Virus record (IMG/VR): IMGVR_UViG_3300033182_000674
Coordinates: 62,001-126,000 of that record
Direction: 5' to 3' (one strand)
DNA: 64,000 nt
Every line of letters begins with the position of its first letter. Position 1 is the first letter of the stretch. The notes under the pieces were generated by a model. It did not search any database. It was not told the origin of the DNA and saw only the letters and a program-made list of their open reading frames with translations. Shown here one piece after another: positions 1 to 64,000 of this stretch. The position numbers were made by a program, and so were the translations under genes.

Positions 1-124
1 CAGGCGCGCCATAGATTCGTTCATAGTTACTATTTTCATCTAATAGTTTCTTATAATCATCATACGAACAAAATACTTCAAATTCTTCTTCAGTATCTTT
101 ATTTCTAATTCTATAAGTTGGCAT
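1..124 (-). CDS. Partial small conserved T4-like phage protein (MPTY... N-terminus), runs off the window
   Basis: Manual translation from ATG at 124 gives MPTYRIRNKDTEEEFEVFCSYDDYKKLLDENSNYERIYGAP, open to the window edge; the start overlaps the upstream stop region. Confidence 0.6.
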   Translation of the reverse strand, partial: MPTYRIRNKDTEEEFEVFCSYDDYKKLLDENSNYERIYGAP

Positions 125-662
125 TATTGCTCCTAAACCATTCTGGCATTTCTGTGTAATTCCATTTAGCGAATAATTTCTTTTCGTTAATATAATAGTT
201 ACGGTATGCTTTAATAGTATCATCACCCTTACAGTCATCTGGCATACACTGAGGTGGTTCTACAAATTTACCACAATCAATATTTTCTGGCTCTAATGCA
301 AGAATATTACGTAACTTCTTATCTGTTTCATGTTTCTTACCATATCGTTTAGTGTATTCATCACAGGTAGCAACAAATAGTTTATATAAGTAATTATAGT
401 TACCACATGATTTACGTGTCCAGACTGTATCTGGATGATTCACGTGTGCTGCTTTATATAGCTTTTCGTTACGAGCATCATCAATTTTCCACCGTTTAAT
501 TCTACGATTATTGGCAGTTAATTCAATATATTCTTCACCATCAAGAATGCGATGTGCTGTAGAAAGCATTTGCGCATACTCGATAACCATTTTAACTACG
601 TGCTTATCGCAATGTTGTGATGCACATACTACTGGATCTTTGTCTAGATAAAAAATATTCAT
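111..662 (-). CDS. Pyrimidine-dimer DNA glycosylase (DenV-like family)
   Basis: MNIFYLD..P..CA..HCDKHVVKM..E.AQMLSTAH and H.NHP...W motifs typical of this family. Confidence 0.75.
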   Translation of the reverse strand: MNIFYLDKDPVVCASQHCDKHVVKMVIEYAQMLSTAHRILDGEEYIELTANNRRIKRWKIDDARNEKLYKAAHVNHPDTVWTRKSCGNYNYLYKLFVATCDEYTKRYGKKHETDKKLRNILALEPENIDCGKFVEPPQCMPDDCKGDDTIKAYRNYYINEKKLFAKWNYTEMPEWFRSNNANL

Positions 663-682
663 AATGTATATTATACCACAGT

Positions 683-1102
683 TTACTCTTTAATTAAACC
701 AGGAAATGCTTCTGATACCATATTTTTTGTTACATATGGAATCTTTTGTTTACTAATCATTGAAATAACTAAATCAGCATCTTTAGGGTGAATTGATTCC
801 AATAAAGCAATATAGATCTTTTCTCTTTTTGCTTTCATCATCTTTTCACCTTGTCCACCTTTTACAAAATAAGTAAATTGTTTATTTTGTCGTAGCAATG
901 AACTAGGACTATTGTGTCCTTCTGCTGGAGTGAATGGTGGTTTACCATTTGGAATCAACCATTGGATAGTATCATCATATGTTCCACGGAGAATATCTTT
1001 TAGAGCCCAGCTTTCATTCTCTCTTAGAATCTTAATTTTATCTTCTTTTAATCGTGCTTTACGTGCAGCATCAATAACTTCGAATACTTGTTTAGTAGAC
1101 AT
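683..1102 (-). CDS. Conserved hypothetical protein of T4-like phages (downstream of rnh)
   Basis: 139 aa ORF coupled to rnh; KREK.YI.LLESIHP.DA motif; function unknown. Confidence 0.6.
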   Translation of the reverse strand: MSTKQVFEVIDAARKARLKEDKIKILRENESWALKDILRGTYDDTIQWLIPNGKPPFTPAEGHNSPSSLLRQNKQFTYFVKGGQGEKMMKAKREKIYIALLESIHPKDADLVISMISKQKIPYVTKNMVSEAFPGLIKE

Positions 1103-1953
1103 TATAAAAACTCCTGTACATTTTCTAATAAAAGCTTACAGCGCTTTTGTACCAAATATGGAAAAACCTTTCCTTTATTAGGATATGGATCTTGACTTTC
1201 ATACATATTTAGGATCTTTTCTATAACTGGTTCTGGTGTTTCAGATAGATCAATTAGTTTCTTATTACGAATAAAGTTACGATATACATCAGCACCCATA
1301 GCTTTTTCCATATCTTCTGATGCTAACCAAGCTTCCATTTTCTTTTTGGTTACAGGTGTTTGACGACGTCCATCAACAAATACATTGTCATCAGACATAA
1401 CATTAGGTACACCATCACCAGCATCACCTTTAAAGATATGCTCCATTAGTGTTAAACGTGGATTATCTGATTTAACAAATTTCTTTGTCATTGGAGAGAA
1501 TTGTTTGATGTTATCGTATTTCTGTAGTTGTACAAAGTCTTTATCCGCAGAAACAATCATAACTTGTTCATGTTTACCAAACTCTTGTGTGCTTAATGCA
1601 ATATGAGCAATAGCATCATCGGCTTCACAACCATGAACTTGTAGAACATGATAAGGGAAGTTTTCTTTGATTTCTTCTCTAATCATATTAATAATACGGA
1701 AAGCTTCATCCCAATCAATAGGAGATTCTTCACGGCCTTCCTTACGTTTAAATTTATATTGAGGGAAATACTCTTTACGCCAGTTATCTTTGCCATCTGC
1801 AACAATAACTACTTCGCCATAGTCTTTATGAAACTTTTGACGATACATACGAATAGAGTTTAGAATCATATGTCGAAGAAGGTTTTCCTCGACTGCGAGC
1901 TTTTGCACCACTAGGTTGCCAACGGCAATACCGTTAAAATCAATTATAATCAT
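1102..1953 (-). CDS. rnh: T4-type RNase H (5'-3' exonuclease)
   Basis: IIIDFN, WRK.YFP.YK..R, EADDAI, SADKDF.QL and GD.GDGVPN motifs of the FEN/5' nuclease family. Confidence 0.92.
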   Translation of the reverse strand: MIIIDFNGIAVGNLVVQKLAVEENLLRHMILNSIRMYRQKFHKDYGEVVIVADGKDNWRKEYFPQYKFKRKEGREESPIDWDEAFRIINMIREEIKENFPYHVLQVHGCEADDAIAHIALSTQEFGKHEQVMIVSADKDFVQLQKYDNIKQFSPMTKKFVKSDNPRLTLMEHIFKGDAGDGVPNVMSDDNVFVDGRRQTPVTKKKMEAWLASEDMEKAMGADVYRNFIRNKKLIDLSETPEPVIEKILNMYESQDPYPNKGKVFPYLVQKRCKLLLENVQEFL

Positions 1954-1978
1954 AATATGTTCCTGTGTTAGTATACTA

Positions 1979-2008
1979 ATTATATCACAGCCGAGTGAGA
2001 ATGTAAAC
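1979..2008 (-). promoter_or_regulatory. Sigma70-like early/middle promoter for rnh
   Basis: Minus strand gTTTACA-17 bp-TATAAT. Confidence 0.75.
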
Positions 2009-2010
2009 CT

Positions 2011-2490
2011 TTATTTCTTCTGTTTTGCTAGTTCTTTCTCATATTTTTCACGGTCAACCACTCCTTCATTTAAGAGCTTTTGTCTGTTAACTTCGTGTTG
2101 TGCTTGAGTATCGTCTTTAGAACCGCCAAAATAAGGAACACAATGACCTTCTTCAGCCATAACTTCAGTTACTAATCTACCATCAGCAATTTTAAAGTCG
2201 CCAAGAATACGGCCAAATTTGCCTTTCATATCTTCGCCAGACTTATCTTCTGTAGTGATTAGTGTAGCACCTTCTTTTAAGAGTTCTTTTAAACGCTTTT
2301 TAGCTGCTAAACCAAATAGTTTTTCAACTTTGTTAGAAGTACGTGATTCAGGAGTATCAATACCCATAATACGAACACGCTCATCTTTTAACCAAACGCC
2401 AAAACCAAGATCAATATCTACATCGACAGTATCACCATCGACAGCTTTTAATAGTACAACATCGTACTCATTTACTTTTAATTCACGCAT
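2011..2490 (-). CDS. Thermonuclease (SNase-like) nuclease
   Basis: VDGDTVD, RVRIMGIDTPE and GKFGRILG motifs. Confidence 0.85.
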   Translation of the reverse strand: MRELKVNEYDVVLLKAVDGDTVDVDIDLGFGVWLKDERVRIMGIDTPESRTSNKVEKLFGLAAKKRLKELLKEGATLITTEDKSGEDMKGKFGRILGDFKIADGRLVTEVMAEEGHCVPYFGGSKDDTQAQHEVNRQKLLNEGVVDREKYEKELAKQKK

Positions 2491-2496
2491 TATGAC

Positions 2497-2904
2497 TTAC
2501 CTAATGTGTTTAGAGTGAATTTTACCTCCAATAAACTCATTATAATATTCGTCAGAAAAAAGAACTTCCCTGTCAAATTGTTCTTTCATCTCGTAGTAAG
2601 TCATTTCGCCTTTTGATTTACATAATCTTAATATCTCACGATGGAATCTTTCACCACCATAATCTTCAACAAGTGTTTTGACTTGTTCGCTTGAACCATA
2701 ATAATCTTGCCAGTCTGAATCGACCTTCTCAATTCTTTTTCTTTTTTTACCTTTCAATGGAGGTCGTTTAATCGTTCTCCAGAAGAGTTTCTTACCAACA
2801 TACTTTTTATTATTTTCCTTATCTGTAATTAGATAAACAAAACCAGTATAGTCTTGGTAGTCATTCTCTTCTGGATTGAACAATTTATTTTTATAATACC
2901 ACAT
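2497..2904 (-). CDS. GIY-YIG family endonuclease-like protein
   Basis: GFVYLIT...KKYVGKK, Y.GSS, F.REIL, YYN motifs; late promoter TATAAATA at 2935-2942. Confidence 0.75.
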   Translation of the reverse strand: MWYYKNKLFNPEENDYQDYTGFVYLITDKENNKKYVGKKLFWRTIKRPPLKGKKRKRIEKVDSDWQDYYGSSEQVKTLVEDYGGERFHREILRLCKSKGEMTYYEMKEQFDREVLFSDEYYNEFIGGKIHSKHIR

Positions 2905-2949
2905 AACGAATCCTATTCAATTATTATATGGTATTATTTATAAGGTTTA

Positions 2950-3117
2950 TTATTCGTCTTCTTCTTCGCAATCATCGCATAATGAATCGATAATTTGTGC
3001 ATTAACATCTGCTGAACACATAGGACAATAACACGGCTCGTCCTCGTAGTCTTCCATATCAGTTGTTACTTGCGTTGTCGTCTCACATGATAAACACTCC
3101 AATAGATAATAGTACAT
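2950..3117 (-). CDS. Small acidic zinc-ribbon protein (55 aa), not in the ORF track
   Basis: Manual translation MYYYLLECLSCETTTQVTTDMEDYEDEPCYCPMCSADVNAQIIDSLCDDCEEEDE; CxxC...CPxC; GGAG upstream. Confidence 0.7.
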   Translation of the reverse strand: MYYYLLECLSCETTTQVTTDMEDYEDEPCYCPMCSADVNAQIIDSLCDDCEEEDE

Positions 3118-3120
3118 AGG

Positions 3121-4098
3121 TTATTCTCCTGCCCATACGTCATCCCACTTACCGGTTAATGCGCCTTTAGCATAATCGGTAGCTCTATTTTCGAAGAAAT
3201 TTGTATGAGTTGGAGCATTAATCATTTCCTCAACCCAAGGTAATGGATTGTTCTTTACTTTGAATATTCCCTTTAAGCCCATAGAAATTAATCTTCTATC
3301 TGCTATATATCTAATATATTCCTTTACTTCTGAGTCAGTCAATCCTTGAACTGTTCCCATTTGGAATGCTAGATCAACGAACTTATCTTCTAGATCAACC
3401 ATTTTGGTGGCAATGGTATAGATTTCACCCTTTGTTTTATCATTCCAGATTTCACGGTTTTCTTCGATATATGTTCTAAATAACTTAATAACACCTTCGG
3501 CGTGCATAGTTTCATCAACAATAGACCATGTTACAATTTGACCCATACCTTTCATTTTACCATGACGTGGGAAATTAAGCAACATAATGAATGATGAGAA
3601 TAATGCTAGACCTTCAGTAAATGCAGATACAGCAGCCATCTTTAATGGAAGACTACCGCCATTATCTACCTTAGATAAGAAATACTCATGCTTTTCACGC
3701 ATAGCATCATATTCAAGGAATTCATTATAAGTTGATTCTGGCATGCCTAATGATTCAATAAGGTGTGAATATGCCGCAATATGTAAAGCTTCACGAGCAG
3801 CAAAACCCATTAACATCATTCTTACTTCTGGTTGAGGGAAGTTTGGTAGATAATTTTTAACATAACCACCCGCAACATCAATATCAGATTGAGTAAAGAA
3901 TCTAAAGATATTAGTAAGGAAATACTTTTCTTCTTGTGTTAAGCGATTCTTCCAATCCTTTACATCTTCCAACATTGGTACTTCAGTGTGTAACCAATGG
4001 GATTGTTCATGCTTGAGCCACATATCATAAGCCCAAGGATAATGGAATGGTTTAAAGTATGTTCTTTCGTCGTTTAAGCGTAATTTCTTTGTGACCAT
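3121..4098 (-). CDS. nrdB: Ribonucleotide reductase class Ia beta subunit
   Basis: Di-iron ligands D, EALH, E, DETMH; radical Tyr in HIAAYS; C-terminal NFFE.R.TDY. Confidence 0.95.
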   Translation of the reverse strand: MVTKKLRLNDERTYFKPFHYPWAYDMWLKHEQSHWLHTEVPMLEDVKDWKNRLTQEEKYFLTNIFRFFTQSDIDVAGGYVKNYLPNFPQPEVRMMLMGFAAREALHIAAYSHLIESLGMPESTYNEFLEYDAMREKHEYFLSKVDNGGSLPLKMAAVSAFTEGLALFSSFIMLLNFPRHGKMKGMGQIVTWSIVDETMHAEGVIKLFRTYIEENREIWNDKTKGEIYTIATKMVDLEDKFVDLAFQMGTVQGLTDSEVKEYIRYIADRRLISMGLKGIFKVKNNPLPWVEEMINAPTHTNFFENRATDYAKGALTGKWDDVWAGE

Positions 4099-4346
4099 TA
4101 ATCTAACTCCAGCTCAGCTTTTAGCTTCTCTGGAGCATGTGCACCAACAACGCGCTTAATTTCATTTCCATCATCATCTAATAATACCATTGTAGGTACA
4201 CCACGAATACCAAATGATGCCGCTTTATCAGTATCTTCATCAATATCGATTTCAGTTAGAGGATAAGGTAATTCAATGTTCTCTAAGATCTTTGATAATT
4301 GTTGACATGGACCACACCATGACGCGCTAAATTTTAATAGTTCCAT
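4098..4346 (-). CDS. Thioredoxin
   Basis: WCGPC active site and GVPT cis-Pro motif; start reassigned to 4346 (GAGGAG RBS); lies between nrdA and nrdB. Confidence 0.92.
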   Translation of the reverse strand: MELLKFSASWCGPCQQLSKILENIELPYPLTEIDIDEDTDKAASFGIRGVPTMVLLDDDGNEIKRVVGAHAPEKLKAELELD

Positions 4347-4362
4347 TTTTTTCTCCTCTAAA

Positions 4363-6153
4363 TTAACCTTCACAAGCCAAGCATTCACTGCCGCCTGCTA
4401 CAGCTGTCATATCAATTTCTTTAATAATTTCTCTTTCAATCTTTTTAGATACTTTATCTGCTTTACCAATCTTTTCAGAGCGGCAATAGTACATAGTCTT
4501 AACACCTTTCTTCCACGCTAAGAAGTGTACTGCGTGCAAATAAGCAATATTAGCATCTGGTCTAAAGAATACATTCAATGATTGCGCCTGATCAATAAAC
4601 TCTTGACGATCAGCAGCATGTTCAATAACCCAACGTTGGTCAATTTCCATTGATGTTTTGTAAACTTCTTTTTCATGCTCATCTAAAATTTTAAGATGTT
4701 GCACAGATCCGTCATTTGAAATAATAGATGACCAAATCTTTTGATAATTTAATGATTCATCTTCTTCACATTTCTTTTTAATAAGAGCATCTAAATACTT
4801 ATTCTTATTTAAGAATGAACCACTTAACGTATCTTGACGATAAGCATTTGCTCTCCAAGGTTCAATAGAAGGTGAAGTATTACCCATAATAATAGATGAA
4901 GATGCATTAGGTGCAATAGCCATAACATGTGAACAACGTCGGCCAGTACCAATAGCATCAGGTGCTTCACCACGCTCTTGGCCAAGTTCTAAGTTTGCTT
5001 TTTCTAACATAGAGTTAATGTGTTTAAACATTCTAATATTAGCAGACTTAGCTAATGCAGATTCAAATGCAATATTTTTCTTTTGTAAATAAGCATGGAA
5101 TCCTAAAGCACCAACACCAACAGAACGCTCACGCTCTGCAGAATACTTAGCACGATCAATAGTAGATGGCGCATTAGAGATAAAGACTTGTAATACGTTA
5201 TCAAGCATTTCTAACATATCACGTAAGAACATCTTATCTTTAGACCATTCATCATAGTGTTCTAAATTAACTGATGATAAACAACAAACAGCAGTACGAT
5301 CTTTATTTGTTGGTAATATAATCTCAGAACACAAATTAGATTGATGAACCTTTAGACCTTTATTTTTTAACCATTCTGGTAGTTTATCATTAGAAGTATC
5401 AATAAAATGTAGGTATGGTTCACCAGTTTGCATACGCATTTCAATGATACGTTGCCATAATTCACGTGCTGATACTGTATCTTTTACTTCACCAGTATGT
5501 GGATCTTTTAATTGCCAAGTATCATCAGCTTCTGGATCAGTCATACATTCTTCAATTAAATGCATAAAGTCATCAGTAATATTAACGCCGTGATGTAGAT
5601 TTAAACAACGGAAGTTTTGATCACCAGTAGGTTTACGCATCTCAAGGAATAACAAAATATCTGGGTGGTTAATATCCAAATATGCTGCATAAGAACCACG
5701 ACGAGTTTTACCTTGACGATATGCTAAAGATGATGCATCATACATTTTAAGGTGAGGCATTACACCAGTTGATTTATCATCAGCTGAACGAATACCAAAA
5801 CCAATACCAACACCGCCGCCTAACATAGACAACCAGTTTGTTTCAGATAAGTTATCTACTAATCCTTCTGCGGTATCGTTAATAAAATTCAAATAGCATG
5901 AAATAGGTAAACCACGCTTACTACGGCCATATGATAATACTGGCGTAGAATATGATAACCAATGCTTCGATGCGTATTCATACAAACGTTGTGCATGATC
6001 CGGGTTTGAAGAAAAAGTTTTTGATACATATGCGAATCGTTCTTGAGGAGATATTTCACTTTCCATCATATAAGATTCTTTTAATCTCGTAACACCTAAT
6101 TCATCAAATAATGAATCCCTATTGGGATCAATAACAATTCCCATATGCTCCAT
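4363..6153 (-). CDS. nrdA: Ribonucleotide reductase class I alpha subunit (short, no ATP cone)
   Basis: PISCY, SNLCSEI, AVCCL, APNASSS, YY and C-terminal CLACEG. Confidence 0.95.
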   Translation of the reverse strand: MEHMGIVIDPNRDSLFDELGVTRLKESYMMESEISPQERFAYVSKTFSSNPDHAQRLYEYASKHWLSYSTPVLSYGRSKRGLPISCYLNFINDTAEGLVDNLSETNWLSMLGGGVGIGFGIRSADDKSTGVMPHLKMYDASSLAYRQGKTRRGSYAAYLDINHPDILLFLEMRKPTGDQNFRCLNLHHGVNITDDFMHLIEECMTDPEADDTWQLKDPHTGEVKDTVSARELWQRIIEMRMQTGEPYLHFIDTSNDKLPEWLKNKGLKVHQSNLCSEIILPTNKDRTAVCCLSSVNLEHYDEWSKDKMFLRDMLEMLDNVLQVFISNAPSTIDRAKYSAERERSVGVGALGFHAYLQKKNIAFESALAKSANIRMFKHINSMLEKANLELGQERGEAPDAIGTGRRCSHVMAIAPNASSSIIMGNTSPSIEPWRANAYRQDTLSGSFLNKNKYLDALIKKKCEEDESLNYQKIWSSIISNDGSVQHLKILDEHEKEVYKTSMEIDQRWVIEHAADRQEFIDQAQSLNVFFRPDANIAYLHAVHFLAWKKGVKTMYYCRSEKIGKADKVSKKIEREIIKEIDMTAVAGGSECLACEG

Positions 6154-6249
6154 ATTAAGCTCCTATTCTATAATGACCTTTCTTCAGGACAAACAAAGGC
6201 CTGCAAAAAGACTATGCTTTTTACTAAACTTTTTTTATTTAGTGGTAGT

Positions 6250-6278
6250 ATTATATATTAAAGTAAGTCAGATGTACA
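6250..6278 (-). promoter_or_regulatory. Sigma70-like promoter for the nrdA operon
   Basis: TGTACA-17 bp-TATAAT. Confidence 0.7.
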
Positions 6279-6315
6279 TCACTTTTTTTAAAAAAATTGT
6301 AATATACATTAAGGA

Positions 6316-6660
6316 TTAGAATTTATCTTCTACTGTATCCTTTGCTTTATCTACTGCCTTTTTGATCTTACCGCTGAAACCAAATGATTTCTTAGGAGCA
6401 GATGCTGTTACTTTAGGCGCCTCAGGTGCTTCTTCAAGTTCTTCAGCAACAAGTACTGGTGCTTCTTCTTGAACTTCTTCTACGACTGGCGCTGGCTTTG
6501 GTGCTGCTTTTTTAGCAGGCTTGACACCTAGATACTCATCAATCTCTTCTTGAGTGAAAGATCTAGGTAATAGAATTTCATTTCTAGCTGGATGCTTCCA
6601 ACCTTTAGTTGTTGGTACGCCGCCTTTTGCTGCTACCCACGCTGGTGCTTTAATTGCCAT
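6316..6660 (-). CDS. Hypothetical protein with Ala/Pro/Lys/Glu low-complexity tail
   Basis: 114 aa ORF with AGGA RBS; PT.KGW.HP...E.L motif. Confidence 0.6.
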   Translation of the reverse strand: MAIKAPAWVAAKGGVPTTKGWKHPARNEILLPRSFTQEEIDEYLGVKPAKKAAPKPAPVVEEVQEEAPVLVAEELEEAPEAPKVTASAPKKSFGFSGKIKKAVDKAKDTVEDKF

Positions 6661-6690
6661 ATTAGTATTCCTTTTTAAAAATTAAAAATA

Positions 6691-7656
6691 TCATGGTGTA
6701 GTATCATTCATCCAGCCACTAAACCTCTTAAGAAGTCTAGGTGCTTTATCTTTTCTTCGTCTTCTATCTATAGCGACGATACCATCATCACCTGCACCAG
6801 CCACACTAGTTGTATTAACTGCTGGTTCTTCGGTAATATTATATTTATCTTTATACATTTCTAGAAGATCATCTGGATCCATAGTTAAGTTATATGCTTT
6901 AGAAATGGTAACCGCATGATGTTCCATTGGAATATCAAGCTTATGAGATGAAATAAGTGTGTGTAAAGCTTTTACAGCCATTTCGATATTTAATTCGTGT
7001 TCTTCTTTCATTTGTTTACCGTTATCCTTAATCCATTTCTTTGCAATTGGATTTTCTGGTGATCTTTTAATCCATGCTCCCATTCTTTTATAAAGAGATT
7101 GAGTAGCACCTTTAAAGTTACCTTCATTAGAATTATCTATAACATACATGTGACGGCCAAATAAGTTTTGGAACTTACCAATATTATCTTGTACTTCTTG
7201 CCACATTTTCTTTACTATATCATCTGGTAAAGATCGTGCTCTAGCCGAATTACGATCTAGTGCAGTTTGTAGATTAGTATTAACAAAAATCATTGAAACA
7301 TCATAACCAAGCTTTCTTAATTCTTCTGCTTGGCCTTTAATTTTATCAAAGTTCTTACCAGTTCCATCAATAACTAATCCTAATCTACCTTTTAGGTATA
7401 GATTCATTTGTGATTTTGTTAATGCAACTGATTTCTTTCTAATTTCTTGACCCTTTGGTGAAAAAATATTAGATGGTGTCATATCCATTTGTGCTTTCTT
7501 AAGAGCTGCTTCAAAAAAATTATCTGAATTAACTAACTTTAAGCCAAATGAAGTTAATGCTGTTTGTCCTACAATAAATGATTTACCAGAACCTGGACCA
7601 CCGGCTAGAAACACAGCCTTAAAAATACCAGGATCATTTACTCCTTCTAATAACAT
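6691..7656 (-). CDS. P-loop kinase (zeta-toxin/AAA_33/PNK-like), possibly virion-internal
   Basis: Walker A GGPGSGKS, VNSD, LVIDGT and lid RN..R.R motifs. Confidence 0.8.
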   Translation of the reverse strand: MLLEGVNDPGIFKAVFLAGGPGSGKSFIVGQTALTSFGLKLVNSDNFFEAALKKAQMDMTPSNIFSPKGQEIRKKSVALTKSQMNLYLKGRLGLVIDGTGKNFDKIKGQAEELRKLGYDVSMIFVNTNLQTALDRNSARARSLPDDIVKKMWQEVQDNIGKFQNLFGRHMYVIDNSNEGNFKGATQSLYKRMGAWIKRSPENPIAKKWIKDNGKQMKEEHELNIEMAVKALHTLISSHKLDIPMEHHAVTISKAYNLTMDPDDLLEMYKDKYNITEEPAVNTTSVAGAGDDGIVAIDRRRRKDKAPRLLKRFSGWMNDTTP

Positions 7657-8240
7657 TAAATGATTTCCTCTATGGTGAAATATATTTTTTGTGCAGTTTT
7701 AATATGTGTACCTTCATATATATTCAAACCACAAATATCACCAACCGGCAAAGTATTTTCACTTACACGGACTTGATCACCAGGATTGACAATCTCTTCG
7801 CATGTTGAGTTAACCATTTTAGAATATTTTAATTTATAGACGCCGGGTGCTACTGAACCATCATCTAATAAGAACCAAGAACTTGATTCATTGAGAAATT
7901 GAACAGGCTCATAACCTGTCTCTTCTATAATCTTTTGTACACCTTTATCAGTAAGATTTAGATTTTCTTTAATAAGATATAAAGCAGCTGCATATGATGC
8001 AATAGAAGAACGACCACCCGGAATCTTACCAAGTAATCTTTTGATATTGAATACTAGACGGTGGAAAGGTGTGTATGCATTCTTTTCTTCAGACGTATTA
8101 ATCCGATTTTCTTTAATACGCTTACCTTTTTCATCAATAAGGCCAAGTTTAAATGCTTCAGTTTTTTCAAAAGGTGTTACCAATAATGTTAAGAAACGAA
8201 AGGTATAGACTAAGTCACCTGCTCTTTTTAAAATTCCCAT
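7656..8240 (-). CDS. Conserved hypothetical protein of marine T4-like phages
   Basis: Y.FRFL.LL.TPFEK..AFKLG.ID and FHRLVFNIKR motifs; translationally coupled. Confidence 0.6.
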   Translation of the reverse strand: MGILKRAGDLVYTFRFLTLLVTPFEKTEAFKLGLIDEKGKRIKENRINTSEEKNAYTPFHRLVFNIKRLLGKIPGGRSSIASYAAALYLIKENLNLTDKGVQKIIEETGYEPVQFLNESSSWFLLDDGSVAPGVYKLKYSKMVNSTCEEIVNPGDQVRVSENTLPVGDICGLNIYEGTHIKTAQKIYFTIEEII

Positions 8241-8250
8241 TTTATATCCC

Positions 8251-8622
8251 TTAAATCTCTCTTAATACAGCTACAACCTTTTTATCCATTGAAATACCAG
8301 TATATTGTTCATTAGTAATATATTTCATAAAAACTAGAAATGGCTTAATCACTGGCCAATGTTTTTCTTCTAGTTTTAATTCTAATATATTTAAAGAAGC
8401 TTCTATATTGAATGAATTAAAAATAACAATCAAATGATTTAAAATCAAACGTTCAGAAAGATTACCTGTTTCCAGATACTTATTTAGTAATCGCTTTAAG
8501 TATTTAAAACGATGTAAATCTTCTTGAAACTCTTCAAAGTCTATACACTTAGGATTATAATAATGCTTTGCAGCGTATAGCAGAAGATTATCTTCTGTTA
8601 GTACATAATTAGGTTGTTGCAT
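8251..8622 (-). CDS. Conserved hypothetical protein of T4-like phages
   Basis: YA.KHY.NP.C....EF.EDL.RFKY.KRL and ERLILNH motifs. Confidence 0.65.
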   Translation of the reverse strand: MQQPNYVLTEDNLLLYAAKHYYNPKCIDFEEFQEDLHRFKYLKRLLNKYLETGNLSERLILNHLIVIFNSFNIEASLNILELKLEEKHWPVIKPFLVFMKYITNEQYTGISMDKKVVAVLREI

Positions 8623-8638
8623 AATATAGTTTTATTTT

Positions 8639-9547
8639 TTATTTTCCGCTTTTTACAATACTCTTATCACCGGTTGCTTGATCAGCTGGTCTCTTAGGTG
8701 CAGCTTTAACATCAGCAGCAAATGATTTAAAGTTTTGTACGTTTACTTTCTCATGATCATATTTATCATCAGTTTCAACTTTATGCATATCAACAAAATC
8801 TTTTTCGCCTTTACGCTTCTTTAATTGATCTACCCAATTATCACGTGTAATAGGATCAGACTTGTGATTTGCGGTTGGCTTATCAGCTTTAGGCTCTTTA
8901 GGCTCAAATGCTTCAGTTGTTTCTACTTTCATATCTTCATCCTGATCTTCATGCTGTACTTGAGTATTATTACCAGACTTTAATCTTTTCTTACCAATAG
9001 ATCCAATACCTAGTTTACGCATTGCTTTTTCTTTCGCTTCTTTTTCAGAACGTGCAGATACAGTTGCAAAACCACGTCCGGGAATAGTGATTTTATAACT
9101 CTTATCTTCTGATACTTCTTCTACAGATTCTAGTTCTACACTTTCTTTTTGAGGCTCTACAACATCTTTTTCTTTTTCATCATCGCATTCACATGGTTCT
9201 TTACCGCATGAATCACAAACCTCATCAGATTCTTTAGCTTCATTCTTTACAGCTTTACTGACTGCTTTACGACGATTGTGGAGATATTCATCAGACTCAT
9301 CTTCATCACCATCATTATCGATGTCTTTATCTTTACGATCATCAAACTTTTTCTTTAATGCTTTAGGCTGAACCTTGTCCATACCTTCACCATCGTCTGA
9401 TACGTCGTTAGTATTATCTTCTTTCTTACAACTCTTTCTTTCTTCAAGAGTTTCTTCTTCAAGAGTTTCTTCCAAGACTTCTTCTTTCTTATTAAGTCCT
9501 AAGACTTCTAAATATGCTGAAGTCATGTTTTTGTAATCGATTGCCAT
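8639..9547 (-). CDS. Highly charged late protein, probable internal head/core protein
   Basis: D.D.DNDGD.D.SD.YL..RRKA motif, many LEE/VEE sites, late promoter at 9596-9603. Confidence 0.55.
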   Translation of the reverse strand: MAIDYKNMTSAYLEVLGLNKKEEVLEETLEEETLEERKSCKKEDNTNDVSDDGEGMDKVQPKALKKKFDDRKDKDIDNDGDEDESDEYLHNRRKAVSKAVKNEAKESDEVCDSCGKEPCECDDEKEKDVVEPQKESVELESVEEVSEDKSYKITIPGRGFATVSARSEKEAKEKAMRKLGIGSIGKKRLKSGNNTQVQHEDQDEDMKVETTEAFEPKEPKADKPTANHKSDPITRDNWVDQLKKRKGEKDFVDMHKVETDDKYDHEKVNVQNFKSFAADVKAAPKRPADQATGDKSIVKSGK

Positions 9548-9595
9548 TATTATCTCCCGGTTTATAATTTGTGGCTTTTCATTAAAGCTTATCTA

Positions 9596-9603
9596 TATTT
9601 ATA
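9596..9603 (-). promoter_or_regulatory. gp55-dependent late promoter (TATAAATA); further copies at 2935, 16553, 20128, 24906, 33447, 55292, 55776
   Basis: Exact T4 late consensus on the minus strand, each copy ~30-80 nt upstream of a gene start; gp55 is encoded in the window. Confidence 0.8.
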
Positions 9604-9607
9604 TAAG

Positions 9608-12205
9608 TTATCCCTTCAACGATGCTGAAGGTGGTGTAAAGTTTGCGGTATATCTTGCTAGACCTTTAGTGACGCGAGCATCTTCAATATAACCCGTAAA
9701 ATGCCAAGTATATTGATCTAAGCTAGTACCTCCACTCATTCTGCCAAGATATAAATTATCATTTGCTGGTATAGATACATCTAAATTAACACCATTAAAG
9801 GTTGAAGCATCCGATCCAACGTTTGTGCCATCATACCAGAAATTTATAGTACCAGATTCTCTAGTCACTGCAACATGGTGCCAGCCGCCTGTTCCCATAT
9901 TAATTGCATTTGAGTGTGATGATTTAAAAGTAGAATCAAAGTTATTAGTTGGTTTGTGACTAAGTTTCAATTTATTACCTTGTTGCTGGTTATACCTAAA
10001 ATCCCATGAAACTCTACTACTACTATTAGCACTAAAGAAATTACCCAAGCTAATAATAGGACTATAAGTTTCATTTGCGGCAGTTACACCGTCCACTGTT
10101 TGATATACCCAAGCTTCAATAGTAAAATCACCAGTATTTAAATCATATTCTGGAGTATGAGGGAGTGTGATATAATCACCAGTTCCATCTAAGTACATTG
10201 ATGAAGAACCATTATTTGTTACTGCAGTCGATGATTGAGTGTTACCATTTAGTACTAATCCGCCAGACTGTGCTTTATCAATTATAGCAGCATCATCATG
10301 GCCATTGACCAATAATACTGTATTAGTGATTTCTTCTAGTGGTTCTGTTGGTGGAGTAAACGCAGCAGTATAAAGTGCTGTGCCTTTTAAAATTCTTAAA
10401 TCAGTAGTAAAACCATTTACATAACCATTTGATCCATCCCATGCACCCCAGTGAATATGGAAGTCACCGCCTTTACACCAATCAATACTTCCAGCATTAC
10501 TGCCTGTTGCTTCTTGTTTACCATTAACCCAAAGCGTAAAATTATTACCACTTCTCGTTAATGCAATATGCATCCATTCATTTGCTCTAAACGATGATGA
10601 TGAAGTTAACCAAGGATCTCCTATGCCATTCCAGAAAAATGCTACTTTATTTGGTGCAGTAGTATTATTAAAACGTAATGCAACACCACCAGAAGGATTA
10701 GACCAACTTTCGCCTGAAACAATACTTGGATAGTTGCCTGGAGTACTAACATTATAATGCCAGAATTCAACAGTAAAATCACCAGTACCCATATCTAAAT
10801 CATTTGTATCTGCTACTGTTATATATTGTCCAGATGCAGTATATAGAGATGCGCCGTGTGTTGCCGAATCGTATTCTTTGTAATCGTATGGAGCAAAAGG
10901 TTTAGCACTTACGTTACCATTTACAGTAATTGTATGATCATTTGATGAGCTGTCTTTAGGATATGGCAGCTGACAAGTTAATAAAGATGTATTAGTAACT
11001 GCGGTTAAGCGTTCTGTTGGTGAGGTGAATGCTGATGTATAAAGAGCAGTACCGTTAACGATACGAGCGTCTGAAATATAACCATTAAATAGTTGTATTG
11101 AACCATCTTGATTCATTCCAACATATAAACTTGGCGCCGTAGAATTCATATTTGAGCTATCTGTTTGAGTGGTTCCTATTTGTGTGCCATTAAGGAAAAA
11201 CTTTAAATTAGTTCCTTCTCTAGACACAGCAATATGGTACCATTGTCCGGTAGTAAATGTTTCAGATGCGGTATACTGCGTTCCAAATGCACTGTTATTA
11301 CCAGTAGAAAATAAAAATGTATCAGATTTTATTTGAATAATAAAATTAAAAGCATTAGCTCCACCCCATGATCCAAACACCGTTTGATATGTAGAAGAGT
11401 TTATGCTAGTGAAATAAATCCAACTTTCAATAGTAAAATCACCAGTACCAAATTGAAGACTAGTATCATTAGGAATACTTAAATAATCTCCACTACCATC
11501 AAAATAATAACTATAACCACCCGAACGATATGGACTGAATGTCTGTGCAGTTGCACCAGATACAGTAAGTGTTTTTGGTGTGGTATTTTTATCTGTTAAA
11601 CCAGTATTAACATCGCCATTACCACCAATAGAAGTAATTAATGCTGATGTATATTTTGAATCTTCAACGAAGAAAGCCAATTCAAATGAATTAACATCTG
11701 TCGACAAGTTTACACCATCTGAAGCAGTAAATGTGATTGAGAATGTTCCCGCATCAGCTGAATTTGTAGATGGTGTGATAGTAAATACATTATCTGCTTG
11801 AGATACAGTAGCAGTATTTCCAAGAGAACCAGAAGTAACTGAATAGGACCATGTAATAGGCAACTCTTCTGGATCTGTAGCAACTAATGTAATAACGGTT
11901 GGTGTACCATCATCAGCAAGTGTATATGCTCCAGCTCCTCCTTGTGTGATCTGAGGGGCAGTATTAATTAATGCAATATTATACCAACCGTCGCCATTCC
12001 AGATGTAAAGACGGTTATTACCTGTGACATAAACCTGATCACCAGGATTGTTTCCTGTTAATGGTAAATCATTAACTGTACCATAATTAACAGTAGACGA
12101 TACATCACCTGCAGTTACTTTACTCCAAGCATTATCTGTGGAATTATAAATGTATCCACTATACTTATCACCATTTGCTGGATTTGTTGGAAATGTTATT
12201 GCCAT
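9608..12205 (-). CDS. Tail fibre/adhesin-like virion protein with cadherin-like domain and three LamG/ConA-like domains
   Basis: Three repeats of FDG.GDY...GDFTIE.W...W.H.A..R......F.NG...GYI.D.RI..G.A.YT..FT.P; N-terminal MAITFPTNP. Confidence 0.8.
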   Translation of the reverse strand: MAITFPTNPANGDKYSGYIYNSTDNAWSKVTAGDVSSTVNYGTVNDLPLTGNNPGDQVYVTGNNRLYIWNGDGWYNIALINTAPQITQGGAGAYTLADDGTPTVITLVATDPEELPITWSYSVTSGSLGNTATVSQADNVFTITPSTNSADAGTFSITFTASDGVNLSTDVNSFELAFFVEDSKYTSALITSIGGNGDVNTGLTDKNTTPKTLTVSGATAQTFSPYRSGGYSYYFDGSGDYLSIPNDTSLQFGTGDFTIESWIYFTSINSSTYQTVFGSWGGANAFNFIIQIKSDTFLFSTGNNSAFGTQYTASETFTTGQWYHIAVSREGTNLKFFLNGTQIGTTQTDSSNMNSTAPSLYVGMNQDGSIQLFNGYISDARIVNGTALYTSAFTSPTERLTAVTNTSLLTCQLPYPKDSSSNDHTITVNGNVSAKPFAPYDYKEYDSATHGASLYTASGQYITVADTNDLDMGTGDFTVEFWHYNVSTPGNYPSIVSGESWSNPSGGVALRFNNTTAPNKVAFFWNGIGDPWLTSSSSFRANEWMHIALTRSGNNFTLWVNGKQEATGSNAGSIDWCKGGDFHIHWGAWDGSNGYVNGFTTDLRILKGTALYTAAFTPPTEPLEEITNTVLLVNGHDDAAIIDKAQSGGLVLNGNTQSSTAVTNNGSSSMYLDGTGDYITLPHTPEYDLNTGDFTIEAWVYQTVDGVTAANETYSPIISLGNFFSANSSSRVSWDFRYNQQQGNKLKLSHKPTNNFDSTFKSSHSNAINMGTGGWHHVAVTRESGTINFWYDGTNVGSDASTFNGVNLDVSIPANDNLYLGRMSGGTSLDQYTWHFTGYIEDARVTKGLARYTANFTPPSASLKG

Positions 12206-12230
12206 TTACTATTCCTTAAAATTTTAAAAA

Positions 12231-13439
12231 TTAATATGCACTAAAACCAGATGGAGTACTATATACTCGTGAATCTTTATTAACGCCAATATGTAATTTA
12301 GCATCCATATAGGTAAAGCTAGATGTTCCACTAATATAGCCATAATAAAGATCTCCAGATCCACCAATTACTATACTACTGGAAGTAGTAGGATCTTCAT
12401 ACCAAACATTATTTCTAGCAAACCAAACTTCTCTTGTTGAAGTATCTACACAAATACCTATAATATCATTGACACCTATTGTACCTAATGAAACACCTGA
12501 AGTGCCACCATAATAAATAATACCATCTTCATATATTGAAGCTTGATTTGCCGATCCATAAGACATGTTTAGTGCTGCATCTGCAATACCGCCCCAAAAA
12601 TTGTAGCTACTATAAGTTACAACACTACTTTCAATATACCAACGTCCCGATTTTAAAGGATTATCAGCGGTACCATCATAAGGTGATCTAGAAAAGTTAT
12701 TATCAATTGAGCCAGTAAATGCACTGGTTTGAGTACCACCAGCAAATGTCATATCGCTTGAAAATGATAAATTAAACGTCGATGTTTTACCAATAACGTT
12801 TAATCCATCTGATGCTTTAAACCTCATTACAAAATCACCAGCGTCTGAATCATTTGTTGAAGGTGTGATTGTAAAAGTACCATCATTATTATTAACAATA
12901 GTGGCTTGAGTTTGATTTGATGGTGATGTATCATAGTCATATGTTATACCAAACCCATCAGGATCTGTTGCTTCTACAGTAGCAGTTGTTGCTGTACCAT
13001 CAGTTGCTAACAGATAAGTCGAATTAGGTTCAACAACCCAATCTGGATTTTGATTAGATCCACTATAAACTTGATCCCATTCTGCTCCATCCCATACATA
13101 TAATGCCTTCGTATCTTGAGCAATTACAAACTGGCCGAGAGTATTACCGGATGTTGGAAAGTTTGTTTTACTTGCATATTGTACTGCTGCTCCATCTGCT
13201 CCATCTGCACCGTCTGCACCAGTAGGACCACTAATAGCAACCCACACTGAACCATATCTTACATATAATGCACCAGTTGATGATTTCCACCACATTGTTC
13301 CTTGTACAGGATTATCTGGTGCAGTATCAGATACTTTAATTGCTGAAGATAATTTTTCCCAAACACCTACAGTACCATTATAAACATAGGTTTGGTAAAT
13401 ATCACCATCACTTGGATTTGTTGGAAAATCTAATGCCAT
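12231..13439 (-). CDS. Virion adhesin paralog with C-terminal SPRY-like domain
   Basis: MALDFPTNPSDG start, short collagen-like G-x-x run, ATDPDG Ig-like module, SGRWY.E and D.IG..VD......WF.RN..W motifs. Confidence 0.7.
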   Translation of the reverse strand: MALDFPTNPSDGDIYQTYVYNGTVGVWEKLSSAIKVSDTAPDNPVQGTMWWKSSTGALYVRYGSVWVAISGPTGADGADGADGAAVQYASKTNFPTSGNTLGQFVIAQDTKALYVWDGAEWDQVYSGSNQNPDWVVEPNSTYLLATDGTATTATVEATDPDGFGITYDYDTSPSNQTQATIVNNNDGTFTITPSTNDSDAGDFVMRFKASDGLNVIGKTSTFNLSFSSDMTFAGGTQTSAFTGSIDNNFSRSPYDGTADNPLKSGRWYIESSVVTYSSYNFWGGIADAALNMSYGSANQASIYEDGIIYYGGTSGVSLGTIGVNDIIGICVDTSTREVWFARNNVWYEDPTTSSSIVIGGSGDLYYGYISGTSSFTYMDAKLHIGVNKDSRVYSTPSGFSAY

Positions 13440-13449
13440 TTCTTATTCC

Positions 13450-14979
13450 TTAAAAAGTAATTGTTCCATCATCAGTAAATGTATACCAATAATAGCCACC
13501 ACTTTGAGTTTCTGTAACAGTACCTGTTGTTGCAGATGCTTGTCCATCTGCTCTTAATATGCAAACACCAGATCCACCAGAGCCTGCAAGGGCAGAGTGT
13601 GGTCCACCACCACCGCCGCCACCGGTATTAGCAGTACCATCAGAAGCAGCAGTTGTACCACGAATACCGCCTTGTCCACCGCCGCCTTGTCCACCGGCTG
13701 ATTGCACAGTCGATGAATCATCGCTATTACCGCCGCCACCGCCGGCATAATAGTTACCATCTATCCACTGTAAGCCAGCGCCACCAACACCGCCATAAGT
13801 GCCACCGCCATTACCTCCAGATGCGCCTGCGCCGCCACCGCCGCCAGCACCAGCACCTGCTCCTCCAGCACCAGAGTACGCAGCTCCACCGCCATTGCCG
13901 TATTTCTGCCAGCCTGTACCTGATACATTACCAACGCCAGTACCACCACTGCCACCAGTAGTGCCACCAACACCGCCGCCGCCGCCACAGCCGCCACTAT
14001 TACCTGAAGTACCAGTACCGGTAGTATAATGACCACCGCCACCGCCGCCTTCTGCAGTTAATGATGTAGAATCGGGTAATGTTAATGTTGATGCTGATCC
14101 ATTGAATCCATTAGTATGGCCATTTGCGGGATTGCTTCCAGCTCCGCCGGCGCCAACCACAACTGAGAAAGTTCCACTTAATAAACTTAATGCTTCAGTA
14201 CTAACAAGATAAGCGCCAGCACCACCAGCACCACCGCCGTCTGTACCACCGCCACCACCGCCGCCGACTAATAAATAATCAACAGTAGTATTCCAAGTTA
14301 AATTAAACGTATTTACATCATTTGTTGTATACACACCATCAGAAGCAGTAAATGTTAATTGGAATGTTCCTGCATCATTTTGATCAGTTGATGGTGTGAT
14401 CGTAAATACATTATCTGCTTGAGATACTGTTGCTGTACTTCCAAGAGAACCAGAGGTAACAGCATAAGACCAAGTAATAGGTAAACCTTCTGGATCAGTT
14501 GCACTTAATGTAATAACGGTTGGTGTACCATCTGTTGCTAATTTATATGTTCCTGCTCCGCCTTGTATAATATTAGGTCCAGTATTAGTTGTAGCAATAT
14601 GTTCCCATGCACTACCACTCCAAATGTATAGCTTAGACACGTCTTCTGCATATGCTAAATCACCTGCAGTATTACCAGATGTTGGAAATGAAGAAGTATT
14701 AGCATATGATACAGTTGCGTCTGCGCCAGCAGCACCGTCTAAACCATCAGCTCCATTACCTGCAGTAATCCATTGCCCATCATATCTAATGTACATTCCA
14801 CCAGTTGTAGAATTCCACCAGAATACACCTTCTGCTGCACTACTAGGTGCTGAAGCAGAAATAATAACAGGAGATTGAGATGCATCCCACACACCAGTAG
14901 TTGCATTATAAATGTATGCCGTTTGACCTACTAATGTAGTTTGACCGTCACTTGGATTTGTTGGAAATGTTATTGCCAT
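13450..14979 (-). CDS. Virion adhesin paralog with glycine-rich C-terminal domain
   Basis: Shared N-terminal modules followed by VDYLLVGGGGGGG...YYAGGGGG...ANTGGGGGG...GGSGV. Confidence 0.75.
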   Translation of the reverse strand: MAITFPTNPSDGQTTLVGQTAYIYNATTGVWDASQSPVIISASAPSSAAEGVFWWNSTTGGMYIRYDGQWITAGNGADGLDGAAGADATVSYANTSSFPTSGNTAGDLAYAEDVSKLYIWSGSAWEHIATTNTGPNIIQGGAGTYKLATDGTPTVITLSATDPEGLPITWSYAVTSGSLGSTATVSQADNVFTITPSTDQNDAGTFQLTFTASDGVYTTNDVNTFNLTWNTTVDYLLVGGGGGGGTDGGGAGGAGAYLVSTEALSLLSGTFSVVVGAGGAGSNPANGHTNGFNGSASTLTLPDSTSLTAEGGGGGGHYTTGTGTSGNSGGCGGGGGVGGTTGGSGGTGVGNVSGTGWQKYGNGGGAAYSGAGGAGAGAGGGGGAGASGGNGGGTYGGVGGAGLQWIDGNYYAGGGGGNSDDSSTVQSAGGQGGGGQGGIRGTTAASDGTANTGGGGGGGPHSALAGSGGSGVCILRADGQASATTGTVTETQSGGYYWYTFTDDGTITF

Positions 14980-14980
14980 A

Positions 14981-16204
14981 TTAAGCGCCCCAAATTTCTA
15001 ATTCACACATTGACAAGCCCCATTGACCAGATCTACTCAATGAAAGTCTTACGTATGTTGCGTTACGTTCGATCATTATCTCTTCACTCTGGCCAGTTGT
15101 ATATGTACCCCATGTCCAACCAGTAACAGCTGTCCAATTTGTACCATCACTAGATGTTTCTACTGCAGTAACAGATGTAAACGAATCACTACGAGAATAT
15201 GGATAAACTACAATCTTTTCAAGATAACTAAATGCAGCTCCATTTGTTACTTGATTTGAAAGATCTATTGTCAAAGTACCACTACTAGCATTATTTGATA
15301 GCCAGTAGGTAGTACCACCACTAGGAGAAGTTGTGCCATCAAATAAATATTCCAGATAATAATTAGGAGAACTACTATATGTTGGATCTGATGATGTAAC
15401 AACAGCGCCACTTGGTGCAGTATATACAGTTTGACCGGCTGTACCACCGGTGCCGCCAGACAAATCTAATAACGCAGAGTTGAAAATAGTTATAGTCGAA
15501 AGAGATTTAATTTTATTAACACCATCATCAGCTGTTACTCTTAATGAAAATTCACCAGTTGTTGCTGCATCAGGAGTAATAGTAAATTGATTGGAATTTG
15601 CTCCTGTACCTTGTGTTATAGTTGCTGAAGCGGGATTTGCTGAATCAGTTGTAAATCCATAATTAATTGGAAATCCATCTGGATCTGTGGCTTCAACTGT
15701 TATAGTATCAGCAGAATCTCCTATCTTATACAGATAGTTTGAATTAAGCGGTGTTGTCCATTCGGGTAATGATTGAGCGCCAGAAGATACTCTATCCCAT
15801 TCTGTTCCATCCCATACGTATAGCGCTTTTGTATCTTGAGCAAATGCCATATCACCAGCAGTATTACCAGATGTTGGAAATGAAGAAGTATTAGCATATG
15901 ATACAGTTGCGTCTGCACCAGCAGCGCCATCAGCACCAGCTGGGCCTTGTGGTCCTGGAGTACCTACAGCATTTGTTACAACCCATTGAGATGTAGTACC
16001 ATCATTATAATAAACATATGTTTTTAATGTACTACTATTAAACCAAAGATCACCCGCACTAGGATTCGCTGGAGGAGTATCAGCTGTAGTAACAGATGCA
16101 CCGCCACCGGAAGCGCCTTCAATTGAAATGCCAGCAAACCCACCTTCTTCTGTAGTAGTTTGCTTAATCAATTTACCTAATGAAAATCCATTACTAATTG
16201 CCAT
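14981..16204 (-). CDS. Virion adhesin paralog with discoidin/F5-8 type C-like C-terminal domain
   Basis: LFDG...YW...LTIDL...S.DG.NWT...YVRL...ELEIWG pattern. Confidence 0.7.
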   Translation of the reverse strand: MAISNGFSLGKLIKQTTTEEGGFAGISIEGASGGGASVTTADTPPANPSAGDLWFNSSTLKTYVYYNDGTTSQWVVTNAVGTPGPQGPAGADGAAGADATVSYANTSSFPTSGNTAGDMAFAQDTKALYVWDGTEWDRVSSGAQSLPEWTTPLNSNYLYKIGDSADTITVEATDPDGFPINYGFTTDSANPASATITQGTGANSNQFTITPDAATTGEFSLRVTADDGVNKIKSLSTITIFNSALLDLSGGTGGTAGQTVYTAPSGAVVTSSDPTYSSSPNYYLEYLFDGTTSPSGGTTYWLSNNASSGTLTIDLSNQVTNGAAFSYLEKIVVYPYSRSDSFTSVTAVETSSDGTNWTAVTGWTWGTYTTGQSEEIMIERNATYVRLSLSRSGQWGLSMCELEIWGA

Positions 16205-16213
16205 TTAATTATC

Positions 16214-16519
16214 CTACACTAAAAATACTTTAAAGCCTGTTGCAACTGCAGTTGCAATTAATATCCACATAAGTTTATTAATTGTAGCAACTGTTCTACT
16301 GTTAACAGAAACAGCTATAGTTAATTCATCTAATTTTTCTGAATGTTTATTTACTCTATTGTATAAATTCTGTTTGTCAGCATCTAATGCAATAAGTTTT
16401 TCTTCTGTACGAGCAAGAGAAACCATAGCTTCTGATAGCTTATCTATCTTTGTTTCAATGCGATCAAATCTTTCATTGATAATTACATTGTTTGAATTTG
16501 TTCTTCCGGTTGTATCCAT
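16214..16519 (-). CDS. Coiled-coil protein with C-terminal transmembrane helix (holin/XhlA-like architecture)
   Basis: Heptad region followed by LMWILIATAVATGFKVFLV; late promoter at 16553-16560. Confidence 0.55.
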   Translation of the reverse strand: MDTTGRTNSNNVIINERFDRIETKIDKLSEAMVSLARTEEKLIALDADKQNLYNRVNKHSEKLDELTIAVSVNSRTVATINKLMWILIATAVATGFKVFLV

Positions 16520-16565
16520 TTTAATTTTCTCTAAGGTTATGGTTATTAGATCTATTTATATGTTT

Positions 16566-17015
16566 TTAATATTGTTGTCCTGCTGCGCCATTACTGTATT
16601 CCAACCTCTCATTACTTATTGTTGCAAGATCATTACCCGAATCGGTAATAGAGTATGTCCATGTGAGTGGCAAACCTTCTGGATCAGTTGCAGACAATAC
16701 AATTGAAGTTGCACTACCACCAATCGAATCTAGATCATAAGCTGCTTCTGGCAAACCACCAGAATCCCAAGTAGGTGTTTGATTGATTAAAGCGATATTA
16801 TACCAGCCAGCACCAGTCCAGATATACAATCGATTTGTGTCTGCAACAAATACTTGATCACCAACTTGGTTACCTGATGCAGGTAGATCATTAGAAGTAT
16901 TATATGACTCTGCTGCAGGTGCTACTATTTCTTGCAATAAATCGGCATCAATATCAGAAGATTGTATTGTTGTTGATGTACCTAATAATAATCCTAAATT
17001 TCTACCGTTTGACAT
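16566..17015 (-). pseudogene. Truncated adhesin paralog
   Basis: Carries the GDQVFV..TNRLYIW.G.GWYNIALIN and ATDPEGLPLTW.Y modules but stops mid Ig-like domain with no terminal domain. Confidence 0.5.
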
Positions 17016-17027
17016 TCTTATTCCGCC

Positions 17028-18032
17028 TTAATACCAAATCTGTTTTATGCCAGATATAATTGTTGTTCCACCGCCTTCACCGCCTTCGCTGTTTATTGTA
17101 CGACCAACTATATACTTACTTCCACCACCATAGATTCTTTTTATCTCAGCAATATTATATGGCACATCACTTCTTAATGAAAAAATTCTTTTTCTACTTT
17201 CTGGTAAAGATGTTGATGTGGGTGAAGTGATTGAAGTAATTTTACGTCTTTTAGATAAATTAATTTCTGGTGCTACGCCATTACCATATGATAAAGTTTC
17301 TCTGTATACATCAGCAGGACCAATTGTTGTTTGACCAACAAAATTTGAACCATCACCAGCATAATAAAAATATTGAGAAAGATCTGTAGTTTTCGAAAGA
17401 CTAGGACCTGCCCAGTTAAATGTCATATTAGATCCACCAATCTGTTCTTCATGAACTATACGTATAGGATAATATACATCAGCAGTTAAAGAAATACTAC
17501 CACTTCTTTCTTGATTACCGTGGCCTGAACCCATATCATTATTTACAACTGCGTTAGAAGTAGTTCTTCCAGTTGCGTCTGATGCAATGTCACCAATCCA
17601 AACACCAGAGCCATCATCGGAAGATGTATAAAAAGTGTATGTTCCAGTTGTAGGAGGTCTAAAATACCCAATCCACATATAAGCATAGTTATTGCCAAGA
17701 TCGCCATAACTAATAGATGTAAATAATGTCGCACTTGTGAATGGTAATGTAATACCAACATCACCTGATGCTATTGTATTTCTTGCTGTAGAAGTTAAAA
17801 TTTGTTCACCATATAATCCACCTTGATTATATGTTACATTGCTTGCAGCAACAGCATCACCAATCGCATCACCTTGAGTTGAAAAATGATATGTTCCAGC
17901 TAATATATCAAGATCATTTTGTAACGTCCAAGAGACAGTGGATGAAGAACTTTTAATATGAGATGGCTCATAAAACGCATCTACCTTGTTCTCATCTCCA
18001 TGTCCGTTTGAACGTATACTAAACGTTGCCAT
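17028..18032 (-). CDS. PA14/GLEYA carbohydrate-binding domain virion protein
   Basis: W.GYF.PPTTGTYTF...SDDGS.VWI and L.A..YYPIRI motifs. Confidence 0.8.
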   Translation of the reverse strand: MATFSIRSNGHGDENKVDAFYEPSHIKSSSSTVSWTLQNDLDILAGTYHFSTQGDAIGDAVAASNVTYNQGGLYGEQILTSTARNTIASGDVGITLPFTSATLFTSISYGDLGNNYAYMWIGYFRPPTTGTYTFYTSSDDGSGVWIGDIASDATGRTTSNAVVNNDMGSGHGNQERSGSISLTADVYYPIRIVHEEQIGGSNMTFNWAGPSLSKTTDLSQYFYYAGDGSNFVGQTTIGPADVYRETLSYGNGVAPEINLSKRRKITSITSPTSTSLPESRKRIFSLRSDVPYNIAEIKRIYGGGSKYIVGRTINSEGGEGGGTTIISGIKQIWY

Positions 18033-18035
18033 ATA

Positions 18036-19850
18036 TTATACCTGAACATTTGCAATAATATCTGATAATCCAGCACCAGTAATAATAATAGCCTGTGATG
18101 TTTCACCTGTAGTTGATGTAGTAATTGTAGCAGTTGTACCACCATCACCAAATGTCATAGTACTACCATCAATTGATAATGCAACGTCAACAGCAATTCT
18201 TTCATTATTAATATTATATGCGCTAATATTAACAGTACTATTGATATTAGAACCTTGATAATCATAAGATGATGAAGCAGGATCAATAGTAATTTTTGTA
18301 GGAATTGTTGGAGTTAATACATGATATGATGCAGTATAACCATCACCTGAAGAAGCAACTGCCCAAATTCTATCAGTTGAATCTCTACCAACCATATGGA
18401 ATTTTTCTATAATTGTAGAAGTCAATTCCCAACCATTAGTATCATTCCATGTATAAATTAAGAATGAATTTTCTAAGAATACACCCATTATAGTTCTAGC
18501 ATCATTTAAGAAAAGAACTTGTCTTGGTGTTGCTGGAATAATTGTAGCACTATGGTGTGTTAATTGTTTTGGATCACTTGCATCTACTGAATATGTAACG
18601 TATGTTCTAGATAATGCACTTGCATCTGATGTTTGATGGAAAGCTGTTGCTTGCATCATTGTTAAATATCTAGTTCCGTTACTAACAAACCATTCATTCC
18701 AAATAACGGTACCTTCATCTGAATGATCGCCTTGACCACCTCTAATTGAATTGAAGTGAGTAGAACTTAAATCACCCGTAATAGTAATATCTTCATTACG
18801 TGTAAATGTATCGGTTGTAGTATCCCATGTATAATAGAATGGATGATAATTTAAACTAGTATCAAAGTATGGAAGATAGAAACCTTTAACGTTTGCAGAA
18901 ACATCCCATGAAGTTGATGCCATTTTAATTACATTACCAATAGAAGTATTTGCTCTTGCACCGCCATAACTTGTACCAGCAGCAGAAGGAGCTCCACTAA
19001 AATAATGTAAATCAGTTGTATTATTAGAACTAACATTATGTCGAGTTACATATTGTTGATAATCATTATCTTGTTTATTATACAAATATAATGGTTTACC
19101 ATCTACCGAAGATTTACCAATATACTGAATAGTGTAAACATTTCTTGAAGTTAAATCCCAATCTGTACCATTTGGTGCAGCAGTAAACTGAGTTCTTCCT
19201 AAAGCATACATTGGCCGATGACTATAACTACCATAATGCATGTACTTAGTAATCCAGGAAATATAGTCAGAACCAGTTTCTTTTGTAACAGGCCATACTC
19301 CTTGATAGGTGGTGTCGTTGCTAGTATTGCCGCCATAAGAGTATTCATTACCAGGCTCGGTTATATGAAATTCAGCACTATTATTAGACCACACTCTAAC
19401 ATATTGTTTGTTATATTTTGTTGAATATATATTCCAGATATCAACATATTGCTGGTCATTATCGTCATAGATTCTATTAATAAATGAATGCTTATTATCA
19501 GGATCAATTGACATCATATGATAAAATTCTACATTATTTTGACGGTCATTACCAGTACCAGATTGATTTTGTATGCAATAAGCAGTTTCTTTAGCTAGTG
19601 CTCCAGTCCAGCCGCCCATACCCATTCTAATATTATAGGTATTGCCATCGTTATTTCTTGCATAATTACCTTGTCCTAGAGTATATCCACTGACTGCGGT
19701 AGATCCTTTACTCATTATCATGGGAGCATCAAAAAGAGGCGCTAACGTATTTTTATTAAACCCATCGCCTTCGATATAAACCGTATTTTTCCAAGGATTT
19801 TCTACGAGTGCTATTGTATTTTGTTTTGATGATTTTTTAATTTTAGCCAT
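18036..19850 (-). CDS. Putative virion structural protein (beta-rich)
   Basis: 604 aa rich in Ser/Thr/Asn/Tyr, within the tail gene block. Confidence 0.55.
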   Translation of the reverse strand: MAKIKKSSKQNTIALVENPWKNTVYIEGDGFNKNTLAPLFDAPMIMSKGSTAVSGYTLGQGNYARNNDGNTYNIRMGMGGWTGALAKETAYCIQNQSGTGNDRQNNVEFYHMMSIDPDNKHSFINRIYDDNDQQYVDIWNIYSTKYNKQYVRVWSNNSAEFHITEPGNEYSYGGNTSNDTTYQGVWPVTKETGSDYISWITKYMHYGSYSHRPMYALGRTQFTAAPNGTDWDLTSRNVYTIQYIGKSSVDGKPLYLYNKQDNDYQQYVTRHNVSSNNTTDLHYFSGAPSAAGTSYGGARANTSIGNVIKMASTSWDVSANVKGFYLPYFDTSLNYHPFYYTWDTTTDTFTRNEDITITGDLSSTHFNSIRGGQGDHSDEGTVIWNEWFVSNGTRYLTMMQATAFHQTSDASALSRTYVTYSVDASDPKQLTHHSATIIPATPRQVLFLNDARTIMGVFLENSFLIYTWNDTNGWELTSTIIEKFHMVGRDSTDRIWAVASSGDGYTASYHVLTPTIPTKITIDPASSSYDYQGSNINSTVNISAYNINNERIAVDVALSIDGSTMTFGDGGTTATITTSTTGETSQAIIITGAGLSDIIANVQV

Positions 19851-19862
19851 TTTATGCTCCCA

Positions 19863-20099
19863 TTAATCTCTGGCTTTAAACCATTCAACGACTTCATCTT
19901 CAGAAGTCCAATCTGATCTAGATCCATCATTGTTTGTTTTCCAAGGTTGTAAGCAAACACTTCTTTTATTGTTACTATCAACAACCATAAAAATTTCTGC
20001 TACAGTACCATCTAATACTGCTTCATATGTTATGTCAATTGCAACTTCTGTTCCATCTGAATCAGCTGTTGTTTTTTGAATAATAAAATTGGTCGCCAT
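19863..20099 (-). CDS. Small hypothetical protein (possible fibre chaperone)
   Basis: GGAG RBS and late promoter at 20128-20135. Confidence 0.55.
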   Translation of the reverse strand: MATNFIIQKTTADSDGTEVAIDITYEAVLDGTVAEIFMVVDSNNKRSVCLQPWKTNNDGSRSDWTSEDEVVEWFKARD

Positions 20100-20130
20100 T
20101 GCGTTTATCTCCTTGGGTTTATATCTCTAT

Positions 20131-23118
20131 TTATAGTCTTTTATACATAAACTGCATATATAAATCTTCACCTTTTTGTGTGGTTCCAATTGCAGTTACA
20201 TCGACTGTTAAATAATCACCTTGATTCATACTAATAGATTGATTAGTAACATTTGCTGTAGTTTCACCTGCATTAAAATCAAATGCTGATGCTAAATTAC
20301 CATTTTTCTTAGCTTGAATAGTTACAGTATTATCTGCTGCAGTGCCTAGTTTAGCAGTAATAACAGATATCTGTAAATTATATGGTGCGTACCATCTAGT
20401 AGAACCAGTTAATAATTCAAGTTCACCAATAGTATGAAGATTAATTGGTGTTAATAACTCATCTTTAATTTGTGCGGTAACATCAGATGCAGTTACTTTA
20501 TCTGATGTATTAGTTTTAATAATGTCTTCAATCTTAGCTTTTAATTGTGGTGTCTCATCTAAATACTCACCAATATCTTTTGCTTTAAATGTTTTACTTG
20601 CTGCATCAAATACAAGTGTCATATTATCAGATGAATCAAATCCTGGCTTAGGTCTAACTTCTACAATTTGATCATGGCCTTCTTGATAATGTTGTAAGTA
20701 TAATCTTAAACGACCAGTACCATCTGATTCAGTCTTAAGATCTTTAATTGTAATTTCACCTTGCATTGCAGCATGAATACCACATTGATAGTACATTGTG
20801 TCAGGTGCTGAATCTGGAATAGTCCATACTAATTGTCCGTGGCCACCATCACTACCTTCTGCTCTTGAATTAACAACACCATGAGTATACTCGCCATAAT
20901 AACTACCACCAGCAAAGTTAGTTCCATCATCTGTTGTTAAATAGAATGGATGTCCAGAAGTATTACTATCTAATACAAATGTGTATGTACCACCTCTATA
21001 GAATGGTCCAAGATCTGTATTTCTACCAACTTGATGTCCGAAGTTATGATAATATGAAACATAAGCGCCTGGATTATCACTATCAAATGACATATAATAA
21101 TTTAAGTTTGGCAGTGTTAATTCTGGAATCGTAATATTTTCAGGCACAGTAAATTGTAATCTTTGTACTTGTGTTGCATTACCACCATTAATATCTGGAT
21201 GAGTAACAGAAGTACTATCATAATTAACCCAATCTACATTATGATCTAATCCTGCAACAGAAATCCATTTCAAGAATAACCCATGTGTTTGAGTCATATT
21301 ACCATGTAATTCATGAGCAAAGTTATTAATAATATAAGAACCTTGTTTATATAATGGTACTGATGATTGAATTTGATTTGTAATTTTTGTTCTTTGGTAT
21401 GAAGTACGACCTGCATCCCATGTCCAAAACCAATTAGTTCCATGACCAGCTAATGGGAAGTCTGCATTTAACACAAATGTTTCAGGTACAATTTCAGTAT
21501 CGAAGTTTGACATTTCTTGTAATTTAGTAGGAACTTGAGTATCACCCAATTTAGTTCCTTCAGGTAATTTAATACCGCCGCTAGTTGAATCTACTTCAAT
21601 CGCTGCTTCACCAATTTTAATACCACCAGTAGGTGTTGCTCCAAGTGCTGTATTACCAAGATAAATTGTACCAGTTGATAAATATAAATCTCTAAACTTA
21701 TGATTAGAATCACCTAAATCATAAAGCTCGTCGCCAGTTGGAATAATATTACCAGTGATAGTGAAACCTTGGTTATTGGTATCTAATGCAAAATTATATG
21801 TACCATCTGAAATTTGATTTCCACTTAATGTTGCATTACCACCATAAAACTTGTTAAAGTTATACATTACAAGTTCAGCACCAGAATCTAATCCTTGTAC
21901 TAATGTAATTGTATTAGCATCAGTTTGTGTATAGTCAGTACCAGCAAATAAGTTAATACCATTTAAGAATACAATTAGATTATCTTGGCTATAATTTAAT
22001 GAGTTACCATTAATATCTGGACCAGTAAATACAGACTGATTCGAATCAGCAACATACTTATAGTTTGTTACTTCTGTTACAGTTTTATATTCGCCAGCAA
22101 TATTATCTCTAACATAATTTAAATGAGTTGAATCAATTAAATCATTTAGGTCAAAACTAAATTTAGAATAATTATTTTGAATTAATACTTCATTACCAGC
22201 ATTCAATGAATCTAAAATAGTAATTGAAGAACCATCAGTAGCAGTAAAGTCTTGACCGTTTGTTAATAGAATACCATTTAAGAATACGTTAGCACTACCA
22301 GGATTATATGATAATGGAGTACCTGAAGCATCATTGCCAGTAAAGGTGCTTTGTCCTTCTATAGTCACATATCTAAATGACTGGAAGTTAATTTCTCCAC
22401 CTTTATATGGAAGGTTCCAGTGATTTGCAAATGATTGTATAGTAAACTGATCATTTAATGCAGCAGCTTGAGTTAAATTAATTGTATTATTAGAAACAGT
22501 ATAATCAGCTGGTGCAGATAACATTACACCATTAATAAAGACTAATATTGCTGCATCATTAATTTCTAATAAATTACCATTATCATCATTACCAGTTAAA
22601 GATGTTTGGCCTTGAGTAGTAGTAAAGAAATAAGTTGCAATAGATGATTTACCAAGATATAAATCACCAACTCTTGATGAAATATAATCAGAGTCAAAAT
22701 ATAATTCTAAGTTTGTATCTGATGTAGGATCATATGTAACAACCGTAATTTCATCATTTAAATTTGCGTTAAACGTTAATGTAATAGATGATCCAGAAAC
22801 AGTATAGTCATCGGTTTCAATTAAGAGAGCGCCATTCAAAAATACCGCAAGGTTTTGTCCAGTGAAACTTAATACATCACCATTATCATCACTATCAGCA
22901 AATATTGTTTGATTAGCTGTTGCGGTATAAACATATTGTTCAACACCGCCAGAAATAAGTTGGCCGCTACCTCCTGTAATGCCAAGAGCATTAACAAAAT
23001 CAACGTCAACAGTATCTTCAATAAGATTAATCGTCTGTTGAGAGTCAACAGAGCCTACACCGCCGCCTTCATTAATAAGCTTCAGTGTATCAAATAGTAA
23101 TCTAGCTTTAGACGACAT
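20131..23118 (-). CDS. Large tail/baseplate-associated protein with tandem repeats and a cupredoxin-like domain
   Basis: Four repeats of Y.A...Q..F.G.D.NG..L......VF.NG..L....DY; I.P..D..YDLG....FRDLYLS; GHPFYL...YYQCGIHAAM. Confidence 0.7.
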   Translation of the reverse strand: MSSKARLLFDTLKLINEGGGVGSVDSQQTINLIEDTVDVDFVNALGITGGSGQLISGGVEQYVYTATANQTIFADSDDNGDVLSFTGQNLAVFLNGALLIETDDYTVSGSSITLTFNANLNDEITVVTYDPTSDTNLELYFDSDYISSRVGDLYLGKSSIATYFFTTTQGQTSLTGNDDNGNLLEINDAAILVFINGVMLSAPADYTVSNNTINLTQAAALNDQFTIQSFANHWNLPYKGGEINFQSFRYVTIEGQSTFTGNDASGTPLSYNPGSANVFLNGILLTNGQDFTATDGSSITILDSLNAGNEVLIQNNYSKFSFDLNDLIDSTHLNYVRDNIAGEYKTVTEVTNYKYVADSNQSVFTGPDINGNSLNYSQDNLIVFLNGINLFAGTDYTQTDANTITLVQGLDSGAELVMYNFNKFYGGNATLSGNQISDGTYNFALDTNNQGFTITGNIIPTGDELYDLGDSNHKFRDLYLSTGTIYLGNTALGATPTGGIKIGEAAIEVDSTSGGIKLPEGTKLGDTQVPTKLQEMSNFDTEIVPETFVLNADFPLAGHGTNWFWTWDAGRTSYQRTKITNQIQSSVPLYKQGSYIINNFAHELHGNMTQTHGLFLKWISVAGLDHNVDWVNYDSTSVTHPDINGGNATQVQRLQFTVPENITIPELTLPNLNYYMSFDSDNPGAYVSYYHNFGHQVGRNTDLGPFYRGGTYTFVLDSNTSGHPFYLTTDDGTNFAGGSYYGEYTHGVVNSRAEGSDGGHGQLVWTIPDSAPDTMYYQCGIHAAMQGEITIKDLKTESDGTGRLRLYLQHYQEGHDQIVEVRPKPGFDSSDNMTLVFDAASKTFKAKDIGEYLDETPQLKAKIEDIIKTNTSDKVTASDVTAQIKDELLTPINLHTIGELELLTGSTRWYAPYNLQISVITAKLGTAADNTVTIQAKKNGNLASAFDFNAGETTANVTNQSISMNQGDYLTVDVTAIGTTQKGEDLYMQFMYKRL

Positions 23119-23137
23119 ATATTATAGTTCCAACAAA

Positions 23138-24871
23138 TTATTTACGTAAGTCTTTAAACGATTTATTAAGTACATTCTCGTTTTTGAGCTTGCCTCTCTT
23201 TTGTAACTCTCTTTTAGCAGCCATTGCGTGAGCACCACCTTTCTTTGCAAGAGTGTAAAGAGAGCTATCAGACATTTTAGATACCATCATATTCTGAGCT
23301 ACTGAATACATACCTTCATTAGTTTCTTTTTCTTCTTTAGGTACACAGTTAGGAACTTTCTTACCATTCTTATCTTTCATACCAACCATTTCATAATCTT
23401 TCCAACATGGATCATTATCTTCTTTTTTGGTTGTTGCCATACCTTTAGTAGCACCAGGCTTCTTCATATCTGATTTAGCTGCTGCTCTTGCTGCTTTTGC
23501 ATCTTGACGATTAATTTTTTGTGCAGCCTTTTTAATCATATCATAGCGTGCTGGATTACCTGCTTCATCTAATTCAACAGACTCTGGTAATTTACCACGT
23601 TTAACACTATTCTTTTGTTGCCATGAAATATTCTGCTTACCAAGACCTTTCTTAGCTGCTTTCTTTTGAGCTTTATCAGTATCAACGATGTTCTGAGCAT
23701 AACCACGTTTAGCCATCTTAGGATCCTGCGCCATGTGTGCATCGCTGCGCTTCTTAGATTGCTTTTCGCGCCACTTGTCGAACTTGTCACCTTTCATTTT
23801 AAGAGCACGATCATGGTGAGTATACTTACCACCAAATACACCTTGCTTATCTGCATACTTAGCAGCAGAACCAACTGCTTCTTCAATCTCTACTTCTTCA
23901 CTAATAGTACCATTAGCACGGAATTGACGCAGACTAGCAATTACAGAACTATGTGCTTGAGCAGAAGCAGTAACCCATAGGTCTTTACCTTTACGCTCAA
24001 CTTTAGCATTCTTATCACGCTCTTTAATTGAGTTCTCAATATACTTATCTGTTTTGTCTACATCATATTTAAATCTATGTTGACCAACAGGAACTTTACC
24101 ACCACGGAGTTTAACTTCTACTGCCTCATCGATTTGAAATTCAGTTTCTTCTTTCAAACCTGCTTTATGCATAAGTGATCTATGCATAGCTGGATCATGC
24201 TTTTTAATGATAGACATAACTTTATCACGTGGATCTGTATCCATACCACGAATATGTTTAGCAGCTTGATGTACAGCACCTGGATTACCAGTTTCTGAAT
24301 GATGTGCTAATTTACCAGCAACATGATGGAAATCTTTCTTATCGATACCACCACTCTTAGTACCATAATCATGAAGAGCTGCAGCAGCTTTAGACTTGGT
24401 TTTCAAACCTTCTTCTACTTCTTCTTTTTTTGATGCACCAGCTAAACCTTTCTTAGCAAGATGTTTGGCCATATTTTTGATAGGGTTGCCAAATCTGTCT
24501 TTACGCTGTTGACCAGGTTTTACTGTTTTATAAGGTTTTGAAAAAGGTGGTTTAACATCTTCGCTGAAATAATCTTGATAATCAACTGATTCATGCATAT
24601 GTGCTTTATTCTTAGTTCTATAATTTTGAACAGCTCTATTAGCAGCACGATCACCACTTTTTGAATAAGCACTTAAATAAGCATCAGCTTCACCTTTAGC
24701 ATGTTCAGGCTTCTTATAAGACCCGCCGCCATGATACATTGTATGGCCTTTAGTTTTATGTTTAATCTGAGCTCTATACCCACCTTTATGTCCTTTATCA
24801 GCATGAGTAGTATAGTCGGATGCGTAAATTGCTTCCTCTAAGCCTGTTTTAAAATTCTTAAAATTTTTCAT
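23138..24871 (-). CDS. Probable internal head polyprotein
   Basis: Capsid-targeting-like N-terminus MKNFKNFKTGLEE; basic modules separated by acidic (V/I/L)xE motifs; late promoter at 24906-24913. Confidence 0.6.
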   Translation of the reverse strand: MKNFKNFKTGLEEAIYASDYTTHADKGHKGGYRAQIKHKTKGHTMYHGGGSYKKPEHAKGEADAYLSAYSKSGDRAANRAVQNYRTKNKAHMHESVDYQDYFSEDVKPPFSKPYKTVKPGQQRKDRFGNPIKNMAKHLAKKGLAGASKKEEVEEGLKTKSKAAAALHDYGTKSGGIDKKDFHHVAGKLAHHSETGNPGAVHQAAKHIRGMDTDPRDKVMSIIKKHDPAMHRSLMHKAGLKEETEFQIDEAVEVKLRGGKVPVGQHRFKYDVDKTDKYIENSIKERDKNAKVERKGKDLWVTASAQAHSSVIASLRQFRANGTISEEVEIEEAVGSAAKYADKQGVFGGKYTHHDRALKMKGDKFDKWREKQSKKRSDAHMAQDPKMAKRGYAQNIVDTDKAQKKAAKKGLGKQNISWQQKNSVKRGKLPESVELDEAGNPARYDMIKKAAQKINRQDAKAARAAAKSDMKKPGATKGMATTKKEDNDPCWKDYEMVGMKDKNGKKVPNCVPKEEKETNEGMYSVAQNMMVSKMSDSSLYTLAKKGGAHAMAAKRELQKRGKLKNENVLNKSFKDLRK

Positions 24872-24923
24872 TTTGTTAAACCCTATCAGTTGTTTGTTAT
24901 TATACTATTTATAGTTATTTTAA

Positions 24924-27860
24924 TTAGCCATTCCATGTAGCCATTGAGCTAAATGTATTGTGAACATTTTGTACTTCACTTTGAGATAATTCAACATCCC
25001 AGAATAATATAGCTTGAATTTCATAACCAGATGACCAGCTTAATCCGTAATTGTTCAATTGGAAACCATTTGATGATGCGCCGCCAATTCCCGTTATAGC
25101 ATATGAATTAAATAAATTAGCATCCATCGCATTCCAAGCAGCTTGTCTATGTCCCACGTTTGTACCATTTACATATTGTGCAGTCCAAGTATAACTATTT
25201 CCAAGGTCTGAAGACGATGATGGATCCATTACACCTATATATTGCGACCCGCCAGGACCCCATAAAACTGTTTGATTATCGGCACCGTCATTGGGTACTG
25301 ATAATATTATAATAGCGGTATTAACATTACTAAAGATATTAGTATCGAATGGAATATTAGTATTAGTTGCAATATTAAGTACTGTAGTACCACCTATTCC
25401 AGCACCATAAGTAGCAGATCCAAGGGTAATAGTTTGATCGTTACCCGCCGCACTTAAATCATATAAATCTGTTCCAGTGCCAGGATAGCTACTTGTCTTT
25501 CTAAAATCATACCAACCAATCAAATTAGCTAATTGTGGTAAAGGAAACGCAAGTGATATTGTTGAATATGCTGAAGAGAAATTTAATCCATCAGTTGCAG
25601 TAAATCTAGCAGTAATATCACCAGAATTATTAAGATCAGAATCCGGAGTTAATGTAAATGTACCATCATTATTGTTTACGATTGTAACTTTAGTTTGATT
25701 AGATGGATTAATATCAACATCATATGTTATAGGGAAACCTTCTGGATCTTCTGCTGCAATTGTTAATGTTGATGCAGAATCTCCTATATTTAAGCTTAAT
25801 GTTGAAGGTGGGCTTGTTGTCCATAATGGTGAATCATTAGGACCACTATAAATTTGTTTCCAAGCTGAACCGTCCCAAACATATAATGTTTTAGAACCAG
25901 TAACAAATGCTAAACTACCAGCAGTATCTGGGAATGGTAGTTGTGCTTCAGCCGCATATTCTTCTACACCTTGTGGAATAGTTACTCTAGCTGCAACATA
26001 ATCAGAATCAACAACTGCTGCAACATTTGATTCAATATTATTCCAACCTAAATCATTAACTGCAGTATTAACAATTGAAGTTAATTGAGTATCTGGAATT
26101 TCTCTAATATAATATTTACTAAATGATGTTACTACCAATTCATCGTTTAATGACGCTGCTGGTGAAAGTGTTATAACTGTGCCATTTGTTGCAGTGTAAT
26201 CATCTGATGTTAATAACACACCATTCAAATGAACTAAAATATTTCCAGGATTATATGATAAAGTATTACCATTATCATCGCCATTAGAGAAAGCAACTTG
26301 CCCCGCAGTGGCAGTAAATTTAAATACATCTACTGTAGCTTCAGTATCAGGGAAACTATTATCTAAATAATTAGCTACCTTACTATTAATATAATCAGAG
26401 TCTAAATCAATATTAAACATCTGAGACATAGATACAATTAAGATCTCATCATTAGCATTAATAGCTTGCTGAATAGTTACTGTTGATCCATCATTTGCTG
26501 TATAGTCAGGACCTTCTACAATTAATACACCATTTAAATAAATTAAAATGTTACCATTATCATATGATAAAGTATTGCCATTAGCATCACTACCAGAGAA
26601 TATAGTCTGGCCTTGAGATGCAAGATATCTAAACTTTTGTAATCCTAATGTAGATGGAAAATCTGGTAAGTTAAGTGGGACATAATGTGCAACACGATTA
26701 TCAATATAAGATGAATCAATAATATCAGAAGCTTCTAATACATAACGTGTTTTAAAATTATGAATATTAACTGCATCTTGAGAATCTAATGCAGCATTAA
26801 ATACAATAGTATCACCTGCAGAATATGTTGTATAGTCATTTCCTTCAGTAAGTAAAATACCATTTACAAAGACTTGAAGATGACCAGCATCATAATTTAG
26901 TGTATTACCATTAATATCTAGACCAGTGAATTGAGTTTGACCTTGAGATGCAAAGTACTTAAACTTATCAATCTCTCTAGTACCGCCATAGATTTCATTG
27001 ATTCTATTTAAAACATAATTTGAATCAATAATATCTTCATACGCAAAATTAACTTTAACATTTGTTGTTACGATTGTAATTTCAGTATCAACCGCTAATT
27101 GAACAGTTGTTGTAATCTTTGAAGGACTGGTTGAAACAACATAGTCTTCGGTTTCAACTAATAAAACACCGTTAGAATATACATCAATCGTTTTATTAAC
27201 TAGATCTAATGTATTACCATTTGCATCAGTTCCAGTATATTCAGTTTGTCCAGAAGTTGTAACATAATGATATTTAGTTACATCAATTTCGCCTGGAAAA
27301 TCTAATGGAACATTAGGTGATAAGAATAATGTAGAGAAAGAGTTAATATAAATCTCTTCTCCAGCAAGAGCAGGTGTTGTTAATGTAATTGTATTACCAT
27401 TAGAAACGGTATAGTCTTCGCCTTGAATATAAAGAACACCATTTGAAAATACTTGTACAGCATTATCTTCAAAAGCTAAAGTATTACCATTTGCGTCCAA
27501 ACCAGTAAATTGTGTTTGATTTGCTGTAGCGACAAATTTAAAGTAATTAAAGAATCCTTGACCGACAAGTACTTGGCCATTAACCTTATTAAGAATATAA
27601 TCAGAATCAATAATTGCTTCTAATGATGCTGAATCGATTGTACCAGATCCACCACTACCAAAAGTAGCATCTCTAAATTCGAATTTATTTGTGGTATCAT
27701 TCCAAACAATAACTTGATTATCAGTAGCAGTATCAGTATCGATTCCTAATCCAGGCAGACGTAAACGATCGCTTGAGCTATCGCCCAAAACAATATCGTT
27801 AGCTGGTGCACTAGCAGTTAACGTAAAGACTTCAGCAAGTGATCTACCTTTTGTCGCCAT
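24924..27860 (-). CDS. Large tail-associated protein with five tandem repeats, Ig-like module and C-terminal lectin-like domain
   Basis: Same repeat as 20131-23118 plus LYVWDG, AEDPEG and WYD.....SYPGTG...DLS modules. Confidence 0.7.
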   Translation of the reverse strand: MATKGRSLAEVFTLTASAPANDIVLGDSSSDRLRLPGLGIDTDTATDNQVIVWNDTTNKFEFRDATFGSGGSGTIDSASLEAIIDSDYILNKVNGQVLVGQGFFNYFKFVATANQTQFTGLDANGNTLAFEDNAVQVFSNGVLYIQGEDYTVSNGNTITLTTPALAGEEIYINSFSTLFLSPNVPLDFPGEIDVTKYHYVTTSGQTEYTGTDANGNTLDLVNKTIDVYSNGVLLVETEDYVVSTSPSKITTTVQLAVDTEITIVTTNVKVNFAYEDIIDSNYVLNRINEIYGGTREIDKFKYFASQGQTQFTGLDINGNTLNYDAGHLQVFVNGILLTEGNDYTTYSAGDTIVFNAALDSQDAVNIHNFKTRYVLEASDIIDSSYIDNRVAHYVPLNLPDFPSTLGLQKFRYLASQGQTIFSGSDANGNTLSYDNGNILIYLNGVLIVEGPDYTANDGSTVTIQQAINANDEILIVSMSQMFNIDLDSDYINSKVANYLDNSFPDTEATVDVFKFTATAGQVAFSNGDDNGNTLSYNPGNILVHLNGVLLTSDDYTATNGTVITLSPAASLNDELVVTSFSKYYIREIPDTQLTSIVNTAVNDLGWNNIESNVAAVVDSDYVAARVTIPQGVEEYAAEAQLPFPDTAGSLAFVTGSKTLYVWDGSAWKQIYSGPNDSPLWTTSPPSTLSLNIGDSASTLTIAAEDPEGFPITYDVDINPSNQTKVTIVNNNDGTFTLTPDSDLNNSGDITARFTATDGLNFSSAYSTISLAFPLPQLANLIGWYDFRKTSSYPGTGTDLYDLSAAGNDQTITLGSATYGAGIGGTTVLNIATNTNIPFDTNIFSNVNTAIIILSVPNDGADNQTVLWGPGGSQYIGVMDPSSSSDLGNSYTWTAQYVNGTNVGHRQAAWNAMDANLFNSYAITGIGGASSNGFQLNNYGLSWSSGYEIQAILFWDVELSQSEVQNVHNTFSSMATWNG

Positions 27861-27861
27861 A

Positions 27862-28140
27862 TTAATATTCTCTTATTTGTAATACTAAATTAGTTTTGCC
27901 TTTAATTATACGATGATATTCACATGATTCAATATGAAATTCATCACCTACTTTTAGATCAAATGGAATTTCATTATCATATTGGAATTTCCATCCTTCT
28001 CCTTCTAGAACTTCTACGGTTCTATTATTTTCATCCCTATGCCACACAAGTTCTTTTGACGAAACGTCTTTATCAAATTCTCTAATAATATAACCATCTT
28101 CAACAACCTGTGTGTAAGGTCTATTAAGATTTTCTACCAA
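27862..28140 (-). CDS. Small cupin-like protein
   Basis: LVWHRD...R...V.EG.GW.FQ.D...YHR.IKG. Confidence 0.65.
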   Translation of the reverse strand: MVENLNRPYTQVVEDGYIIREFDKDVSSKELVWHRDENNRTVEVLEGEGWKFQYDNEIPFDLKVGDEFHIESCEYHRIIKGKTNLVLQIREY

Positions 28141-28925
28141 AAGAAATTGCCTCCACCACTAAGTCCTAATTGTTTTGCATAATATGGTAATCTACATGAC
28201 CAATAACCTGATGAAGTCTTGTCATTTTTTTGATCACAATTATGTCTTGCAACGAAAGACTTACGCGCTGCAGGGTCATCGATCTTAGCCTTAAGGCCAG
28301 TTGTATCTCCAAAAGAAACCTTTTTAACATTACCTGTTTTTGGATCTTTCACATAAACATAAAACTTTTTAGCGCCACCACGCTTTGGTTTATTAAGTTC
28401 TACATCTTTTTCTTCGTTAATTTTACCAACGATTTGCGCATCTACATCAACTGCAGATCCATCTTTAATTCTGAACTTAGCAGTACGTTTATTTGGTAAT
28501 TCTAGAGTAATAAATTGTTTACCAACGTTCTTAACTTTAAGTTTGTATTTACCAGACTTGCCGATTGGTCCAGAAGCAGTTAGATTAACTTCTACAGTAT
28601 CGCCTTTTTGAATATTCATCTTTTTCATAAAAGGACCCATACGTACTTCGTTAACGGATTCTCTTTCCATCATTGGACAATCTAAAGGTACATGCTTTCC
28701 TTCATACATATCAAATAAACCAATATCAGTTTGTTCTAATAAAAACTTATCAATTCCTTCTGGAATATATGTACCTTCTTCCATTTGTTTGCGTGCTTCA
28801 GCAAATAAAGCATAATAGCCTTCTGAACCAACACGAAAAACATTTTCATTTAATGGAATACCTTTTTCGATATGATACTCTAAATTTAGAGATGCATCAT
28901 TATTATATGTCTTAAATGTTTTCAT
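28134..28925 (-). CDS. Probable internal head protein (conserved C-terminal KF.VYV...KKV.FG...RKSF.ARH.C domain)
   Basis: MKTFK start, multi-module layout with VNE/INE boundaries. Confidence 0.6.
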   Translation of the reverse strand: MKTFKTYNNDASLNLEYHIEKGIPLNENVFRVGSEGYYALFAEARKQMEEGTYIPEGIDKFLLEQTDIGLFDMYEGKHVPLDCPMMERESVNEVRMGPFMKKMNIQKGDTVEVNLTASGPIGKSGKYKLKVKNVGKQFITLELPNKRTAKFRIKDGSAVDVDAQIVGKINEEKDVELNKPKRGGAKKFYVYVKDPKTGNVKKVSFGDTTGLKAKIDDPAARKSFVARHNCDQKNDKTSSGYWSCRLPYYAKQLGLSGGGNFFW

Positions 28926-29356
28926 CCGAATTCATGTCCTGCAACGCGTCTCATTTCTTTTTTAAATTGTTCATATGAAGGCTTTTCTTTATATAACTTA
29001 ATAGAAATTTCTGGTCTATCTTTACCTTTAATTCTCCAGTTATAACCTTTTTCTTTATGTTCAGGTTTAGTTGTTTTTACAACTCGTCTTTTATAACCAG
29101 CTTCCCAGCTTTCTGAACCTTCATCTAAACTTTCGGTAACCATATTAGCTAATTCTCTAGCATCAACACCATTATATTGTTTTGCTATTTGAGAAGCATA
29201 ATATTCAATACCATGTTTCTTATCTTTCTTTTTACGTGCCCATACTTTTTTTAGTGTATCAGCAGCATGCTTATAAGCTTTCTTATGAGTTAGCTTACTT
29301 ACACCTCTGGTAAACCAATTACCATCTTCTTCTATATAGGACTTAAACGTTTTCAA
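28922..29356 (-). CDS. Probable internal head protein
   Basis: MKTFKSYIEE resembles the T4 capsid-targeting sequence; two basic modules split by ESLDE. Confidence 0.6.
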   Translation of the reverse strand: MKTFKSYIEEDGNWFTRGVSKLTHKKAYKHAADTLKKVWARKKKDKKHGIEYYASQIAKQYNGVDARELANMVTESLDEGSESWEAGYKRRVVKTTKPEHKEKGYNWRIKGKDRPEISIKLYKEKPSYEQFKKEMRRVAGHEFG

Positions 29357-30729
29357 TTCTTTTTACCACGCTCTTTAGCCATTAATGCTGCCAATTTACC
29401 AAGAGTATGTTGATCTTTATGAGTCATATTATCTCTTTTTCTTTGGTCTAATTGTCTATTCATAGACTTACCATACTCAGCAGATGATTCATTCTTTTCT
29501 TTGCGTTCTGCATCTAAGAAAGCAGCTACTGCCATTTTCTTACGCTCATCTTTATCTTTACCTTTAAATTGAGGAGCATCGGATGATTGAAAATCTTTAA
29601 CCCAAGCACCCATTCCATCAGATACTTTAAGAACTTCATTTACACTTTCTTGATGATCAGAATTTGCAACCTTTTTACGTTGCTTTGGAATCATCTTAAT
29701 TCTCATTTTACCCATAGCATCTCGATATGTTACAGGTTTCTTATCAGCAGAAGTTACAAAGTTTGCTGTATTAACATCGCCAGATGCTTCATCAATATCA
29801 TCTTTTCCTGTAGCTTTTGCTCTAAATGCTTTCTTTGCATCAGCAGGAGTAACTCTATCAATACTCTTAATCATTTCTTCTGGCTTCTTTAATTTTTGTC
29901 TAAGAGAAGCTTTAATTTCGCCAGCTGATCCACCATCAATATACATCTTTGGCAAACCTTCAATGTCTACTTTATATAATGCTTCATTAACATCTTCTTT
30001 CTTCAACGCTTCTTTTTCACGTTGGTGTTTATCTGCTAATGATTCTTTTTCTCTGGCATGCTTAAGTTTTAGTTGAGCCTTTTGTGCTTCTGATGCAGCT
30101 TCTTCAACTTGCTCTTCTTTTAACTTACCTTTCATTGCACCATACATTTTATCGCTTTTACCTGCTTCGCGATCCTTATCTTTTTTCTTTTCAGCATCTG
30201 TAGGTGGTGTATATCTTAAAGAGCTAGATTGTTTTTGTTTAATTAAACGACCTAATGTTCTTGGTCTGCTCCAAGCTTCATCAACGCTTTCAAATTTCAT
30301 ATCATCAAGATCTAAATCTTTTACATCTTCTTCATCTTCAATATCTGACTTATTAGCCATCATATAATCTCTAACAGTATCTAAATCTTCCATAGCTCTA
30401 GAGATTTTTCCCTGACACCATTCAGGAAGATTTTCATCATCTTCCATCATATCATGTAATTCTTCTGCAGCATCAGCAATAACAACTAAATGATCTTTAG
30501 CCATATCACCTTCATTATCATATTCATCATCGTCTTCATACATTGCATGATAGTTTCTATAGCCTTCATGTAGTTTACTATCTAAACCACCAGCAAGTGC
30601 ATCGAATAATGAGAAGGCTGAGATGTTTTCGATTTGCTCCATCTCTTCAGCCAATTTAATAAACTCTGGCTTATTTGCATTATGAGCAATAGCCGATCTA
30701 AAAGTATTAAGCCATTTATCTGCTGACAT
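29353..30729 (-). CDS. Probable internal head polyprotein
   Basis: Modules separated by ESVDEA, EQVEEA, EDVNEA, DIDEA, ESVNEV. Confidence 0.55.
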   Translation of the reverse strand: MSADKWLNTFRSAIAHNANKPEFIKLAEEMEQIENISAFSLFDALAGGLDSKLHEGYRNYHAMYEDDDEYDNEGDMAKDHLVVIADAAEELHDMMEDDENLPEWCQGKISRAMEDLDTVRDYMMANKSDIEDEEDVKDLDLDDMKFESVDEAWSRPRTLGRLIKQKQSSSLRYTPPTDAEKKKDKDREAGKSDKMYGAMKGKLKEEQVEEAASEAQKAQLKLKHAREKESLADKHQREKEALKKEDVNEALYKVDIEGLPKMYIDGGSAGEIKASLRQKLKKPEEMIKSIDRVTPADAKKAFRAKATGKDDIDEASGDVNTANFVTSADKKPVTYRDAMGKMRIKMIPKQRKKVANSDHQESVNEVLKVSDGMGAWVKDFQSSDAPQFKGKDKDERKKMAVAAFLDAERKEKNESSAEYGKSMNRQLDQRKRDNMTHKDQHTLGKLAALMAKERGKKN

Positions 30730-31732
30730 TTTTATCTCCCTTGGAATTTCTCAATCTAGCAGACTGAGCTCTTTTAATAGTATTAAATGTTTTAGGAACC
30801 TTTGCCGTTGGCTTTGGTTGTATTGACTTTTCGTTACTAGGTAATTGGCCTGGAATAATTTTCTTTAAATCATTTGTATATTCAGGCGTACCAACTTCAT
30901 ATACTTTTTCTTCTAGTGGCTCTACAGCATCTAGCCATTTACGAATAGTCTTACCATCTGATAATTCTAAAATCAGATAATTAGATCCTTTATGTTGCAC
31001 TGTTGCAACTTCTTCGGTTTCTTTAATAACAACTTGATCACCTTTATTGAAAATATCTCCGGTAACAAATTGTTCTCTAATCTGTGAAACAGGTTCCATT
31101 TGAACATGATTTCTAAATTCGGTTTGCTCTTTAAGACCCATACCTTTTCTCACTGCATTAAATAAATCTTTTGAATCTTTATTAGAAAAGTTCTTAGGAA
31201 GACCATGTGAGAATTGAACAAAGTCATTGTCTGCTGCAGCATTTCTTTGTTTGGTTGCAGACGCGCCAGATACATCATCAGAATCTGGATCTCTTTCACC
31301 TGCTGAAATAACCTTAATAGATTTAAAGTTATATAAACCATGACGAGCTTTAACACCATTATATTTGTTTAAAAGCATGTCGAATTCTTTTATACGATCA
31401 TCACCAACAACCATAACTAAATTTACATAGCCTTCTTCAAACATTGAAGTGGCCGCGCCCATAACATTCTTTACGTTCTTATTCATCATAATAAAACGAG
31501 CATGTTTTGGAAACATCTTACGCACAAATTTAACTTTCTCTGTATACGACAAGGGATTCTTTTTAGCGTCCTGTGACTGCGTAAGATAGACACGATATGG
31601 ATTACGTTGTGCTTTAGATGATAATTTATCTAAAAGCATACCATGTCCAATAGTAGGAGGATTCATTCTACCAAGAGTAAAATAAATTGTTTTTTCTTCT
31701 TCTACTAAATATTGTCTGAAGGAATTAATCAT
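30716..31732 (-). CDS. HxGH-type nucleotidyltransferase (cytidylyltransferase-like) with C-terminal SH3/KOW-like domain
   Basis: GRMNPPTIGH, KNPL, VVG.DR and SATK.R motifs; N-terminus MINSFRQYLVEE. Confidence 0.8.
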   Translation of the reverse strand: MINSFRQYLVEEEKTIYFTLGRMNPPTIGHGMLLDKLSSKAQRNPYRVYLTQSQDAKKNPLSYTEKVKFVRKMFPKHARFIMMNKNVKNVMGAATSMFEEGYVNLVMVVGDDRIKEFDMLLNKYNGVKARHGLYNFKSIKVISAGERDPDSDDVSGASATKQRNAAADNDFVQFSHGLPKNFSNKDSKDLFNAVRKGMGLKEQTEFRNHVQMEPVSQIREQFVTGDIFNKGDQVVIKETEEVATVQHKGSNYLILELSDGKTIRKWLDAVEPLEEKVYEVGTPEYTNDLKKIIPGQLPSNEKSIQPKPTAKVPKTFNTIKRAQSARLRNSKGDKNVSR

Positions 31733-32169
31733 TTCGAACCGCCACCCCTTTTTCTGGCTAACTCAGCTTTACGAATCTTAGGTAGTAGTTTCTTTGCAAT
31801 ACGATCTATTCTACCGCCCATTCTTTCGAGTTTCTTTTCAATTTCCTGCTTACGAGCGTATGTCAATTCGCTCTTAGGAATTCCTTTAGTAATTTTCTTA
31901 AGGACTAAATTTCTTGCTGCACGTCTAGAACGTTTCTTTAGCACAGGCAAAGATGCAACTCTTCGCTTAGCTCTTAAACGTCCCATGCGAATCTTTGATT
32001 TGTTTTTACGGAGAGAACGAGCACGCTTTAAACGTTGTTGTAAACTAAGCGCTTCGCCAACAGGACCGCCGCCAAGGCCTCTACGCTTTCTACGTTGTGC
32101 TCTATAATTCATGAAGTCGTCTTCACCTGCAAGAGTATCGACGACAGTTAAGTCTTTAAAATCTAACAT
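31729..32169 (-). CDS. Extremely Arg/Lys-rich protein, possible DNA-condensing internal protein
   Basis: Composition; VGEAL possible processing site. Confidence 0.6.
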   Translation of the reverse strand: MLDFKDLTVVDTLAGEDDFMNYRAQRRKRRGLGGGPVGEALSLQQRLKRARSLRKNKSKIRMGRLRAKRRVASLPVLKKRSRRAARNLVLKKITKGIPKSELTYARKQEIEKKLERMGGRIDRIAKKLLPKIRKAELARKRGGGSK

Positions 32170-33395
32170 TAGTTTCTTCCTGGTTTATCCCATCCCTTTA
32201 ATACATCTGGCGAAAAGTTGTTGTATGAAAATTCCAATCTGTCAACAATCTTTACCGCGTCACCACCAAGTCTATCGATAGCAACATAACCTTCATGGCC
32301 TGTTACCTTAAAACCGTCCTTAGTTTTCACAAACGTATCGATAGTTTTCATCTTATTAAGTATATTTATAAGCTTTAACTTGACTTCTACTATTAATTTT
32401 TGCAAGTCAAACATCTTTTTAAGATTAGCTTTATTGCTATCACTAAAGAATAAAAGTAACTCATCTAACTTTTTTTGTTTAGATGCTTTACCTTTATCTG
32501 ATTTCATTTTTTCTTTTTCTGCTAGAACTTTTTGAATAATCCATTTAATAAGACCATTTACATGTCTTGTTGTATTTGTAATTGATTGACCAGCTCTAAC
32601 ATGAGTATTATTATATTGTTCAATCATTCTAGGTAATTCAGGATGCGCTTGTAATTGTTTTAGAGTAGTACTAGAAATTTGATTAAAGAGTTTACCAATC
32701 ATAGTTAATTTTTTATTAACATCATCAGTATCTCTTTTCGTCATAGTAATATTAGTCATATCTCTAAGCATTGCATCTTGTGACCACACATTAGCAGATT
32801 TTTTAAACTTACTAACATCTACACCGTATGAAGCTTTCATTGATTCGAAAGTACTTCCCGTATAAGTAGTATGCCATACAATACCAATCTTTGCACGTTT
32901 AATTTCTCTAGCGCCAGGTGATTTTGCTGGTACTGCGTAAATGATCGTATTAGGATGGAAAGTTAAATAGCTTTCACCATCAATAGTTTCAGTACTTAAA
33001 TCTGATTTTGAGAATAGAAAATCACCTTGTACAACACCTTTAATTCCTAGCTCTGGTAAATATTGTAGTGCTGCTTTAAGTTTATCTGAGAGGTCACCAG
33101 AGGTGTCTGCATCCACTTCTTCGGGTGTTTTATAGACCTTAGGGTTCTTATTAAAGATACCTTTCTTAGCTACAAAGAATTTACCATCAGATGGATCAAT
33201 ACCAGCAAATACGGCAGGAGCGCCGTCCCACTTAACACTAACAGAACCGCCATGACCACCAAGCATATTTCTCAAATCTCTAAGAGCAAAGATTGCTTCA
33301 CGGACACCATTCACGCCACCATATAATACTCTATCCTCAATATGAGTCATATGAGTATTTTTCTGTTCGTTAAGTGTTTGACTAAATGTTTTCAT
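32169..33395 (-). CDS. Ligase-fold nucleotidyltransferase-like protein (DUF6267-like)
   Basis: KWDG (motif I), VQGDF (III), EGYV (IV), VKIVDR (V); N-terminus MKTFSQTLNE; late promoter at 33447. Confidence 0.65.
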   Translation of the reverse strand: MKTFSQTLNEQKNTHMTHIEDRVLYGGVNGVREAIFALRDLRNMLGGHGGSVSVKWDGAPAVFAGIDPSDGKFFVAKKGIFNKNPKVYKTPEEVDADTSGDLSDKLKAALQYLPELGIKGVVQGDFLFSKSDLSTETIDGESYLTFHPNTIIYAVPAKSPGAREIKRAKIGIVWHTTYTGSTFESMKASYGVDVSKFKKSANVWSQDAMLRDMTNITMTKRDTDDVNKKLTMIGKLFNQISSTTLKQLQAHPELPRMIEQYNNTHVRAGQSITNTTRHVNGLIKWIIQKVLAEKEKMKSDKGKASKQKKLDELLLFFSDSNKANLKKMFDLQKLIVEVKLKLINILNKMKTIDTFVKTKDGFKVTGHEGYVAIDRLGGDAVKIVDRLEFSYNNFSPDVLKGWDKPGRN

Positions 33396-33460
33396 TCATT
33401 ATCCACCAAAAATACTAATACCTTGTTGTTTTAATAATTATACTACTATTTATATAAATT

Positions 33461-33486
33461 AAAAAAGGAGCCGAAGCTCCTTTTTT
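33461..33486 (-). terminator. Rho-independent terminator with UUCG tetraloop
   Basis: Minus strand AAAAAAGGAGC-TTCG-GCTCCTTTTTT directly after the DUF932 stop; likely bidirectional. Confidence 0.92.
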
Positions 33487-33487
33487 A

Positions 33488-34441
33488 TTAAGCTGCTGTG
33501 GCAAATTTGACTGCCTCTTCAGCGGCTTGGACTTTACGTCGTTGGTTATTACCAAACCATTGACTATGTAGTCGATTCTCTGCATTTCGACCTTGCACGT
33601 GGTCAGTAATATAAGTTACTGAATTAAGTGCTTGCCACCACGAACCTTCTGCAAAGTTAGCACCAGGTTGAGTCTCAAGAACGTCAAATGCTTGTTGTGC
33701 AGAACGTGAAAGATCATCATATGTTTTAACAACCTTTTCACCTTTACGCGATGTTGAAGGGAATACTTGGTTATAGTATTGAATCAATGCATCCATATCG
33801 AAACGTTTCTTACCAAGGAATTCAGCCATCTCTTTGTACTTAGCAAACTTTTCATGTGCAATACCAAGAGTCTCTTTTACAGTATCTGCGTTAAATTCAG
33901 TACGGTGACCAACTTTAACTGCACGTTGTGCTTGCTCATTTAGTGACATTGTCAAAGTATTATTACATACCACACGGATAGGTGTGAAACGAATATCAAT
34001 TGACTTACCATATTGGTGTGGATTAGAGAACAAGAGATATGAATCAACTTGGTCACCACCAAAGATATCAAATGACTCTTTAACTTTTGCAAGAGCCCAT
34101 ACAACTTGTCCATCACGAAGTGAACCCGCTGTATGCATTTCCATATCACCTGCAAGTACATATTCATTAAAGAAGTCAAATGCTTCTTCATTTTGTACTG
34201 GCTTCCAATCTTTACCAACGTTAGTTAGGATACGACCGTCTGTTGAACGAACCAAAGACTTTTGACCAGTTGGAATACGATCACCTTTGAATTCAACAAA
34301 TGATTCTACTTCTTCAACACCCCAATCAACACCAGCTTTTTGCATCATTTGAGCTGGAGTTAGATCATTACTAACTGATACACCAAGACCATGCCAAGGG
34401 ACCTGACCTGCGTATGCCATTGTTTCTACCATATGTGCCAT
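33488..34441 (-). CDS. DUF932 / phage-plasmid-like protein
   Basis: MAH.VETMAY....PWHGLG, VQN.EAF.F, TAGSL..G..VW.LA, TPIRVVCNNTL motifs. Confidence 0.85.
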   Translation of the reverse strand: MAHMVETMAYAGQVPWHGLGVSVSNDLTPAQMMQKAGVDWGVEEVESFVEFKGDRIPTGQKSLVRSTDGRILTNVGKDWKPVQNEEAFDFFNEYVLAGDMEMHTAGSLRDGQVVWALAKVKESFDIFGGDQVDSYLLFSNPHQYGKSIDIRFTPIRVVCNNTLTMSLNEQAQRAVKVGHRTEFNADTVKETLGIAHEKFAKYKEMAEFLGKKRFDMDALIQYYNQVFPSTSRKGEKVVKTYDDLSRSAQQAFDVLETQPGANFAEGSWWQALNSVTYITDHVQGRNAENRLHSQWFGNNQRRKVQAAEEAVKFATAA

Positions 34442-34452
34442 ATTATTTCTCC

Positions 34453-34845
34453 TTAGTGAGTTTTAGCGGCTTTGGTGGAAGATAATACCACCCAATTAGG
34501 ATTAGAATAGCGATCAAATACAAACCACTTTCCATCTTTAAATAAGTAAGCAAATTCTGCACCATAATTAGTCATATTTGCTTCAAGATCTGCTTCACTA
34601 TCAAAATATTCTGGATCATCTTTATTTGCATGCTGATCCGGATCAAGATTAGCTTTCATTGTATCATGCAATGAAGATAGGTAACCTAGATCTGCAAGAG
34701 TAAAAGCAGATTCTTCATCATTGAAGTTACGAAGAAGAGTAGTACCTACACCTTCAAGATAACCATCATAGTGACAATAAGTGGCAACTACACCACCACC
34801 ATTTTCTTGATTAAATTCTGCTGCAATAATTGAACGAGTAGCCAT
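34453..34845 (-). CDS. Conserved phage early hypothetical protein
   Basis: MATRS.I...YCHYDGYLEGVG..L and EFAYLF.DG.W motifs; GGAG RBS. Confidence 0.7.
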   Translation of the reverse strand: MATRSIIAAEFNQENGGGVVATYCHYDGYLEGVGTTLLRNFNDEESAFTLADLGYLSSLHDTMKANLDPDQHANKDDPEYFDSEADLEANMTNYGAEFAYLFKDGKWFVFDRYSNPNWVVLSSTKAAKTH

Positions 34846-34863
34846 GATAAATTCTCCTTAAGA

Positions 34864-35196
34864 TTAACGACGGTGGATGTAAGCATCAACACGATCAGCA
34901 CATGAGATTGGTAAACTCATCGCTACACGTGATTTGATATACCAATCTGGGACTGTATTACCGTGTTTTTTACGATAATATTCTTTGCAACGTTCAAAAC
35001 GATTTTTGCCACGTCCTTGACATTTAACATAGAATTGATAATCCATACCTGCATTACGAAGTGAACGATTCATATATTTGACAATGTTACGAACTTCGTC
35101 CAACTGCTGCATATCTGCTACAGAATTACAGTCGAAAGTACCAACATATGCGTTACTACGATTTTTATCCATTTTAATACCCATAATATTCACCAA
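34864..35196 (-). CDS. Hypothetical early protein
   Basis: ORF within the early cassette. Confidence 0.6.
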   Translation of the reverse strand: MVNIMGIKMDKNRSNAYVGTFDCNSVADMQQLDEVRNIVKYMNRSLRNAGMDYQFYVKCQGRGKNRFERCKEYYRKKHGNTVPDWYIKSRVAMSLPISCADRVDAYIHRR

Positions 35197-35526
35197 TTAA
35201 AAGTTGTAGTCATAGTATTTGTAAGGTTCGTCAGCAAGAACAAACTCGCTGTTTTTGTAACCAAACAATTCTTTGTTACGATATTTCTGTTTCTTTTTAC
35301 GACGAAGACGAATAACTTCGTTGTTTTCATTAGAAGAGAAAATCCATTTCTGTTCGTGATCATTAGTACAATAGCCTGAATAACCGCCAACAATAAATTC
35401 TGGTTTAAAAGAAGGATCAAGTTCAGCATCTAATTGACGAACTTCGATAGTTTTGTCTGAGATTACTCGAATAACTTCATAAGCTTCACGGTCTGTATAA
35501 CCAAGATATGTTGCGAACTTTTTCAT
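35197..35526 (-). CDS. Hypothetical early protein
   Basis: First ORF after the 35558-35586 promoter; ends YYDYNF. Confidence 0.65.
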   Translation of the reverse strand: MKKFATYLGYTDREAYEVIRVISDKTIEVRQLDAELDPSFKPEFIVGGYSGYCTNDHEQKWIFSSNENNEVIRLRRKKKQKYRNKELFGYKNSEFVLADEPYKYYDYNF

Positions 35527-35546
35527 AATTTCTATCCTTTTTCCAA

Positions 35547-35666
35547 TTTATGGTTATATTATAAGCTAATTCTTCTTAAATGTACACAGTTTTTTTCATT
35601 TTTTTGAAAAGAATTTTTGCTTTAGAATCAATGGCTTGCGTAAGAGAAGGCTCTAAGCCATTGATT
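35547..35666 (-). promoter_or_regulatory. Strong early promoter (TGTACA-17-TATAAT, A-tract UP element) with two inverted IHF-consensus sites
   Basis: -10 at 35558-35563, -35 at 35581-35586; WATCAANNNNTTR at 35626-35638 (+) and 35654-35666 (-); near-identical copy at 50524-50605. Confidence 0.8.
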
Positions 35667-35733
35667 TATAAGGATATTTTATTTTTTAATGGATATGTGA
35701 TTTATGATTAAAATCTTTAATAATGAGAGAAAG

Positions 35734-36030
35734 TAGCAGGGTTTTGGGTGATAAGGAAACCCTGCTAGAACCTCAGATGGATCATGCTGCTAGAGCATAA
35801 CCACCATAAACGTCATCGTTTGCGTTTACTTTAAATGACAGTTAGGCTGTCTAGCCATTCTCAGTAATGCTTTCAAAACCCTGTCGAAACTGATCATCCC
35901 CGCCATAAGCACACCCTGCGTAGTCTTCAAACGTACTCGTCGAACCTTACTGCGCCTGACGGGTGTGCTTATGGTGGAGATGGTGGGAATCGCACCCACG
36001 TCCAGAGCTCCTATTGACATTACGTCAACG
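35734..36030 (-). ncRNA. ssrA: Circularly permuted two-piece tmRNA
   Basis: Acceptor piece with T-arm GTGGG-TGCGATT-CCCAC and CATCTCC-ACCA ending at 35972; 70 nt intervening hairpin; coding piece starting GGGGATG at 35901 (G3.U70 pair); tag frame 35823-35782 = ANDDVYGGYALAA*; terminal hairpin 35734-35767. Confidence 0.93.
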
Positions 36031-36159
36031 AATTAATTGCATCATTTCTGCTGTGACAAAAATAACTTTGCCTAAAAGAAATGTTGCTGCAACCCACAAA
36101 ATCACATAGCACCAACAGCAACTACATGATCCTATGGATTTAAACCATTTATCAAGCAT
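36025..36159 (-). CDS. Small Cys-rich membrane peptide (44 aa)
   Basis: MLDKWFKSIGSCSCCWCYVILWVAATFLLGKVIFVTAEMMQLIR; start overlaps the end of the upstream gene. Confidence 0.45.
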   Translation of the reverse strand: MLDKWFKSIGSCSCCWCYVILWVAATFLLGKVIFVTAEMMQLIR

Positions 36160-36421
36160 CTTTCTTAGAAGCAGTCTTTTTCTTAGTAGTCTTCTTCTTA
36201 GTCGTTGCTTTCTTTTTGGTTGTCTTTTTAGCTGGTGCTTTCTTAGCAGGTTCAGCTGCTTTATCTGCTGCTGTAGCTGGACCAACTTTACCTTTCATTT
36301 GTACATTATGTACGTTAGGTGCTTTATGATTCATATCAACAGGCTTATTGCGATATTTTACAAGCATTGAAATTACCAAAGCTGCAACTACCACACCAAC
36401 AATAATTAATAATGTATCCAT
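36152..36421 (-). CDS. Membrane-anchored protein with histone-like Lys/Ala/Thr tail
   Basis: N-terminal TM helix followed by PAKKAPAKKTTKKK repeats; AGGAG RBS; promoter at 36452-36480. Confidence 0.7.
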   Translation of the reverse strand: MDTLLIIVGVVVAALVISMLVKYRNKPVDMNHKAPNVHNVQMKGKVGPATAADKAAEPAKKAPAKKTTKKKATTKKKTTKKKTASKKDA

Positions 36422-36451
36422 AATAATTTAACTCCTTTCGATATATGGTAT

Positions 36452-36480
36452 ATTATATATCATTTTCTCTGTAATGTAAA
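36452..36480 (-). promoter_or_regulatory. Sigma70-like promoter, probably also driving the tmRNA
   Basis: gTTTACA-17 bp-TATAAT. Confidence 0.75.
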
Positions 36481-36864
36481 CTACTTTTTAGTAGCGTTTT
36501 CCATCAAATATTCAACTTTCTCTTTAAGATCGTCAAGCATTTTTTGATGTTCTTCTAACAAAAGTTCAGTACTTAATACTAAATCATTTGCTTGGTTTAA
36601 TTCTGATAACATAATATCAGAACCATATGTGATATAATCAGACATATCAACAATATTTTGTACAGCATCATCTGAAATATAAACAGTTCCACCTGCATCA
36701 AAATCACAATTTATTTCATAATCATCTAATGAAACTGTGTATGTAGCATCAGCAGAATATTGATCTGGCCAATATGTTGTAGTTGCACCATATGTTTCAC
36801 TTAGATCAATAGTAATAGTTGTACCATCTACAGTAATGATATCGTCATCTTTATCTTTACTCAT
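36481..36864 (-). CDS. Acidic hypothetical protein
   Basis: 127 aa ORF with GGAG RBS. Confidence 0.6.
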   Translation of the reverse strand: MSKDKDDDIITVDGTTITIDLSETYGATTTYWPDQYSADATYTVSLDDYEINCDFDAGGTVYISDDAVQNIVDMSDYITYGSDIMLSELNQANDLVLSTELLLEEHQKMLDDLKEKVEYLMENATKK

Positions 36865-36873
36865 AGTATTCTC

Positions 36874-37149
36874 CTATACATTATCGTGTACATATAGCTG
36901 TAAAAGAGCATAATGAAGTACTTTCATCATATCCTTTTTAGCATCTTCTTTGGTGCCTTTATTACCATATCTTTGGGCGTACTTTAAGATATTACCAACA
37001 AAGAAACCAGCTCCGTGGCCAGCATCAACTATAACTTCACTGGCTTGTATATTACCTTGAGCATAGTGTTGTCCATAAGTTGCGTTAATGTAATCACTAA
37101 GCTCTTTAATATATTTATCTTCGTTGAATTTATAATTTATATTAGCCAT
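36874..37149 (-). CDS. DUF3310-like conserved phage protein
   Basis: YI..TY..HY, GF..GNI.KYA.RYG.K, D..K..HYA motifs. Confidence 0.7.
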   Translation of the reverse strand: MANINYKFNEDKYIKELSDYINATYGQHYAQGNIQASEVIVDAGHGAGFFVGNILKYAQRYGNKGTKEDAKKDMMKVLHYALLQLYVHDNV

Positions 37150-37358
37150 TAGTAGGCAATCTCCTTAATTCCTAAGGTCCAATTTTCAGCAGCATCTTGT
37201 ACGTAATGTTGACTTTTTCCTGGAAAATTTTCAGTAAAAAATACTTTTCCTTCCGAATTAGCATATTCGATAAAATATTCACCATCTTCAAAGGTATGTA
37301 CTACTCTTGCTTCTTCACCTTTTTCAGTATAATATACACTTACGACATCTCTATGCAT
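37149..37358 (-). CDS. Hypothetical protein
   Basis: Start reassigned to ATG at 37358 (AGGAG RBS); KS..YV.DAAENW motif. Confidence 0.6.
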   Translation of the reverse strand: MHRDVVSVYYTEKGEEARVVHTFEDGEYFIEYANSEGKVFFTENFPGKSQHYVQDAAENWTLGIKEIAY

Positions 37359-37368
37359 AGCTATGCTC

Positions 37369-38055
37369 CTATTCTGATATAAAATCATTTGCCATAGGGA
37401 ATACCTCAGCAATCACCTTGGCACATTCTCTTGCAAGTTCCATATGCTCTTTTTGAGTTCCATGACCAGATCGCAATTGGATATAATGTACCCAACTACG
37501 AAGAGTTCCATTGACATACAATCTAGACTTAGTTAAACCTTCTGGTAAAACAACTCTAGCTTGTTCTTTTGCAATACCATTATGGATTGCCCATTCATAT
37601 GCTTCTTTAGCAGCATCAATAACTCTTTTCTGATGTTGTTCAAAAAGATAAGCTAACTTTTGATCATCAGTTGGAATAGAGTTTTGACGATTATTATAAT
37701 CTTGTAGACGACATTCACGTGTTACAAATTGATCACCAAACTCTGCTGGATCTGCATAACGTTGTGAAAATTCTTGGAATGAAAAAGATCTATGACGGAG
37801 TAATTGACGAGCAATATCTCTAGTAGTATCTACTTCAATACAAGCGCTTACCATCTCTAATGGAGACCAATGAGCATGCTTAATAAGATAATTAATAAGC
37901 TTTTCTGAAGTTTCAATATTATATTGATTATTAGGATTAGATACTCTAGCTGCAAATGCAATCAACTCTTGAACATTATTCATTTGTTCAGATAGATTGT
38001 CATCAAATACATCTTTATGTAATTGTGAGTAACTTATAAGTTTTGCTTTCATCAT
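37369..38055 (-). CDS. thyX: FAD-dependent thymidylate synthase
   Basis: RHRSFSFQEFSQRY ThyX signature, H.SP.E, EQAR.VLP. Confidence 0.95.
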   Translation of the reverse strand: MMKAKLISYSQLHKDVFDDNLSEQMNNVQELIAFAARVSNPNNQYNIETSEKLINYLIKHAHWSPLEMVSACIEVDTTRDIARQLLRHRSFSFQEFSQRYADPAEFGDQFVTRECRLQDYNNRQNSIPTDDQKLAYLFEQHQKRVIDAAKEAYEWAIHNGIAKEQARVVLPEGLTKSRLYVNGTLRSWVHYIQLRSGHGTQKEHMELARECAKVIAEVFPMANDFISE

Positions 38056-39425
38056 AATTTAAAATCCGTAAATTTGCTATCATCTGGAGAAGGTTGCTTT
38101 TGATAAACTGGTGTATCATCAACTAATGTTTGTTCACCTTCATCAACATCATACAATCTCATTTTAGATCGGTCAACACCAATAACAAAACGTTTCTTGT
38201 ACGTTGGATCATTATATCTATTCTTCAATTGTTTTACTGCAATTTGACCCATATTCTCAAGTTCTTCAGTTGAAACAATCGCAAACATTAAATCGGCTGT
38301 AGCAGGTAGACCAAATGATTCTGAAGTATCTTCAAGACCAACATCAGTATTACCATAACCAGAACGAGTTGTTTGTGTGGCTGACATAATTGGTGCATCA
38401 AACTCTACAGCAAGACCACGTAGTTCTTCAGCGATTGCTTTGATATAACTATAAGAGTTAATAGAACCACCCATACCTTTCATACGAGATGAAGCACAGA
38501 TGTTTAAGTAATCAATAAAGATAATATCTGGTTTGAATGATTTCTTAAGTTGTAATTCATTCAATAAAGCTCTAAAGTGGCTAGCATGTGCTTGGCCAGT
38601 TGGATATTCTTTAATGATTAATTTACCATTAGTCTTATTAGAAATATCTCTTACTTTATCAGAGAACATATCTTTGGTCAAGTTTTCAAGTTGATCAATA
38701 GGTACATTTAGTAAGTTAGCATCGATACGTTCTGCGATACGTTCTTCTGCCATTTCCATAGTTATATATAAAACATTCTTGCTCTGAGACAAAACCGCGG
38801 CAGCATGATGACACATAAACAATGACTTACCCACACCAGTACCAGCAAGGATAATATTCAACGATTTCTTTGGCAAACCACCTTTTGTAATAAGATTGAA
38901 GTAATTCAAATCGAAAGGTAAACGTTCTTCATCACGATGATAGAATTCAAAACGTTCTTGATAATTTTCTAAGTAGTCGTGACCAACGTTATTATCAAAT
39001 GAAACCGCAAGAGCTTTTGTTAAAATGTCTGGTAATGAATTCTTAGTAAGAGTGTTGTGTTTACCATCAATAATCTGAATAGATTCCATAACCGCATTAT
39101 ACAATGCACGATCTTGACACCATTTTTCAGTCGTATCATATAACCATGTCTTATCAGTTTCTTCATGAGCAAAAAGATTAGGAAGTACTTCTACTGCATG
39201 GCTATATTGTTCTTCATTCAAATTTTCAAGATTATCAATTTCAATCTTAAACGCTTCAGCTGTTGGTAGTTTATTATACTTACCAACAAACTTACCAGCT
39301 TCTTTAAATAAAATTTTGTATACACCTTCAAAATAATCAGGTTTAATGAAAGGCAAAACCTTTCTCATATATTCTTCATTGGTAAGAATATTTTTTAATA
39401 CAACTTGTTCGATATTTGTGTTCAA
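38052..39425 (-). CDS. 41: Replicative DNA helicase gp41
   Basis: AGTGVGKS, EMAEERIAERIDAN, IDYLNIC, SESFGLPATAD. Confidence 0.96.
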   Translation of the reverse strand: MNTNIEQVVLKNILTNEEYMRKVLPFIKPDYFEGVYKILFKEAGKFVGKYNKLPTAEAFKIEIDNLENLNEEQYSHAVEVLPNLFAHEETDKTWLYDTTEKWCQDRALYNAVMESIQIIDGKHNTLTKNSLPDILTKALAVSFDNNVGHDYLENYQERFEFYHRDEERLPFDLNYFNLITKGGLPKKSLNIILAGTGVGKSLFMCHHAAAVLSQSKNVLYITMEMAEERIAERIDANLLNVPIDQLENLTKDMFSDKVRDISNKTNGKLIIKEYPTGQAHASHFRALLNELQLKKSFKPDIIFIDYLNICASSRMKGMGGSINSYSYIKAIAEELRGLAVEFDAPIMSATQTTRSGYGNTDVGLEDTSESFGLPATADLMFAIVSTEELENMGQIAVKQLKNRYNDPTYKKRFVIGVDRSKMRLYDVDEGEQTLVDDTPVYQKQPSPDDSKFTDFKL

Positions 39426-39766
39426 ATTACGTCCTTCATGGTAATGCCTTCATTATTTACAATAGCTGATTCAATAATAGCTAGTAAAGTATCTGCAGCT
39501 TGTTGTTGTAGCCCAACTGTATCTTCTGTTACAGTTTCATCTGGACTACTTATAAGACTAAAATCAAATGTCATGTAAGATTGTTGTTCATCTAACTCAC
39601 CATTTTCATCTTCACCTTTAATAGTAATCTTGCCATATTCAATTACAGTTTCAGGATAATCACCAGTTAGAAAACGAACACGCCAAAGATCACCGTCAGC
39701 TGGAACAAGTTGATAATCTTTATTCTCATAAAGACCAGTTTGCGGTTTATATTTTTCTTTACTCAT
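39422..39766 (-). CDS. Hypothetical protein at the gp40 position between uvsX and 41
   Basis: Synteny with T4 uvsX-40-41; start reassigned to 39766. Confidence 0.5.
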   Translation of the reverse strand: MSKEKYKPQTGLYENKDYQLVPADGDLWRVRFLTGDYPETVIEYGKITIKGEDENGELDEQQSYMTFDFSLISSPDETVTEDTVGLQQQAADTLLAIIESAIVNNEGITMKDVI

Positions 39767-40814
39767 CTGCATTCTCCGCAATCTCTTCCATATCAACTAA
39801 TGAATTGTAGCCAATAGAGTATTGCTTCTTAAGAAACTCTTTAAAGTCTGTACCTTCAAAGATTGGAGTCCAGAATTCTTCTTCTAACGTTTGGGCTTCT
39901 CGTACTTTAGGCTCCACAAGTTCACCAGTTTCTTTATCCACCCGACAATACCAACCATTGCTAGGCTTAACGACGTAACCACCAGCAAGGCCAGCATCGA
40001 GAAGACCACTATAACGCTGAACACCACCTTCCCAAGAAACAGTAATAGGAATTTTAGATTTTTCTTTAACATATCTTGACTTCTCTACATTAATTACAAA
40101 ATGATAACCTTGGATTTCTGTACCTTTCTTATCTTGTTGACGGCCAAGGATCCAGATGTTATCAGCTGAATAGTAGATACCAGTACCACCACCAACTACA
40201 TCTTTAGGGAACAAACCAATCTCTTTATAGGTGTGGTTAATAGCCAACAATGGAATATCTTTCATTGTTAGATAAGGTGTTGTCATACGGAACAAACCTT
40301 TAAGTGCTTTAGCGCGAGACATATCAGCAACTGATTTTTCATTCAATGCATCTTCCATTTCTTTCTTTGATGCAAGGTTACCAATAGAATCAATAACAAC
40401 AATTACTTTATCACCACGTTCGATTTGCTCAAGCTGGCCAATCATATCAAACTTAAGTTCTTCTACGTTAGTAATAGGAGTATGAAGAACACGTGAAGTG
40501 TCAATACCATATTGTTCAAAGTAAGATTGTGGTGAACCAAATTCTGAATCATAGAATAGCATAACAGCATCATCATATTTTTTCATATAAGCTGCAGCCA
40601 TCAACAAAGCAAAAGAAGTTTTAAAGTGTTTAGATGGACCAGCAAGAACTGTTAGTCCAGGAGTAACACCGCCATCAACAGAACCAGATAACGCAACGTT
40701 AATCATAGGAACGTTCGTTGGTACCATATCTTTTTCTTTAAAAAATTTAGATTCAGAAAGAACTTCAGTATGCTTAAGCTTAGAGTTCTTTTTAAGTTTG
40801 TCCATTATACTCAT
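39759..40814 (-). CDS. uvsX: RecA-like recombinase UvsX
   Basis: AGPSKHFKT, YDSEFG, DSIGNLASKKE, DMSRAK. Confidence 0.96.
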   Translation of the reverse strand: MSIMDKLKKNSKLKHTEVLSESKFFKEKDMVPTNVPMINVALSGSVDGGVTPGLTVLAGPSKHFKTSFALLMAAAYMKKYDDAVMLFYDSEFGSPQSYFEQYGIDTSRVLHTPITNVEELKFDMIGQLEQIERGDKVIVVIDSIGNLASKKEMEDALNEKSVADMSRAKALKGLFRMTTPYLTMKDIPLLAINHTYKEIGLFPKDVVGGGTGIYYSADNIWILGRQQDKKGTEIQGYHFVINVEKSRYVKEKSKIPITVSWEGGVQRYSGLLDAGLAGGYVVKPSNGWYCRVDKETGELVEPKVREAQTLEEEFWTPIFEGTDFKEFLKKQYSIGYNSLVDMEEIAENADE

Positions 40815-40817
40815 AAA

Positions 40818-41141
40818 TTAAACCTCGTCAAATTTGACTATCCACTCTTTTTTATGTTCCCAACCAATTTCACTAAAATATTCAGAAATTATACCTGGAA
40901 GAGTGTTTTCCAAGCGTTCACGTGGAACAAGCATTTTATACTCAAATAACTCTTTTGAAGAAATTGGAGTTGTATTTCTGAGTTTTACTTTTTCAAGTGT
41001 TTTACGATTTTCGAGAACAACATTTTTTGCATTAATAGCATATAAGCCTCTGTCAAGAGTTTTATACATTGCTTTGGCCATATAATCTGGCATATATGTA
41101 AAAGCAGAAGTGATGCTAGAAACTTCTAAAATTGTTTTCAT
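40818..41141 (-). CDS. Hypothetical protein
   Basis: GGAG RBS; promoter TGTACT-17-TATAAT at 41170-41198. Confidence 0.55.
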   Translation of the reverse strand: MKTILEVSSITSAFTYMPDYMAKAMYKTLDRGLYAINAKNVVLENRKTLEKVKLRNTTPISSKELFEYKMLVPRERLENTLPGIISEYFSEIGWEHKKEWIVKFDEV

Positions 41142-41206
41142 ATTTTATCTCCGTTATATCAGTAGATATATTATAACAAAATTTCTCGTCAAAGTACATA
41201 ATAATT

Positions 41207-42400
41207 TTACATAAAACCGTCAAGAGTTGATGGCTCGTATTCAGACCAGAATGTCTGAGCTTTATTATCTTGAACAGCATATGGTGCTTCAATAGTATCA
41301 ATATTGCCACCTAAGAAGTTTTTAATATTAGTTGCCATATCCATTGCAGTACTTACTGGAACATTTTGTGCAATCATATTAAGATTTCTGCGTCCACCGT
41401 GCAAGATAAAATCTTTTGGCATCTTCATAATATCAAGAGCTTCTCTTGTATTGATATAACGATTTTCATCAGGGTGCGTAAGAGTAGTTACAAAATGACC
41501 AACAAAAGCACCAATATGTCCTTTACCAATCTCTGTCATCTTACGCATTAAGTTACCACCATTATCTAACTTATCTTGCATACGCTTACATTTTTGAGCA
41601 ATACTATCATGACCATTTGCTCTCATCCATTTAGCAACTTCAGTATATTTTATTTTATTTGCTTCAATATAAACCAATGGATTAGTCGACTTCTCAATCA
41701 TATTAAAGAAATCCATATGAGTAATTCCACCGTGCATTTCTTCTAAAATATATTGATAGTATGGATTATCAGTTGGCTTTTGTAAATTAGTTGGACTATT
41801 CCACATTAAGTCATTTACAATATCATCATGTTTAGATGATCTAATCTGTTCTTCAATACGAGTAAAAGGCCGTTTATAATATTCAAATACTGGAATCTTA
41901 TTACCTTTCCAAAAGAAGTAAAAGGTTCTATCACGTACTTGTGATAAGCCATGAAGAAGAGATTTAGTTTTGTATATACTAAGTGTATATCCATTTTCTC
42001 TTGCAAGCTTTCTCATTTGATGAACGATTGGTGCACCCATTTTACTTGCAAGACGTGGAGCATTTTCTCCCCAAAAAACAGCAGGTTTAATTTCTTCAAG
42101 AACATATTTAGCTGATGTAATCATCCAATCATTAGTTGTACTATCACTACGACTACTTGGGCTTAAAGAAGATAAACCTGCACAAGGACAAACTGCATTC
42201 ACTACGTCCACAGATTTATTTTGTAAATCACCTTGATCTAATAAATGATAAGGTACTTCATTATTATAATATTCTAAAAGTTGTTTATCATTATTTTCAA
42301 AAGGTGTATAAGAGAGAATATAATCAGGTTTATTACCAAATACATTCTGCATTGCAATCGTTTCACCACCAATAAGTGGTACTATACTAGCGTACTTCAT
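41207..42400 (-). CDS. DNA cytosine-C5 methyltransferase-like protein
   Basis: Motif IV CPCAGLS, VI ENA, VIII Q.R.R, IX/X R....RE....M..P.DF...QNVP; degenerate motif I (PLIGG). Confidence 0.75.
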   Translation of the reverse strand: MKYASIVPLIGGETIAMQNVFGNKPDYILSYTPFENNDKQLLEYYNNEVPYHLLDQGDLQNKSVDVVNAVCPCAGLSSLSPSSRSDSTTNDWMITSAKYVLEEIKPAVFWGENAPRLASKMGAPIVHQMRKLARENGYTLSIYKTKSLLHGLSQVRDRTFYFFWKGNKIPVFEYYKRPFTRIEEQIRSSKHDDIVNDLMWNSPTNLQKPTDNPYYQYILEEMHGGITHMDFFNMIEKSTNPLVYIEANKIKYTEVAKWMRANGHDSIAQKCKRMQDKLDNGGNLMRKMTEIGKGHIGAFVGHFVTTLTHPDENRYINTREALDIMKMPKDFILHGGRRNLNMIAQNVPVSTAMDMATNIKNFLGGNIDTIEAPYAVQDNKAQTFWSEYEPSTLDGFM

Positions 42401-43400
42401 TTAAAAATTTCCTCGCAGTTGCTAGTGCAGAATTAATTGCTTGGTGCATATCAACATAAACGTACATACCACAACGACCAATAAACTGCATCTTAGTTTC
42501 ATCTACCATATCTTTATACAGTTTATATATCTTTCTATTCTTGCCTTCTACATCTTTTACTGGATAATAACGCTCAAGATTATTATCACGATAGTCACAC
42601 GGTTCTTCATAAGTAAGAACAGTCATCTTATTATTATCGCCATGACCTGGAATATTTTTCCATTCGGTTACTCGAGTATATGGACCATCATGAGTAAAGT
42701 TAACAGTACCAGTTGGTAGCACTTTAGACATTGGTAATTCCACATTATGGAACTTAATAGAGCGATACGGTAATTCGCCATGACAAAAATGGAAGTAATC
42801 ATCAATTGGCATTGAATTAAAGATATAATCGTAATCATCTTCCATTTCATATGTAAATTCTGTATCTAAATTTACTGTAATGTTTTCATGTAAGAAAATA
42901 CTTTCAAAGACTTCAGTATAACCATTCTTTGGCATCATCTGATATTCATCATTAGGAAAATATAATTCGTTATCATCATCGCGAGTAGGAATACGATTAA
43001 TAATTGATGGATCTAGTTCATCAAGTGTTTTACCCCACATTTTTAGAGTATAAGGTCTAAAGAAAATATCTAAAACGTTTTCTTCACCAACAATCTCTTT
43101 AGTTTCTTTATTTACTGGAAGAGTTACATAACGGCCATCACTTAACTGTGCTTTTACTTTATGTTTATAATCAATCCATTCAGTAAACTTAGATAGCCAA
43201 TCAACAACATCTTTATTATTAGTATGAAACAAATGTGGACCATACTGGTGGATTCTGATGCCATTCGCATCAACATAATCATAGGCATTACCACCAATAT
43301 GGTCGCGTTTATCGATGACAGTTACTTCATGATCTGCTTCTGCTAATTCACGAGCAATAACTGCACCAGAAAATCCAGCACCAACTACTAAGACTTTCAT
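42387..43400 (-). CDS. glf: UDP-galactopyranose mutase
   Basis: VVGAGFSG, HIGGNAYD, H.YGPHLFHT, LPYRS, RYYP, GRCG.Y.Y.DMHQAI. Confidence 0.92.
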   Translation of the reverse strand: MKVLVVGAGFSGAVIARELAEADHEVTVIDKRDHIGGNAYDYVDANGIRIHQYGPHLFHTNNKDVVDWLSKFTEWIDYKHKVKAQLSDGRYVTLPVNKETKEIVGEENVLDIFFRPYTLKMWGKTLDELDPSIINRIPTRDDDNELYFPNDEYQMMPKNGYTEVFESIFLHENITVNLDTEFTYEMEDDYDYIFNSMPIDDYFHFCHGELPYRSIKFHNVELPMSKVLPTGTVNFTHDGPYTRVTEWKNIPGHGDNNKMTVLTYEEPCDYRDNNLERYYPVKDVEGKNRKIYKLYKDMVDETKMQFIGRCGMYVYVDMHQAINSALATARKFLNEVR

Positions 43401-44509
43401 AGAATAACTCCAAGTTCTTTTTGCTGTAGTTCTTTATCTAATGGATGATTCTTATATAGCATATGTTTTTGTGCTGCTGCTGTTTCCATCAATTCGTCAA
43501 GAGACATTTGCTCTACATCATGAGCAGTTAAGCTTGCAAGTTTTTCATCTCCATATAATAAAAACATTTCATCATATGCACCAATAAGAATAGAACCTGC
43601 GTCGGCAACTTGTAATGGACGAGCTCTCCACCAGCCTGATCCTGCATGATCATAACCTGGCATTAAACAACCCCATTGTTCTGCATAAACTTTACACATA
43701 TCACCTTCACCAAGCCGACGTTGTTTTTCTTTACGAGAACCAAAGAATTCAATCTCCCAATTAGTCACATTTTGTTTCTTTAACCACTTAGCAGTCTTAC
43801 CTTGTACTAATGAAGCAAAGTTAAAGATCTTAGCTTTATTAGAAGGAGATACAGTATCTTCAGCTTCAGTTAACGTCATTTGTTGTTCCATAAAATCCAT
43901 TTCATCTACAGGAATATCACCACGATCACCGGGTTTACGGTTACGATGATATGGATTAGGATTATAACCAACCAACAATTCTTTAGGATAGTCAATCAAC
44001 TTACTTAGATCACCACCCATAAAGACAGACATTAATACACGAGCTTTCTTTTCGCCAATATATTTTACTGCATCTAAAAGAATATCAGTATGTGGTTCCA
44101 ATACTTCACGTGAAAGAGTTGGATCACAACCTTGACTTTGTTGAATAGTAAACTCTTTTAATAGAGATTCTTTATCAGTGCATGATTGAATACCTTTAAA
44201 AATATCAGCTGTTTGCCAATCATCAAATGCTAGTACAAGATTTTCTTTTGGTGTAGCGTGAATAGCCCATAGACCATTATAAAAAGCAAGTTGTAATGCT
44301 TGACGTGGTGAAGCAAGAAAACAAATAACACGATGATATTCAGATAAATCTTCACCAATATTAACAAGACGTTGTTCTACTTCATAACCCATATCTTCTA
44401 AACAACGTATTAAAGAATAATGTGAAGGAACTACTTTCAATTGCTGGCGTAAATAAAAATCTTTTGTTGTTTGATTCTTATTCATACCAGTGATTAGAAT
44501 TTTTTTCAT
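43397..44509 (-). CDS. Putative GT-B DNA glycosyltransferase (T4 beta-glucosyltransferase-like)
   Basis: KVVPS...L..MGYEV...D...Y.R.I N-terminus and R..Q...AG.IL. C-terminal motif resemble T4 BGT as I recall it; start reassigned to 44509 (TAATG overlap). Confidence 0.6.
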   Translation of the reverse strand: MKKILITGMNKNQTTKDFYLRQQLKVVPSHYSLIRCLEDMGYEVEQRLVNIGEDLSEYHRVICFLASPRQALQLAFYNGLWAIHATPKENLVLAFDDWQTADIFKGIQSCTDKESLLKEFTIQQSQGCDPTLSREVLEPHTDILLDAVKYIGEKKARVLMSVFMGGDLSKLIDYPKELLVGYNPNPYHRNRKPGDRGDIPVDEMDFMEQQMTLTEAEDTVSPSNKAKIFNFASLVQGKTAKWLKKQNVTNWEIEFFGSRKEKQRRLGEGDMCKVYAEQWGCLMPGYDHAGSGWWRARPLQVADAGSILIGAYDEMFLLYGDEKLASLTAHDVEQMSLDELMETAAAQKHMLYKNHPLDKELQQKELGVIL

Positions 44510-45366
44510 TATTTTAACTCCATTTGATATGCTGATTCGCACATATCTTTTAGATCACGTTTAGTTTCCAAATACTTAGATTTGTTATCAACACACAACT
44601 CAGCTGGATCGCCTTCGCGGCGTGGTCCATATTCAATTTTAAAGTTGTTTGTACATTGTACCATTATATCACAAACCTCTGCATTTGTAAACCCTTTACC
44701 AGAACCAAGACATTCATAGTCTTTATTCTCAGGAGTATTTAGTGCAGCATTACAGATAGCATCTGCGAGATCTACCACATGAATATAATCACGAATACAT
44801 GTTCCATCACGCGTAGGATAATCATCTCCAAAGATAACCATCTTCTCTCTTTTACCAGCAGCAACCTCAGCTGCTACTCTAATAATATGAGTCGATTCAC
44901 CAATCTGTCTAAACTCACCACCAGATCCAGCAACATTAAAGAATCTAAAGATAGTATAATTCTTTGCCATCTGTTTAATAACATCTTCAGCCGCTACTTT
45001 AGATTTAGCATATGGAGAAATAGGATCAAATGCGCCAGCAGTAGAAGCAAAGATAAAGTGATCACAATCTACATTCTTTAAAACTTTCATTGTCTTATGA
45101 AGATTAGTATCATAATATTTTGCAGGATTAGTCATCGATTCTGCAACAGAAATATAACCTGCACAATGTACTACTACATCATATCGTCCAACCCACAAAG
45201 CAGCATCATGAATATCATAATGTGTTAGGTACTTTCTAACTGGTTTAGCATTAGGTGAATCTTCAATATCAACACCTGTTACTTTAAATCCAGCATCATA
45301 TAATGCTTTTGCGGTATGAGAACCAATATAACCATTTACACCTGTTACTAATGCAGTCTTACTCAT
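44509..45366 (-). CDS. galE: UDP-glucose 4-epimerase-like SDR
   Basis: TG..GYIGSH, ES...P.KYY..N, YAKSK, R.FNVAG, DGTCIRDYIHV.DLA, RREGDP. Confidence 0.88.
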   Translation of the reverse strand: MSKTALVTGVNGYIGSHTAKALYDAGFKVTGVDIEDSPNAKPVRKYLTHYDIHDAALWVGRYDVVVHCAGYISVAESMTNPAKYYDTNLHKTMKVLKNVDCDHFIFASTAGAFDPISPYAKSKVAAEDVIKQMAKNYTIFRFFNVAGSGGEFRQIGESTHIIRVAAEVAAGKREKMVIFGDDYPTRDGTCIRDYIHVVDLADAICNAALNTPENKDYECLGSGKGFTNAEVCDIMVQCTNNFKIEYGPRREGDPAELCVDNKSKYLETKRDLKDMCESAYQMELK

Positions 45367-45835
45367 TTTCTACTCCCAAGCGTTTAATATTAACTTTTGC
45401 TTCATTGCACATCGAAACAGTAGTATCATAAGACTCTTGCCAAATTGGTGGAATCTCTCCTTCCATATCCCAATAGATGTTTTTGACACCTACTTGGATA
45501 ACACCTTTGGCACATTCAGAGCACATAGGAAGCCCCCAGATGTAAAGATCTGATCCGTCTAAAGATACACCATTATACGTTGCATTATATATGCAGTTCA
45601 TTTCTGCGTGCACGACGTATTTATATTTAGTCTCGCGATCCTCATATCGGTTCTCGTCATCATTGATTCCTCGTGGGAAACCATTATAACCCTGTGCAAG
45701 TACTTGACCTTTTGAGCCGACTGCTACAGCACCGATCTTTTTAGATGGATCCTTAGACCAACCAGAAAATTCTTTCGCTAAATTCATATAGCGGTTTTGC
45801 CATGATTTATTAACAGGCCACATAATTAATCCCAC
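45359..45835 (-). CDS. cd: dCMP deaminase
   Basis: SKDPS, GYNGFPRG, HAE.N, P.C.EC. Confidence 0.92.
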   Translation of the reverse strand: MGLIMWPVNKSWQNRYMNLAKEFSGWSKDPSKKIGAVAVGSKGQVLAQGYNGFPRGINDDENRYEDRETKYKYVVHAEMNCIYNATYNGVSLDGSDLYIWGLPMCSECAKGVIQVGVKNIYWDMEGEIPPIWQESYDTTVSMCNEAKVNIKRLGVENE

Positions 45836-46371
45836 AAACTTCTAAAATATTTTCCAAATAAACGAAATCCATTGTCCATACGTTTAGAATATTCATCATA
45901 CTTTTCTTTATCAAACTTTCCTTTTAAAGAACTTGTATCCATTTCATACCACTCATATTCTTCATTTTCACCCTCATCATTAGGAAATAAAAGTAATTGA
46001 GCTGGTCCAACACCAGTACTCTCCATTTCAAATAAACTTACTGAATCGCTATCATAGTTAAAGAACTGGTCTTCCCATTCGTTATTAAGACTAGCAAAAG
46101 CAAAAATCATTTCATCAATTACATAATCCCAAGCTTTAAAATGATATGGATCTGTTTCACCTACTTCAATAGGCAAATCACAGCGTAAGCGTTCTGGACG
46201 ATCTTCCATATCAACAAATGGCGCACCATGTTTTTCCTTTTTTAATTGTCTCAACATTGGTTCAACTAACAATGCTAGTGTATGATCCATTGACCAAGTA
46301 TCGTAATCATCTATATGAATAGAGACATCACGATAACCTTCTTCTACATATGGTCCAATTTGTACATTCAT
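45826..46371 (-). CDS. Conserved phage hypothetical protein
   Basis: DTWSMD.TLA, W....DEMIFAF, GF.LFGKY...LWD; start reassigned to 46371 (ATGA overlap). Confidence 0.65.
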   Translation of the reverse strand: MNVQIGPYVEEGYRDVSIHIDDYDTWSMDHTLALLVEPMLRQLKKEKHGAPFVDMEDRPERLRCDLPIEVGETDPYHFKAWDYVIDEMIFAFASLNNEWEDQFFNYDSDSVSLFEMESTGVGPAQLLLFPNDEGENEEYEWYEMDTSSLKGKFDKEKYDEYSKRMDNGFRLFGKYFRSLWD

Positions 46372-46823
46372 TTCATTAAATCTCCAAAGAAAGAGAAAGC
46401 AACATCTTTTGCAACTTGATCTGTTACTTCCCACATCGGTATCATAAGATTAATTTCCTCTGATGTTGGTGGTACAAACATTTTATTTGTATCATCAAAC
46501 CGACCTTCATTAATAGTATTCATCCAAATTACATAATCAGGTTTAAGCAACTTACGCGTTTCAGGTGTAGGAGAAATCATATCAACAATAGAATAAGGAT
46601 ATACAGAATTATCTACAAGTTTACGCATACGAGTTGCAGCTCGAATACGACCTTCTTCTGAAAAATCCCAATCTTGATATGCTTCACGAATTTTATCTGC
46701 ATTAAACCAATTAGGAATTACGCCATGATTTTCAAATTCAGTTTTTAGTTTTTCAGCAAATGTAGTCTTACCTGAACCAGGTAGACCCATCACTAATATC
46801 ATTTTATTCGACATCCCAATCAT
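46368..46823 (-). CDS. Adenylylsulfate-kinase-like P-loop kinase
   Basis: GLPGSGKTT, NAD.IR, DFS.EGR.R. Confidence 0.75.
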   Translation of the reverse strand: MIGMSNKMILVMGLPGSGKTTFAEKLKTEFENHGVIPNWFNADKIREAYQDWDFSEEGRIRAATRMRKLVDNSVYPYSIVDMISPTPETRKLLKPDYVIWMNTINEGRFDDTNKMFVPPTSEEINLMIPMWEVTDQVAKDVAFSFFGDLMK

Positions 46824-47511
46824 TCCTAATTAAATCAAAATGGCGTTCATATACATGTAAATTTTGAACTTGCCAGTAAATTGTACTTGGTGTAATAACA
46901 TCATCAATAGTTTCTGTTTGACGATTAATGTCATCACATAGTTTACGAAGAACATATTTTTGCCAAGCAAAATCATTCTTATATCCAAAGACGACATCAT
47001 TTGATCGCATTTGAACTACTGCATACATTTTTTTATTACGAATATAATAAGTTACACCATTAGTACAAATAAAATCAGACTTACCATCTTCATTAAATTC
47101 TGTCCAGATAGTTGGACGTTGATAAACCATTTCAGCACGACGGCCGTCTGGATTATTGAGTAACTCATTTAATACTTTCTCGTATTGATTACCATATTGT
47201 TCAGAGAAAATTAGTAATCCATAATTTGAATTAATAAGGCCGTCGCTGTTAGCAGCATACTTCCAAGCAGCAGGAGGATCGCGATCTTCGCCGAAAATGT
47301 CATTGATATTGTTCGATTGTTTTTCATACCATTCAATCTCCTTCATGATATATTCATTATTAGGTTTACCAAAGATTGCTGGTTCATCAGCAATAAAAGA
47401 AGCGCCAATCCATTCAATAGTCTTAGCACCAGTTTTATCTGTGGTAAAGTTCTTTGCTCTTAGTTCGCCTTCAAAGAAAGCACGGACATTTTTAACTGTT
47501 GGGATATTCAT
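46804..47511 (-). CDS. 42: dCMP hydroxymethylase (T4 gp42 homolog)
   Basis: DKTG.KTIE.IGASF.ADEP.IFG, INSNYG, SDF.CTN, MRSNDVVFG..ND.AWQKYVL, LHVY.RHF, all closely matching T4 gp42; Asp retained at the cytosine-specificity position. Confidence 0.92.
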   Translation of the reverse strand: MNIPTVKNVRAFFEGELRAKNFTTDKTGAKTIEWIGASFIADEPAIFGKPNNEYIMKEIEWYEKQSNNINDIFGEDRDPPAAWKYAANSDGLINSNYGLLIFSEQYGNQYEKVLNELLNNPDGRRAEMVYQRPTIWTEFNEDGKSDFICTNGVTYYIRNKKMYAVVQMRSNDVVFGYKNDFAWQKYVLRKLCDDINRQTETIDDVITPSTIYWQVQNLHVYERHFDLIRNDWDVE

Positions 47512-47930
47512 TATTTAGCCTTTTCAATATTATAAACTGATTTACGTAAACCACTACTTGAGAATCTATGATCTCGTTTATTAAAGTAAAGTTCAATATC
47601 ACGTCGACGACATTCATCTTTACCAGTAAAGTCTTTATCACGATACTCATCACCGAGAATACGAATATTAATCGGATACATGTTTATTATATCAAGTAAA
47701 TCGGCTTCTGTACAATACGGAATGATTTCATCTACATATTTTACTGCAGCCAATTGTGTATGTCTTTCTACAATGGTTTGTACCGGTGAATTCTTTTCAG
47801 GACGATCAACTGATGGATCTACTTGTAATCCACAAATTAAATAATCACATCGTGCTTTTGCATCACGCAACATTGTGATATGACCAGCATGTAATAAATC
47901 AAATGTACTACAAGTAAATCCTACAATCAT
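47511..47930 (-). CDS. TagD/RfaE-like cytidylyltransferase
   Basis: FDLLHAGH, ER...L....YVDE, R.H..SSS. Confidence 0.85.
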   Translation of the reverse strand: MIVGFTCSTFDLLHAGHITMLRDAKARCDYLICGLQVDPSVDRPEKNSPVQTIVERHTQLAAVKYVDEIIPYCTEADLLDIINMYPINIRILGDEYRDKDFTGKDECRRRDIELYFNKRDHRFSSSGLRKSVYNIEKAK

Positions 47931-48040
47931 TGCTTCTTTTCCTTCGCTTTGTTATTCATCAATTTACAAGATCCCCATTTACATGATGGGTTTATTTTCT
48001 TTTTACATACTACACAAGTATCAGTCTGAGATGAATTCAT
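47927..48040 (-). CDS. Small Cys/Lys-rich peptide (37 aa), not in the ORF track
   Basis: MNSSQTDTCVVCKKKINPSCKWGSCKLMNNKAKEKKQ; stop overlaps the next ATG (ATGA). Confidence 0.4.
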   Translation of the reverse strand: MNSSQTDTCVVCKKKINPSCKWGSCKLMNNKAKEKKQ

Positions 48041-48377
48041 TGTATTCTTCTTCTGTCATAAATGATTCAATTAAACTAGTATCTTCAACTTCTAATTTAA
48101 ACATCCATACAGATGCATCATCATTTAAAGTTTCTGGTGTATCTAGAATATCTTCATTAACTTCGACTACTGTTCCAGCCATTGGACAATAAACATCTGA
48201 TGCTGCTTTTACAGATTCAACTACTGCACAATCTTCATCTGCTTCATAGTACTTACCAACTTCTGGTAACTCAATGAAAACTAAATCACCAAGTAATTCT
48301 GCAGCATGCGCAGTAATACCAACAAAGACGTAATCTCCGTCTTGTTCTACCCATTCGTGTTCTTTTGTATAACGCAT
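48021..48377 (-). CDS. gcvH: Glycine cleavage system H protein
   Basis: YT.EHEWV, VGIT..A...LGD.VF.ELP, lipoyl-Lys motif VESVKAASD. Confidence 0.93.
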   Translation of the reverse strand: MRYTKEHEWVEQDGDYVFVGITAHAAELLGDLVFIELPEVGKYYEADEDCAVVESVKAASDVYCPMAGTVVEVNEDILDTPETLNDDASVWMFKLEVEDTSLIESFMTEEEYNEFISD

Positions 48378-48721
48378 TATTCTTTTCTTCCTCCGTCAAA
48401 GACGCAAACAAAGTATAAGCCATTCTCATTAGCATATACTCTATGAAAAGCACCATCTGGTATTTGAATAATATCACCTGCTCTTACATTGAACACTTCA
48501 TCATCAATTTCCATTTCACCATCGCCATACATGAAAAAATAAACTTCTTCTTGTCCTTCATGGCTATGACCATTGGTTGCTTTATTTGGTTGTAATCTTG
48601 TTGAACTAAGTACTAGGTTATTTAGTAATGTATTATCAGTGACCACATAACGATCATCTGATTTTACTACATTACCATTTACTACCCACCCAGCATGAAC
48701 ATAATCTTCAATATCAATCAT
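48377..48721 (-). CDS. Cupin-domain protein
   Basis: GHSH..QEEVY.F..G.G and GD...IP.G.FHRV. Confidence 0.85.
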   Translation of the reverse strand: MIDIEDYVHAGWVVNGNVVKSDDRYVVTDNTLLNNLVLSSTRLQPNKATNGHSHEGQEEVYFFMYGDGEMEIDDEVFNVRAGDIIQIPDGAFHRVYANENGLYFVCVFDGGRKE

Positions 48722-49481
48722 TATTAAAACCTAACAATTTATTGTTATATTCCAATAGAGATTTAGTAGCAGTTGGATCAATGCCTACACTTTCAGCCCA
48801 AGCACACCAACCATAGATATCTTTTGGAATACATTTACTATTAGCTCCACGATTATCAGGGAAGACAAAAGTCCACCATAGATTTTGTCGTGGGTCATCA
48901 CCATAAACAGCTTCTCGAATAGTATAATAATCTACTCCAGCTGCTTCACATGCATCATATAATTCTTGGCATTGCATTACCTTATAGAAAATTGCACGAT
49001 TTTCAGAGAATTTAATAATCTCTGCTTCATATGCAGATACTTGACGAATATTAACATTAGCATTATAAGCTTGTTGATAACATTCAATAACTTTACGAGT
49101 ATCTTCTTTAGTACCACCAAGAATCATAAACTGACGAGAATCCATTTGTAAGAATGGATGATTAGGTGTTTCACCAAGATATTCTGGTTGAACTACAATG
49201 CGTTTATTATATTTCTTAGCCATCTCATCAGCAAATCCTGGTTGAGTAGCAGAACGAATAACAATGAAATCACATCCGCATTCTTTAATAGCATCTTCTA
49301 CAGCAGAACAATCTAATCCATCGCCTTGATTCCACGGAGTAGGTACGGCAAGAAAAGCAATATCACAATTTTCTAAAGGCTTTGTAAATCCTTCGATATA
49401 TTTATCGTAAACTTGTGCATCAGGAAAAAGTTTTTGTGTTGCTTTGCCAATCCAACCGTATCCAATGATTCCTACTTTCAT
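48714..49481 (-). CDS. UDP-glucose/GDP-mannose dehydrogenase-like protein (lacks C-terminal domain)
   Basis: GIIGYG.IG, AVPTP, IRS, PEYL, AE..K..EN, CIPKD. Confidence 0.8.
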   Translation of the reverse strand: MKVGIIGYGWIGKATQKLFPDAQVYDKYIEGFTKPLENCDIAFLAVPTPWNQGDGLDCSAVEDAIKECGCDFIVIRSATQPGFADEMAKKYNKRIVVQPEYLGETPNHPFLQMDSRQFMILGGTKEDTRKVIECYQQAYNANVNIRQVSAYEAEIIKFSENRAIFYKVMQCQELYDACEAAGVDYYTIREAVYGDDPRQNLWWTFVFPDNRGANSKCIPKDIYGWCAWAESVGIDPTATKSLLEYNNKLLGFNND

Positions 49482-49493
49482 ATTATTATTCTC

Positions 49494-49727
49494 CTAAACA
49501 ATTTTTTGTTTTGTACATTCTTCAAAGGTCTTAAAGGTTCGATCAAACTTAATCTCGTATAATTCCATTACACCAATAAGAAGATTTATAAGTTTATCTT
49601 GATGCTCTGGTTTCATACCTTCAAAGAATGGATCATCACCAACGAACTTATATATGTCTTTTATATCTGTTGTTATATTCCAACAGTCAAGAATTTCTTG
49701 TTCTAGGTCAAATCGTGTTTTATTCAT
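49494..49727 (-). CDS. Conserved phage hypothetical protein
   Basis: RFDLEQ.I..CW....DI and N.L.G...LY..KF motifs. Confidence 0.6.
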   Translation of the reverse strand: MNKTRFDLEQEILDCWNITTDIKDIYKFVGDDPFFEGMKPEHQDKLINLLIGVMELYEIKFDRTFKTFEECTKQKIV

Positions 49728-50031
49728 TGTCGGCTGCCACATATCTATCATCCCATTTCTTTTGTTCTAAAAAGTAAACATACAAGAAAGCACATTGTGT
49801 TAAAGCATGTGCTAAATGAGGTTCACCAGATTCTGGATCAAAGTCTTCACCACTCCAAAAAGAATTTAGATGTCGTTGAAGAGAAGAATAAGAACGTGAC
49901 CATTCAGAAGGATCTTTACGCCAGTTATTAGCGCCATATTTTGTAGCACCAAACTCTAGTACTGTAGCCATAGCTTCGATAACTTCTGGGGGTACTAAAG
50001 CGATAGGTGCTTTACCATCATCGTATTTCAT
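49720..50031 (-). CDS. DUF5664-like (dATP/dGTP diphosphohydrolase N-terminal-like) protein
   Basis: K.D.GK....L.P, V..FGA.KYG..NW, RHL....GE..DPESG..HLAHA. Confidence 0.85.
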   Translation of the reverse strand: MKYDDGKAPIALVPPEVIEAMATVLEFGATKYGANNWRKDPSEWSRSYSSLQRHLNSFWSGEDFDPESGEPHLAHALTQCAFLYVYFLEQKKWDDRYVAADNE

Positions 50032-50039
50032 ATTATATC

Positions 50040-50510
50040 TCAGTTAAGTTGATTACAAAATGGAAGCTCATTACTTGAGCTTTCCGCTAAGTATTTATGC
50101 GTCAAACGAGTCTCAGTTTCTTTATGTGTTGAAATTTCTTCTTTTATTTTATGACCCGTTAATGGACAAGGATATTCTACCACATGTCGAGGACAACGTA
50201 CACAGTAAACTTCTACAGTATCTTCTTCAATAGAATCTAGTACATCCATAATACGACGATTAGTAGCATCACCATATTTACCACGACCTTGTTGATAAGT
50301 ATTTAGTCGACCAGCAAAACCCATTTTACCGCCAGCTTTACCAATCTTCATTAATTGATTATTTACAAACATAAAATAAACAATATCACCCATAGCAATT
50401 AGATCTTTACGACGTAGACCTTCGTCAAGTTTAAAACGAAACTCGTCGCCATTCATAACGAACTTACCTAGGTATTTAGTATTACGTAAAACATTCTGTT
50501 CAAAATTCAT
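50040..50510 (-). CDS. GIY-YIG nuclease resembling T4 endonuclease II (DenA)
   Basis: IVY....N..L..IGK, R.N.Y, D.T, VE.Y...C, E...P..N in EndoII-like spacing (recalled). Confidence 0.6.
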   Translation of the reverse strand: MNFEQNVLRNTKYLGKFVMNGDEFRFKLDEGLRRKDLIAMGDIVYFMFVNNQLMKIGKAGGKMGFAGRLNTYQQGRGKYGDATNRRIMDVLDSIEEDTVEVYCVRCPRHVVEYPCPLTGHKIKEEISTHKETETRLTHKYLAESSSNELPFCNQLN

Positions 50511-50523
50511 AGCAAATCTCCAC

Positions 50524-50605
50524 TTTATGGATATATTATAAGCTAATTCTTCTCAAATGTACACAGTTTTTTTCAGTTATTTTTTCTTTTAGAATCAATG
50601 GCTTA
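50524..50605 (-). promoter_or_regulatory. Second copy of the early promoter/IHF-site element
   Basis: TGTACA(50558-63)-17-TATAAT(50535-40); AATCAATGGCTTA at 50593-50605; ~50 bp near-identical to 35547-35598. Confidence 0.8.
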
Positions 50606-50607
50606 GA

Positions 50608-51543
50608 TCAAACCATCTTATATGCGTACTCAATAGCACGATCTGCTTCCACATTTAGTGGTCTATTTTCATACAAATTTGATGTATCTCTATCAAGTTC
50701 ACGTATAAGCATTTCAATTTCTGTTGCAGAGATAGGATATTCTTTCTTAAGAGCATTAATTGCAATAGAACTCATAATACGATATATCATAGCATAACGA
50801 CCAGTATTATCAATATGAGCAATGTCTTTATATTCTTTTACTAGCTTCTTATTTACAAATGGACAATCAGTATAACCTGACCAAGATATAGTAGTATTTT
50901 GAAGTTTAGATTTTTTGTATTCGATAACTTTCTTTTGTAAATCATCAGGCAGACGATCCATAAAAGTTCTGCCTTCTTTTATTGGAGCTGGATGTTTTTC
51001 TATAAGTGCATAAGGATCAACGTAATCACCAATATTAGTGAAAATAAAGTTATCAGCAGAATCGTAAGCTGCAGGGATGTAATACATTCTAGATAAGTCT
51101 TTAGTTTGTCTATCTCCCACTGAACCAACTTCTGTGTTGAGAGCGTACCAGAATTTTTTGATTGCATCTGCTCCAACTGTTGTTTTAAGTGGGAAAACAA
51201 GTCTGAACTTTGGTTTAGCAATGGTATTACTAGCAGTACTATAACAAACATAGTAATACCTGCCGAAACGAGAATGAAGTTCATTTTTTAGATCGCCTTT
51301 GAATTCGTGATCGTCTACATCGATCGCTGCCCAACCAGCCCAAGCAATAACGTTTTTATTCGCTCGAGTAGTACCATTAGTATATATGGCTGGAGACATC
51401 AATTGTGCGTCTTTTTTTCCTTTACGTCGTATTTTTGACAGATCGTATAAAAACTTCTCAAACTTATTCCAGTCTGAGAAGTTCATATTTTTGTCAGTCT
51501 TATTATCGTAAATAGACTTAAAAAATGTCGCTGAGATTTCCAT
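50608..51543 (-). CDS. Archaeo-eukaryotic primase (prim-pol)-like protein
   Basis: SPA.Y....R...NV, AIDVDD, YSTAS....PKFRLVFPL, D....D.SR.YY.P and a helical C-terminal domain. Confidence 0.7.
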   Translation of the reverse strand: MEISATFFKSIYDNKTDKNMNFSDWNKFEKFLYDLSKIRRKGKKDAQLMSPAIYTNGTTRANKNVIAWAGWAAIDVDDHEFKGDLKNELHSRFGRYYYVCYSTASNTIAKPKFRLVFPLKTTVGADAIKKFWYALNTEVGSVGDRQTKDLSRMYYIPAAYDSADNFIFTNIGDYVDPYALIEKHPAPIKEGRTFMDRLPDDLQKKVIEYKKSKLQNTTISWSGYTDCPFVNKKLVKEYKDIAHIDNTGRYAMIYRIMSSIAINALKKEYPISATEIEMLIRELDRDTSNLYENRPLNVEADRAIEYAYKMV

Positions 51544-51937
51544 GATTATCTTTATGGCTTGGTGCAGTCCAACCTTCTGGTTTCATTAGATCTGGTAATC
51601 CAAGTGGATTAGGACGCTCTGGTTTAATACCAGGTTCTTTTGACATATTAGCTGCATGTACACGATCCCATGCTTCATGTGCGTTAACACCAAATGCATC
51701 AAGTGTTCCAATTGCAACTACACATAAATCAATTAAGCCATCAACAACTTCTTCTGCATCTTTATTCATAAGAGCTGAACGTGTTTCATTATACTCTTCA
51801 CCAATAAAATCTAAGCGAAATTGTAGAAACTTTTGAAGTGTTTCATAATCTTTTTCAAATAATTTTTTAAGTGCCCACTCATGCACACCAAACTTTTGAT
51901 GCATATCGTGAATATCTTTTACCCAATCTTTAGACAT
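51518..51937 (-). CDS. MazG-like/PRA-PH NTP pyrophosphohydrolase (candidate dCTPase/dUTPase)
   Basis: EE..E, E.VD.L.D, V..ANMSK, KPEGW..P; promoter at 51963-51991. Confidence 0.8.
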   Translation of the reverse strand: MSKDWVKDIHDMHQKFGVHEWALKKLFEKDYETLQKFLQFRLDFIGEEYNETRSALMNKDAEEVVDGLIDLCVVAIGTLDAFGVNAHEAWDRVHAANMSKEPGIKPERPNPLGLPDLMKPEGWTAPSHKDNHGNLSDIF

Positions 51938-51994
51938 TATAAACTCCTTTGTTATAGACTATATTATAACACATGATCAAGAATTTGTAAACCA

Positions 51995-54544
51995 TTACGA
52001 GAAGAAATCTTCAAGAGTATTTCTTTCGTCAACAGACCAACCAACAGCTTCAAGGATAGGACTTAGAGGTTCAATGAAAGTCTTTTCAAACTGCATATCA
52101 TAGTCAATATACTTATTTAGATTCAATGGCTCTGGAAGGTAATCAGGGAACGAGATAACGTTTTCCTTGATAGGATTAGGTAACTTCATATATGAGAATT
52201 TAACCTTATCACCAGGTTGAATCATTGAATATTTGTTTTCAAGAGATAACTCTTTGATATAGTGATTATATAGCAAAGCACCGCGAACATGAATCGGCGT
52301 GCCTTTACCATAAATTGTAGTGCGGTTTTTCCACTTGTCAATTTCATTTACACCACGAGGGAATGATACATCTTCAGGTGGTAGTTGTTTAAATTCTTGT
52401 TTGAAGTCATTGATAAACTTACGTGTCTTTTCTTCAGAACCAGAGATAATAATCTTAAATGATTCCTTAAACTTATTACGAACAACTTCTGGTGTAGATG
52501 ATTTAATAGCTTCGATACCCATGATCTTGAGTTTAGGTTCAGCATATTGTACACCTTCATTGTTATGTACATTAAGGATATAACGTTTCTTTGCAGTCCA
52601 AATACCACGATCAGCAATAACTTCACGACCCATTTCCATTCGAGCACGGTAACCATTCATTACATCGAATAGTTTAGCATAAGCATCAGCAATAACTTTT
52701 TCAAAATGTTCTTGGCAGATTTTATCAAGTGCAGCAACTGGATCTTTAGGCTGTAACTTTTCTACAAATGGACCGAAGTTAATATAAACAGAATCAGTAT
52801 CAATCGCAATAACATAATCAACGTTATCAGTCTTAAGAATCTTATTCATCTCGATGTTGATAGCTTTTTCAGCCCACTTAATCGATAATTGGCCTGTAAG
52901 AGTTACACTTTCAGCCAAAGCATTGTCGAAGTACTTAAAGTATTTGTTAGCTAATGCACCATAAAGAGAGTTAAGAAGAATCTTAATCGCCATCTGGTTA
53001 TTTTCAAGTTGGTTAATTTCAGATTCTATTTCATGAGATTTTTCTTGTTCATAACGCTGTTTAGCTTCAAGCATTTTCTTCTTGACTACTTTACGTTCTG
53101 AATACAATTCAACGATAAGTTCCGGAATAATACCTTGACGATCTTTATGAAAACCAACACCACTTGCTGTTGCAGCTATATCACCAGTAGTAACTGGTTC
53201 AGACATATTTAAATATTTTTCTGGGCCAACTGGGAAACGTTTATCGATATCACGTACAATAGTTTCGGGTGAGATATTATATTGTACAATAATATTAGGA
53301 TACAGTGAGTTTAAGTCAAATGATACCACCCAATTATGTAGACCAACTTGTGGATCTTTTACATAACCACCAGCAATACTTTTATTTTCACCGCTAGAGC
53401 CTTCAGCACCAACAACTGCGTATGGAATCTTAGGAATCTGACCAATTGGAGATATAATACGTTTCTTCATCAAACGACGATAGATAATTGATTCCCATAT
53501 AGAAGTAGTACCAAAAGTATCATTAATGTTAACGCCACCTTTAAATGCAATCGTAAGAGCTAGGTTAATAAGACCCATCTTATCGTCCATACGTTTAACA
53601 AGCAAAGTATCTTTAATATTATAGTCAATAAACTTTTGGTGATTATGTTTATATAGAGTATGAAGACTACCATACTCAGAATATGATAATTTACTTTCGC
53701 CAAGTACCACGTGAGCAATATGATCTAACTTGTAAGATTCTTGAGCACCATAAGAGTAACCAAACTTCTTAAACAATTCAAGATAGTCTGCTTGTTGAAT
53801 GCCAGTTAGTTCATAACCATATTGAGTTCGTCCACCAATAACAGTATTACGTTCGTTAATAAGTTTCCAAGGAGACAAATGTTTAACTGCTTCTTCACCG
53901 CCAATTGCACGTATACGATTTACAAGATAAGGTACGTCAAAGAAACGAATATTCCAACCTGTTATAACATCAGGTGTATTTGCAATCCAATATTGTAAGA
54001 AAGAAGATAAAAGTTTTGCTTCGTTTTCACAACGATGATAAGCAATACCAACACCATGAGTATCAATCTCTGTTGCTTCAGGATTATATTCGTCCAATCC
54101 CCATACTTGATAGTAATCAGACTTACTAGATTTTAATGCAATAGAGATGACGGGATATGCTGCTTCCTCAGGCTTGGGGAAACCTTCATCGGAAGCAACC
54201 TCGATATCGAAAGTTACAACATTAACGTCATCCATGTTGAACTTGATGTCATTAGGGAATCTTTCAGTAATATACTGATGGATATAGTTGGTCGTACCAT
54301 AGATTTTGAAGTTGTCCATATCACCATACGATGTCATAAACTCTTTAGCTTCTTTCATCGTATCAAAATGAATTGAATCAACTGGAACGCCATCGAATGA
54401 TGTCCATTTAGTCTGACCTTTTGCTGGTACAAAAAAGGTAGGTGAGAATTTTTCTTTCTTTTCGACTTTTATGCCGTTTTCGTCATAGCCGCGATAAAGA
54501 ATGCTATTGCCATAACGATTAACTGATGTGTAAAAACCTGACAC
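51995..54544 (-). CDS. 43: Family B DNA polymerase gp43
   Basis: ExoI FDIEV, DLNSLYP, KILLNSLYGA, DTDS, KKRY; GTG start; promoter TTTACT-17-TATAAT at 54576-54604. Confidence 0.97.
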   Translation of the reverse strand: MSGFYTSVNRYGNSILYRGYDENGIKVEKKEKFSPTFFVPAKGQTKWTSFDGVPVDSIHFDTMKEAKEFMTSYGDMDNFKIYGTTNYIHQYITERFPNDIKFNMDDVNVVTFDIEVASDEGFPKPEEAAYPVISIALKSSKSDYYQVWGLDEYNPEATEIDTHGVGIAYHRCENEAKLLSSFLQYWIANTPDVITGWNIRFFDVPYLVNRIRAIGGEEAVKHLSPWKLINERNTVIGGRTQYGYELTGIQQADYLELFKKFGYSYGAQESYKLDHIAHVVLGESKLSYSEYGSLHTLYKHNHQKFIDYNIKDTLLVKRMDDKMGLINLALTIAFKGGVNINDTFGTTSIWESIIYRRLMKKRIISPIGQIPKIPYAVVGAEGSSGENKSIAGGYVKDPQVGLHNWVVSFDLNSLYPNIIVQYNISPETIVRDIDKRFPVGPEKYLNMSEPVTTGDIAATASGVGFHKDRQGIIPELIVELYSERKVVKKKMLEAKQRYEQEKSHEIESEINQLENNQMAIKILLNSLYGALANKYFKYFDNALAESVTLTGQLSIKWAEKAINIEMNKILKTDNVDYVIAIDTDSVYINFGPFVEKLQPKDPVAALDKICQEHFEKVIADAYAKLFDVMNGYRARMEMGREVIADRGIWTAKKRYILNVHNNEGVQYAEPKLKIMGIEAIKSSTPEVVRNKFKESFKIIISGSEEKTRKFINDFKQEFKQLPPEDVSFPRGVNEIDKWKNRTTIYGKGTPIHVRGALLYNHYIKELSLENKYSMIQPGDKVKFSYMKLPNPIKENVISFPDYLPEPLNLNKYIDYDMQFEKTFIEPLSPILEAVGWSVDERNTLEDFFS

Positions 54545-54608
54545 TGAGACCTCATGATATATGTGATAATACTATATTATACCACACTTCAAAGATAAAG
54601 TAAATAGG

Positions 54609-54703
54609 TGGTAGCGACGGAGTGACTCAGTACCTTATTTAACTACCCTGATGTCTTCCGTGAGACGGGCACTGTCCCTATCTAGCCACAAACGTCGCTA
54701 CCA
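54609..54703 (-). ncRNA. Candidate structured small RNA (long hairpin with central bubble)
   Basis: Perfect 11 bp terminal stem TGGTAGCGACG/CGTCGCTACCA plus inner stems; GC-rich in an AT-rich intergenic gap; AATAAATA late-like promoter just upstream. Confidence 0.6.
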
Positions 54704-54721
54704 ATAGTTATTTATTAAAAT

Positions 54722-55210
54722 TTAGATCACAAAATCCTTTTCATCAACATTTTCAGCCAAATATTCTGGCTCATATGTTTTAGAATTGTATTCGATCTCA
54801 ACTTTACGTGGTTGCTTTTCATCTGGTAAAATTCTTTCTAAATGAATAGATAGAATACCATCATTAAGTTCAGCACCCATTACCTCTACATATTCTGATA
54901 GAGTAAATGCACGCTTAAACTTTCTCTGAGAGATGCCTTTATATTCATATTCTGAATCTTCACGTTTGGTATCACCAAGATCACCAGCAATAACTAGTTC
55001 ACGATCGTTCACATCAATATCAATGCTGTCACGGTTATAACCGGCAACAGCCAACTCAATAATGTATCGGTTGTCTCCAACTCGAACGATGTTGTGAGGG
55101 GGAAAGGAAGGTTCTTGTCTTGAAGAGAGTTTCTCCAAATCGTGAAATAAACGATCAAAGCCAACAAAAGAATTAGGGAAAGCACGTCCCATAGAAAAAG
55201 TATTAGTCAT
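54722..55210 (-). CDS. hsp20: Small heat shock protein (IbpA-like Hsp20)
   Basis: GFDRLF, FPPHNI, IELAVAG, GIS.R.F.R.F.L, A.L.DGIL.I.L....P......I.I. Confidence 0.93.
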   Translation of the reverse strand: MTNTFSMGRAFPNSFVGFDRLFHDLEKLSSRQEPSFPPHNIVRVGDNRYIIELAVAGYNRDSIDIDVNDRELVIAGDLGDTKREDSEYEYKGISQRKFKRAFTLSEYVEVMGAELNDGILSIHLERILPDEKQPRKVEIEYNSKTYEPEYLAENVDEKDFVI

Positions 55211-55299
55211 AATGACCTCCTATTAAGCAAGGTTAAGTTGTGCCCCTATTGCGGGGCGGTTATAGGACCCGACTATTCGGCATCCTAAAATTATTTATA
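55211..55299 (-). promoter_or_regulatory. Late promoter plus ROSE-like RNA thermometer 5' UTR of hsp20
   Basis: TATAAATA then three hairpins; the last pairs CCUUGCU with the SD AGGAGG. Confidence 0.7.
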
Positions 55300-55305
55300 C
55301 GAGTT

Positions 55306-55716
55306 TTACTTTCTGCCGATGTTATACTTAGGACAAAGATCCCATTCATTTCTTTCTTTGAATGGAATAATTTTAATTTGTCTAAGTGGTGCCAATGGCT
55401 GAGCTTCTTCTGGCTGTTCAATTGAAATTAAACCCCAATCAGACATTAGTGTAGCGATAGTATTTCTACGTGCAATGTCAGATTCTTCAAGAGTAGAACG
55501 TTTTCCGTCTAATAAAAATAGTTCTTTAAAGTGAACTATAAAATATCTACCTTGTTTGTGTAGAATATGACATGATTGAAATAACTTCTTATCTTTTCTT
55601 GAAGCTACTCCAATACGAGTAAGAGTTTCTCTGACCTTTAAAAAATCGTCAGGTTCATTTAAGTTAACCTCCAGCATCATTTCTGGAGTCCATTCTATAG
55701 TTGTATTTTCTTCCAT
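55306..55716 (-). CDS. regA: Translational repressor RegA
   Basis: PDDFLKVRETLTRIG, QSCHILHKQG.Y.IVHFKELF.LDG. Confidence 0.96.
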   Translation of the reverse strand: MEENTTIEWTPEMMLEVNLNEPDDFLKVRETLTRIGVASRKDKKLFQSCHILHKQGRYFIVHFKELFLLDGKRSTLEESDIARRNTIATLMSDWGLISIEQPEEAQPLAPLRQIKIIPFKERNEWDLCPKYNIGRK

Positions 55717-55795
55717 TTTTTCAACTCACTTTTTTGTTATTATTGATAAAACATGCTATTGCATAATACTATCTTTATTTATATAAAATAAGTTT

Positions 55796-56173
55796 TTAAC
55801 CTTTACCACCTTTATATAATTTCTTTTTGATAGTAGTAAGTTGATCTTTAGTTAACAATGAAAGAACTTGACTTGCTTTCTCGTTGGAATATCCATAGTA
55901 CTCTTTAATAGCATCAATATCTGCTGAAGTCTCTGGTTTATTCCACTTAGAAAATCTCTTACGTTTACGAATAAGGAGACGAAGAAAATCATACTGCATT
56001 CTATTATCTAGATGATGCTGTATATTCATTTCATTCGCCATAAGTACAGTATCTTGAAAGTAAGATAATCCTCTATTTACCATAAAAGGATTATAAGCTT
56101 TCTCTGCAAGATCATCAACCATGATGTCCTTTTTAGTATCATTAATAGAATTTAAATACTCAAAAGGATTCAT
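55796..56173 (-). CDS. 62: Clamp loader small subunit gp62
   Basis: Y.PFM.NR.LS...D....ANEMN, RKR.SKW, YYGYS..KA. Confidence 0.9.
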   Translation of the reverse strand: MNPFEYLNSINDTKKDIMVDDLAEKAYNPFMVNRGLSYFQDTVLMANEMNIQHHLDNRMQYDFLRLLIRKRKRFSKWNKPETSADIDAIKEYYGYSNEKASQVLSLLTKDQLTTIKKKLYKGGKG

Positions 56174-56784
56174 GAGTTCAATGCCTGTATAATAGTTTGC
56201 ATACGCATAACATCCATAGCAATATCATGACGCGGATCATGACCAACAAATGATTCTTCAAGACCAGGTGGAATAAATTTATTATCTGCGCCTGTGCCCC
56301 AAAGTAAACCATCAAGTAATGAACGAGTATCACGTACTGTCCACCAAGGATATGGATCTTCTTTGCCAATCTGCTTCATAATGTATTCAAAGAAGATTGG
56401 ATCAAATGTGTTACCACGAGTATAGACTTTTTTAATCTGTTCAACGTCAGCATTTTCTACAAAGAAAGAATATAACTCAGTAATAGACTTATCTGTAGAC
56501 ATTGGCTTTAGAGATTGTTCTTGAGCTTCTTTAGGTTGGCTTTGCCACCATTCTAAAGTAGGCTTATCAATCTTACGGTCAAACTTCTTAACTTGTTCAG
56601 CAACATCAAACTTAATCATCTTAGCAGAGTTAACTAACTCTTGATAAGAATAAGGTGATGAAGTAAAACGACTTTCACTATAGTTAACCATAGCAAAAGA
56701 AAGTACCACACCATTGATTTGATTTTGAGATAAAGTTTCGAAATCGTATATTACACATTCGTTAATCATATTAGTTCCATTCAA
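56170..56784 (-). CDS. dexA: DexA-like DEDDh 3'-5' exonuclease
   Basis: DFETL, T..WW..Q, RG..FD, RD.RS, HD..HD...D. Confidence 0.8.
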   Translation of the reverse strand: MNGTNMINECVIYDFETLSQNQINGVVLSFAMVNYSESRFTSSPYSYQELVNSAKMIKFDVAEQVKKFDRKIDKPTLEWWQSQPKEAQEQSLKPMSTDKSITELYSFFVENADVEQIKKVYTRGNTFDPIFFEYIMKQIGKEDPYPWWTVRDTRSLLDGLLWGTGADNKFIPPGLEESFVGHDPRHDIAMDVMRMQTIIQALNS

Positions 56785-57709
56785 TATTAGCCATAATTTC
56801 AGTCATACATGCAACTACATTCAATTCATGGTCTGCAACAAAAGCATTCTTATATTGGTAATCAGCAAGAATCAAAACCAGTTGAGGAATTGATTGTGGC
56901 TTAACATAATCATTCATACGATCATAGATACCTCTAAAGATTGCAGATGCATCAGTATCAATATTATTAACAACCCACTTACGCATCATCTTAAAGTTTT
57001 TATCTTTTAGATGCTTGAGTAGTTCATCATAAGATTGTTCACCAATATTAACAAGAATACCAGTATCTATTTTACCACTAATTGCATAGCGTTGACACTC
57101 ATTTAATACACGGCGCCAATCTGGTGCAAACTTCATAATAAGTTCAGCAAGAGTCTTATCATCATGTTCAACCTGTTCAGCATCAAGGATAACCTTTAGA
57201 CGCTTCATAAATTGACCAGATAATCCAGCTAGAGTTTTCTTATCTGAATTAAACTCATATACAGAACAACGAGAATGTAATGGTTCAATAATACGATTCT
57301 TAAAGTTACATGTTAGAATAAAACGACAATTGTTTGAGAATTCTTCAATGAAACCACGAAGTGCTGGTTGAGTTGATTGCGCATTAAGATAATCTGCCTC
57401 ATCGAGGATGACTACTTTATAACCACCTTGTAATGAAACGGTGGATGCAAACTGTTTGATCTTAGTACGTAATGTATCAATGTTACCTTCTTCAGATCCA
57501 TTGATTAACATATAGTCAAGATCTAGCTCATTACATAGAGCTTTGGCAACTGTCGTTTTGCCAAGTCCAGCGGATCCCGAAAAAAGCATATTCGGAATCT
57601 CACCAGACTCAACAATCTTTCGAAAGACCGCTTTTAATTTTTCATCAAGGATAGTGTCGTTAATAGTCTGAGGGCGATATTTTTCAACCCACAAGAAATT
57701 ATTTTTCAT
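56771..57709 (-). CDS. 44: Clamp loader large subunit gp44
   Basis: LWVEKYRP, G.GKTT, DEAD, SRC. Confidence 0.96.
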   Translation of the reverse strand: MKNNFLWVEKYRPQTINDTILDEKLKAVFRKIVESGEIPNMLFSGSAGLGKTTVAKALCNELDLDYMLINGSEEGNIDTLRTKIKQFASTVSLQGGYKVVILDEADYLNAQSTQPALRGFIEEFSNNCRFILTCNFKNRIIEPLHSRCSVYEFNSDKKTLAGLSGQFMKRLKVILDAEQVEHDDKTLAELIMKFAPDWRRVLNECQRYAISGKIDTGILVNIGEQSYDELLKHLKDKNFKMMRKWVVNNIDTDASAIFRGIYDRMNDYVKPQSIPQLVLILADYQYKNAFVADHELNVVACMTEIMANIEWN

Positions 57710-57736
57710 AATGTAGTGTTATCCTTTAATGATAAA

Positions 57737-57940
57737 TTATTCAGAAGCTTGTTCTTGTTTGAATGCTTCTACAAGTTGTACACCTTGAGTGCACTGATCA
57801 CGCAATTGACCGATAGTAGATAGTTCTTCACCACGGAATCCACCGCGTTGAGTAACCGTATCAATCACTGCGATTGCAGATCGAGCAACCTGATTGAGTA
57901 CGTCATAAGCACGTTGGTGCTGAGCATTATCATCTGGCAT
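57737..57940 (-). CDS. Small conserved hypothetical protein
   Basis: ID...QRG.F.GEEL..IG.LR motif; start reassigned to 57940 (GGAG RBS). Confidence 0.65.
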   Translation of the reverse strand: MPDDNAQHQRAYDVLNQVARSAIAVIDTVTQRGGFRGEELSTIGQLRDQCTQGVQLVEAFKQEQASE

Positions 57941-57942
57941 AA

Positions 57943-58629
57943 TTATTCTCCATATGTTGAATTTTTCTCTAGAGCGATCCAATACTTCAATCCGTTTTCT
58001 TTGTTCTTGAATTCAGAAATAAGCTTGGAAGAAATACTAACTTGATAATCACCTGAAAGGATCTTTAAGTTAGGAATGTTAAATACGAAATTGTATTTAT
58101 CGATTTTAGAAGAGCCTTCGACATCAATTGTGAATGTGTTCGCTGTGCTATTACCTTTAGTAGTTACAACAAGTGTTACACTATTGGAGTCACCGGTGAC
58201 ACAGAGTTCACTATGTCCCAATGCGCCTGCAGCTCTCTTGATACGCGATAACGTATCATTATCTAAAGTAAAGGTAACATCAGGTTCTGGCATGTTTACA
58301 TCTTTTGCGGGAGCTGTAAGCATTTCAATATCTGAAAAGAAATATTTTACTTTAGATCGTCCAGTTGAATCACCAATAGTCACAGAGTTTTCATCAAACT
58401 TTAGACGTGGTGTGTCAACAAGATTTAGTACACCCAAGAATTCGGTAAGATCATAGATACCAAAAGCTTGAGGGAATTGTTCGGGTACTTCAACTTTAGC
58501 TAATACATTCTTAGCTTCAGCGATTGTTTGAAGAACATTACCTTGTCCAACAACTAAGTTAGCATTAATGCCAGCAAAGTTCTTCAAAATATTAATGGTA
58601 GATTCACTTAGTTCCATGATAAGCTCCAA
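57943..58629 (-). CDS. 45: Sliding clamp gp45
   Basis: LS..T...LKNFA.IN, F.IYDL.EFL, YWIALE; promoter at 58649-58677. Confidence 0.93.
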   Translation of the reverse strand: MELIMELSESTINILKNFAGINANLVVGQGNVLQTIAEAKNVLAKVEVPEQFPQAFGIYDLTEFLGVLNLVDTPRLKFDENSVTIGDSTGRSKVKYFFSDIEMLTAPAKDVNMPEPDVTFTLDNDTLSRIKRAAGALGHSELCVTGDSNSVTLVVTTKGNSTANTFTIDVEGSSKIDKYNFVFNIPNLKILSGDYQVSISSKLISEFKNKENGLKYWIALEKNSTYGE

Positions 58630-58664
58630 TTGTGTTTGTGTAGAATATATTATAACATGTTTGT

Positions 58665-60392
58665 TTAGGATTGTACATACTCTTGTTTCATTTTACTGAA
58701 ATTTTTATCCTTATAAAATTCAATCTTAGATAAGAATTTGTTCTCTAAGATATCACCTTTATGAGATATTACAAATGTGTTTGTATTATCATCTAGAGTA
58801 GATAGAATCTTGATTAGATTCTCAACTCCATCATGATCCAAAGAAGAATCAAATGTTTCGTCAAGGATAAGAAGATTAGTAGCAACCGAATTCTTCATCT
58901 TAGCAATCTGACGCCAAGTAAAGAGAAGAGATAAGTCGATCCTTTGCTTCTCACCTTCAGAAAATGAATCATAACTAAATGCATCACGATGTCTTGAACG
59001 AATAGTTTCAGTAAAGCTTTCATCAAGATCAAAATGAACAAAGAAGTCTAAGACTTGCAAATATGAATTCACGAGTTTATTTATAACAGGAAGATACTGT
59101 TTTATGACTTTTGTTTTGATACCAGTATCTTTTAACATTTCAGCCATTGCATTCTTATAAGCTAATTCATCAGACAAAGTTAACTTTCTTTCTAATAGAT
59201 CATCTTTGTCTTGAATCATCTTAGATAATTCTTCTTTAGCTTCATTTAAATCAGCTACAGCAGAACCAGCAATATCTTCTTCAAGAGTTATAATATGATT
59301 TTGTAATCGAGTAATCGCTTGGTTATTAATATGAATTTGACTTTGTTTTGATTTAATAACACCCAAATCAGAATCAATCATACTAATTTCGTTTTCAATT
59401 ATTGTAGTTTCTTCAGAAGCTTTATCCATAGCAGCTTTAAGTTCTTTAGCTCTGGTCTTTGCATCTTCCATTTTACTACTACGAAGAACATCATCTATAG
59501 ATTGATCACATGTTGGACATGTTTCATTCTCTGAATAGAATTTAGCATCCTTTGCTACAGCAGACATTTGCGATTTAAATTGACCACTGAATTGTACTAA
59601 TGATTGTTTCTTAGTTTGGAATGAAGCTAGCTTCTGATGTAATGGTTCATAATGTTCATCAACCATACTTGAAAGATCAATATTATGTTCTTGAAGCGCT
59701 TCAATCTCTTCACGATCATTTTCAATATTCTTTTTCTTATTATTAATATTAGTTTCAGTTAAATCATTAACATCTTTAATATATTTGTTTTGAGTATCGA
59801 TTTTATTCTTTACTATATCTAAAGAATATGATGTATCATTAATCTTATCTTTAAGATCACTAATCTTTTCTTTTAAAAGAACATTCATCTTCGAAAAGAT
59901 ATTAATATCCAATAGATCTTCAATAACATCTCTACGATGTTGTGCAGGTAACTGCATAAAAGGAATAAATGAAGATGAACCAAGTACTACAACTTGGTGA
60001 AAAGATTTATGATTTAACTTAAGAATATTTTGTTCTAATAACTTTTGATATTCTTTAGTATGAGATTCTTGATTAAAGAGTTTACCATTCTTATAGATTT
60101 CAAAGATACCAGGTTTAATACCACGTTTTACTTTAAATTCAGAACTACCAACTCTAAATTCAACTTCAACAATACAATCTTTATTATTGATAGTGTTAAC
60201 AAGTTGTGGCTTATTAATACTACGATGTGGTTTACCAAACAAAGCAAACGAAATAGCATCAAGTAAAGTCGATTTACCTGCACCATTTTGACCTACAATA
60301 AGAGTAGATCTAGAATCATTTAGCTTTATTTCAGTAAAAGAATTACCGGTGGAAAGAAAGTTTTTCCACCTAATCTTTGTAAATTCAATCAT
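58665..60392 (-). CDS. 46: Recombination ATPase gp46 (Rad50/SbcC-like)
   Basis: G.NGAGKST, CPTC zinc hook, FSEGEK signature, LILDE. Confidence 0.96.
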   Translation of the reverse strand: MIEFTKIRWKNFLSTGNSFTEIKLNDSRSTLIVGQNGAGKSTLLDAISFALFGKPHRSINKPQLVNTINNKDCIVEVEFRVGSSEFKVKRGIKPGIFEIYKNGKLFNQESHTKEYQKLLEQNILKLNHKSFHQVVVLGSSSFIPFMQLPAQHRRDVIEDLLDINIFSKMNVLLKEKISDLKDKINDTSYSLDIVKNKIDTQNKYIKDVNDLTETNINNKKKNIENDREEIEALQEHNIDLSSMVDEHYEPLHQKLASFQTKKQSLVQFSGQFKSQMSAVAKDAKFYSENETCPTCDQSIDDVLRSSKMEDAKTRAKELKAAMDKASEETTIIENEISMIDSDLGVIKSKQSQIHINNQAITRLQNHIITLEEDIAGSAVADLNEAKEELSKMIQDKDDLLERKLTLSDELAYKNAMAEMLKDTGIKTKVIKQYLPVINKLVNSYLQVLDFFVHFDLDESFTETIRSRHRDAFSYDSFSEGEKQRIDLSLLFTWRQIAKMKNSVATNLLILDETFDSSLDHDGVENLIKILSTLDDNTNTFVISHKGDILENKFLSKIEFYKDKNFSKMKQEYVQS

Positions 60393-60395
60393 TAT

Positions 60396-61457
60396 TTATG
60401 CTACCTCGAGAGCCTGAGCTTCCGTCAATAGATTTCGCATATTTACTTTAATACGATCTTTATCTAATTCAGTGTCGACACTTTCAACATAACTATCAAG
60501 AAGACTTGATGTATCTTCTACCGAAATAGATTCATCATCAATATTACCACCAACAAACTCGTCAAAAGTTTCAGCAATCTTCAGTTCGTGAATCTTACGG
60601 CTTTGAATTCTATCAACGAATCGATCAAAGGTAAATGGATCTTTCTTGTTAACTACAACGATCTTAACAAACTTATCGTCAAGATGGTCAACTTCTATAG
60701 TATTATAATCCATATTTGTGTCGTCGTACACTATTTTTTCAAATAAAGTGTAAGGATTATTTACAGCTGTCAATTCACGTGTTTCTGTGTCCAATACATG
60801 GAAGGCTTTGGGATCATTTGCATCAGACCAGAAAAATTCCATTTGACTACCAAGATAGATGATATTATCTTTCTCTGATTTAGTATGGAAATGACCAGAT
60901 AAAACCATCTCGAAACGATTAAATAATTTGTGATCCATACCATGTTTATTGGTAATACCTTTCATTAAATCAAAACCGCTTAGTTCAAGGTGAGCACCAA
61001 GAATATCAGCACGACAATTACGAATAAAGCTCATAGAGTCTTCATAATTTTCTGGATTGATCCAAGGAAGTAATGCCATACGTAAAGAACCATATTCCAT
61101 AACAGTAGGTTCCATAACAATATGGATCTCATTCATATAATGACCAAGTAATTCTTTTAGAGAATTTAATTCATTTGTATTCTTATAGTAAGTATCATGA
61201 TTGCCCGGAATAATATCCATAGCAATACCATACTCACGTAGCTTATCCAAAAATATTTTACGATTATGGTTTAGCGCTTTAAAATTTACAAACTTACGAT
61301 GATCATAATAATCGCCAAGATGCACAATTTGCTTAATATCATTTTCTAGTAAGTATGGAAAAAATACTTTACTATAAAAATTATCAGCGTGCTTCAAAAA
61401 TACATCAGAGCTATTTCTGATACCACAATGTGTATCATTCAATAATGCTATTTTCAT
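60396..61457 (-). CDS. 47: Recombination nuclease gp47 (Mre11/SbcD-like)
   Basis: DTH.G, LGD, GNHD, HLE, SGHFH. Confidence 0.96.
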   Translation of the reverse strand: MKIALLNDTHCGIRNSSDVFLKHADNFYSKVFFPYLLENDIKQIVHLGDYYDHRKFVNFKALNHNRKIFLDKLREYGIAMDIIPGNHDTYYKNTNELNSLKELLGHYMNEIHIVMEPTVMEYGSLRMALLPWINPENYEDSMSFIRNCRADILGAHLELSGFDLMKGITNKHGMDHKLFNRFEMVLSGHFHTKSEKDNIIYLGSQMEFFWSDANDPKAFHVLDTETRELTAVNNPYTLFEKIVYDDTNMDYNTIEVDHLDDKFVKIVVVNKKDPFTFDRFVDRIQSRKIHELKIAETFDEFVGGNIDDESISVEDTSSLLDSYVESVDTELDKDRIKVNMRNLLTEAQALEVA

Positions 61458-62078
61458 TTAGTCTTCCATCATAAACTCTGAAAGATCTGAATCAACAGAT
61501 TTCTTTCTTTTCTTACGAGTATTTAGATTATTGTCTTTTGCAAACTGTTTAATCTCATTATCGTAAGTTTTAACTTTATCAATTCTTTCTCTTAGATTAT
61601 CAACAAAGTGATTAGCATAAGTTTGTGCTACTTCATTATCTTCACCTTCAACTAAGAATTGATCATAAGAAGCCTGAGCCATATATCTTTCTTTGATTTC
61701 TTGTTGCTTCTTTTCTTTTGTAATACGACGCAAGAATGCATACCAGATTATCTGGGTAAAATAAGCAAACGCATTAGGTTTACCAGTTCTTGTTGTAGCA
61801 TTAACGTTATAGTTTTCAATCGCTTTTAAACAATTTTCTACTGCATCCATTACCATTTCTTCACGATACGTATATCTGATAAAGTTTGCTTTATGAGATA
61901 AATTCTCTGCAATCTTTAGAAATGACTCTGCAATGTAATTAGGAATAATAGGTGCTTTATTACCTTTATCTTTCTCTTTTTTTGCTTCATTAACATAGTC
62001 AACTACTGCTTGAGAAAATTCCTTATTATTAACGTAATGTACAGGTTGAGTTTTTGTCTTTGCCATCAAAGCCTCCAC
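61458..62078 (-). CDS. 55: Late-transcription sigma factor gp55
   Basis: HYVNNK.F, NF..Y.Y.EEM..D..E, NAFAYFTQI...AF..RI.KEK; acidic-hydrophobic C-terminal clamp-binding tail; promoter at 62102-62130. Confidence 0.93.
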   Translation of the reverse strand: MEALMAKTKTQPVHYVNNKEFSQAVVDYVNEAKKEKDKGNKAPIIPNYIAESFLKIAENLSHKANFIRYTYREEMVMDAVENCLKAIENYNVNATTRTGKPNAFAYFTQIIWYAFLRRITKEKKQQEIKERYMAQASYDQFLVEGEDNEVAQTYANHFVDNLRERIDKVKTYDNEIKQFAKDNNLNTRKKRKKSVDSDLSEFMMED

Positions 62079-62162
62079 ATTATTACTCTAATAATAGTTA
62101 TATTATAAACTATTTTGGAGTAAAAGTACATAAAAAAATTTATTAATTAATTAAAAAAACTG

Positions 62163-62191
62163 TGTACAAATCTTAAAAAGTATGATATAAT
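62163..62191 (+). promoter_or_regulatory. Plus-strand (antisense) sigma70-like promoter
   Basis: TGTACA-17 bp-TATAAT on the + strand, back to back with the gp55 promoter. Confidence 0.65.
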
Positions 62192-62226
62192 ATTTTAGTT
62201 CCCGGCGGGGAGGGTAGTATATAAGA

Positions 62227-62625
62227 TTAGTGTACTACAGTTTCACCATCATTGAATACATTAACAAAAGAAGAATCAGCCTGAGTGTCAAAGTATTCAT
62301 CTAAAGTTTCACTATCTTCTTCTAATTCACCATCTGCTTCAATATAAGTCTTTACTGTCTCTAAGTAACTCTCAGCAAATTCATAATCAGGTAGAGCCAT
62401 TGCGACTACTTGGCTACCATTAACAACAATGGGTCGTTGTTCTTTATTAATTTGATATACCATATAAGGTCTAAACAAATAAACAGTTTGATTGCGTGCT
62501 ATATCATCTACTCTTTCAATACGCAACGGATTCCTAACAACAAAATCGCCAGTATCTGTTTGATTATCTACGATTTCTACCATTAGCTCACTTCCGTCTG
62601 TGAGTCTTATTTGTTTAATATTCAT
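62227..62625 (-). CDS. Conserved hypothetical protein between uvsW and gp55 (Sm-like fold possible)
   Basis: I.L..G.E....I...........NP pattern; synteny. Confidence 0.6.
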   Translation of the reverse strand: MNIKQIRLTDGSELMVEIVDNQTDTGDFVVRNPLRIERVDDIARNQTVYLFRPYMVYQINKEQRPIVVNGSQVVAMALPDYEFAESYLETVKTYIEADGELEEDSETLDEYFDTQADSSFVNVFNDGETVVH

Positions 62626-62626
62626 A

Positions 62627-64000
62627 TTATAGATCTACCTTATATAGTTTAGATTTGAAGTTCTCTTTATTATATATCTTGACTCTTTCTTCACCATGTT
62701 TTAAACAATAATTCTTCTTTGATTTATGTTGAAGATCGTCGATAAGATCATATAATATAGTAGTTTCACCGTTTTCAGATTTACGTAACCCACGACCAAT
62801 TGATTGCAATACTCTAATTTGTGATTTAGATGGTGAAGCAAATACAATATTATGTAGGTTCCTAATATTTATACCTGTACTAAATGTGCCAAAACTCGCT
62901 ACAATAATAGCATCTTTCTGTGACTCAGTGATTTTACGTATAGCTTCTCTATCTGTAGCATCTGTTTGGCCAGATACAAAAAATACTTTTCTCTTTTCAT
63001 GCGCTTTATCTGTAATCATATCAAATAAAGGTTTACCGTGTTTCTCTACATATTGGAATAGAACTAGTGTATTACCTTTTTGATCTAATGCTAAGTTAGT
63101 AATAAACTTATTTCGTTTATCGTGTTTTACAATAAAATCAATTTCTTTTTGATAAGTATTACCTGCGCATGCTTTACAAGTCTCATCATCATATTTTAAA
63201 TTAAGTAACTTAATATCTAAGTCAGCAAGAGTATCTTTATCTTGAAGATCTTTAGTTGTAGTAACTTTCATTGTTTTACCAAATAATCCTTCAAGAACTA
63301 ATTGGTGAGTTTGAGTTCCATCTAATGTACCAGTTGTACCAAATCTATAAGCTACATCTCTAGATTTATTCATAATAGATGACAATGATTTAGATTTAAA
63401 TCCGTGACACTCATCTCCAAATATGACACCAAATTGATCAAACCATGTCATAGGTAATTTGTAAATAGATTGCCATGTACTAATAAAGACTCTTTCACTA
63501 ATATTTGTTTTTGGCTGTCCTGAATAGATAACGTGACAATCTTCTTCAGCATTAAATGATGGATCATTATCAGAATAGTCAGCAAAATCAGAATACATCT
63601 GTTGCACAAGAGAAGTTGTTGGTACAATTACAAGAGCTTTGTTATCGTGATTTTCTAAGTACCATCTTAATAACACATATATGATAAGAGATTTACCAGA
63701 ACCTGTTGGTGATAGTAATATTACACGCTTTCTTCTAATACTTTCACATATAGCGTTAAACTGATAATCTCTAACTTGAATTTTTTCACCATGACTCTTA
63801 AGTTCTAAACTATCAATAAAGGTCATAATTTCGTTAGGATCTACTTCATTATAATTTTCTGGTGGACCATAAGGACCATCAACAAACTCTACTTCATAAT
63901 GTCTCTTAGCTGCAAAGTTTGTAACATATGGTAATAAGCCTACTGGTAATTCTTGTGCTTGTTGATTATATAAGTAGACTTTTCCATCCCATACTTTATT
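62627..64000 (-). CDS. uvsW: UvsW SF2 helicase (5' end outside the window)
   Basis: Frame is open to the window edge (NKVWDGKVYL); R.YQ, SPTGSGKS, DECH, QSIGRGLR. Confidence 0.95.
   Translation of the reverse strand, partial: NKVWDGKVYLYNQQAQELPVGLLPYVTNFAAKRHYEVEFVDGPYGPPENYNEVDPNEIMTFIDSLELKSHGEKIQVRDYQFNAICESIRRKRVILLSPTGSGKSLIIYVLLRWYLENHDNKALVIVPTTSLVQQMYSDFADYSDNDPSFNAEEDCHVIYSGQPKTNISERVFISTWQSIYKLPMTWFDQFGVIFGDECHGFKSKSLSSIMNKSRDVAYRFGTTGTLDGTQTHQLVLEGLFGKTMKVTTTKDLQDKDTLADLDIKLLNLKYDDETCKACAGNTYQKEIDFIVKHDKRNKFITNLALDQKGNTLVLFQYVEKHGKPLFDMITDKAHEKRKVFFVSGQTDATDREAIRKITESQKDAIIVASFGTFSTGINIRNLHNIVFASPSKSQIRVLQSIGRGLRKSENGETTILYDLIDDLQHKSKKNYCLKHGEERVKIYNKENFKSKLYKVDL

Follow-up and report, generated by a model that had tools for sequence, protein, structure and literature searches.

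P0001, a 577-amino-acid protein of a marine T4-like phage, is on balance probably the precursor of several head-internal proteins encoded by one gene. The gene lies on the minus strand at 23138..24871 of the window, the 64,000-nucleotide stretch of DNA analyzed here, which comes from a complete virus record of 219,676 bp (219.7 kb) in the Pelagibacter/Methylophilales-myophage clade of T4-like phages. The evidence consists of a T4-type leader at the N-terminus, acidic linkers that match the cleavage rule of a head protease encoded in the same genome, small basic modules that are exchanged among phages, and the detection of relatives in virions. From the sequence comparisons, we infer targeting to the prohead, cutting, retention in the head, and ejection.

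The gene, its leader, and its linkers

The gene is a single uninterrupted ORF of 577 codons plus a stop, for which the standard genetic code suffices. The original prediction of a Lys/His-rich protein of this length describes a real ORF: lysine makes up 16.6% of residues, arginine 4.5%, and histidine 4.3%, and the full chain of 64.5 kDa has 122 Lys and Arg residues against 75 Asp and Glu, a net charge of +47, and a pI of 9.8. A 96%-identical copy (P0002) is found on an independent contig, and 2,015 representative clusters match P0001 at E ≤ 0.001. A Pfam scan of the protein returned no domain at E ≤ 0.01, and megablast of the locus found no close DNA relatives among isolated phages. A T4-type late-promoter motif, TATAAATA (24906..24913, minus strand), was read directly 35 nt upstream of the ATG, as a motif only. 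Of the 44 genomic copies of TATAAATA, 39 share the strand of the genes and 31 precede an ORF start, head genes included, by no more than 120 nt; the total copy number is close to chance expectation.

Residues 1–13 of P0001 (24833..24871, minus strand), MKNFKNFKTGLEE, form a propeptide resembling a capsid targeting sequence (CTS), with a predicted cut after E13. Read with the residue that follows it, this segment (MKNFKNFKTGLEE↓A, where arrows here and below mark bonds cut or predicted to be cut) resembles MKTYQEFIAE↓A, the start of both IPII and IPIII in the T4 record, and it has the features by which a CTS can be recognized: a length of about 10–19 residues, hydrophobic or aromatic residues near positions 4 and 7, and a terminal L/I-x-E followed by a small residue. 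Judged by these features, the N-terminus of P0001 is a T4-type CTS. In T4, the first 10 residues of the CTS are enough for entry into the prohead core, with residues 4 and 7 mattering in targeting and residues 8 and 10 in cutting (PMC9026906). In the head-core cluster of the phage, the 62-aa ORF immediately upstream of gp21 begins MKNFKQLKESLYE↓A, a leader of the same type, and this ORF and P0001 are the only two in the genome with starts of the form MKNFK...L.E↓A. Across the family, a hydrophobic-x-E motif (phi-x-E) ends at residue 8–20 in 123 of 184 Met-starting homologues, with a sharp mode at 9–10, compared with 67 of 264 ORFs in the phage’s own proteome as a control, and some family leaders are nearly T4-like (MKSFKGFIQE↓A, MQSFKKFIAE↓A). 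About a third of the family N-termini are without a clear leader, and some of these ORFs may be truncated. The original prediction missed this N-terminal targeting sequence, which is the strongest point for a polyprotein reading.

The eight acidic strings that had been singled out as linkers (GLEEA, HESVD, FSED, EEVEEG, FQIDEA, EEVEIEEA, ESVELDEA, and TNEG) are all present in P0001, and the proposal that they fit gp21 cleavage holds for five of them, which conform to phi-[D/E]-E↓A/G. These [LIV]-[DE]-E↓A/G sites are LEE↓A at 13, VEE↓G at 154, IDE↓A at 249, IEE↓A at 331, and LDE↓A at 436. HESVD, at the junction of modules A and a, is a decayed form of KESVELDE↓A, the linker that closes module A in homologues, and has lost its L-x-E, while FSED has no comparative support as a site among the homologues. 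TNE↓G has Thr at P3; homologues carry ETTE↓A or ETNE↓A in its place behind the CW module, and on this comparison it is a possible site only. Since HESVD and FSED are unsupported and TNE↓G is only possible, the yield falls below the ten or so peptides first proposed, to about 6–7 expected from the sequence, namely the 13-residue propeptide and five or six basic products of 6.5–16 kDa and pI 9–10.3.

The whole predicted proteome of the phage (70,476 aa) contains 12 occurrences of [LI][DE]EA, and 4 of these are in P0001. In a set of 190 homologues taken from two database searches, 327 strict sites were observed against 30.6 ± 5.4 in shuffled sequences, and the site density is 3.5 per 1000 aa in the family against 0.29 in the phage’s other proteins. 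The linker logo, built from 318 sites, reads K-K-K-E-E-V-E-[L58/V22/I19%]-[D64/E35%]-E↓[A79/G20%]; its best conserved residues are the P1 Glu and, at P1', Ala or Gly, and every strict site has L, V, or I at P3. In the T4 CTS, Asp at position 10 blocks the cut. In module alignments, the spacing between the cut site and the conserved core does not vary, and KESVELDE recurs as the C-terminal end. Where a module comes first in its protein, the cut site of the leader occupies the alignment column of the internal linker cut site, and this shared column is the best sequence-level argument that leader and linker would be processed by the same cut. The logo extends beyond the known three-residue rule of gp21, so another purpose for the linker is conceivable, as a spacer, in charge balance, or as a recombination joint. 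When linker DNA was compared within the P0001 gene for signs of recombination joints, the linkers were not identical.

Modules and their exchange among phages

The edges of HMMER hits to P0001 pile up at residues ~1–20, 91–110, 141–165, 221–260, 321–330, 431–450, 471–490, and 511–530, and these pile-ups define modules A (14–100), a (101–154), B (155–249), C (250–331), D (332–436), e (437–478), W (479–519), and F (520–577). Edges defined in this way by homology fall on the linkers, in agreement with the original view that the linkers separate modules. All of the module coordinates that follow are on the minus strand. Modules A and a together (residues 14–154; 24410..24832) would give a product of 15.8 kDa and pI 9.7 ending in VEE↓G at 154; module A has 76 instances in homologues, with a phi-x-E at most 3 residues from the N-edge in 68 of 74. 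Module B (residues 155–249; 24125..24409; 10.4 kDa, pI 9.2) ends in IDE↓A250 and has 51 instances, with a site at most 3 residues from the N-edge in 43 of 53. Module C (residues 250–331; 23879..24124; 9.3 kDa, pI 9.0) ends in IEE↓A332, and a phi-x-E lies exactly at the N-edge in all 13 of its 13 instances. Module D (residues 332–436; 23564..23878; 11.8 kDa, pI 10.0) ends in LDE↓A437 and has 56 instances in which E↓AVGTAAKYA is conserved at the N-edge; a phi-x-E is found there in 34 of 47, 33 of them exact, and the remainder keep E↓A after T-x or similar. Modules A–D share 40–60% identity across many phages.

The C-terminal part of the chain consists of modules e and W (residues 437–519; 23315..23563; 9.2 kDa), which end at the possible site TNE↓G520, and module F (residues 520–577; 23141..23314; 6.5 kDa, pI 10.3), which in P0004 is found at the N-terminus instead. 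The compact CW...VPNCV module that had been pointed out earlier is real and widespread. Its core in P0001 spans residues ~486–512 (23336-23416), and module W has 69 instances, frequently in tandem copies, occurring also in cyanophages, in gp18 of Methylophilales phage Melnitz, in gp13 of the haloarchaeal virus HSTV-1, and in S-CREM2 gp160.

AF2 models were built for modules A and D separately. The model of module A is confident (pLDDT 87, pTM 0.76) and has three strands and two helices; that of module D is helical and of moderate confidence (pLDDT 68). Both linker ends of module D fall below a pLDDT of 50, from which disordered, exposed linkers are predicted. No PDB sequence matched a profile of module A at E ≤ 10, and Foldseek against the PDB gave nothing at E ≤ 0.001. 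In an exhaustive structure search, the best matches to module A were HVO_2922 (DUF1508; Z 5.2) and the AP2 domain of WRINKLED1 (Z 4.6), both below the caution level of the search and too weak to assign a fold. The topology of module A fits the beta3-alpha arrangement of AP2 and DUF1508 (YegP), and in a scan of 40 members one matched DUF1508, at E 0.06. Pfam scans of modules A and D returned nothing consistent, with no family fitting A. Atlas look-alikes of the two modules score 0.81–0.85 and are leads only; Pfam scans gave no backing to the S-AdoMet-lyase lead for module D. From the charge of the modules and the small beta3-alpha fold modeled for A, a role in DNA binding or charge neutralization is plausible.

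The homologues show that the modules are exchanged among phages. The modules of P0001 occur in 43 different orders among the 190 proteins, including BAC, CBA, ACB, FBACa, WCA, WD, DB, BD, and tandem W, and the order of P0001 itself is shared only by P0002; full-length collinearity, which the original prediction had set against exchange, is absent. Some genes stand alone as a leader followed by A or by B, and these resemble the internal proteins of T4. Within the window, a second lysine-rich multi-module gene of 458 aa (29353..30729, minus strand) has sites SVDE↓A, QVEE↓A, DVNE↓A, and DIDE↓A and draws on the same pool, its modules being shared with 30 family proteins. A cytidylyltransferase-like gene (30716..31732, minus strand) has a leader-like N-terminus, MINSFRQYLVEE; in P0008 and P0012 it is joined to W, C, and A modules, and modules are likewise fused to a cytidylyltransferase-like enzyme in Melnitz gp18. 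A cyanophage counterpart of this enzyme has been detected in virions.

P0001 had also been described as an exchangeable cassette inserted between two tail genes, and part of this description stands. The modules are exchanged, and both neighbours of the gene match tail-fibre PHROGs. The gene lies in a variable though syntenic region bounded by DUF6267 and DUF7207/zeta-like kinase/RNR, and in two other phages its neighbours are different, which makes the tail-fibre-like flanks of P0001 a local feature. Relatives compared at this locus also differ in the modules they carry. A search of IMG/VR with the whole of P0001 returned mainly W-only loci. Of five of the returned records tested for Peptidase_S77, one had it, a count that is uninformative because the records are 42–86% complete.

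A probable packaged precursor and competing readings

The genome that carries P0001 encodes what T4-type, CTS-targeted internal head proteins depend on, namely gp21, gp22, and a gp23 with an L-x-E site. The gp21-type prohead protease, at 129772-130422 of the full genome, is identified by Peptidase_S77 at E 4.6e-45 and the capsid protein by Gp23 at E 6e-151, and a gp22-like scaffold gene, whose product is acidic, sits just past the right end of the window. The gp23 is 63% identical to that of Melnitz and 61% identical to that of Pelagibacter phage HTVC008M. At the gp23 maturation site, FLAE↓T of the phage aligns with FLTE↓A of T4 (E65↓A66), so this phage conserves the L-x-E rule of the protease, and phi-x-E is abundant in its gp22 and gp21. 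The cleavage motif of T4 gp21 is L/I-x-E (PMC9026906).

Relatives of P0001 in cultured phages provide a connection to the virion. Three proteins of the syntenic region, gp154, gp155, and gp160, were detected in the S-CREM2 virion proteome, for which the authors of that study considered co-purification possible (PMC10665884). Of these, gp160 (20% Lys) has a W-like module followed by ETEISE↓G and matches P0001 at E 2e-6, gp155 is 17% Lys, and gp154 is a cytidylyltransferase that starts MKNFSSFLTE↓A. What the S-CREM2 data demonstrate is virion association of P0001 relatives, and not cutting or a location in the head interior. In HSTV-1, the capsid-interior protein gp13 carries a W module between its protease and a scaffold-like part. 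Proteins of this kind are also encoded by cultured T4-like cyanophages: Bellamy gp171 (534 aa) shares the e–W region and has EVDE↓A-type linkers, and pieces of it match 353 cyanophage records.

If P0001 is processed in the T4 manner, it would be made late in infection, and its 13-residue leader would bring the entire 64.5-kDa chain into the prohead scaffolding core. A gp21-type serine protease, cutting after L/I/V-x-E, would remove the leader, and the same protease would cut the exposed acidic linkers after E154, E249, E331, E436, and perhaps E519, freeing the five or six basic proteins of 6.5–16 kDa and pI 9–10.3. These products would remain with the packaged DNA like IPI–III of T4 and would probably exit with the DNA at infection. 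Because each chain has one leader, we propose that its several cargoes would be loaded in equal numbers. The conserved leader and linker would also constitute a common grammar, allowing modules to be swapped, duplicated, fused to enzymes, and split into single genes in marine T4-like phages.

The features that suggest cutting have to be weighed against the unlikely alternative that the chain is packaged and its leader removed but the 62-kDa remainder stays whole, with the linkers acting as flexible, charge-balancing spacers and the modules as beads along the DNA. This would account for a linker conservation that, from P10 to P1', far exceeds the L/I-x-E rule, as well as for the loss of the P3 hydrophobic residue at some junctions (A/a in P0001, T-x-E after W). 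It does not sit well with the distribution of that conservation, however, which is strongest at the P1 Glu and the P1' Ala or Gly and keeps L, V, or I at P3 of every strict site, or with the observation that leader and linker cut sites are interchangeable before the same module. In T4, moreover, gp21 cuts exposed L/I-x-E sites in core proteins, and few other requirements for cutting are known (PMC9026906). Several internal sites of the gp21 type would be equally at home in an accessory scaffold or core protein, cut by gp21 as gp22, gp67, and gp68 are, whose fragments exit before DNA entry and whose role is in assembly or head size. We rate this possibility slightly lower again, even though P0001 shares its leader with the small core-cluster ORF. 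The predicted products are basic, folded domains (pI 9–10.3, pLDDT 87 for module A) in contrast to acidic gp22, and as basic fragments they should remain with the DNA. P0001 has neither the acidic composition nor the conserved, single-copy status of a core gene, gene content varies among close relatives, unlike that of essential scaffolds, and lysine-rich relatives are present in mature virions.

The high positive charge and the weak AP2/DUF1508-like fold of module A would also suit a late intracellular protein that binds DNA or remodels the nucleoid and never enters the virion, in which the leader and linkers are family traits unrelated to the head protease. We regard this as very improbable, since it gives no reason why a head-core ORF has the same T4-type leader, why the linkers conform exactly to the protease rule, why HSTV-1 has a W module within its protease–scaffold fusion, or why relatives were detected in a virion proteome. 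The reading of P0001 as a packaged and cleaved precursor leads to a wider picture that we advance only tentatively, in which pelagimyophage-like phages and cyanomyoviruses share the leader and the EEVELDE↓A grammar. In this picture, a common pool of enzymes such as the cytidylyltransferase and of small basic domains, numbering in the dozens, would supply ever-changing polyproteins; the head protease would cut these, the products would be co-packaged and co-injected with the DNA, and the linker may itself be a recombination joint that drives the shuffling.

T4 internal proteins are textbook examples of phage proteins that are packed with DNA and injected to disarm the host, and they have so far been treated as a peculiarity of T-even phages with one gene per protein. 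If the precursor reading is true, the targeting-and-cutting logic of T4 would be widespread in abundant oceanic T4-like phages, given the 2,015 matching clusters, and would extend to polyproteins in which a single leader brings in many cargoes. The predicted mature N-termini could be used to search existing virion and viral-fraction proteomes again, and Bellamy and S-CREM2 are cultured carriers in which the prediction can be tested. The modules would represent small, uncharacterized basic domains likely to act on DNA or in the first moments of infection, and their arrangement would offer a scheme, taken from nature, by which T4-type capsids could be loaded with several proteins.

Relation to known systems

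Many unrelated domains in one chain are also a feature of the polyvalent proteins of phages and conjugative elements, reportedly described by Iyer et al. in 2017 and proposed to be delivered with DNA and processed. Those proteins are reportedly very large, with enzymatic domains and peptidases of their own, whereas Pfam scans found no such domain in P0001, which does not fit that class. The giant phages phiKZ and SPN3US use a different cleavage motif, S/A/G-x-E. They belong to a different lineage, and their proteins are separate and large rather than strings of shuffled small modules as in the P0001 family. Published accounts of these two phages describe a large number of head-internal proteins that the prohead protease trims and that enter the host by ejection (PMC5694885, PMC10052503, PMC7411985).

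Closer parallels are found in T4 itself. Like the core proteins gp22, gp67, and gp68, which gp21 cuts in T4 (PMC9026906), P0001 has several internal L/I-x-E sites, and a core-cluster ORF of the phage shares its leader. The T4 core proteins, however, are acidic scaffolds, and most of their fragments exit the head, while P0001 is strongly basic, modular, and folded.

The internal proteins of T-even phages are a diverse injected set with the leader alone in common, and P0001 resembles them in many respects. Both have a leader of about 10–19 residues ending in L/I-x-E↓A, whose removal by gp21 is established in T4 and predicted for P0001; both have small, basic mature proteins, of 8–20 kDa in T4 and a predicted 6.5–16 kDa for P0001; and late expression, a trait of the T4 proteins, is predicted for P0001 from its promoter motif. 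In both, the cargo is non-conserved and lies in a variable region of the genome, and cargo families are alike in the leader alone. Outside the leader, the sequences of P0001 and T4 IPIII are not similar. Each of Ip1–3 of T4 blocks a different GmrSD nuclease, and by analogy an anti-defence role is possible for the P0001 modules, for which, in contrast to the T-even proteins, no defence target is known.

The differences lie in the architecture. In T-even phages, every Ip gene encodes a single cargo behind a leader of its own, whereas P0001 has one leader before 6–8 modules, predicted internal cut sites, and a long conserved linker, and its modules are well conserved but recombined where T-even Ips diverge fast. 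Full-text literature on cyanophage and pelagiphage polyproteins, internal proteins, and the motif strings yielded no prior account of the polyprotein form. A multi-module precursor with an extended conserved linker and free recombination of its modules would be new relative to the T4 internal-protein/CTS system, which is the closest system known.

Possible head-targeting leaders and shared modules around the candidate polyprotein gene

Four ORFs neighbouring the gene for P0001, the 577-aa lysine-rich candidate polyprotein, begin in a manner resembling the T4 capsid targeting leader: an ORF starting MKTFKTY with a DUF5824-like C-terminus (window 28134-28925, -), one starting MKTFKSYIEE (28922-29356, -), a cytidylyltransferase-like ORF starting MINSFRQYLVEE (30716-31732, -), and a DUF6267 ORF starting MKTFSQTLNE (32169-33395, -). 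These N-termini suggest that a cluster of head-targeted proteins may be encoded around P0001. The module pool of P0001 is also used by 2 further lysine-rich multi-module genes of the window, at 29353-30729 (-), which has pieces common to 30 proteins of the P0001 family and contains four [VI]-x-E|A sites, and at 8639-9547 (-), with pieces common to 36.

The cytidylyltransferase-like gene is followed by a 146-aa basic ORF, the two being separate genes (window 30716-32169, -), and in P0008 and P0012, module-sharing proteins of other phages, their counterparts are joined with W, C, and A modules in fused ORFs of 765-920 aa. Cytidylyltransferases are listed among cyanophage virion proteins in published proteomes.

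Fibre-like genes, giant ORFs, and a tmRNA

Three consecutive fibre-like ORFs, at window 9608-12205 (-, with Laminin_G_3 domains), 12231-13439 (-), and 13450-14979 (-), have the near-identical N-terminus MA[IL][TD]FPTNP..GD and may represent alternative receptor-binding fibres with a common attachment end. Among the fibre-like genes is also a 334-aa ORF with GLEYA/PA14 carbohydrate-binding domains (17028-18032, -). Outside the window, the phage record contains 2 ORFs of a size unusual for a T4-like phage, one of 2,565 aa that has the portal gene on one side and the head-core genes on the other (G000 130953-138650, -) and, apart from it, one of 4,627 aa (G000 156138-170021, -).

The phage encodes a permuted, two-piece tmRNA of alphaproteobacterial type (window 35732-36085, -), detected by ARAGORN, which gives the tag peptide as ANDDVYGGYALAA, and by Rfam (tmRNA_permuted, 116.6 bits versus 66.7 bits for alpha_tmRNA). 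An alphaproteobacterial host, such as SAR11, fits this tmRNA type.

The W module in a haloarchaeal virus

The CW...NCV module is present in gp13 of the tailed haloarchaeal virus HSTV-1 (L047:2308-3729), where it separates the protease domain from a scaffold-like, acidic tail. Its presence there indicates that the module crosses both very distant virus groups and differing protease types.

What the first reader, a model, noticed from the sequence alone, without database searches (positions are those of the whole stretch)
28134..33395. Late operon of enzymes with capsid-targeting-like leaders: a possible packaged and injected nucleotidyl-transfer/repair kit
Several linked late genes start with sequences resembling the T4 internal-protein targeting peptide (MKT(Y/F)..F..E, cleaved after I/L-x-E by gp21): MKTFSQTLNE, MINSFRQYLVEE, MKTFKSYIEE, MKTFKTY.... 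Two are enzymes: a ligase-fold protein (KxDG/GD/EG/K motifs) and an HxGH nucleotidyltransferase related to NMNAT/PPAT. Inference: these are packaged, matured and injected with the DNA to act before gene expression, for example in RNA repair, NAD+ restoration or protein nucleotidylation against host defences. The P-loop kinase at 6691-7656 (MLLE start) could supply an end-healing activity.
Basis: inference. Interest (0 to 1): 0.72.

Follow-up and report, generated by a model that had tools for sequence, protein, structure and literature searches.

The report
Capsid-targeting leaders on phage enzymes
In an ocean T4-like phage, a late-expressed gene cluster puts a T4-style ten-residue "pack me into the head" tag on a ligase-like enzyme, an adenylyltransferase and their partner proteins, so they probably travel inside the virion; what they do there or in the next host is not yet known.

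Summary
Window 28134-33395 (minus strand) carries six translationally coupled genes. An intrinsic terminator and a T4-type late promoter (TATAAATA) precede them.

Three genes start with a clear T4-like capsid-targeting leader: M-x-x-F-x-x-[FYH]-[IL]-x-E. Two more carry degraded versions. The conserved positions (4, 7, 8, 10) are the ones shown experimentally in T4 IPIII to direct head targeting (4, 7) and gp21 cleavage (8, 10).

The same optional leader heads three unrelated enzyme families:
- DUF6267, an RNA-ligase-like fold with KxDG, EG and K motifs.
- An HxGH adenylyltransferase with a PPAT/NadD-like fold.
- A Zeta/AAA_33 kinase, which keeps only a stub (MLLE) in this phage.

Gene fusions elsewhere link all three enzymes and three of the four non-enzyme proteins of the cluster.

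The genome encodes a gp21-type prohead protease and a gp55-like late sigma factor. In the published virion proteome of cyanophage S-CREM2, all five clear leader-bearing proteins were detected, including the homologous cytidylyltransferase. S-SZBM1 gives one more case.

Packaging is therefore well supported indirectly. Cleavage, injection and the biochemical role (nucleic-acid end repair, NAD+ or other) remain inferred. I found no prior description of this leader in marine T4-like phages.

The parts
33460..33487 (-). Intrinsic terminator closing the upstream (DUF932) unit
   Evidence: 12-bp stem, TTCG loop, T-run
33447..33454 (-). T4-type late promoter TATAAATA, 52 nt upstream of the first ATG
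   Evidence: Genome-wide, 28 of 44 copies lie in the 4.9% of the genome that is intergenic (p = 3e-26). A gp55-like sigma factor is present.
33402..33407 (-). Ribosome-binding site GGTGGA, 6 nt before the ATG at 33395
   Evidence: Read
32169..33395 (-). DUF6267 protein, 408 aa: 10-residue leader followed by an RNA-ligase-like nucleotidyltransferase with a helical insert (residues 220-347)
   Evidence: Pfam PF19782 E = 4e-104, starting at residue 13. AF2 pLDDT 94, with residues 1-10 below 50. RNA ligases at Z 6.8-7.6. AFDB 'RNA ligase domain' hit at E = 6e-5. Invariant K55, D57, G58, D125, E368, G369, K382.
33366..33395 (-). Leader MKTFSQTLNE of the DUF6267 protein (putative CTS; L-N-E cleavage site)
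   Evidence: Among homologues, F4, I/L8 and E10 are invariant or nearly so, and position 7 is mostly F/Y/H.
31729..32169 (-). 146-aa very basic protein (pI 11.8, net charge +34), weak leader MLDFKDL
   Evidence: The C48C1 counterpart starts MLSFKQFVSE.
30716..31732 (-). HxGH adenylyl/cytidylyltransferase-like enzyme, 338 aa: leader, Rossmann domain (11-200), SH3-like barrel (233-272), basic disordered tail
   Evidence: PF01467 at 21.3 bits; phrog_395/3041 'cytidyltransferase'. AF2 model. Foldseek hits to PPAT/NadD/NMNAT at probability 1.0. 35% identical to virion-detected S-CREM2 gp154.
31700..31732 (-). Leader MINSFRQYLVE (register shifted by one; L-V-E site)
   Evidence: F5 and E11 invariant, L9/V10 nearly invariant in 70 homologues
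29353..30729 (-). 458-aa highly charged protein (net charge -11), no leader. Residues 249-314 occur fused to the kinase in other phages.
   Evidence: 50% identity, E = 4e-13 to P0423, P0456, P0458
28922..29356 (-). 144-aa basic protein with leader MKTFKSYIEE (TTG start overlapping the upstream stop). Its C-terminal 62 aa match the C-terminus of a DUF6267+NTase+DUF5824 fusion.
   Evidence: 58% identity, E = 1e-18 to P0125
28134..28925 (-). 263-aa basic protein, partial leader MKTFKTY. Its C-terminal domain (phrog_7595) occurs fused, behind a full leader, to DUF6267 in P0123.
24924..28140 (-). Cupin-like 92-aa gene and 978-aa fibre-like structural gene, joined to the cluster without intergenic gaps (same late unit)
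   Evidence: The next TATAAATA is at 24906-24913.
6691..7656 (-). Zeta/AAA_33 P-loop kinase with a vestigial leader (MLLE), in a second late unit that starts at the TATAAATA at 9596-9603
   Evidence: PF06414 at 38 bits. 56% identical to the kinase part of the leader+kinase+DUF6267 fusion P0122. 64 of 120 homologues carry the full 10-residue leader directly before GVNDP.

Best explanation
The cluster is a late-transcribed cargo module of a T4-like marine myophage. A short N-terminal leader has an aromatic residue at positions 4 and 7 and [I/L]-x-E at positions 8-10. It works like the T4 capsid-targeting sequence. It docks the proteins onto the scaffolding core while the prohead assembles. The gp21-type prohead protease then removes it after the Glu. 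The mature, basic proteins stay in the head with the DNA. From there they are most likely delivered with the genome into the next cell.

The cargo is one functional system, not a random set. It consists of an RNA-ligase-like lysine nucleotidyltransferase (DUF6267), an HxGH adenylyltransferase-like enzyme, a Zeta/AAA_33 kinase encoded 20 kb away, and accessory domains that are fused to these enzymes in other phages.

The most likely chemistry is phosphorylation, adenylylation and joining of polynucleotide ends, or adenylyl transfer to a phosphorylated small molecule such as NMN.

Shown by sequence:
- The late-promoter architecture.
- The leader and its conservation pattern.
- The enzyme folds and catalytic motifs.
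- The fusion links.
- The presence of the protease.

Shown only for relatives, in published proteomes: virion association.

Inferred: cleavage, injection, substrates and benefit.
For: Leader register. Information content in the leader peaks at positions 4, 7, 8 and 10 in three unrelated families. These are the IPIII positions found by mutagenesis to control targeting (4, 7) and processing (8, 10) (PMC9026906 sec. 2.6). T4 ipII and ipIII start MKTYQEFIAE.

The leader is an optional, detachable module:
- About 25 of 119 diverse DUF6267 proteins lack it.
- In those that have it, the linker to the domain varies from 2 to 9 aa.
- It lies outside the Pfam model.
- It is disordered in both AF2 models.

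The genome has a PF03420 prohead protease (E = 5e-45), a gp22/gp23 head module and a gp55-like sigma factor.

A terminator plus TATAAATA stands in front of the cluster. S-CRM01 has the same arrangement.

Published proteomes:
- S-CREM2: all five clear leader genes are among the 52 virion proteins of 221 annotated features (Fisher p = 6e-4, or 3e-3 if gp175, a borderline sixth leader gene that was not detected, is counted). They are the SAM hydrolase, the APH-like kinase, the cytidylyltransferase and ORFs 13 and 136.
- S-SZBM1: the leader-bearing cytidylyltransferase _140 was detected. The leaderless DUF6267 _141 is not listed.

Rosetta-stone fusions tie the parts together.

The leader-bearing proteins are basic, pI 9.3-11.8.
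Against: - There is no proteome, cleavage or injection data for this phage.
- The leaders of the 263-aa and 146-aa proteins and of the kinase are degraded here. The 458-aa protein has none.
- The 144-aa leader depends on a TTG start.
- Two leader-bearing small proteins of S-SZBM1 (191, 192) are not in its shallow 30-protein list.
- The authors of the S-CREM2 paper themselves warn that abundant late proteins may co-purify with virions.
- In many cyanophages DUF6267 and the transferase are leaderless and sit in the replication module. The enzymes' core role therefore does not require packaging.
- Ligase fold matches are only moderate: Z 6.8-7.6, Foldseek PDB E about 0.1.
- No sequence-level match to any solved ligase or transferase was found.
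Confidence: 0.6

Rival explanations
1. The enzymes work in the producing cell, not as cargo. DUF6267 is the phage's substitute for the missing gp30 ligase and seals nicks in replicated or concatemeric DNA before packaging. The transferase and kinase support it. The N-terminal motif is a conserved interaction or regulatory helix unrelated to head targeting.
For: - The 220-kb genome, rated 100% complete, has no PF01068 or PF01653 DNA ligase and no PF09414 RNA ligase.
- In cyanophages the gene pair lies between g41 and g61 in the replication module.
- Many homologues are leaderless.
- Leaderless S-SZBM1_141 is absent from the virion list.
Against: - A terminator and late promoter separate the cluster from the replication genes, here and in S-CRM01.
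- The motif is shared by unrelated enzymes (SAM hydrolase, APH-like kinase) that were all found in virions.
- The conserved positions match the T4 CTS functional positions.
- The leader is disordered and variably spaced from the domain.
- The nearest folds are RNA ligases rather than DNA ligases, and no OB domain is present.
Confidence: 0.2
2. The leader does target the proteins into the head, but they act there or in assembly rather than after injection. They might act as scaffold-core components, as DNA-condensing internal proteins, or as enzymes that mend or modify the packaged genome.
For: - Very basic proteins, with basic tails on the enzymes.
- T4 internal proteins are embedded in the packaged DNA (PMC3012670).
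- Nothing here bears on ejection.
Against: - ATP-dependent enzymes have no obvious nucleotide supply inside a filled head.
- In T4, CTS cargo (IPI*, Alt) is ejected into the host (PMC3012670 and PMC9026906).
Confidence: 0.15
3. The N-terminal similarity is chance or a translation-initiation bias (A-rich codons after the start) in an AT-rich genome.
For: - MK- starts are common.
- The genome is 34% G+C.
Against: - 0.026 strict matches are expected per genome. Two plus one near-match are seen in adjacent genes.
- Conservation falls on hydrophobic and acidic positions 4, 7, 8 and 10, while positions 2, 3, 5, 6 and 9 vary.
- Codons differ between leaders.
- The reversed-pattern control gave 0-1 hits per strand in each genome against up to 4 forward.
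Confidence: 0.03

Closest known systems
T4 internal proteins IPI/IPII/IPIII and their capsid-targeting sequence (Mullaney & Black 1996; reviewed in PMC9026906 and PMC3012670)
   Same: - A ten-residue N-terminal leader in the same register: aromatic at positions 4 and 7, I/L at 8, E at 10.
- Diverse mature parts behind a conserved leader.
- Clustered, late-expressed genes.
- A gp21-type protease in the genome.
- Basic proteins.
   Different: - The cargo is mid-sized enzymes and their accessory domains, not small restriction inhibitors.
- Position 4 is Phe rather than Tyr.
- The host phage belongs to the marine branch far from the T-evens.
- Cleavage and ejection are untested.
T4 Alt (packaged, gp21-processed ADP-ribosyltransferase)
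   Same: An enzyme carried in the head, processed by the prohead protease and injected to act before gene expression (PMC9026906).
   Different: - No ART fold here.
- The chemistry is nucleotidyl or phosphoryl transfer of the ligase / HxGH / P-loop types.
T4 Pnkp + Rnl1/Rnl2 and fungal Trl1 (kinase plus RNA ligase end-healing and sealing)
   Same: - Nearest solved folds are Trl1-LIG, NgrRnl, Rnl2, REL1 and Rnl1.
- KxDG, EG and K motifs are present.
- A P-loop kinase is fused to or partnered with the ligase-like domain.
   Different: - No hit to Pfam RNA-ligase models.
- No phosphatase, 2H/CPD or Tpt1 partner in the genome.
- There is a large helical insert and an N-terminal HxxHxED motif.
- The constant partner is an HxGH transferase, which known RNA-repair systems lack.
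- The known systems are early cytoplasmic enzymes, not head cargo.
PPAT (CoaD), NadD and NMNAT HxGH adenylyltransferases
   Same: - Rossmann fold (Foldseek probability 1.0, TM by hit 0.6-0.7).
- T/HxGH and SxTxxR motifs.
   Different: - 13-20% identity.
- Fold search cannot tell which substrate class applies.
- An extra SH3-like barrel and a basic tail are present.
- It is obligatorily linked or fused with DUF6267.
Virion-associated enzymes reported in cyanomyophage proteomes (S-CREM2 PMC10665884; S-SZBM1 PMC9146016; S-CRM01)
   Same: - A homologous cytidylyltransferase (35% identity) and the neighbouring genes were detected in virions.
- The operon layout is the same in S-CRM01.
   Different: Those papers report the detections without a targeting signal. 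The leader that unites these proteins is not mentioned there.

Membership tests
T4-type CTS-bearing head cargo (internal proteins) | N-terminal leader of about 10 residues with targeting residues at positions 4 and 7 | tested here: met
   F4 with Y7 or T7 in the 408-, 144- and 263-aa proteins, and F5/Y8 in the 338-aa protein. Across families, F4 carries 3.9-4.3 bits and the aromatic at position 7 carries 2.3-3.2 bits.
T4-type CTS-bearing head cargo (internal proteins) | gp21 processing site [L/I]-x-E at positions 8-10 | tested here: met
   L-N-E, L-V-E and I-E-E are present in three proteins. It is absent at that position in the 263-aa and 146-aa proteins.
T4-type CTS-bearing head cargo (internal proteins) | Genome encodes a gp21-type (S77) prohead protease and scaffolding core | tested here: met
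   PF03420 at 150 bits. gp22-like, gp23-like and portal genes are adjacent.
T4-type CTS-bearing head cargo (internal proteins) | Late transcription together with structural genes | tested here: met
   Terminator plus TATAAATA; no gaps through to a fibre-like gene; gp55-like sigma factor. This is motif evidence only, with no RNA data.
T4-type CTS-bearing head cargo (internal proteins) | Physical presence in purified virions | not testable with these tools
   Only relatives have data: S-CREM2 5 of 5 leader proteins, and S-SZBM1_140.
T4-type CTS-bearing head cargo (internal proteins) | Leader removed by the protease; mature protein ejected into the host | not testable with these tools
   The complex-prediction job gave no answer. 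No N-terminal peptide data are available.
ATP-dependent RNA/DNA ligase superfamily (covalent nucleotidyltransferases) | Motif I KxDG with catalytic lysine, plus motifs III, IV and V | tested here: met
   K55-x-D57-G58, D125, E368-G369 and K382 are invariant in 114 sequences. The second basic residue of motif V is not a lysine.
ATP-dependent RNA/DNA ligase superfamily (covalent nucleotidyltransferases) | Nucleotidyltransferase fold | tested here: inconclusive
   VIA Z 6.8-7.6 over 167-204 residues to six RNA ligases. AFDB 'RNA ligase domain' hit at E = 6e-5. Foldseek PDB gives only E about 0.1 to DNA ligases.
ATP-dependent RNA/DNA ligase superfamily (covalent nucleotidyltransferases) | Match to curated ligase sequence models (PF01068, PF01653, PF09414) | tested here: not met
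   No match anywhere in the genome at E <= 0.1. Profile searches against PDB were negative.
ATP-dependent RNA/DNA ligase superfamily (covalent nucleotidyltransferases) | Self-adenylylation and strand joining | not testable with these tools
   A biochemical assay is needed.
HxGH (HIGH) nucleotidyltransferases (PPAT/NadD/NMNAT/TagD) | (T/H)xGH and ISxTxxR-type motifs on a Rossmann fold | tested here: met
   TIGH and SATKQR motifs. PF01467 scores 21.3 bits against a cut-off of 21. Foldseek probability 1.0 to PPAT/NadD/NMNAT.
HxGH (HIGH) nucleotidyltransferases (PPAT/NadD/NMNAT/TagD) | Defined substrate (NMN, NaMN, phosphopantetheine, glycerol-3-P and so on) | not testable with these tools
   PPAT and NadD score equally, and there is no equivalog hit in NCBIfam.
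Zeta-toxin / AAA_33 P-loop kinases (includes polynucleotide-kinase-like) | Walker A P-loop and family HMM above cut-off | tested here: met
   GGPGSGKS motif. PF06414 at 38.1 bits (cut-off 22.3) and PF13671 at 33.1 bits. phrog_505 'polynucleotide kinase' at E = 5e-9. The substrate is unknown.

The most novel reading that the evidence does not exclude
A ten-residue capsid-targeting code is conserved across the whole T4 superfamily, including the abundant ocean myophages. If so, the set of proteins a phage injects can be read from its genome. In this lineage the pre-loaded cargo would be a three-enzyme kit of kinase, RNA-ligase-like enzyme and HxGH adenylyltransferase. The kit would act on nucleic-acid ends or on NAD-type nucleotides in the first seconds of infection, before any phage gene is expressed. 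One example would be resealing breaks in sun-damaged incoming DNA. Another would be countering host nucleases or NADases.
Probability: 0.3. Interest if true: 0.82.

Novelty: new variant of a known kind. Interest (0 to 1): 0.66.

Why it matters
- It would explain a recurring puzzle: metabolic-looking enzymes keep turning up in cyanophage virion proteomes, and co-purification could not be excluded.
- It gives a simple sequence rule for predicting head cargo in very abundant marine phages.
- It assigns a first functional context to DUF6267 and its constant partner, the 'cytidyltransferase'. Both are found in hundreds of isolated T4-like cyanophages (468 phage records match DUF6267) and in thousands of metagenomic protein clusters.
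- It links these two enzymes and a kinase into one system through gene fusions.
- It offers a natural tag for loading foreign proteins into marine phage heads.
- Because the leader is optional within each family, nature has already run the with-and-without comparison. That makes the hypothesis directly testable.

Tried and rejected
- **Complex prediction.** Complex prediction of the gp21-like protease with DUF6267 residues 1-120 gave no answer (score 0.02). It is not evidence either way.
- **Sequence searches of solved structures.** Single-protein and profile searches gave nothing meaningful for either enzyme.
- **Foldseek against PDB for DUF6267.** Only sub-threshold DNA-ligase hits mixed with noise came back. 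The Foldseek-independent VIA-align search of PDB representatives was needed to bring out the RNA ligases.
- **Leader as a DNA repeat or shared translation-initiation region.** Rejected, because upstream DNA and codons differ.
- **Trl1-type pathway partners.** I searched the genome for Tpt1, 2H phosphoesterase and canonical RNA or DNA ligases. None was found, so a complete Trl1- or T4-type repair pathway is not encoded.
- **458-aa protein versus virion protein S-SZBM1_139.** They have the same position and the same length but no similarity.
- **DUF5824 region of P0125 versus the 263-aa protein.** No similarity.
- **Literature.** There were no papers for 'DUF6267' or 'cytitidyltransferase'. 'Capsid targeting sequence' with 'cyanophage' returned only a T4 review. 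The Syn9 transcriptome paper is not held. The S-CREM1 proteome, with 14 proteins, is too shallow to use.
- **Sigma-70 promoter scan of the region.** Fewer matches than in shuffled sequence, so uninformative.

Full report
**Context.** The window is bases 62001-126000 of a single 219,676-bp viral contig with 34% G+C, rated complete. It is a T4-like myophage. It encodes gp43 polymerase, UvsX and gp41 helicase inside the window. Just beyond the window lie gp23-, gp22-, gp21-, gp20-, gp18- and gp17-like genes. The nearest isolates by DNA are Phage C48C1 (Kyanoviridae), the Methylophilales phages Melnitz and T4-like cyanophages. Almost all genes are on the minus strand.

**Observation.** Six ORFs fill 28134-33395 on the minus strand.

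| Coordinates | Length | Identity | Start |
|---|---|---|---|
| 33395-32169 | 408 aa | DUF6267 | MKTFSQTLNE |
| 32169-31729 | 146 aa | unnamed | MLDFKDL... |
| 31732-30716 | 338 aa | HxGH transferase | MINSFRQYLVEE |
| 30729-29353 | 458 aa | unnamed | no leader |
| 29356-28922 | 144 aa | unnamed, TTG start overlapping the upstream stop | MKTFKSYIEE |
| 28925-28134 | 263 aa | unnamed | MKTFKTY..., motif decays after residue 7 |

I confirmed in the T4 record that ipII and ipIII start MKTYQEFIAE. A strict version of the motif is expected 0.026 times among about 250 N-termini of this genome. A scan of every possible start in the genome found only two strict matches, both in this cluster. The DUF6267 protein falls short of the strict pattern only through T at position 7. 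The leaders are similar as peptides, not as DNA.

**The leader is a conserved, optional module with the T4 register.**
- In 106 close DUF6267 homologues, F4, I/L8 and E10 are invariant or nearly so, and position 7 is F, Y or H in 85 of them. Positions 2, 3, 5 and 6 vary freely.
- I took 88 diverse representatives chosen only for having a 12-30-residue N-terminal extension and anchored them at Met1. Information content again peaks at positions 4, 7, 8 and 10.
- About 25 of 119 representatives have no extension at all. In the others, the spacer between the leader Glu and the first conserved core motif ranges from 2 to 9 residues.
- The transferase family shows the same pattern shifted by one residue: F5 and E11 invariant, Y/F8, L9.
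- The kinase family of the gene at 6691-7656 shows it most clearly. In 64 of 120 homologues a ten-residue leader directly precedes the domain start GVNDP. The bit scores are F4 3.85, Y/F7 3.23, L/I/V8 2.94 and E10 4.32. The window's kinase and nine others keep only M-[IL]-x-E.
- According to the review of Black's work, amber-suppressor mutagenesis of the IPIII leader placed head targeting mainly at residues 4 and 7 and processing at residues 8 and 10 (PMC9026906 section 2.6). The match of conserved positions is exact.
- The leader lies outside the Pfam DUF6267 model, which starts at residue 13. It is the only low-confidence part of the DUF6267 model (residues 1-10 below pLDDT 50, whole model 94). 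It is also low in the transferase model. Fold matches to PPAT and NadD begin at residues 11-16.

**Late transcription unit.** Reading the minus strand after the stop of the upstream DUF932 gene, the elements come in this order:
- a 12-bp GC-containing hairpin with a TTCG loop and a T-run (33487-33460);
- three bases later, TATAAATA (33454-33447);
- a GGTGGA ribosome-binding site;
- the ATG at 33395.

Across the genome there are 44 copies of TATAAATA. Thirty-nine are on the coding strand. Twenty-eight lie in the 4.9% of the genome that is intergenic, typically 22-85 nt before a gene start (binomial p = 3e-26). A gp55-like late sigma factor is encoded at G000 123653-124057.

From 33395 down to 24924 the genes overlap or abut. 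The six genes, a cupin-like gene and a 978-aa fibre-like gene therefore form one unit. The next TATAAATA sits before the following structural gene. Cyanophage S-CRM01 has the same layout: an annotated terminator, AATAAATA, then DUF6267 and the leader-bearing genes. The kinase lies in a second unit that starts at the TATAAATA at 9596-9603.

**Independent evidence for packaging.** Two published virion proteomes of T4-like cyanophages contain homologues.
- In S-CREM2, 52 proteins out of 221 annotated features were detected (PMC10665884). I scanned the S-CREM2 genome for the leader. All five clear cases are in that list:

| S-CREM2 ORF | Annotation | Start |
|---|---|---|
| ORF6 | SAM hydrolase | MKDFDSFLEE |
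| ORF13 | hypothetical | MKDLHSFLTE |
| ORF14 | APH/ChoK-like kinase | MKRFDAFLTE |
| ORF136 | hypothetical | MQTFSMFFSE |
| ORF154 | cytidylyltransferase | MKNFSSFLTE, then a 25-residue spacer |

- Fisher p is 6e-4 for five of five. It is 3e-3 if gp175, a borderline sixth leader gene that was not detected, is counted.
- ORF154 is 35% identical over 259 residues to the window's transferase.
- In S-SZBM1 the cytidylyltransferase _140 (MRFRQFIIE plus a 28-residue spacer) was detected. The adjacent leaderless DUF6267 protein _141 is not listed. Two small leader-bearing proteins (191, 192) are also missing from this shallow 30-protein list (PMC9146016).
- The S-CREM2 paper states that kinases and cytidyltransferases are frequently detected in cyanophage virions. 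It cautions that co-purification is not excluded. It also says that kinase-like proteins have repeatedly been detected in cyanophage virion proteomes, citing the S-CRM01 paper among others. The S-CRM01 kinase g130 starts MISFDQFLSE.
- None of the papers I could search connects these detections to a targeting leader.

**What the proteins are.**
- *DUF6267.* PF19782, E = 4e-104. It has no sequence-level relative among solved structures. The model is confident. Among matches that cover the beta-rich core rather than the helical insert, all are RNA ligases:

| Match | Z |
|---|---|
| Trl1-LIG | 7.6 over 204 residues |
| Naegleria NgrRnl | 7.5 |
| T4 Rnl2 | 7.5 |
| tRNA ligase 6n0t | 7.4 |
| REL1 | 7.2 |
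| T4 Rnl1 | 6.8 |

  AlphaFold DB clusters add an 'RNA ligase domain-containing protein' at E = 6e-5, and long proteins that join this fold to a cytidyltransferase-like domain. K55-x-D57-G58, D125, E368-G369, K382 and an N-terminal H15/H18 pair are invariant or nearly so. I therefore read it as an active lysine nucleotidyltransferase of the ligase type, with a 130-residue helical insert and no OB domain.
- *The 338-aa protein.* It has TIGH and SATKQR motifs and a borderline PF01467 hit. Its fold matches PPAT, NadD and NMNAT at probability 1.0, but with no preference among them. An SH3-like barrel and a disordered basic tail follow the catalytic domain.
- *The kinase.* It exceeds the cut-offs for Zeta_toxin and AAA_33 and weakly matches phage polynucleotide-kinase families.

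**One system, by fusion.** In other phages:
- P0122 is leader + this kinase (56% identity) + DUF6267.
- P0191 and P0260 are HxGH transferase + DUF6267.
- P0125 is DUF6267 + transferase + DUF5824.
- The last 62 residues of the 144-aa protein match the C-terminus of P0125.
- The C-terminal domain of the 263-aa protein sits between a leader and DUF6267 in P0123.
- Residues 249-314 of the 458-aa protein occur at the N-terminus of kinase fusions that start with a leader.

Only the 146-aa, extremely basic protein has no fusion link. The leader-bearing proteins have pI 9.3-11.8, while the fibre-like protein downstream (pI 4.1) and the cupin-like protein (pI 4.8) are acidic.

**Function.** This part is inference. 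The genome has no recognisable DNA ligase, RNA ligase, Tpt1 or 2H phosphoesterase. DUF6267 is therefore its only ligase-fold protein. That supports two readings.
- It could be a cytoplasmic nick-sealing role replacing gp30. From my own knowledge, T4-like cyanophages lack gene 30. The review says only that many quasi-core replication genes are absent from marine cyanophages.
- It could be an end-healing and sealing kit carried in the head.

Late promoters here and in S-CRM01 argue against a replicative role. Leaderless versions in many cyanophages show that the chemistry is useful without packaging. The constant HxGH partner has no counterpart in known RNA-repair systems. It may supply an adenylylated cofactor such as NAD+, or adenylylate a phosphorylated end, but I cannot decide between these.

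**Verdict.**
- The sequence observation is confirmed and is far beyond chance.
- The late-operon claim and the fold assignments are supported.
- Packaging is supported indirectly by three lines: the T4-matching register, the optional and detachable nature of the leader, and published proteomes of relatives.
- Cleavage, ejection and the biochemical role are not shown.
- The kind of system, CTS-directed head cargo, is known from T4. Its presence in marine T4-like phages, its use on whole enzyme families, and the ligase-like/transferase/kinase cargo appear not to have been described in the literature I could search.

Noticed in passing
window 35691-36064 (-): ARAGORN calls a phage-encoded tmRNA with tag peptide ANDDVYGGYALAA. 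It lies about 2.3 kb upstream of the cluster.
   Followed up: no
window 6316-9603 (-): A second late unit starts behind the TATAAATA at 9596-9603. It holds a 302-aa highly charged protein, a DUF7207 protein (E = 1e-39), a 194-aa protein, the kinase and a 114-aa protein. In cyanophages, DUF7207-like genes sit in the same block as DUF6267 and the cytidyltransferase. The module is therefore split in two in this phage.
   Followed up: partly
whole genome G000: No ATP- or NAD-dependent DNA ligase, RNA ligase, Tpt1 or 2H phosphoesterase model matches anywhere in a genome rated complete. DUF6267 is the only ligase-fold protein.
   Followed up: partly
L012 7704-10313 (-) (S-CREM2 ORF12) and L030 5422-5973 (S-CRM01 g128): S-CREM2 ORF12 is annotated 'CRISPR-Cas9 nuclease' and was detected in virions. 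It shares with S-CRM01 g128 an N-terminus in which a leader-like F-x-S-F-[MI]-x-E-A-A follows about 17 extra residues. This could be a longer propeptide or a mis-called start.
   Followed up: no
L002 4953-12650 (-) = G000 130953-138650: A 2565-aa ORF sits between the gp68-like/gp21 genes and the portal gene, inside the head module. It is rich in fibre-like repeats.
   Followed up: no
L004 8688-10031 (C48C1 CDS0089): The annotated cytidyltransferase of Phage C48C1 starts at MNPPTIGHG, inside the first conserved motif. The start is probably mis-called and hides its leader.
   Followed up: no
L027 (S-SZBM1 122311-123125, genes 191 and 192): Two small proteins with perfect leaders (MKSFKSFLSE, MKTFKQYITE) lie between the virion proteins 190 and 195 in the S-SZBM1 structural module. 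They are candidate classical internal proteins.
   Followed up: partly
window 33488-34441 (-): The gene immediately upstream is a DUF932 protein (E = 1e-42). The terminator separates it from the cluster, so it does not look like part of the module.
   Followed up: no

What the first reader, a model, noticed from the sequence alone, without database searches (positions are those of the whole stretch)
35734..36030. Phage-encoded circularly permuted two-piece tmRNA
Seen: the acceptor piece (T-arm, CAUCUCC-ACCA) lies upstream of the coding piece (GGGGAUG..., G3.U70 alanine identity). Helix 2 can form between the pieces (CAGGGUUUU/GGAGCUCUG; GCAUUAC/GUAAUGU), and the resume frame encodes ANDDVYGGYALAA with a ClpXP-type LAA end. 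Established: this permuted layout is characteristic of Alphaproteobacteria, with independent cases in some cyanobacteria and betaproteobacteria. Standard gene callers miss it. Inference: it identifies the host group and may rescue ribosomes stalled by mRNA- or tRNA-cleaving defences. No smpB is seen in the window.
Basis: partly seen in the sequence, partly recalled or inferred. Interest (0 to 1): 0.8.

Follow-up and report, generated by a model that had tools for sequence, protein, structure and literature searches.

The report
Phage-encoded two-piece (permuted) tmRNA gene
A marine T4-like phage carries a complete, well-conserved circularly permuted tmRNA (ssrA) gene of the alphaproteobacterial type; this kind of gene is already known from marine myophages, so it is a new member of a known kind, with one odd feature: its spacer, which should be discarded, is unusually conserved.

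Summary
On the minus strand, ARAGORN calls a permuted tmRNA with the tag ANDDVYGGYALAA. Rfam gives 116.6 bits to tmRNA_permuted and 66.7 bits to alpha_tmRNA. An unconstrained fold reproduces the acceptor stem with G3.U70, the T-arm and the P2 helices. The window is part of a 219.7 kb T4-like uncultivated phage from marine and estuarine samples.

Four related phage contigs carry the same gene at 82-91% identity, while flanking genes are 69-78% identical. They show compensatory changes and in-frame tag variation, so the gene is under selection. No smpB is present in the window.

Two-piece ssrA genes in marine myophages are already published (Melnitz, Mosig, pelagimyophage contigs), so this is a new member of a known kind.

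The host inference is weak. Melnitz carries an alpha-type ssrA but infects OM43. This phage is closer to C48C1 (no host on record) and to cyanomyophages than to the SAR11 phage Mosig. The anti-defence role is untested, and RNA runs gave no evidence of expression or processing.

One thing is unexplained. The 70-nt intervening segment is more conserved than the mature RNA in this family, unlike in other phage subfamilies.

The parts
36452..36480 (-). Sigma-70-like promoter (TTTACA-17-TATAAT, 11 of 12) upstream of the small ORF that precedes the tmRNA. It is the candidate start of the transcription unit.
   Evidence: This is a consensus match only; the number of such sites in the region is no higher than in shuffles, so its role is inferred.
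36152..36421 (-). 89-aa ORF with an N-terminal transmembrane helix and a lysine-rich tail, immediately upstream of the tmRNA. It is probably co-transcribed.
   Evidence: Translation. The homologue in L122 (85 aa) sits in the same position. DNA similarity of 72-74% lies next to the tmRNA in L120 and L122. No Pfam or PHROG match. It is absent upstream of the tmRNA in L146.
35972..36034 (-). Acceptor piece: the 5' strands of P2 (36034-36030, 36023-36017, 36011-36003), T-arm (35999-35983), 3' acceptor strand CAUCUCC (35982-35976), and encoded discriminator plus CCA, ACCA (35975-35972).
35902..35971 (-). Intervening segment (70 nt), expected to be excised. It forms a long imperfect hairpin whose outer 11-14 bp stem stacks on the acceptor stem. 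Its sequence is unusually conserved in this phage family.
   Evidence: Fold (-25.3 kcal/mol, z -2.3). Alignment and conservation.
35735..35901 (-). Coding piece: 5' acceptor strand GGGGAUG (35901-35895), UUUCGAC D-loop analogue (35889-35883), 3' strands of P2 (35883-35875, 35870-35864, 35862-35857), small hairpin GGCU/AGCC (35856-35845), resume codon GCA (35823-35821), tag ORF (35823-35785), stop UGA (35784-35782), and 3' hairpin (35766-35735).
35782..35823 (-). Tag reading frame encoding ANDDVYGGYALAA plus a stop codon.
   Evidence: ARAGORN; sequence. Relatives encode ANDSEYALAA, ANDSTYALAA and ANDDTFALAA, and the length difference is in frame.
35735..35766 (-). 3'-terminal hairpin (11-bp stem) marking the 3' end of the conserved unit. 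It may be a terminator or a processing and stability element.
   Evidence: Only 2 variable columns among four relatives, and these form one compensatory pair (A-U to G-C). The pattern scan did not call it an intrinsic terminator.

Best explanation
This is a genuine ssrA gene, maintained by selection, that encodes a circularly permuted (two-piece) tmRNA of the alphaproteobacterial type. It is carried by a large (about 220 kb) T4-like marine or estuarine myophage.

Shown here:
- The gene has every sequence and structure element of a permuted tmRNA.
- It lies inside a phage gene array, on the same strand as all neighbouring genes.
- It is conserved in related phages more strongly than the flanking genes, with compensatory base-pair changes and an open tag frame.

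Inferred from established tmRNA biology:
- The gene is transcribed early, probably together with the small upstream ORF.
- The precursor folds so that the intervening hairpin brings together the 3' end of the acceptor piece and the 5' end of the coding piece.
- Host tRNA-processing enzymes cut it: RNase P at the 5' side of G35901, and 3' trimming back to the encoded CCA at 35972. RNase III may also cut in the long intervening hairpin. The two pieces stay together through the acceptor stem and P2.
- Host AlaRS charges it through G3.U70 and A73.
- Host SmpB and EF-Tu deliver it to ribosomes stalled on broken or non-stop mRNAs. No phage smpB is seen in the window.
- Translation resumes at GCA and adds ANDDVYGGYALAA, a degron with an ALAA end for host proteases.

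The likely benefit is to keep ribosomes available during infection, when host mRNA is being degraded and/or RNA-cleaving defences are active. This benefit is the least certain step.
For: - Detection.
- Architecture from an unconstrained fold.
- Phage context (gp43, gp44/62, gp45, gp46/47, UvsX, UvsW, gp41, RegA, RNase H, baseplate and tail-fibre proteins; every ORF of 120 aa or more apart from two overlapping minor ones is on the minus strand).
- Source contig of 219,676 bp in IMG/VR.
- Homologous tmRNAs in four other viral contigs at 82-91% identity, against 69-78% for flanking coding DNA.
- RNAalifold finds 14 pairs with changes on both sides.
- Across 32 unique viral permuted tmRNAs, the acceptor stem and T-arm are canonical in 380 of 382 cells, against 58-70% with shifted partners. 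G3.U70 is present in 32 of 32. Position 5:68 is A-U in 18, G-C in 9 and C-G in 5.
- Tag frames stay open, with an in-frame length difference.
- The known SAR11-phage (Mosig) SsrA scores nearly the same on the same models.
- Published precedent: PMC9004378, PMC11915505, PMC7162821.
Against: - There is no direct evidence of transcription, processing, alanylation or tagging. The RNA-run contigs covered only the universally conserved T-arm, or came from relatives.
- The PK1 region is reduced to a 4-bp hairpin.
- The alpha-specific model scores lower than the generic one and fits the 5' hairpin and the 3' domain poorly.
- No canonical intrinsic terminator follows the gene.
- The biological benefit is conjecture.
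Confidence: 0.82

Rival explanations
1. The RNA is made, but it acts mainly as a competitor or re-programmer of host trans-translation rather than as a simple supplement. It could titrate host SmpB. It could also replace the host tag with a phage-specific one, so that tagged proteins meet a different fate, for example faster recycling of host proteins into amino acids.
For: - A TLD-only phage tmRNA (mycobacteriophage DS6A) inhibits host tmRNA, as cited in PMC4131195 and PMC11915505.
- Buchholz et al. propose tagging of host proteins for recycling.
- No phage smpB is in the window, so host SmpB must be shared.
- The tag interior varies freely among relatives, while AND... and ...ALAA are kept.
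Against: - The gene keeps a complete tag frame with a canonical ALAA end, like host tmRNAs.
- Nothing in the sequence distinguishes competition from supplementation.
Confidence: 0.1
2. It is a host-derived ssrA fragment carried as an attachment site, or a remnant of imprecise prophage excision. It would then not be a working gene.
For: tmRNA genes are common integration sites, and ssrA fragments occur in prophages (PMC4383910, listed; discussion in PMC9004378).
Against: - Both pieces, the tag frame and the 3' hairpin are complete.
- The phage is T4-like, and no integrase was found among the 60 ORFs scanned.
- The gene is conserved with compensatory changes in four other viral contigs.
- No cellular genome in the 185,579-species collection carries the 24-nt intervening-segment core that was searched.
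Confidence: 0.02
3. It is an assembly chimera or bacterial contamination inside a viral contig.
For: The tmRNA is richer in G+C (0.45-0.48) than the phage (about 0.34).
Against: - Higher G+C is normal for structured RNAs.
- The gene is flanked on both sides by phage genes on the same strand.
- The same gene with the same upstream ORF occurs in independent viral contigs from other samples (L121, L146) and in a DNA run (X4).
Confidence: 0.01
4. It is a decaying pseudogene, recently acquired and no longer used.
For: - The PK1 region is reduced.
- The fit to the alpha-specific model is only moderate.
- The closest isolate, C48C1, lacks a tmRNA, so the gene is dispensable in the clade.
Against: - The mature parts and the 3' hairpin are far more conserved than the flanks, which are unalignable at 30-48%.
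- There are compensatory substitutions.
- All relatives keep open tag frames ending in ALAA.
Confidence: 0.05

Closest known systems
Two-piece ssrA of marine myophages: Methylophilales phage Melnitz, Pelagibacter phage Mosig EXVC030M and pelagimyophage contigs (Buchholz et al. 2022, PMC9004378)
   Same: - A T4-like marine myophage of the Kyanoviridae type carrying a permuted, alpha-type tmRNA with an AND/..ALAA-style tag.
- The phage-borne ssrA is common in the clade but not universal.
- The gene lies near thyX.
- Mosig SsrA is the best match among 50,697 deposited phage genomes and scores like the window's gene on Rfam.
   Different: - Only the conserved cores align (81% over 53 nt).
- The phage is a different lineage: 17 of 76 ORFs shared with Mosig at 41% identity, and a genome of about 220 kb against 141 kb.
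- The gene order differs: thyX, then 4 small ORFs, then ssrA here; ssrA, then a gp33-like gene, then thyX in Mosig.
- No glutamine riboswitch was detected here. The same scan did not detect one at the Mosig ssrA either.
- The tag is longer, 13 aa against 9-10 aa.
Alphaproteobacterial two-piece tmRNA (Rfam RF01849; Caulobacter paradigm, Keiler et al. 2000, as cited)
   Same: - Permuted gene order, acceptor stem with G3.U70, encoded CCA, P2 helices, an AND... tag ending in LAA, and a 3' hairpin.
- RF01849 is the best-scoring member of the tmRNA clan.
   Different: - The gene is encoded by a virus.
- The score is only 66.7 bits, below the generic permuted model. The database authors report the opposite order on average.
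- The alpha-specific 5' hairpin and much of the 3' domain are missing or poorly matched.
Picocyanobacterial-type two-piece tmRNAs in viral contigs (tags ANNIVAFSR... / ANKIVAFSR...)
   Same: Permuted tmRNAs carried by marine viral contigs found in the same scan.
   Different: - The tag family is different.
- In the two examples that could be measured (L044, L080), the intervening segments are very short, 1-5 nt.
- None of these appear among the window's 40 best matches, all of which have AND/ANE/ANN-type tags.
One-piece tmRNAs of mycobacteriophages (Bxz1 group), Bacillus phage G, Stenotrophomonas phages and huge phages
   Same: A phage-borne ssrA, usually without a phage smpB (PMC4131195; PMC7162821).
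   Different: Those genes have the standard, unpermuted order. Some huge phages also encode SmpB.

Membership tests
tmRNA (ssrA), permuted / two-piece form (Rfam RF04321) | Covariance-model score above the curated threshold | tested here: met
   116.6 bits against a gathering score of 47, with the full model length 1-213 matched.
tmRNA (ssrA), permuted / two-piece form (Rfam RF04321) | Permuted gene order: the acceptor piece (3' half of the tRNA-like domain, T-arm, CCA) lies upstream of the coding piece (5' acceptor strand, tag ORF), with an intervening segment between them | tested here: met
   36034-35972, 35971-35902 and 35901-35735 on the minus strand.
tmRNA (ssrA), permuted / two-piece form (Rfam RF04321) | A 7-bp acceptor stem with the G3.U70 alanine identity pair, an A73 discriminator, and a 5-bp T-arm with a 7-nt loop | tested here: met
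   GGGGAUG/CAUCUCC followed by ACCA. Across 32 viral homologues, 380 of 382 cells are canonical, G.U is present in 32 of 32, and position 5:68 shows clear covariation.
tmRNA (ssrA), permuted / two-piece form (Rfam RF04321) | Long-range P2 helices holding the two pieces together | tested here: met
   The MFE and cofold predictions recover them. P2a has pairs with changes on both sides in the close family. The outermost P2 segment is invariant, so it gives no information either way.
tmRNA (ssrA), permuted / two-piece form (Rfam RF04321) | Resume codon GCN and a short tag ORF ending in a hydrophobic degron plus a stop codon | tested here: met
   GCA at 35823, tag ANDDVYGGYALAA, UGA stop. Relatives keep open frames ending in ALAA.
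tmRNA (ssrA), permuted / two-piece form (Rfam RF04321) | Pseudoknot PK1 upstream of the resume codon | tested here: inconclusive
   Only a 4-bp hairpin (GGCU/AGCC, one compensatory change in L122) with an overlapping alternative 5-bp pairing. L120 and L146 have a 27-34-nt longer element here. Pseudoknots were not modelled.
tmRNA (ssrA), permuted / two-piece form (Rfam RF04321) | The precursor is cleaved into two RNAs; the RNA is alanylated; it binds SmpB; it tags proteins | not testable with these tools
   The RNA-run contigs were uninformative. The phage is uncultivated.
tmRNA (ssrA), permuted / two-piece form (Rfam RF04321) | An SmpB partner is available | tested here: not met
   No SmpB domain in 60 ORFs of 120 aa or more. 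No six-frame match to E. coli SmpB, best E above 1. Only 64 of about 220 kb was examined. Host SmpB is presumed, as for other phage tmRNAs.
Alphaproteobacterial subtype (Rfam RF01849 alpha_tmRNA) | Score above the gathering threshold and best among the clan members (standard, alpha, beta, cyano, mitochondrial) | tested here: met
   66.7 bits against 50; four lower-scoring clan matches were suppressed. However, the 5' hairpin and the 3' domain of the model fit poorly.
Melnitz/Mosig-type phage ssrA (PMC9004378) | Carried by a marine T4-like myophage, with an alpha-type sequence | tested here: met
Melnitz/Mosig-type phage ssrA (PMC9004378) | A glutamine riboswitch in the 3' domain of ssrA | tested here: not met
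   No riboswitch family at E up to 5 in 35000-37000. Caveat: the same library at its gathering threshold found none next to the Mosig ssrA either, so the test has no working positive control. The paper itself says the riboswitch is not a defining feature.
Melnitz/Mosig-type phage ssrA (PMC9004378) | The phage belongs to the pelagimyophage/Melnitz genome cluster | tested here: not met
   Only 17 of 76 ORFs are shared with Mosig, at 41% identity. The phage is closer to C48C1 (39 ORFs, 53%).

The most novel reading that the evidence does not exclude
The 70-nt 'intervening segment' of this ssrA family may not be a disposable spacer. It may be a functional RNA element in its own right: a sequence-specific processing signal (for example a phage-tuned RNase III-type site), or a small hairpin RNA released as a by-product with its own role. 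It may also be exchanged between different phage tmRNA genes.

Its first 60 nt are almost invariant in four phages whose T-arm, P2, pre-resume region and tags all differ. Two metatranscriptome assemblies carry the same segment, with 1 mismatch, between a clearly different acceptor stem and T-arm.
Probability: 0.2. Interest if true: 0.55.

Novelty: new member of a known kind. Interest (0 to 1): 0.3.

Why it matters
The finding adds a well-documented example of a virus carrying a ribosome-rescue RNA. The example lies outside the pelagimyophage/Melnitz cluster, in a C48C1-like lineage of large T4-like marine phages. It shows that the gene is under purifying selection there.

It also warns against reading the host from the type of a phage's tmRNA.

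The only point that goes beyond the published picture is the unusually conserved intervening segment. If it is functional, it would be the first indication that the excised part of a permuted tmRNA precursor has a role. That role could be tested with simple expression constructs.

Tried and rejected
1. blastn of the locus against 50,697 deposited phage genomes. No match at E 1e-5. At E up to 1, only the T-arm core matched, with Mosig SsrA best.

2. A search for the donor or host by exact pattern in 185,579 species genomes. The intervening-segment core and the alternative tRNA-like domain from the RNA-run contigs both gave 0 hits.

3. The same intervening-segment core in JGI metagenome contigs: 0 hits. 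The alternative tRNA-like domain in IMG/VR: 0 hits.

4. Laying RNA runs on the locus to see transcription and processing ends. Only Logan contigs were available. They covered the universal T-arm from other organisms, plus fragments from relatives, so nothing can be said about expression.

5. Glutamine riboswitch as in Melnitz: none. The positive control on Mosig also failed.

6. Known ribozyme or other Rfam family in the intervening segment: only chance-level hits, mir-1789 at 20.7 bits, E 0.32.

7. A protein-coding reading of the region. The 64-aa ORF at 35826-36020 is interrupted by stop codons in L120, so it is rejected as spurious.

8. Literature on phage C48C1: nothing found.

9. The upstream ORF as an SmpB substitute. 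It has a transmembrane helix and a lysine-rich tail, no known domain, and is absent in L146. There is no basis for the idea.

10. The L119 hit as independent support: rejected, because it is the window's own contig.

Full report
**1. The observation**

ARAGORN finds one RNA gene in the 64 kb window: a permuted tmRNA at 36064-35691 with the tag ANDDVYGGYALAA. Rfam's curated thresholds are passed by two models only. These are tmRNA_permuted (RF04321, 116.6 bits, gathering 47, 36034-35782) and alpha_tmRNA (RF01849, 66.7 bits, gathering 50, 36085-35732).

Exact coordinates:
- Acceptor piece: 36034-35972, ending CAUCUCC-ACCA.
- Intervening segment: 35971-35902 (70 nt).
- Coding piece: from GGGGAUG at 35901.
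- Resume codon: GCA at 35823.
- Stop codon: UGA at 35784-35782.
- 3' hairpin: 35766-35735.

An unconstrained minimum-energy fold of the precursor, and a cofold of the two pieces, reproduce the 7-bp acceptor stem (with G3.U70), the T-arm, three P2 segments and a 14-bp stem in the intervening segment.

**2. What carries it**

Every ORF of 120 aa or more, apart from two overlapping minor ones, lies on the minus strand. The window encodes these T4-type functions:
- DNA polymerase gp43.
- Clamp and clamp loader.
- gp46/47-like nuclease.
- UvsX and UvsW.
- gp41-like helicase.
- RegA.
- RNase H.
- Ribonucleotide reductase.
- ThyX.
- Baseplate-wedge and tail-fibre proteins.

G+C is about 0.34. An IMG/VR locus that is 100% identical over 14.9 kb shows that the window comes from IMGVR_UViG_3300033182_000674, a 219,676-bp viral contig. 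DNA runs holding the sequence are marine, estuary and aquaculture metagenomes. So the gene is phage-borne. It is not an assembly chimera, because the same gene with the same upstream ORF recurs in other viral contigs and in a DNA run.

**3. Is it maintained by selection?**

Four other viral contigs (L120, L121, L122, L146) carry homologous tmRNAs. These are 82-91% identical to the window's, while the adjoining protein-coding DNA is 69-78% identical. Similarity stops abruptly at the gene's ends, where the flanks are 28-48% identical. RNAalifold on the five sequences predicts 80 pairs. Of these, 14 have changes on both sides, in the T-arm, acceptor stem, P2a, the outer stem of the intervening hairpin and the 3' hairpin.

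A pattern scan of IMG/VR gave 117 loci, and ARAGORN found 92 tmRNAs in them, most of them permuted. Across 32 unique sequences that could be put in register:
- The acceptor stem and T-arm are canonical in 380 of 382 cells, against 58-70% when the partner columns are shifted.
- G3.U70 is present in 32 of 32.
- Position 5:68 is A-U (18), G-C (9) or C-G (5).

Tags in the close relatives are ANDSEYALAA, ANDSTYALAA and ANDDTFALAA. The window's three extra residues are in frame. This is the signature of a working gene, not of a relic.

**4. How it most likely works**

The steps are inferred from established tmRNA biology. [quoted passage not shown]

- A near-consensus sigma-70-like promoter (36480-36452) precedes a small ORF (36421-36152), and the tmRNA follows it.
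- In L121, L120 and L122 that ORF abuts the tmRNA, so co-transcription is likely.
- A separate promoter-like repeat lies downstream, at 35598-35542. It suggests that the unit ends at the 3' hairpin, although the pattern scan called no canonical terminator.
- RNase P would cut 5' of G35901. The 3' end would be trimmed to the encoded CCA.
- AlaRS, SmpB and EF-Tu must come from the host. No SmpB domain occurs in the 60 ORFs scanned, and a six-frame search with E. coli SmpB finds nothing.
- RNA evidence could not be obtained. The three metatranscriptome assemblies that share words with the locus cover only the universal T-arm or belong to relatives.

**5. Comparison with what is known**

Phage-borne two-piece tmRNAs are published. 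Buchholz et al. 2022 describe one in the OM43 myophage Melnitz. They found 53 two-piece tmRNAs among 18,146 phage genomes, 50 of them marine or aquatic. They also found permuted tmRNAs in 17 of 47 Melnitz-like contigs. The 2025 tmRNA database lists 79 phage sequences and 11,946 permuted ones. Huge phages with tmRNA and even SmpB are also known.

Among deposited phages, the best match to the window's tRNA-like domain is the annotated SsrA of Pelagibacter phage Mosig. Mosig's gene scores 93.6 and 67.6 bits on the same two models and also lies near thyX. The window's gene is therefore a new member of a known kind.

It differs from the published examples in these ways:
- It sits in another phage lineage.
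- It has a longer tag.
- Its pre-resume region is reduced.
- No riboswitch was detected. My control on Mosig did not detect one either, so that negative is weak.

**6. The host inference**

The gene is alpha-type: RF01849 beats the other clan members. All 40 best viral matches carry AND/ANE/ANN-type tags rather than the ANNIVAFSR tags of the picocyanobacterial type. But the type of gene is not the host. Melnitz carries an alpha-type ssrA and infects OM43.

Comparison of this phage with reference phages:

| Reference phage | Host | ORFs shared (of 76) | Mean identity | gp43 identity |
|---|---|---|---|---|
| C48C1 (G+C 0.43, no tmRNA) | none on record | 39 | 53% | 54% |
| Cyanomyophages | Synechococcus / Prochlorococcus | not measured | not measured | about 48% |
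| Mosig | SAR11 | 17 | 41% | 41% |

Exact-pattern scans of 185,579 species genomes found neither the intervening core nor a variant tRNA-like domain. The host stays unknown. A non-cyanobacterial marine heterotroph, possibly an alphaproteobacterium, is the best guess.

**7. The one unexplained feature**

In WIN, L120, L121 and L122, the first 60 nt of the intervening segment show 1 variable column in 64. The mature tRNA-like domain plus P2 show 23 in 110 (Fisher p = 1.6e-4). Yet the T-arm, the pre-resume region and the tag differ among these four.

This is not the norm. In other phage subfamilies, pairs whose mature domains are 85-100% identical have intervening segments of 24-175 nt that do not align (0.25-0.65 identity). 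In the window's family, pairs with 85-87% mature identity keep 93-99%. In the more distant L146 only the outer stem is kept, through compensatory changes.

Contigs from two metatranscriptomes carry the same segment, with 1 mismatch over 35904-35978. There it lies between a different acceptor stem (GGGGGCG/CGCUUCC) and a different T-arm.

The segment folds into a long imperfect hairpin (-25.3 kcal/mol, z = -2.3). It matches no Rfam family. Possible readings are recent recombination, a sequence-specific processing signal, or a by-product RNA with its own function. I cannot separate these.

**8. Verdict**

- The identification is correct.
- The host and anti-defence inferences are not established.
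- The novelty is modest.

Noticed in passing
window 35902-35971 (-): The intervening segment of the permuted tmRNA is more conserved than the mature RNA in four related phages: 1 of 64 variable columns against 23 of 110. In other phage tmRNA subfamilies it is the most variable part.
   Followed up: yes
window 35904-35978; RNA runs X2 and X3: Metatranscriptome contigs carry the same intervening segment (1 mismatch) between a different tRNA-like domain (acceptor GGGGGCG/CGCUUCC, T-arm GGGG/CCCC). This is a mosaic or a second tmRNA family sharing the spacer. It was not found in IMG/VR, in species genomes or in JGI contigs by exact pattern.
   Followed up: partly
window 36152-36421 (-): An 89-aa ORF with one transmembrane helix, a conserved KPVDMNHKAPNVHNVQMKGKVGPATAADK core and a lysine-rich tail. 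It stays directly upstream of the tmRNA in L120, L121 and L122, although the pair sits elsewhere relative to the core genes (next to Dam/Hsp20/gp43 in L122). No family match.
   Followed up: partly
window 36046-36147 and 36025-36158 (-): About 102 nt between the small ORF and the tmRNA is absent in a DNA-run contig (X4) and in L120-L122. It creates a 44-aa cysteine-rich hydrophobic ORF whose end overlaps the first bases of the acceptor piece.
   Followed up: no
window 35542-35598 and 50519-50575: A 57-nt intergenic repeat (94.7% identical) containing a sigma-70-like site (TGTACA-17-TATAAT). It is probably a repeated early promoter. Depth in DNA run X4 rises about tenfold over 35505-35627.
   Followed up: partly
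window 35726-35809; DNA run X4, record 12: A relative in a marine metagenome has the end of the tag and the region after it replaced by 317 other letters, while the flanks match. This means the 3' half of the coding piece varies among strains.
   Followed up: no
window 41207-49481 (-): A cluster that looks like a DNA base-modification and nucleotide-sugar module. It holds a C5 cytosine methylase, UDP-galactopyranose mutase, an NAD-dependent epimerase, dCMP deaminase, a small P-loop kinase, a weak thymidylate-synthase-like protein (a possible pyrimidine hydroxymethylase), a cytidylyltransferase and a UDP-glucose dehydrogenase-like protein. It sits alongside ThyX at 37369-38055.
   Followed up: no
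window 17028-18032 (-): A protein with a PA14/GLEYA carbohydrate-binding domain inside the tail-fibre and baseplate region. It is a possible receptor-binding accessory.
   Followed up: no
window 2497-2904 and 6691-7656 (-): A SegE-like GIY-YIG homing endonuclease, and a protein like a zeta-toxin/AAA_33 kinase, among the nucleotide-metabolism genes.
   Followed up: no
window 35826-36020 (-): A 64-aa ATG ORF lies entirely inside the tmRNA gene. It is interrupted by stop codons in L120, so it is a likely false gene call in automated annotation.
   Followed up: yes
L204 7384-7591 (Pelagibacter phage Mosig, MT647606 about 108.2 kb): A manA RNA motif (RF01745, 64 bits) lies 3 kb downstream of the Mosig ssrA. 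No glutamine riboswitch family reached the gathering score within 4 kb of that ssrA, although the literature reports one in this phage.
   Followed up: no
L208-L211 (phage C48C1, OQ984149): The closest deposited relative of the window phage has 7 tRNAs but no tmRNA, and G+C of 0.43 against 0.34 here. Related IMG/VR contigs (L132-134, L145, L146) have the tmRNA 2-3 kb upstream of thyX rather than downstream.
   Followed up: partly
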